A stretch of DNA of 14,141 nucleotides from Chloroflexota bacterium (GCA_027593235.1 JAQCIU010000055.1:1-14141); one strand, 5' to 3'; shown: positions 1 through 14,141, counted from the stretch's first letter. Numbers and translations are program-made. Notes: generated by a model not told the origin, from the letters alone.

Positions 1-164
1 AAGATGCCTTCGATCTGGCCCGGCGAAATGCCGGCCGCGTCGCAGACGTTGCGGATCGCCTCGATGTGCAGGTTGAGGGCGGTCGTGCCCTCTTCGATGT
101 ATCCGATCTTGTCGGATTCAGCGGCCGCGACGATCGCGGCGCTCATGGAGGGATTGCTTGGCAT
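1..164 (-). CDS. Thiolase-family protein, second tandem copy (5' part only, runs off window)
   Basis: ATG at 164 with GGAGGAG RBS (171-177, minus). Translation MPSNPSMSAAIVAAAESDKIGYIEEGTTALNLHIEAIRNVCDAAGISPGQIEGI is identical to the N-terminus of 676..1887. Confidence 0.9.
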   Translation of the reverse strand, partial: MPSNPSMSAAIVAAAESDKIGYIEEGTTALNLHIEAIRNVCDAAGISPGQIEGI

Positions 165-181
165 AGGTAGCTCCTCCGGGC

Positions 182-601
182 CTAGTCGACCACGCGCCAG
201 TAAGGCACGAAGACGTCGTCGCTGGCCTGATCGAACTCGATCTTCACCTTGGCGCCGATCTTGATCGTTTCGGGGTGCTCGGCATCGACGCCGCGCAGCG
301 CCGTGAACATCCGGTCGCCCTCTTTGAGGTCGATGTACGCGGTGGCGTACGGCGTCTCCTCGCCCCAGGGACCGAATGCGCGGTTCTGAACCGCGTAGGT
401 GTGGATGAATCCCTCACCGCTTGCCTCGAACCACTCGATCGAGGAGCTGTAGCAGTGCGGGCACATGATTCGCGGGTACCAGTGCACCCGGTTGCATGAG
501 GTGCAGCGGGGAAGCATCAGCTTCCCTTCCTTGGCACCGTCCCAGAAGGGCTGGGTCACATACGGATCCGGACTGGGGATCGGCTTGTTGTAGTCCGCCA
601 T
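182..601 (-). CDS. DUF35 Zn-ribbon/OB-fold protein (thiolase partner; ChsH2-C/PhlB/BbsA-like), copy 2, 139 aa
   Basis: PFWDGAKEGKLMLPRCTSC...YPRIMCPHC (two CxxC), SGEG, OB-fold C-terminus. ATG at 601 preceded by AGAAAGGA; this start matches the paralog, so it is preferred to the track's 658. Confidence 0.92.
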   Translation of the reverse strand: MADYNKPIPSPDPYVTQPFWDGAKEGKLMLPRCTSCNRVHWYPRIMCPHCYSSSIEWFEASGEGFIHTYAVQNRAFGPWGEETPYATAYIDLKEGDRMFTALRGVDAEHPETIKIGAKVKIEFDQASDDVFVPYWRVVD

Positions 602-623
602 TCCCGTTCCTTTCTCAGTCGCT

Positions 624-647
624 GGCGACGGCCACCCGGCCGCCGCC
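624..647 (-). terminator. GC-rich stem-loop downstream of thiolase (no U-tract; weak terminator or mRNA-stabilising hairpin)
   Basis: Minus strand GGCGGCGGCC-GGGT-GGCCGTCGCC, a 10-bp stem with one G-U pair, about 30 nt after the stop at 676. Confidence 0.35.
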
Positions 648-675
648 TGTTGTCGCAATTCAGTCCCGAGGGCGC

Positions 676-1887
676 CTAGACGTCCGAGGTCAGGACGAGC
701 GTGCCCGTCACCGACAGCAGACCGCCGGTGCCGTTGACGACCGCCGATTGGGCGCTCGTCTGCTTGCCGGGCAAGCCGTGGATGCCATCCTCGGCGGTGC
801 CGGACAGCTGCCGGTACGCCTCGATGAGCAGCATCATCCCGTACATACCGGAGTGGCTGAAGGAGAGCCCACCACCGTTGGTGTTCACCGGGAACTTGCC
901 GCCGGGGCTGGCGTTACCGTTCGCCCACAGTGACGGTCCCTCGCCGCGAGCGGTGAGGCCGAGCATCTCGGCCGTGATCCCCGCAGTGACGGTGAACGAG
1001 TCGTAGATCATCGCCATTTCCATGTCGTTCGGACCCATACCGGCCATCCGGTAGGCAGCTTCGCTCGACGCCTTCGCCGAGGTCGCCGTGAAGTCGTCCA
1101 TCTCGAGCATGTCGGCGTGGCTCTGGCTTTCACCGGCACCCGCGATCCAGACCGGTGGGGTCTTGAACGAGCGGGCCTTCTCGGCCGACGCCACGAGCAC
1201 CGCGCCACCGTGGTCGGTGACGAGGCAGATGTCGAGGATGTTCAGCGGCCAGACGATCATCCGCGAGTCGAGCACATCCTGGACGGTGATCGGGCCACCG
1301 CGCGGGTTGGTCTCCTTCGAGTGCATGACCGCGCGCGGGTTCAGCATCGCCCATTCGCGCGTGGCGACGGCGATGTTCGCGAAGTCTTCCTTCGTCGAAC
1401 CCCACTGGTGCATGTGGCGGGTGAGGGCGTGGGCGTAGTAGGACGGCGGGCCCCACGCGCCGTAGGGGCCGCCACCGAACTGCGCGCTGGGGAGCCAGGC
1501 GTCGCCGCCGCCCCCGCGCAGGGTGCCGTTGCCCTGGTTCTTGCGGGACGAGTAGCCCGCTTCACCGTGGCTGACCACCGCGATGTCAATGATGCCGGCG
1601 TTGATTGCCGCCATCGCATGGTGGACGTGCATCTGGAAGGAACAGCCACCGACGCTGGTGGTGTCGATGTACTTCGGGTGAATGCCCAGGTACTCGGCCA
1701 GCATGTTCGAGTGGTTGGTGGCGAAGATGCCTTCGATCTGGCCGGGCGAGATGCCGGCCGCGTCGCAGACGTTGCGAATCGCCTCGATGTGGAGGTTGAG
1801 GGCGGTCGTGCCCTCTTCGATGTATCCGATCTTGTCGGATTCAGCGGCCGCGACGATCGCGGCGCTCATGGATGGGTTGCTCGGCAT
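676..1887 (-). CDS. Thiolase-family protein (SCP2/Ltp2/DitF-like, non-canonical active site), 403 aa
   Basis: VGGC82SF, WAMLNPRA, PLNILDICLVTDHGGAV, IY295DSFT, NTNGGGLSFSH345SG, NGTGG. AAGGAG RBS; adjacent to DUF35. Confidence 0.92.
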   Translation of the reverse strand: MPSNPSMSAAIVAAAESDKIGYIEEGTTALNLHIEAIRNVCDAAGISPGQIEGIFATNHSNMLAEYLGIHPKYIDTTSVGGCSFQMHVHHAMAAINAGIIDIAVVSHGEAGYSSRKNQGNGTLRGGGGDAWLPSAQFGGGPYGAWGPPSYYAHALTRHMHQWGSTKEDFANIAVATREWAMLNPRAVMHSKETNPRGGPITVQDVLDSRMIVWPLNILDICLVTDHGGAVLVASAEKARSFKTPPVWIAGAGESQSHADMLEMDDFTATSAKASSEAAYRMAGMGPNDMEMAMIYDSFTVTAGITAEMLGLTARGEGPSLWANGNASPGGKFPVNTNGGGLSFSHSGMYGMMLLIEAYRQLSGTAEDGIHGLPGKQTSAQSAVVNGTGGLLSVTGTLVLTSDV

Positions 1888-2391
1888 ACGTTCGCTCCTT
1901 AGCGCCCTCGCGGTCGTCGCGGCCCGCGATGGTCGCGATCGTTCGAAGCAGGGCGGGCTAGTCGACCACGCGCCAGTAGGGCACGAAGACGTCGTCGCTG
2001 GCCTGATCGAACTCGATCTTCACTTTGGCGCCGATCTTGATCGTTTCGGGGTGCTCGGCGTCCACGCCGCGCAGCGCCGTGAACATCCGGTCGCCCTCTT
2101 TGAGGTCGATGTACGCGGTGGCGTACGGCGTCTCCTCGCCCCAGGGGCCGAATGCGCGGTTCTGTACCGCATAGGTGTGGATGTAGCCCTCGCCGCTTGC
2201 CTCGAACCACTCAATCGAGGAGCTGTAGCAATGCGGGCACATGATCCGCGGGTACCAGTGCACCCGGTTGCAGGAGGTGCAGCGGGGGAGCATCAACTTC
2301 CCCTCCTTGGCACCGTCCCAGAACGGCTGGGTCACATACGGGTCCGGGCTCGGGATGGGCTTGTTGTAGTCGGCCACTCCCGCTCCTTTCT
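1724..2391. repeat. Tandem direct-repeat unit, homologous to 1-615
   Basis: Offset 1723 in the thiolase part and 1776 in the DUF35 part; the 53-bp difference lies in the spacer. Confidence 0.95.
1958..2377 (-). CDS. DUF35 Zn-ribbon/OB-fold protein, copy 1, 139 aa
   Basis: GTG start with AAAGGAG RBS. Same CxxC...CPHC motifs; differs from 182..601 only at Y65/F65. Confidence 0.92.
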   Translation of the reverse strand: MADYNKPIPSPDPYVTQPFWDGAKEGKLMLPRCTSCNRVHWYPRIMCPHCYSSSIEWFEASGEGYIHTYAVQNRAFGPWGEETPYATAYIDLKEGDRMFTALRGVDAEHPETIKIGAKVKIEFDQASDDVFVPYWRVVD

Positions 2392-2572
2392 GATCCAGGC
2401 GGGTGCGCCCCTCGTGGGACGTCGCCCTGTGCTCGTGGACGCTGCTCGGAACCCGATTCGGAAACGGGGCCGAGGCCGTGATCGACCGCCTGGCCTCTGG
2501 GGAGCCTGCGGACCATGCGGTGCGCGAGCGGTTCCAAGGGGCCGGTTCGCGCCGAGGTCGCGACCGGGGCGC

Positions 2573-2602
2573 ACTCTAGCGGGGTGGTGATCATCGGGTC
2601 AA
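2573..2602 (-). promoter_or_regulatory. Putative sigma70-type promoter for the DUF35-thiolase cassettes
   Basis: Minus strand TTGACC (2602-2597) - N18 - TAGAGT (2578-2573). Confidence 0.5.
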
Positions 2603-2610
2603 CAACGCTG

Positions 2611-2628
2611 ACGGGCGCTTGCTCCCGT
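2611..2628. promoter_or_regulatory. Imperfect palindrome, candidate regulator site between the divergent -35 boxes
   Basis: ACGGGcGC-tt-GCtCCCGT (7 of 8 arm positions symmetric). Confidence 0.3.
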
Positions 2629-2632
2629 TTCA

Positions 2633-2661
2633 TTGAACGCCATTAGACGCCGTGCTACGTT
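2633..2661 (+). promoter_or_regulatory. Putative sigma70-type promoter of the nuo operon
   Basis: TTGAAC (2633-2638) - N17 - TACGTT (2656-2661) with extended -10 TG at 2653-2654. Confidence 0.55.
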
Positions 2662-2726
2662 CCCACCGCGTGAGCCCCTGTCCCCTCACCCGAAGGACAG
2701 CCGGGGCCTCTCCAGGAGGGCCGCGA

Positions 2727-3101
2727 GTGATCCCGGAGCAGTTCGGGCGAGTCGTCATTCTGTTGGGGGTCGCGCTCGCATTTCCGGCGCTACCCCTGTC
2801 GGTTTCCTATCTCCTCTACCGCTTCAAGATCCGCCCCGAGAACCACGATCCGATCAAGGACGCCACCTACGAGTGCGGCGTGATCGCCGAGGGTGGCTCG
2901 TGGGGCCAGTTCAACGCCCGCTACTACCTGTTCGCCCTTGGCTTCGTCATCTTCGATGTCGAGGTCGTCTTCCTCTATCCGTGGGCGGTTGTCCACGCAG
3001 AGCAGGCGGTCGAGACCCTGGTCAAGGCCGCGATCTTCATCGGCATCCTCGCCTTCGGGCTTGCCTACGCCTGGCGCCGTGGCGCCCTGGAGTGGCGCTA
3101 G
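2727..3101 (+). CDS. nuoA: NADH-quinone oxidoreductase subunit A, 124 aa
   Basis: KDATYECG, YYLFALGFVIFDVEVVFLYPWA, YAWRRGALEW. GTG at 2727 preceded by AGGAGG (2714-2719). Confidence 0.96.
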   Translation: MIPEQFGRVVILLGVALAFPALPLSVSYLLYRFKIRPENHDPIKDATYECGVIAEGGSWGQFNARYYLFALGFVIFDVEVVFLYPWAVVHAEQAVETLVKAAIFIGILAFGLAYAWRRGALEWR

Positions 3102-3691
3102 TGCCGGCCGGGCCGACGCAGCTCGCCGGACAGCGCGTCGCCGAGGCGCTGGATCGCGCCCTGCCGGGCATCGTCACCGTCTCCAACGACGAGTGGGTCG
3201 AGGTCGCTCCCGCCCGCGTCGACGAAGCGCTGCACTGGTTGCACGACTCCGAGGAGTTCGATGCCGCCCAGCTCAGCAGCCTTTGCGCGGTCGACTACCA
3301 CGATCACTTCGCCGTCGTGTACCACCTGCAGTCGCTCGATCTGAATCACCAGATCGTCCTGAAGGCACGGGTGTCGGATCACGAGGAACCCGCGCTGCCG
3401 AGCAGCTACCCCATCTACAAAGGCGCGCTGCTCCAGGAGCGCGAGGTCTATGACCTGATGGGTATCCGGTTCGAGGGGCACCCCGATCTGCGCCGGATCT
3501 TCCTCTGGGATGGCTTTCCCGGTCACCCGCTCCGCAAGGACTTCATGGGCATCGGTCAGGGCCTCACCAGCGGCTTGCGCCGCTTCCCGTTCGAGGACAA
3601 GGCGAACCCGGATCGTCAGCTCAACCGCGACAACCTGATCGGCGACGAGCAAGACGTCCCGAGCGAATGGTCGGGGACGGCGCCAGCATGA
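3101..3691 (+). CDS. nuoC: NADH-quinone oxidoreductase subunit C, 196 aa
   Basis: LSSLCAVDY, VVYHL, EREVYDLMGIRFEGHPDLRRIFL, GHPLRKDF. GTG overlaps the nuoA TAG (TAGTG). Confidence 0.94.
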   Translation: MPAGPTQLAGQRVAEALDRALPGIVTVSNDEWVEVAPARVDEALHWLHDSEEFDAAQLSSLCAVDYHDHFAVVYHLQSLDLNHQIVLKARVSDHEEPALPSSYPIYKGALLQEREVYDLMGIRFEGHPDLRRIFLWDGFPGHPLRKDFMGIGQGLTSGLRRFPFEDKANPDRQLNRDNLIGDEQDVPSEWSGTAPA

Positions 3692-4791
3692 CCACCTCCG
3701 CCGAGCCGTACGTCCTCAACATCGGGCCGCAGCACCCGTCCACGCACGGCGTGTTCCGGATCCGCGTCGTCATGGACGGCGAGCGCATCCAGGACCTGGA
3801 CATGATCGTCGGGTACCTCCATCGCTCGATGGAGAAGCTCGCCGAGGAGCGCACCTACACCCAGAACATCCCGTTCACCGATCGCGCGGACTACCTCGCT
3901 GCGATGTCGAGCAACCTCGGACTCTGCCTCGCGGCGGAGCGCCTCGCGGACGTCGAGGTGCCAGAGCGCGCCTCTTACCTCCGCGTGATCTTCGCGGAGC
4001 TGCAGCGCATCGCCAGCCACGCGATGGCGAACGGCACGCTGGTCAGTGACGCCGGCGCCTGGCAGACGCCGCTGCTCTACATGTTCCGCGAGCGCGAGAA
4101 AATCCTCGACCTCTTCGAGATGACCTGCGGCGCTCGCCTCACGACCAACTACATGCGGATCGGCGGCGTCGCCTTCGAGCCGCCACCCGAATTCTGGCCC
4201 GCGCTCGAGGAACTGGTCGATGAGCTGCCGGATCGTATTAGCGAGTACGAGGAGCTGCTGACGCAGAACGAGATCTTCGTCGCGCGCACGCGTAACGTCG
4301 GCATCATCTCGGCGGAAGACGCGATCAACGGTTCGCTGGTCGGCCCCGCGCTGCGCGGCTCCGGCGTTCCGTGGGACCTGCGCAAGGCGGAGCCGTACTG
4401 CGTCTACGATCGCATGGAGTTCGACGTGCCGATCGGCCGCACCGGTGACGTGTACGACCGCTTCATGTGCCGGCTCGCGGAGACCCGCGAGTCCACGAAG
4501 ATCATTCGCCAGGCGATCGAGGGCATCCCGGACGGCCCGCACAAGACCGACATCCCACTCGCGCTGCGCCCACCACCCGGCGAGGTCTATGGCCGCGTCG
4601 AGGGCCCGCGAGGCGAGGTCGGCTTCTACCTGGTCTCGGACGGCGGTCCGGCTCCGTACCGCTTCCACCTCCGCGCGCCGTCGCTGATCAACCTCTCGCT
4701 GCTGCGCGAACTGGCGCGTGGCGCCTCGCTGTCGGACGCCGTGGTCACCCTCGGCTCGATCGACATCGTCGTTGGTGAGATCGACCGATGA
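3688..4791 (+). CDS. nuoD: NADH-quinone oxidoreductase subunit D, about 367 aa
   Basis: NIGPQHPSTHGVFR, GYLHRSMEK, DRADY, ELQRIASH, EGPRGE, SIDIVVGEIDR; no NiFe CxxC. Start chosen at the ATGA overlap (3667 is an alternative). Confidence 0.96.
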   Translation: MTTSAEPYVLNIGPQHPSTHGVFRIRVVMDGERIQDLDMIVGYLHRSMEKLAEERTYTQNIPFTDRADYLAAMSSNLGLCLAAERLADVEVPERASYLRVIFAELQRIASHAMANGTLVSDAGAWQTPLLYMFREREKILDLFEMTCGARLTTNYMRIGGVAFEPPPEFWPALEELVDELPDRISEYEELLTQNEIFVARTRNVGIISAEDAINGSLVGPALRGSGVPWDLRKAEPYCVYDRMEFDVPIGRTGDVYDRFMCRLAETRESTKIIRQAIEGIPDGPHKTDIPLALRPPPGEVYGRVEGPRGEVGFYLVSDGGPAPYRFHLRAPSLINLSLLRELARGASLSDAVVTLGSIDIVVGEIDR

Positions 4792-6221
4792 GCGACCAGC
4801 CGGTGCCACGTCGCCCCGCCACGCCGATGGCCCAGCAGATCCTCGATCGCGGGTCGCTGCTCGACGACGCGAAGCGGCTGCCCAGCGGTGTGAAGGCCGC
4901 TGGGGCGGTGTTCGCGCTCGGCTTCCTCGCCGTGAACGTCGCGATCGCCTACATCGTGATCGATGGCCGCCTCGATGGTCACTGGTACGACTTCCGCGAC
5001 CTCGGCAATGCGATCGCGCAGCTGCGCACTGAACTCGATGACACCGGCACCGGACCGTGGCTCTCGTACTGGGTCACCGGCCTCATCGGCGGGGTGGCGA
5101 TTCTCAGCTTCCTCGGCGGATTCCTGCTGATCGGGTCCTGGATCGAGCGGCGCCTGCTGGCCCGCTTCCAGATCCGCATGGGTCCAAACCGGGTCGGCCC
5201 CTTCGGGCTGCTCCAGCCGCTGGCCGACGCGCTCAAGCTGATGCAGAAGGAGGTGCTGATCCCGATCGGCGCTGACCGCCTGCTCTTCTTCCTGCCGCCG
5301 ATCCTGGTCTTCATCCCGGCGATGCTCGCCTGGGGTCCGGTGCCGTGGGCGCCGAACATGGCCTACCTCGATATCAACGTCGGGCTGCTCTACGTCATCT
5401 CGATCACCTCGTTGTCCGTGCTCGCGATCTGGATGGCGGGCTGGTCCTCGAACAACCACTACGCGCTGCTCGGCGCGATGCGCACGGTCGCGATGATGGT
5501 CTCGTACGAGATCCCGATCAGCCTCTCGCTGCTGGTGGTGGTACTACTCACCGGTTCGTTGAACCTCAACGAGATCGTCGCCTGGCAGGGCAGCCACAAC
5601 GTGTGGATGGCGTTCCTGCTGCCGTTCTCGATGTTCACTTTCTTCTTCTCCTCGACGGCGGAGATCAACCGCACGCCGAACGACATCGCGGAGGCGGAGT
5701 CCGAAATCGTCGCCGGTTTCCACACTGAGTACTCCGGCATGAAGGCCGGGCTCTTCCTGGCGGTCGAGCTGGGCAACGCACTGCTCGTCGGTGCGCTGTT
5801 CGCCACCTTCTTCCTCGGTGGCTACACGATGTTCGGGCTCGAAGAGTGGGTCCCGCCGTACCTGATCCTCGCGGTCAAGGCGACGACGGGGTACTTCTTC
5901 TTCATCTGGCTCCGCGGCACGCTGCCACGGTTCCGCATCGACCAGCTCATGACCTTCGCCTGGAAGTACCTGATCCCGCTGTCGATCGCCAACGTCCTGA
6001 TCGTCGCCGTCGAAGCCACGATCGCGGCGCGCTGGGAAGCCGAGGGCATCGTCATCTACGGCAGCTTCGCCCTGGTCAACCTGGCGCTCACCGTCTACGC
6101 CGTTCGTGCCTGGGCGCGCGTGATTGGCTACTCCGCGGAGCTTGAACACCCCGAGGGACCGCGCACCGCCGATCGGATTGGTGGGCTCAAGGCCGCACGG
6201 CAGATCCGGACGGGCGCGTAG
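4788..6221 (+). CDS. nuoH: NADH-quinone oxidoreductase subunit H with N- and C-terminal extensions, 477 aa
   Basis: ERR...RMGPNRVGPFGLLQPLADALKLMQKE, GWSSNNHYALLGAMR, SYEIP, EAESEIVAGFHTEYSG, RGTLPRFRIDQL. ATGA overlap with nuoD. Confidence 0.96.
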   Translation: MSDQPVPRRPATPMAQQILDRGSLLDDAKRLPSGVKAAGAVFALGFLAVNVAIAYIVIDGRLDGHWYDFRDLGNAIAQLRTELDDTGTGPWLSYWVTGLIGGVAILSFLGGFLLIGSWIERRLLARFQIRMGPNRVGPFGLLQPLADALKLMQKEVLIPIGADRLLFFLPPILVFIPAMLAWGPVPWAPNMAYLDINVGLLYVISITSLSVLAIWMAGWSSNNHYALLGAMRTVAMMVSYEIPISLSLLVVVLLTGSLNLNEIVAWQGSHNVWMAFLLPFSMFTFFFSSTAEINRTPNDIAEAESEIVAGFHTEYSGMKAGLFLAVELGNALLVGALFATFFLGGYTMFGLEEWVPPYLILAVKATTGYFFFIWLRGTLPRFRIDQLMTFAWKYLIPLSIANVLIVAVEATIAARWEAEGIVIYGSFALVNLALTVYAVRAWARVIGYSAELEHPEGPRTADRIGGLKAARQIRTGA

Positions 6222-6796
6222 TGGATTCGACCGGGATCGTCATTGCCTTTTACGTGCTGTCCGCGATCACCGTGGCATCGGCGCTATCGGTCTTCGTGAT
6301 GCGCAACCTGGTCCACGCGATCGTCTTCCTGGTGATGGCGTTCATCGGCATGGCCGGGCTGTTCGTGACGCTCTCTGCCGACTTCATCGCCGTCGCACAG
6401 ATCCTGATCTACGCCGGCGCGATCTCCGTCCTGCTCGTCTTCGCGGTGATGCTCACGCCGCTCGCCTCGCGGAACAACGGCAACTCGCTCTACGTGGGGC
6501 CGGGCGCACTCCTCGGCGCGGCGATCGCCGCGATCGTGGTGTTCACCGCCGTCGACGTGCAGTGGAACGAGCTGACCGGCGCCGCTCTCGAGGCCCGCGC
6601 GTTCCCTGACACGATCGCGACGATCGGCGACCTGCTGCTCGGCCGCCACGTCCTCGCCTTCGAGGTCGCCTCGGTGCTGTTGCTCTTCGCGCTGCTCGGC
6701 GCGATCGTGCTGGTCACCGACCGTGGCGCCGCCGAGACCTCCGAGGACGCCGAAGACCCGGCGGCCGCCGGCGTCACGACGGAGGAGGCGCGATGA
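6221..6796 (+). CDS. nuoJ: NADH-quinone oxidoreductase subunit J, 191 aa
   Basis: RNLVHA, ADFIAVAQILIYAGAISVLLVFAVML, FEVASVLLL. GTG overlaps the nuoH TAG. Confidence 0.95.
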   Translation: MDSTGIVIAFYVLSAITVASALSVFVMRNLVHAIVFLVMAFIGMAGLFVTLSADFIAVAQILIYAGAISVLLVFAVMLTPLASRNNGNSLYVGPGALLGAAIAAIVVFTAVDVQWNELTGAALEARAFPDTIATIGDLLLGRHVLAFEVASVLLLFALLGAIVLVTDRGAAETSEDAEDPAAAGVTTEEAR

Positions 6797-7119
6797 CCGT
6801 CACCCTCGCGCACTACCTCGTGGTTTCAGGCCTGATCTTCGGCATCGGTGTCGCGATCGCGCTCTCAAAGCGCAACGTCGTCGCGGTGCTGATGGGCGTC
6901 GAGTTGATGCTGAACGCCTCGAACCTGGCGTTCCTCGCCTTCTCGCGCTTCAGCGGCGCCTTCCAGGAGGGAACCGAACCCCTCGCCGGACACACCTTCG
7001 TCGTCTTTGTACTGACCGTCGCCGCCGCGGAAGCCGCGGTCGCGCTTGCGATGGCCGTGCTCATCTATCGCCATCGTGAAACCGTCGATCTCGATCGAAT
7101 CAGCGTGCTGCGATGGTGA
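6793..7119 (+). CDS. nuoK: NADH-quinone oxidoreductase subunit K, 108 aa
   Basis: LMGVELMLNA and VAAAEAAVALA carry both conserved Glu residues; ATGA overlap. Confidence 0.96.
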   Translation: MTVTLAHYLVVSGLIFGIGVAIALSKRNVVAVLMGVELMLNASNLAFLAFSRFSGAFQEGTEPLAGHTFVVFVLTVAAAEAAVALAMAVLIYRHRETVDLDRISVLRW

Positions 7120-7132
7120 TCGGGGCAACGCG

Positions 7133-7321
7133 ATGTGGGTGAAGTTCATGGATGTACCGGACGGCTACGCCGCCTCGATCTGGCGCGAGCTGTTCAACCA
7201 GGAAGCCGTCTCCGTGCGGGTTGTCCCGCCGCTGGAGATCGGATCGATGCGTGACGCGCGTGCGCTCTGGGTGCCTGACGGCAAGACCCACGTCGCCCGC
7301 GAAGTATTGAACAAGGTCTAG
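7133..7321 (+). CDS. Small soluble protein, DUF2007/GlnB-like pattern, 62 aa
   Basis: MWVKFMDVPDGYAASIWRELFNQEAVSVRVVPP...ALWVPDGKTHVAREVLNKV. Fills the nuoK-nuoL gap (13 and 4 nt spacers). Family assignment is by pattern only. Confidence 0.78.
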   Translation: MWVKFMDVPDGYAASIWRELFNQEAVSVRVVPPLEIGSMRDARALWVPDGKTHVAREVLNKV

Positions 7322-7325
7322 CCAG

Positions 7326-9263
7326 ATGATCCTGCCGGACATCCCTGAAGCAGCCGTCTGGGCGATCTATTTCGCCCCGCTGGTGTCGTTCCTCGTGATC
7401 GCCGCCGCGCTGCTGCTCAAGCTGCCGCAGTTCGAGGGCAAGCACGCCTCGGGCGTGACGATCGGCGCCATCGGCCTCTCCTGGCTGCTCGCGCTCTGGG
7501 CGCTCGACACCTCGATCGGTGCGGACGGCAAGTCGGTGGGCTTCGCGTCGCACCCCTGGGTCAGCCTGTTCGAGCTGGAAATCGAGTTCGGGGTGCAGCT
7601 CGACTCGCTGAGCGCCCTGATGATGTTCGTCGTCACCTCGGTGTCGCTGGTCGTGCAGCTCTACTCGACCGGCTACATGCACGGCGATCTCGGATACCGC
7701 CGCTACTTCATGCTGATGTCGCTGTTCACCATGGCGATGCTCGGCCTCGTGATGGCCTCCAGCCTGCTGCAGCTCTTCATTCACTGGGAGCTGGTCGGGC
7801 TCACCTCGTACCTGCTCGTCGGCTTCTGGTTCGATCGCCCCGCCGCCGCCGCGGCGGCGAAGAAGGCGTTCATCGTTACCCGCTTCGGCGACTTCTTCTT
7901 CCTGATCGCGGTCGTGCTGATCTGGGTGAAGACCGGCGGCGTCTTTGACATCGCGGAGATCAACCACCTCGCCGAAGAGCACGAGCTGACCAGTTCGGTG
8001 CTTACCGGCTTCGTCCTTGGCATCTTCGCCGGGGCCGTCGGCAAGTCCGCGCAGTTCCCGCTGCACTTCTGGCTGCCGGACGCGATGGAAGGTCCGACGC
8101 CGGTCTCCTCGCTGCTGCACTCGGCGACGATGGTCGCGGCCGGCGTCTACCTGCTCAGCCGCTTCTTCCCCGCGGTGGAGGCGGCTCCGGGTGGCGTTGC
8201 GACGACGATCGCGTACATCGGCGGGTTCACCGCGATCTTTGCGGCCTCAATGGGAATCGCGGCGAACGACATCAAGCGCGTGCTGGCGTACTCGACGATC
8301 TCGCAGCTCGGCTACATGGTGATGGCGATTGGCCTCGGTGGGTTCGTGGCGGCGATCTTCCATCTCTTCACGCACGCCTTCTTCAAGTCGCTGCTCTTCC
8401 AGGGCTCCGGCTCGGTGAACCACGCAACCGGCACCTTCGACATGCGGCAGATGGGTGGCCTGCGCACCAAGATGCCGGTGACGTTCTGGACGTTCCTGAT
8501 CGGATCGCTCTCGCTCTCCGGCGTGTTCCCGCTGGCCGGCTTCTGGAGCAAGGACGAAATCCTGCTGGACGCCTGGCACGCCGACAAACTCCTCTGGGTC
8601 GTCGGCACGACGGTCGCCTTCATGACCGCCTTTTACATGTTCCGCGCGATCTTCATGACCTTTGGCGGCGAATACCGAGGTGGCGCGGAACCCGAGCCGG
8701 GCCATGGCCACGCCGGACCACCCCACGAGTCACCGCGATCGATGACGGTGCCGCTGATCATTCTGGCGATCCCCTCGATCTTCTTCGGTCTGTTCGCGCT
8801 CAACGGCTTCGGTCACTTCATCGAAGGCACGCTGGTCGGCGAGGTGCATCACGTCGAGTCGTCGTCCGTCGTGGTCGCCGCGTCGCTCCTTGCCGCCCTC
8901 GGCGGTATCGGCGCCGCCGCGGCCGTCTACTACGCGCGGAAGCCCTCCCACGAGCAGCTTGGCCAGATGGCCGGCCCGCTCTACACCCTCGCCGTGAACA
9001 AGTACTACGTCGACGAGATCGCCGAGGACGGCATCATCCGAGGCGCCCTCGATCGAGGGATCGGCCGCGCCGCCGCCGCCTTCGATAAGTACGTCGTCGA
9101 TGGTGCGGTGAACGGCGTCGCCCTCGCGGCGCGACAGGTCGGCGACATGGCGCGCCGCCTCGAGACCGGGCAGTTGCAGGCCTACACCTCGATGTCGATG
9201 TTCGGGGTGGTCGCGGCGATCGTGGTGCTGTTCGTCCTGCGCGGGAATGTGTTGGAGCGCTAG
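7326..9263 (+). CDS. nuoL: NADH-quinone oxidoreductase subunit L, 645 aa
   Basis: WELVGLTSYLLVGFW, GKSAQFPLHFWLPDAMEGPTPVS, DIKRVLAYSTISQLG, HAFFK, GFWSKDEIL, C-terminal transverse-helix region. Confidence 0.97.
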   Translation: MILPDIPEAAVWAIYFAPLVSFLVIAAALLLKLPQFEGKHASGVTIGAIGLSWLLALWALDTSIGADGKSVGFASHPWVSLFELEIEFGVQLDSLSALMMFVVTSVSLVVQLYSTGYMHGDLGYRRYFMLMSLFTMAMLGLVMASSLLQLFIHWELVGLTSYLLVGFWFDRPAAAAAAKKAFIVTRFGDFFFLIAVVLIWVKTGGVFDIAEINHLAEEHELTSSVLTGFVLGIFAGAVGKSAQFPLHFWLPDAMEGPTPVSSLLHSATMVAAGVYLLSRFFPAVEAAPGGVATTIAYIGGFTAIFAASMGIAANDIKRVLAYSTISQLGYMVMAIGLGGFVAAIFHLFTHAFFKSLLFQGSGSVNHATGTFDMRQMGGLRTKMPVTFWTFLIGSLSLSGVFPLAGFWSKDEILLDAWHADKLLWVVGTTVAFMTAFYMFRAIFMTFGGEYRGGAEPEPGHGHAGPPHESPRSMTVPLIILAIPSIFFGLFALNGFGHFIEGTLVGEVHHVESSSVVVAASLLAALGGIGAAAAVYYARKPSHEQLGQMAGPLYTLAVNKYYVDEIAEDGIIRGALDRGIGRAAAAFDKYVVDGAVNGVALAARQVGDMARRLETGQLQAYTSMSMFGVVAAIVVLFVLRGNVLER

Positions 9264-10736
9264 ATGCTGACGCTCTTCTTGCTCCTCCCGGTGGTCGGCG
9301 CCCTGCTCGCGTTGTTCCTGCCGCGTGAACGTGAACAGGACGCGCGCTGGATCGCGCTGATCTTCTCCACGCTCGCCTTCGCCGTCTCGATCGTCGTCTT
9401 CATCTGGTTCGACCCGAGCGTCGACGGATACCAGATGGTCGATCAGTTCACCTGGATCAACCCCGGCCGCGGTGGCTTCGTGGTGCAGTACGTCGTCGGC
9501 GTGGACGGGTTGTCCGCCCCGCTGATCCTGCTGCTGGGCCTGCTCTCGGTCGTTGCCGTCCTCGTCTCGTTCAGCATCGAGGTGCGGGTCAAGGAGTACT
9601 TCGCGTACCTGCTGCTCCTCGAGACCGCCGTTGCCGGCGTCTTCCTCTCGCTCGACCTGATCCAGTTCTTCCTCTTCTGGGAGCTGGAACTGCTGCCGAT
9701 GTACATGCTGATCAGCCTCTGGGGCACCGGCCGCAATCGCTACAGCGCGATGAAGTTCCTCATCTACACGCTGGCCGGATCGGCGTTCATGCTCGTCGGC
9801 TTCCTTGTGTTGGGCCTCGAGGGCGGCACCTTCGAGATCGCGAAGCTGGCGCAGACGCCGCCACAGGACGCGCTGGTGCCGCTGTCGATGGTCTTCTGGG
9901 CAATCATGCTAGCGTTCCTGGTGAAGCTCCCGATCTTCCCGTTCCACACCTGGCTGCCCGACGCGCACACCGACGCGCCGACAGCCGTCTCCGTGATGCT
10001 GGCCGGCGTGCTGCTGAAGATGGGTGGCTACGGCATCCTGCGCATCGTCTTGCCGATCCTCCCGGATCAGGCGTACGACTTCCGCGTGGTGCTCGCGGCA
10101 CTGGCTGGGTTCTCTGTCGTCTACGGCGCCGTGATCACCCTCCAACAACGCGACCTCAAGCGGCTCGTCGCCTACTCGTCCGTCTCGCACATGGGCTATG
10201 TGCTCCTTGGGATCGCCGCCCTCGGGTCGGTCGGGTTGTCCGGCGCCGCGCTCCAGATGTTCACGCACGGCACGATCACGGGGCTCCTGTTCGTGATGGT
10301 CGGGCTTGTCTACGAGCGGACCCACACGCGGCAGATCTCCGAGATGACCGGCCTGATGCACCGCATGCCGCTGATTGGGACGGTGATGTTGATCGCCGGT
10401 CTCGCCTCGCTCGGCCTGCCCGGCATGTCTGGCTTCGTTGCCGAGCTGACCACGTTCCTCGGCGCGTTCGAGCCACACCCGGCCGCGACCATCGCCAGCA
10501 TCTTCGGCGTCGTGCTGGCAGCCGGCTACATCCTTTGGACGGTGCAGCGCGTCTTCCACGGCCCGGCCGACGAGAAGTGGGCACACCTCACCGATGCCAG
10601 CCACTGGTGGGAGTACGTCGCGATGGGGTCACTCGTGATCACCATCCTCGCCGTCGGCATCTTCCCGCAGCTCCTGACCGATTCGATTGAAAGCGGCATC
10701 GCGCCGATCGCGCGCATCTTCGAGGCAAGCGCATGA
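9264..10736 (+). CDS. nuoM: NADH-quinone oxidoreductase subunit M, 490 aa
   Basis: FWELELLPMY, VKLPIFPFHTWLPDAHTDAPT, LAGVLLKMG, DLKRLVAYSSVSHMG, GFVAE. Confidence 0.97.
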   Translation: MLTLFLLLPVVGALLALFLPREREQDARWIALIFSTLAFAVSIVVFIWFDPSVDGYQMVDQFTWINPGRGGFVVQYVVGVDGLSAPLILLLGLLSVVAVLVSFSIEVRVKEYFAYLLLLETAVAGVFLSLDLIQFFLFWELELLPMYMLISLWGTGRNRYSAMKFLIYTLAGSAFMLVGFLVLGLEGGTFEIAKLAQTPPQDALVPLSMVFWAIMLAFLVKLPIFPFHTWLPDAHTDAPTAVSVMLAGVLLKMGGYGILRIVLPILPDQAYDFRVVLAALAGFSVVYGAVITLQQRDLKRLVAYSSVSHMGYVLLGIAALGSVGLSGAALQMFTHGTITGLLFVMVGLVYERTHTRQISEMTGLMHRMPLIGTVMLIAGLASLGLPGMSGFVAELTTFLGAFEPHPAATIASIFGVVLAAGYILWTVQRVFHGPADEKWAHLTDASHWWEYVAMGSLVITILAVGIFPQLLTDSIESGIAPIARIFEASA

Positions 10737-12220
10737 GCGGTCTGGACCAGGTGCATCACATCGGGCCCTCGATCGCCCTCTTCGTCGGCGCCGGGCTCGT
10801 CCTGACCGTCGACATGCTCTGGCCGCGTGGCTCCCGAGGGCGCGCACCGCTCGTCCAGGTCACGCTCCTCGTGCTGCTCGTGGCCTTCGGCTGGGCGCTC
10901 TGGCACGCCATGACCGGAACCAACGGAACCGCCTTCGACGGCGCCGTCGTGATGGATCGCTTCGCCCTCTTCTTCATCTTCCTGCTGGTCGCGACCACCG
11001 CCGCCGTCACCGTCGCCTCCACCGAGTGGGCAGGCGAGCTGGACCTCCGAGGTGAGTACTACGCGCTGATGCTCGTCGCCGCCGGTGCGATGTCGCTGCT
11101 GGCGCAAGGCAACGACCTGATCCTGATCTTCATCGCGCTCGAGACCACCTCGATCGTCCAGTACGTGCTCGTCGGCGTGACGCGCGAGGATCGCAGCGCT
11201 GAGGCCGGCATCAAGTACCTGATCAGCGGCGCGATCGCCGCCGGGCTGATGATCTACGGCTTCGCGTTCCTGTTCGGGACCACCGGTGCTACCTCGTTGG
11301 ATGGCATCGCCGCGTTCGTGCAGACCGGCAACGAGGAAGCGCGCTTGCCGCTGATGCTCGGATTCGTGCTCGTCGCCGCCGGGTTCGGCTTCAAGATGGC
11401 GATCGTGCCGTTCCACGGCTGGGCGCCGGACGTCTACCAGGGCGGACCGACGCCGGTCATCAGCCTCCTCTCCGTCGCCTCGAAGGCCGGCGGCTTCGCG
11501 ATCGCACTGCGGCTCTTCTACAACGGCCTCGGCGGCGCGGACACGTTCATCAGCGAAGACTGGGCAATGATGTTCGGGGTCTTCGCAGTCGGATCGATGC
11601 TGTTCGGCAACCTCGGCGCGCTGGTCCAGACGGATGCACGGCGGCTGCTTGGCTATTCCTCGATCGCCCAGGCAGGCAACGTGGCGATCGGGCTTGCCGC
11701 GGTCGCGGCCGGGAGCACCTTGGGGCCCTCGGGCGTCCTGTTCTTCCTCGGTACCTACGTCGCCACGAACCTCGGTGCGTTCTTTGCCGTGATGGCGATC
11801 TCACAGCGCATCGGCTCCTACGCCATCGCGGACTACGCGGGCCTGATCAAGCGGTCGCCGCTGCTGGCCGCCGTGCTGATGCTCTGCCTGCTCTCACTCA
11901 CCGGCATCCCACCGACCGCCGGATTCATCGCGAAGCTCTACATCTTCAACGGCGCGATCCAGGCCGATGCGCAGTGGCTCGTCGCCGTCGTGGCAATCGC
12001 CGTCGTCAACACCGCGATCTCCGCCTTCTACTACCTGCGCTGGGTCCGCACGATGGTGCTCGATGATCCCGAGGAGGAGACGACCTTCACCGCCAGTGGC
12101 CCGATGCAGGCGATGCTCGCCCTGGCTGCGGTCAGCGTGCTCTTCTTCGGCCTCATCCCCGCGCCGCTTATCTCCGCCGCACAGCGCGCCGCCGAGACCC
12201 TGAGCGTCCCGCTCTCCTAG
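10733..12220 (+). CDS. nuoN: NADH-quinone oxidoreductase subunit N, 495 aa
   Basis: GEYYAL, ALETTS, EAGIKY, FKMAIVPFHGWAPDVYQG, YSSIAQAG, GIPPTAGFIAK, FYYLR. Confidence 0.97.
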   Translation: MSGLDQVHHIGPSIALFVGAGLVLTVDMLWPRGSRGRAPLVQVTLLVLLVAFGWALWHAMTGTNGTAFDGAVVMDRFALFFIFLLVATTAAVTVASTEWAGELDLRGEYYALMLVAAGAMSLLAQGNDLILIFIALETTSIVQYVLVGVTREDRSAEAGIKYLISGAIAAGLMIYGFAFLFGTTGATSLDGIAAFVQTGNEEARLPLMLGFVLVAAGFGFKMAIVPFHGWAPDVYQGGPTPVISLLSVASKAGGFAIALRLFYNGLGGADTFISEDWAMMFGVFAVGSMLFGNLGALVQTDARRLLGYSSIAQAGNVAIGLAAVAAGSTLGPSGVLFFLGTYVATNLGAFFAVMAISQRIGSYAIADYAGLIKRSPLLAAVLMLCLLSLTGIPPTAGFIAKLYIFNGAIQADAQWLVAVVAIAVVNTAISAFYYLRWVRTMVLDDPEEETTFTASGPMQAMLALAAVSVLFFGLIPAPLISAAQRAAETLSVPLS

Positions 12221-12263
12221 GCTCCGGCGCGGGGCCTCCGAGGGCCGTTCGCGCCTGCCACCA

Positions 12264-12746
12264 ATGCCGAACTTCGTCTCAATCGAGGTAGATGACGCGC
12301 TCGACGTTTCCGTCGATCTGCTCTGGCAGGTCGCGGTGGACGCCCTCGTCGGCGACGACATCGACGATGCGGAGCTGACGATCCGCATCGCGGGCGATGA
12401 CCTGCTCCAGCAGCTCAACCGCGACCATCGAGGGATCGACGAACCGACGGACGTGCTCTCGTTCCCGGCGACGGACGACGACGACTTCCCCGACCTCGAG
12501 GAGGACGACGAGGAGAGCGGCTACCTCGGTGACATCGCGATCTCGCTGGCGGCGGCCGGGCGCAATGCCGCGGTCACCGGGACGCCGCTCGAGCGGGAGT
12601 TGCGGCACCTCGTGACCCACGGGGTGCTCCATCTGCTCGGCTACGACCACGAGTCGGACGACGACACGGCGGCAATGCGGGCACGCGAGGTGGCGCTGCT
12701 CGGTGACTGGGTACACGCGATCTGGGACGCCCCGCCCACCCACTGA
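12264..12746 (+). CDS. ybeY: rRNA maturation endoribonuclease YbeY, 160 aa
   Basis: LNRDHRGIDEPTDVLSFP, LGDIAIS, HGVLHLLGYDH metal-binding motif. Confidence 0.96.
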   Translation: MPNFVSIEVDDALDVSVDLLWQVAVDALVGDDIDDAELTIRIAGDDLLQQLNRDHRGIDEPTDVLSFPATDDDDFPDLEEDDEESGYLGDIAISLAAAGRNAAVTGTPLERELRHLVTHGVLHLLGYDHESDDDTAAMRAREVALLGDWVHAIWDAPPTH

Positions 12747-12817
12747 CGCCGCGAGAATCCGGAGCAGGACCGGCCTGAAACGGCGCCTCTTCGACGGGTG
12801 GGGCACCCGAACAGCAG

Positions 12818-12826
12818 TGCTACACT
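12818..12826 (+). promoter_or_regulatory. Putative extended -10 promoter for dnaX
   Basis: TGcTACACT about 80 nt before the dnaX ATG; no clear -35. Confidence 0.45.
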
Positions 12827-12904
12827 GAGCCCGCGGCACGCATCGGAGCACCTTCGGCGACCCGACTTGGTCGTGCGAGCGCGTGTTCCCTTGCCTGGGG
12901 GGAC

Positions 12905-14141
12905 ATGGTTCAGCAGGCACCACAGGACCCGCAGCGCCAGCAGGTGCTGTACCGGAAATGGCGGCCTCGGCACTTCGCCGATGTGGTTGGCCAGGAGCCG
13001 GTCACCACCACGCTTCAGCACGTCGTCGACACCGGCTCGCCGGCCCACGCCTACCTCTTCTCCGGCCCACGCGGGACCGGCAAGACCTCGACAGGCCGGA
13101 TTCTGGCCAAGGCACTCAACTGCCGCCCCGGTCCGAACGGCCTTCCCGATCCCGAATGTGAAGCCTCGTACGACGAAGGCCGCGCGCTCGATTTGATCGA
13201 GCTGGACGCCGCCTCGAACCGCGGTATCGACGAGATCCGCGACCTCCGCGAGAACGCCGGATACTCGCCGGCCCTCGGCCCTTACAAGGTCTATCTGATC
13301 GACGAAGCGCACATGCTCACCGACGCCGCGTTCAACGCCTTGCTGAAGACGCTCGAGGAGCCGCCGCCGCACGTCATCTTTATCCTCGCGACGACCGAGC
13401 CCCACCGCATCCCGGCCACGATCTCCTCGCGGTGCCAGCGGTTTGACTTCCGACGCCACACGATCGAGAACATCATCGCCCGCCTCGAACTCGTCGGCGG
13501 ACGGGAGAACGTGACCGCCGAGGATGGTGCCTACGAGCTGATCGCGCGGCAGGCCACCGGCTCGCTGCGTGACGCCGAGAACCTGCTCGACCAGCTCATC
13601 GCCTACCACGGCAGCCAGCTCACGGTGGAGAACGTCCGCGCGGGCCTCGGCCTCGTCGTCGACGCGCGCACCGAGGCCGTCGCGAACGCCGCGATCCACC
13701 GCGATCTCGGGGCAGGGCTGAACGCCCTCGTCGCCGCGCGGGACGACGGCGTGTCGATGCGCCCCTTCATGCGCGAGGTGGTCGGCGTCCTCCGCAGCGC
13801 GTTGCTTCTCAAGGCCGGTGCCGGCGACCAGCTCGGCCTCGCCGACGGGGAAGCCGAGGCGCTGACGCAGATGACCTCGGATGTGCGCGCGACGGAGATC
13901 GTCGCGGCGCTCACCGCGTTCGGCGACCTCGATTTCTCGGGCGACGCCTACGATTCGCTACCAGCCGAGATCGCCTTCGCCGGGCTCTGTACCGGGATTG
14001 GCGCGTCCGCGCCCAGCGGCTACCAACCGCCCGCCGCCCCCCAGCGCGGACCGGCGCAGCAACGGCCCAACCAGGCCCAGCAGCCGAACCGCCAGCAGCC
14101 GCAGCAGCGGCGTGGCGCGCCGCAGCAGGGCGGCCCTCGCG
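12905..14141 (+). CDS. dnaX: DNA polymerase III subunit gamma/tau (3' truncated by window)
   Basis: Translated by hand, absent from the ORF track: VLYRKWRPRHFADVVGQE, HAYLFSGPRGTGKTS (Walker A), ELDAASNRGIDEIR, IDEAHML, FNALLKTLEEPP, SRCQRFDF, then a Q/P-rich linker. Confidence 0.97.
   Translation, partial: MVQQAPQDPQRQQVLYRKWRPRHFADVVGQEPVTTTLQHVVDTGSPAHAYLFSGPRGTGKTSTGRILAKALNCRPGPNGLPDPECEASYDEGRALDLIELDAASNRGIDEIRDLRENAGYSPALGPYKVYLIDEAHMLTDAAFNALLKTLEEPPPHVIFILATTEPHRIPATISSRCQRFDFRRHTIENIIARLELVGGRENVTAEDGAYELIARQATGSLRDAENLLDQLIAYHGSQLTVENVRAGLGLVVDARTEAVANAAIHRDLGAGLNALVAARDDGVSMRPFMREVVGVLRSALLLKAGAGDQLGLADGEAEALTQMTSDVRATEIVAALTAFGDLDFSGDAYDSLPAEIAFAGLCTGIGASAPSGYQPPAAPQRGPAQQRPNQAQQPNRQQPQQRRGAPQQGGPR

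Follow-up and report, generated by a model that had tools for sequence, protein, structure and literature searches.

The nuo operon in the window, which is the whole of a 14,141-nucleotide (14-kb) contig of a Dehalococcoidia MAG (source genome G000, contig C1), is most probably a split operon for a canonical complex I (redox-driven and proton-pumping) and not a new kind of machine, a reading to which we assign a probability of roughly 85% on sequence evidence. The missing NuoB (cluster N2) and NuoI (clusters N6a/N6b) would be supplied in trans from two other contigs of the same genome, C16 and C49. An earlier note, based on the window alone, had singled out the complex as the best candidate for an undescribed system; this did not hold up, as orthologous nuoB and nuoI genes are found in trans and the enzyme appears to be an ordinary complex I.

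Between positions 2727 and 12220 of the window, Pfam searches name nine genes on the + strand which, with an unassigned ORF (orfX) between nuoK and nuoL, give the order nuoA-C-D-H-J-K-orfX-L-M-N. The genes overlap or abut, with gene-to-gene gaps from nuoA to nuoN of -1, -25, -4, -1, -4, +13, +4, 0 and -4 nt, so that the order and close packing described earlier are borne out by both the Pfam calls and the gap lengths. The individual genes are as follows:

2727..3101, + strand: nuoA, 124 aa; PF00507 E 1.7e-32; GTG start after a GGAGG-like site; its stop and the nuoC start overlap by 1 nt.
3101..3691, + strand: nuoC, 196 aa; PF00329 E 5.5e-40; TIGR01961 113.8 bits, below the cut-off of 122.45.
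3667..4791, + strand: nuoD, 374 aa; PF00346 E 1.4e-94; NF004739 450 bits, above the cut-off of 360.
4788..6221, + strand: nuoH, 477 aa, without cysteine; PF00146 over residues 104-407 only; NF004741 321 bits, above the cut-off of 305.
6221..6796, + strand: nuoJ, 191 aa; PF00499 E 9.7e-33; its start and the nuoH stop overlap by 1 nt.
6793..7119, + strand: nuoK, 108 aa; PF00420 E 1.3e-25; E37 and E80 invariant (n=28 sequences).
7133..7321, + strand: orfX, 62 aa, predicted soluble; conserved, with 7133 as the likely start.
7326..9263, + strand: nuoL, 645 aa; PF00361 and PF00662; E155, K240, K354 and K409 invariant (n=28 sequences).
9264..10736, + strand: nuoM, 490 aa; PF00361 E 2e-76.
10733..12220, + strand: nuoN, 495 aa; PF00361 E 1.3e-67.

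The operon thus encodes 9 of the 11 core subunits, namely the entire membrane arm (A, H, J, K, L, M and N, all seven far above the Pfam cut-offs) together with C and D from the quinone module. Because stop and start codons overlap at both the A/C and the H/J junction, neither has space for a further gene. Whole-genome HMM searches gave no match on the window contig for Oxidored_q6 (NuoB), NuoI or Complex1_51K (NuoF), and a six-frame scan of the window found neither CxxCxxCxxxC(P) nor CCxxE, its sole match being a GCPP that occurs by chance in 54 out-of-frame residues. These results confirm that the window holds neither room for nor a remnant of nuoB or nuoI, and nuoE, nuoF and nuoG are likewise absent from the operon. 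Promoter-like and terminator-like sites occur in the window at chance level (1 vs. 1.1 expected and 6 vs. 4.8 expected, respectively).

This gene order does not result from misassembly. The same order without B and I is kept in all of the 80 related species-level loci (67-93% NuoD identity), several of them from closed chromosomes, which corresponds to the clade-wide survey of A-C and H-J adjacency that had been proposed for this operon. Within 10 kb on either side of these loci (less at contig ends), there is no match for B, I, E, F or G. In addition, both junctions are bridged without indels by contigs of two independent studies (X3, records 9 and 13; X4, records 17 and 22). The window is indeed a short MAG contig, from which nuoB and nuoI might have been dropped by misassembly or mis-binning, but in view of the 80 independent loci and the bridging contigs we give this explanation practically no weight.

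The source genome contains one intact orphan nuoB, on contig C16, where it follows a cysteine desulfurase gene and is itself followed, in the same direction, by genes for Ni-SOD and S26 peptidase. Its product has all four cluster N2 cysteines (GLACCAIEM, GGCA..GGP and PGCPP) and scores above the cut-offs of TIGR01957 (231.8 bits vs. 142.7) and NF005012. One intact orphan nuoI is located on contig C49 directly before nuoG; the protein has two CxxCxxCxxxCP motifs and reaches 103.6 bits with TIGR01971, just below the cut-off of 113.05. A nuoE-nuoF pair is found on contig C52. The suggestion of an Fe-S 'wire' with its genes in trans is therefore borne out by the orphan nuoB, the orphan nuoI with nuoG, and the nuoE-nuoF pair.

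A complete second operon of 11 genes, nuoABCDHIJKLMN, lies on contig C36; it is an independent paralogue of the window operon (30-49% identical) with its own B and I. The genome totals are two NuoD (C1 and C36), two NuoB (in-operon on C36, orphan on C16) and two NuoI-grade genes (in-operon on C36, orphan on C49), and profile searches with Oxidored_q6 and NuoI retrieved no further B or I paralogues in the source genome. Since the MAG is 89.7% complete, additional gene copies could be unassembled; the same two types of B and two types of I recur in each of five relatives, of which four are closed chromosomes and one is a 2-Mb contig. According to the earlier note, the finding of just one nuoB and one nuoI elsewhere, both ordinary and in no special context, would reduce the case to a split operon. 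This is essentially what the genome contains, except that the contexts are mildly special, with the desulfurase next to nuoB and nuoG next to nuoI.

The history of the two genes can be followed within the class. An unsplit, orfX-bearing operon with B and I inside is present in six genomes of other Dehalococcoidia families (G109, G284, G034, G025, G132 and G181; G020 and G011 are split). G109 and G284 have a single NuoD each and the operon order A-B-C-D-H-I-J-K-orfX-L-M-N, and G034 also has a single NuoD, its contig starting inside nuoB, hence nuoA is not seen. In these three genomes, most subunits score better against the window type than against their C36 counterparts; K (G109 and G284) and N (G034) instead favour the C36 type slightly. 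The in-operon B of G109 and G284 gives 218-235 bits against orphan B and 154-166 bits against the C36 B, while the 34-residue piece of B in G034 matches orphan B only; likewise, the in-operon I of all three genomes gives 90-118 bits against orphan I and 67-82 bits against the C36 I. In a NuoB tree of 18 rows, the C36-type sequences form one clade and the orphan sequences group with those from within orfX-bearing operons in another (support 100/100), and a NuoI tree of 14 rows has the same two-clade split (support 100/99). As these in-operon orthologues occur in sister families and the trees agree, B and I were relocated and not lost. Judged by orthology and gene history, the orphan B and I would be the cognate subunits of the window operon.

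G004, G005 and G011 represent an intermediate state in which the two orphans are neighbours, nuoI coming immediately after nuoB. About 7 kb upstream of this pair, G004 and G005 have a cysteine desulfurase gene, and 2-4 kb downstream they have nuoG, and in G000-G003, nuoB is still accompanied by the desulfurase and nuoI by an adjacent nuoG. In the ancestral state, B and I would have stood at their usual A-B-C and H-I-J places in an orfX-bearing operon; in the window lineage, the gene orders indicate that the two left the operon together, as a nuoB-nuoI pair, and were separated later. In G004 both nuoI genes are orphan, the paralogous operon of this genome having lost nuoI independently.

These data also bear on the idea that the Fe-S genes are kept apart for their own regulation, for exchange between two chassis or for use with different electron donors. 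The two paralogous chassis do occur together in G000-G005, both nuoI genes are orphan in G004, and the co-directional run of desulfurase, nuoB, Ni-SOD and S26 peptidase genes would permit separate control. However, each genome has a single orphan B and a single orphan I, which are vertical orthologues of the genes found within the operon in sister families, and the C36 operon of G000 has its own copies. Furthermore, the B types are well apart in sequence (165-180 bits across types vs. 199-507 bits within a type), as expected of fixed partners, and no ETF, Hdr, F420 or ferredoxin genes are found among the neighbours of the B and I genes. We thus regard this modular arrangement as improbable, and the specific proposal of interchangeable B/I modules for different donors is not supported by a genome with only two Oxidored_q6 and two NuoD genes. 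Given the paralogous set, assembly of subunits across the window and C36 complexes may nevertheless occur, which the sequence alone would allow. It is also conceivable, though doubtful, that the export of nuoB and nuoI (along with nuoG) was adaptive: the desulfurase-nuoB-Ni-SOD run would tie separate control to Fe-S supply and oxidative stress, the exported subunits would dock on either chassis, and orfX would be an extra subunit or assembly factor marking the window-type chassis.

In the alignment of NuoD with Nqo4 of T. thermophilus (E 3e-104), the two proteins share GPQHPSTHGV without a difference, TDRADYL is paired with TPRMDYL and VSDAGA with LLDLGA. The His of QHPSTHG, the Tyr of DRADY and the Asp of SDAGA, which we take to be the functional quinone-site residues, are kept, and there are no NiFe-binding cysteines, so that the alignment and the sequence agree with what had been said of NuoD. 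The key Glu and Lys residues noted before are likewise seen in NuoK, NuoL, NuoM and NuoN, those of NuoK and NuoL being the invariant ones listed above. The earlier note had also raised a redox-uncoupled complex. In such a case, the products of the window would assemble without Fe-S subunits and serve as a cation/proton antiporter-like or structural module. The operon itself does encode no cysteine-cluster protein, but NuoC and NuoD are retained with every quinone-site residue conserved, which would be purposeless without cluster N2, and the cognate B and I are intact, conserved across the clade and located in the operon in sister families. Nothing in the data requires such a complex, and we consider it very improbable.

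In the split canonical complex I that we favour, electrons would take the normal route from N6a/b via N2 to the quinone site of NuoD/NuoH. Input would probably be from NADH through NuoE-NuoF (C52) and NuoG, as suggested by the nuoI-nuoG adjacency, which is a weaker step of the mechanism. The NuoE, NuoF and NuoG candidates all score below the NCBIfam equivalog cut-offs and NuoF has unusual N- and C-terminal extensions, making the NADH input module the least secure part.

NuoH is also extended, with an additional predicted TM helix at either terminus (approximately residues 31-62 and 418-439, by hydropathy). The C-terminal extension can be aligned in the split-operon loci with a complete nuoH, except for L125 and L127. 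We considered the two extensions as possible remnants of nuoI or nuoB and found no similarity (best blastp E 1.1-6).

Two related enzyme families were considered and rejected. A group 4 [NiFe] hydrogenase or an Ehr/Mbx-like complex is at odds with the matches of NuoD, as the 50 PDB chains listed at E ≤ 1e-60 are all complex I/NDH-1 49-kDa, NuoD or NdhH subunits, and with the presence of only two Oxidored_q6 genes in the genome, both NuoB-grade; in NuoD, GPQHPSTHG presumably stands where hydrogenases carry cysteines. The scores for an Fpo complex are well below the NCBIfam exception cut-offs (343/600 bits for FpoD, 253/475 for FpoH, 67/220 for FpoC and 66/180 for FpoI).

In comparison to the canonical Nuo/Nqo enzymes of T. 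thermophilus and E. coli, no core subunit of the membrane arm or the Q module is missing, and NuoB and NuoI have their full cluster ligands. The differences are that the genes do not form one operon but occupy at least four loci, that a 62-aa ORF is inserted between nuoK and nuoL, that NuoH has the two extra predicted TM helices, and that the N-module candidates are divergent. In Dehalococcoides, the gene order is nuoABCDHIJKLMN and nuoEFG is not in the operon. The complex encoded here is orthologous to this 11-subunit Chloroflexi/Dehalococcoidia complex I, with B and I outside the operon in the window's subclade. Small genomes without orfX have a single NuoD, which is nearer to the window type (55-60%, as against 50% for the C36 type). 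In cyanobacterial and plastid NDH-1, the ndh genes occur in several separate clusters, which sets a precedent for a functional complex I-type enzyme with dispersed genes, those for the NuoB and NuoI homologues lying apart from most membrane-subunit genes. The two cases differ in lineage, split pattern and electron input, and the split described here is young enough for its course to be followed inside a single class. In the available text of PMC3144371, Chloroflexi are among the holders of the 11-subunit complex I. Our literature search returned no paper on Dehalococcoidia with both nuoB and nuoI; the available text of PMC12361115, PMC4453560 and PMC3144371 describes neither the split nor orfX, and their supplements could list such 'partial' clusters.

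The main value of these findings is a correction: this Dehalococcoidia clade, widespread in water and soil, will be labelled 'incomplete' or 'Fe-S-less' by pipelines that score complex I by operon or by module, whereas its complex I would be complete but scattered. In addition, the clade offers a clean, datable case of operon fragmentation in one class, from an intact operon through excision of the B-I pair to separation of B and I.

New biology could come from one item, orfX, which is strongly conserved, belongs to no known family and is testable. It lies between nuoK and nuoL wherever its surroundings were inspected, including all 74 related loci that extend this far; 231 of the 301 class genomes searched match its profile, and its codon differences are mostly at third positions. 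There are 746 homologues, and all 120 of those listed are named 'hypothetical protein' at the source. Pfam gave no match for orfX even at E ≤ 10, DUF2007 (PF09413) included, for which an Atlas cluster came up only as a 0.86 lead; NCBIfam also gave no match, an hmmsearch of the PDB nothing below E 0.5, and a Foldseek search of the PDB nothing at E ≤ 0.001. We regard orfX as a class-specific candidate for an accessory subunit or assembly factor of complex I. Its AF2 model (pLDDT 95) has a beta-alpha-beta-beta-alpha fold, which VIA-align matches to the first domain of PrgK/EscJ (Z 8.8-9.0) and to 2hfv (Z 6.9), a range that denotes a common arrangement.

The window, which is the whole of contig C1 (14,141 bases) of a 78-contig, 3.39-Mb metagenome-assembled genome (MAG; completeness 89.66 %, contamination 0.59 %), carries nuoA, nuoC, nuoD, nuoH, nuoJ, nuoK, nuoL, nuoM and nuoN as a co-directional series on the + strand, as assigned with Pfam. 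Upstream, the opposite strand carries a thiolase-like gene, and nuoN is followed by ybeY and then dnaX. Two smaller features adjoin the nuo genes:

7133-7321, + strand: orfX, 62 amino acids, in the nuoK-nuoL interval, no known family (start set by comparison with relatives)
12264-12746, + strand: ybeY (endoribonuclease), starting 43 nt past nuoN, with dnaX next

No terminator-like site was seen in the nuoN-ybeY interval in a terminator scan. The intergenic gaps from nuoA through orfX to nuoN are, in order, -1, -25, -4, -1, -4, +13, +4, 0 and -4 nt. No gene fits between nuoA and nuoC or between nuoH and nuoJ, because in both pairs the stop of the first gene overlaps the start of the second. In HMM searches of the whole genome, none of the matches to NuoB, NuoI or NuoF fell on this contig, and a six-frame motif scan of the window found neither CxxCxxCxxxC nor CCxxE. 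NuoD aligns with Thermus Nqo4 at E 3e-104, and its quinone-site motifs are intact. Thus, the earlier note's description of a complex I-like operon devoid of Fe-S subunits is borne out in every particular.

The window NuoD was searched against one genome per species, giving 458 relatives, of which the best 80 loci were kept. These are all MAGs deposited as Dehalococcoidia or Chloroflexota (66-93 % identity), several of them closed chromosomes. By tblastn, the full order A-C-D-H-J-K-orfX-L-M-N is present in 59 of the 80; in the remaining 21 the order is the same, but a contig end truncates it or one gene appears as two HSPs. No match to NuoB, NuoI, NuoG, NuoE or NuoF was found in any of the 80 within flanks of up to 10 kb per side, shorter at contig ends. 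In addition, both junctions are spanned without indels by contigs from two other studies: A-C in X3 record 9 and X4 record 17, and H-J in X3 record 13 and X4 record 22. The shared order and these bridging contigs exclude an artefact of assembly or binning as the cause of the missing nuoB and nuoI.

The Fe-S subunits had been supposed to be encoded in trans, and the genome-wide searches located them. The genome has exactly two Oxidored_q6 genes and exactly two NuoD genes by HMM search. One of each belongs to a complete 11-gene operon on contig C36 (nuoA-B-C-D-H-I-J-K-L-M-N). With only 30-49 % identity between its products and the window's, this operon is an old paralogue. Contig C16 has the other nuoB, as an orphan, and the genome's best NuoI match is an orphan on contig C49, followed after ~100 nt by a NuoG-type gene (852 aa). 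A nuoE-nuoF pair is found on contig C52. The loci of NuoB and NuoF are as follows:

contig C16, stretch L004 7835-11147, co-directional run: cysteine desulfurase, orphan nuoB, Ni-superoxide dismutase (sodN), S26 peptidase
contig C52, stretch L020 7709-9982: NuoF candidate, long, with ~135 extra residues ahead of its NuoF core and a C-terminal tail rich in cysteines

Just upstream of the nuoB run are an IscA-like gene and an HTH regulator, and the desulfurase-nuoB adjacency is seen again in the related genomes G001-G003. Both orphans are intact: NuoB retains the CC..E, GGC and GCPP cysteines, and NuoI has two CxxCxxCxxxCP motifs. The NuoE, NuoF and NuoG candidates all score below the NCBIfam equivalog cut-offs. 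A further E/F-like pair, on contig C18, lies ahead of a gene for a true formate dehydrogenase alpha subunit (725 bits vs. a cut-off of 666) and was set aside.

Copy number, unsplit relatives, further genomes and trees agree in identifying the orphans as the operon's own B and I. Two NuoB types and two NuoI types, the number seen in the window genome, are present in each of G001-G005, which were reached through named loci (four closed chromosomes and one 2-Mb contig). In G109, G284 and G034, small genomes from other families in which NuoD is single-copy, there is one contiguous operon, A-B-C-D-H-I-J-K-orfX-L-M-N, the G034 contig starting inside nuoB. The scores of most of their subunits favour the window type over the C36 type; only K of G109 and of G284 and N of G034 score slightly higher to the C36 type. 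The in-operon B of G109 and G284 gives 218-235 bits to the orphan B vs. 154-166 to the C36 B, while for the 34-residue piece of B in the G034 stretch examined the orphan B was the only match. For the in-operon I, the scores are 90-118 bits to the orphan I vs. 67-82 to the C36 I. In three further families (G025, G132 and G181), a B16-type gene (that of the C16 orphan) lies ~4.3 kb and an I49-type gene (that of the C49 orphan) ~1 kb upstream of orfX; in G020 and G011 both are elsewhere, away from orfX. Maximum-likelihood trees of NuoB (18 rows) and NuoI (14 rows), in which some long branches were flagged, separate a C36-type clade from a clade of all orphans and in-operon copies of orfX operons, with support of 100/100 and 100/99, respectively. 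On these sequence comparisons, the orphan nuoB and nuoI are vertical orthologues of the window operon's own B and I.

The orphan nuoI directly follows the orphan nuoB in G004, G005 and G011, and the pair is flanked in G004 and G005 by a cysteine desulfurase ~7 kb upstream and by nuoG 2-4 kb downstream. In the window's family (G000-G003), nuoB neighbours the desulfurase at one locus and nuoI neighbours nuoG at another. The simplest history would be that B and I left the operon as a pair and later parted. The C36-type operon of G004 (L138, G004:C1:1207000-1225000; L139) reads A-B-C-D-H-J-K-L-M-N and also lacks nuoI, its I36-type gene being an orphan ~500 kb away, so nuoI relocation occurred more than once. 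In G005 the nuoB-nuoI pair appears twice with identical scores, on chromosome C1 (L111) and on the small contig C10 (L112), probably as an assembly duplicate, and the small contig supplies the third hit in that genome.

The best reading is that this enzyme is an ordinary complex I. The trans-encoded NuoB and NuoI would assemble with the window products, and the electron path would run through NuoI (N6a/b) and then NuoB (N2) to the quinone site formed by NuoD and NuoH, while H, A/J/K, N, M and L would carry out the coupled proton pumping. The key charged residues of the pumping subunits are kept. The input from NADH through the NuoE, NuoF and NuoG candidates is a less secure part of the scheme; nuoG travels with nuoI. 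The idea in the earlier note of interchangeable B/I modules for different donors, plugged into a pump chassis, is unlikely, favoured by nothing beyond the coexistence of two chassis, and neither additional B or I copies nor alternative-donor neighbour genes were found. A redox-uncoupled complex, also raised earlier, is contradicted by the conservation of both the quinone site and the cognate B and I.

NuoH is unusually long (477 aa) and has no cysteines. Its additional length lies at both ends:

4788-5100 and 5990-6221, + strand: NuoH N- and C-extension regions, with one extra predicted TM helix per end (~residues 31-62 and 418-439)

Likeness to NuoB or NuoI was sought in both extensions and none was found. 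The C-terminal extension is alignable in the split-operon loci with complete nuoH and not in the unsplit operons L125 and L127.

In cyanobacteria the ndh genes are scattered, a precedent for split operons. Since full-text literature searches returned no description of the Dehalococcoidia split or of orfX, and given this precedent, we rate the gene order as new and the enzyme itself as known. In the portions available, general surveys class such cases as 'Nuo-partial' clusters (PMC12361115), and one survey remarks on oddities in Chloroflexi counts (PMC4453560). Small Dehalococcoidia without orfX have a single NuoD of the window type and fit the 11-subunit complex I reported for Chloroflexi, as far as the accessible part of that report goes (PMC3144371).

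orfX is highly conserved and is a candidate for either a lineage-specific subunit of complex I or an assembly factor. All 74 related loci that extend far enough have it between nuoK and nuoL, as do the unsplit operons, and its profile matches 231 of the 301 Dehalococcoidia genomes searched, a count that takes in the unpublished genome G249. The 120 listed of its 746 database homologues all bear the name 'hypothetical protein', and those organisms that are named belong to Dehalococcoidia or Chloroflexi/Chloroflexota. An alignment of 30 sequences has ten invariant residues, and codon differences fall mainly at the third position (864 vs. 367 at the first and 149 at the second). The AlphaFold model is confident (pLDDT 95) and predicts a beta-alpha-beta-beta-alpha fold, with generic structural likenesses only, plus a weak DUF2007 lead.
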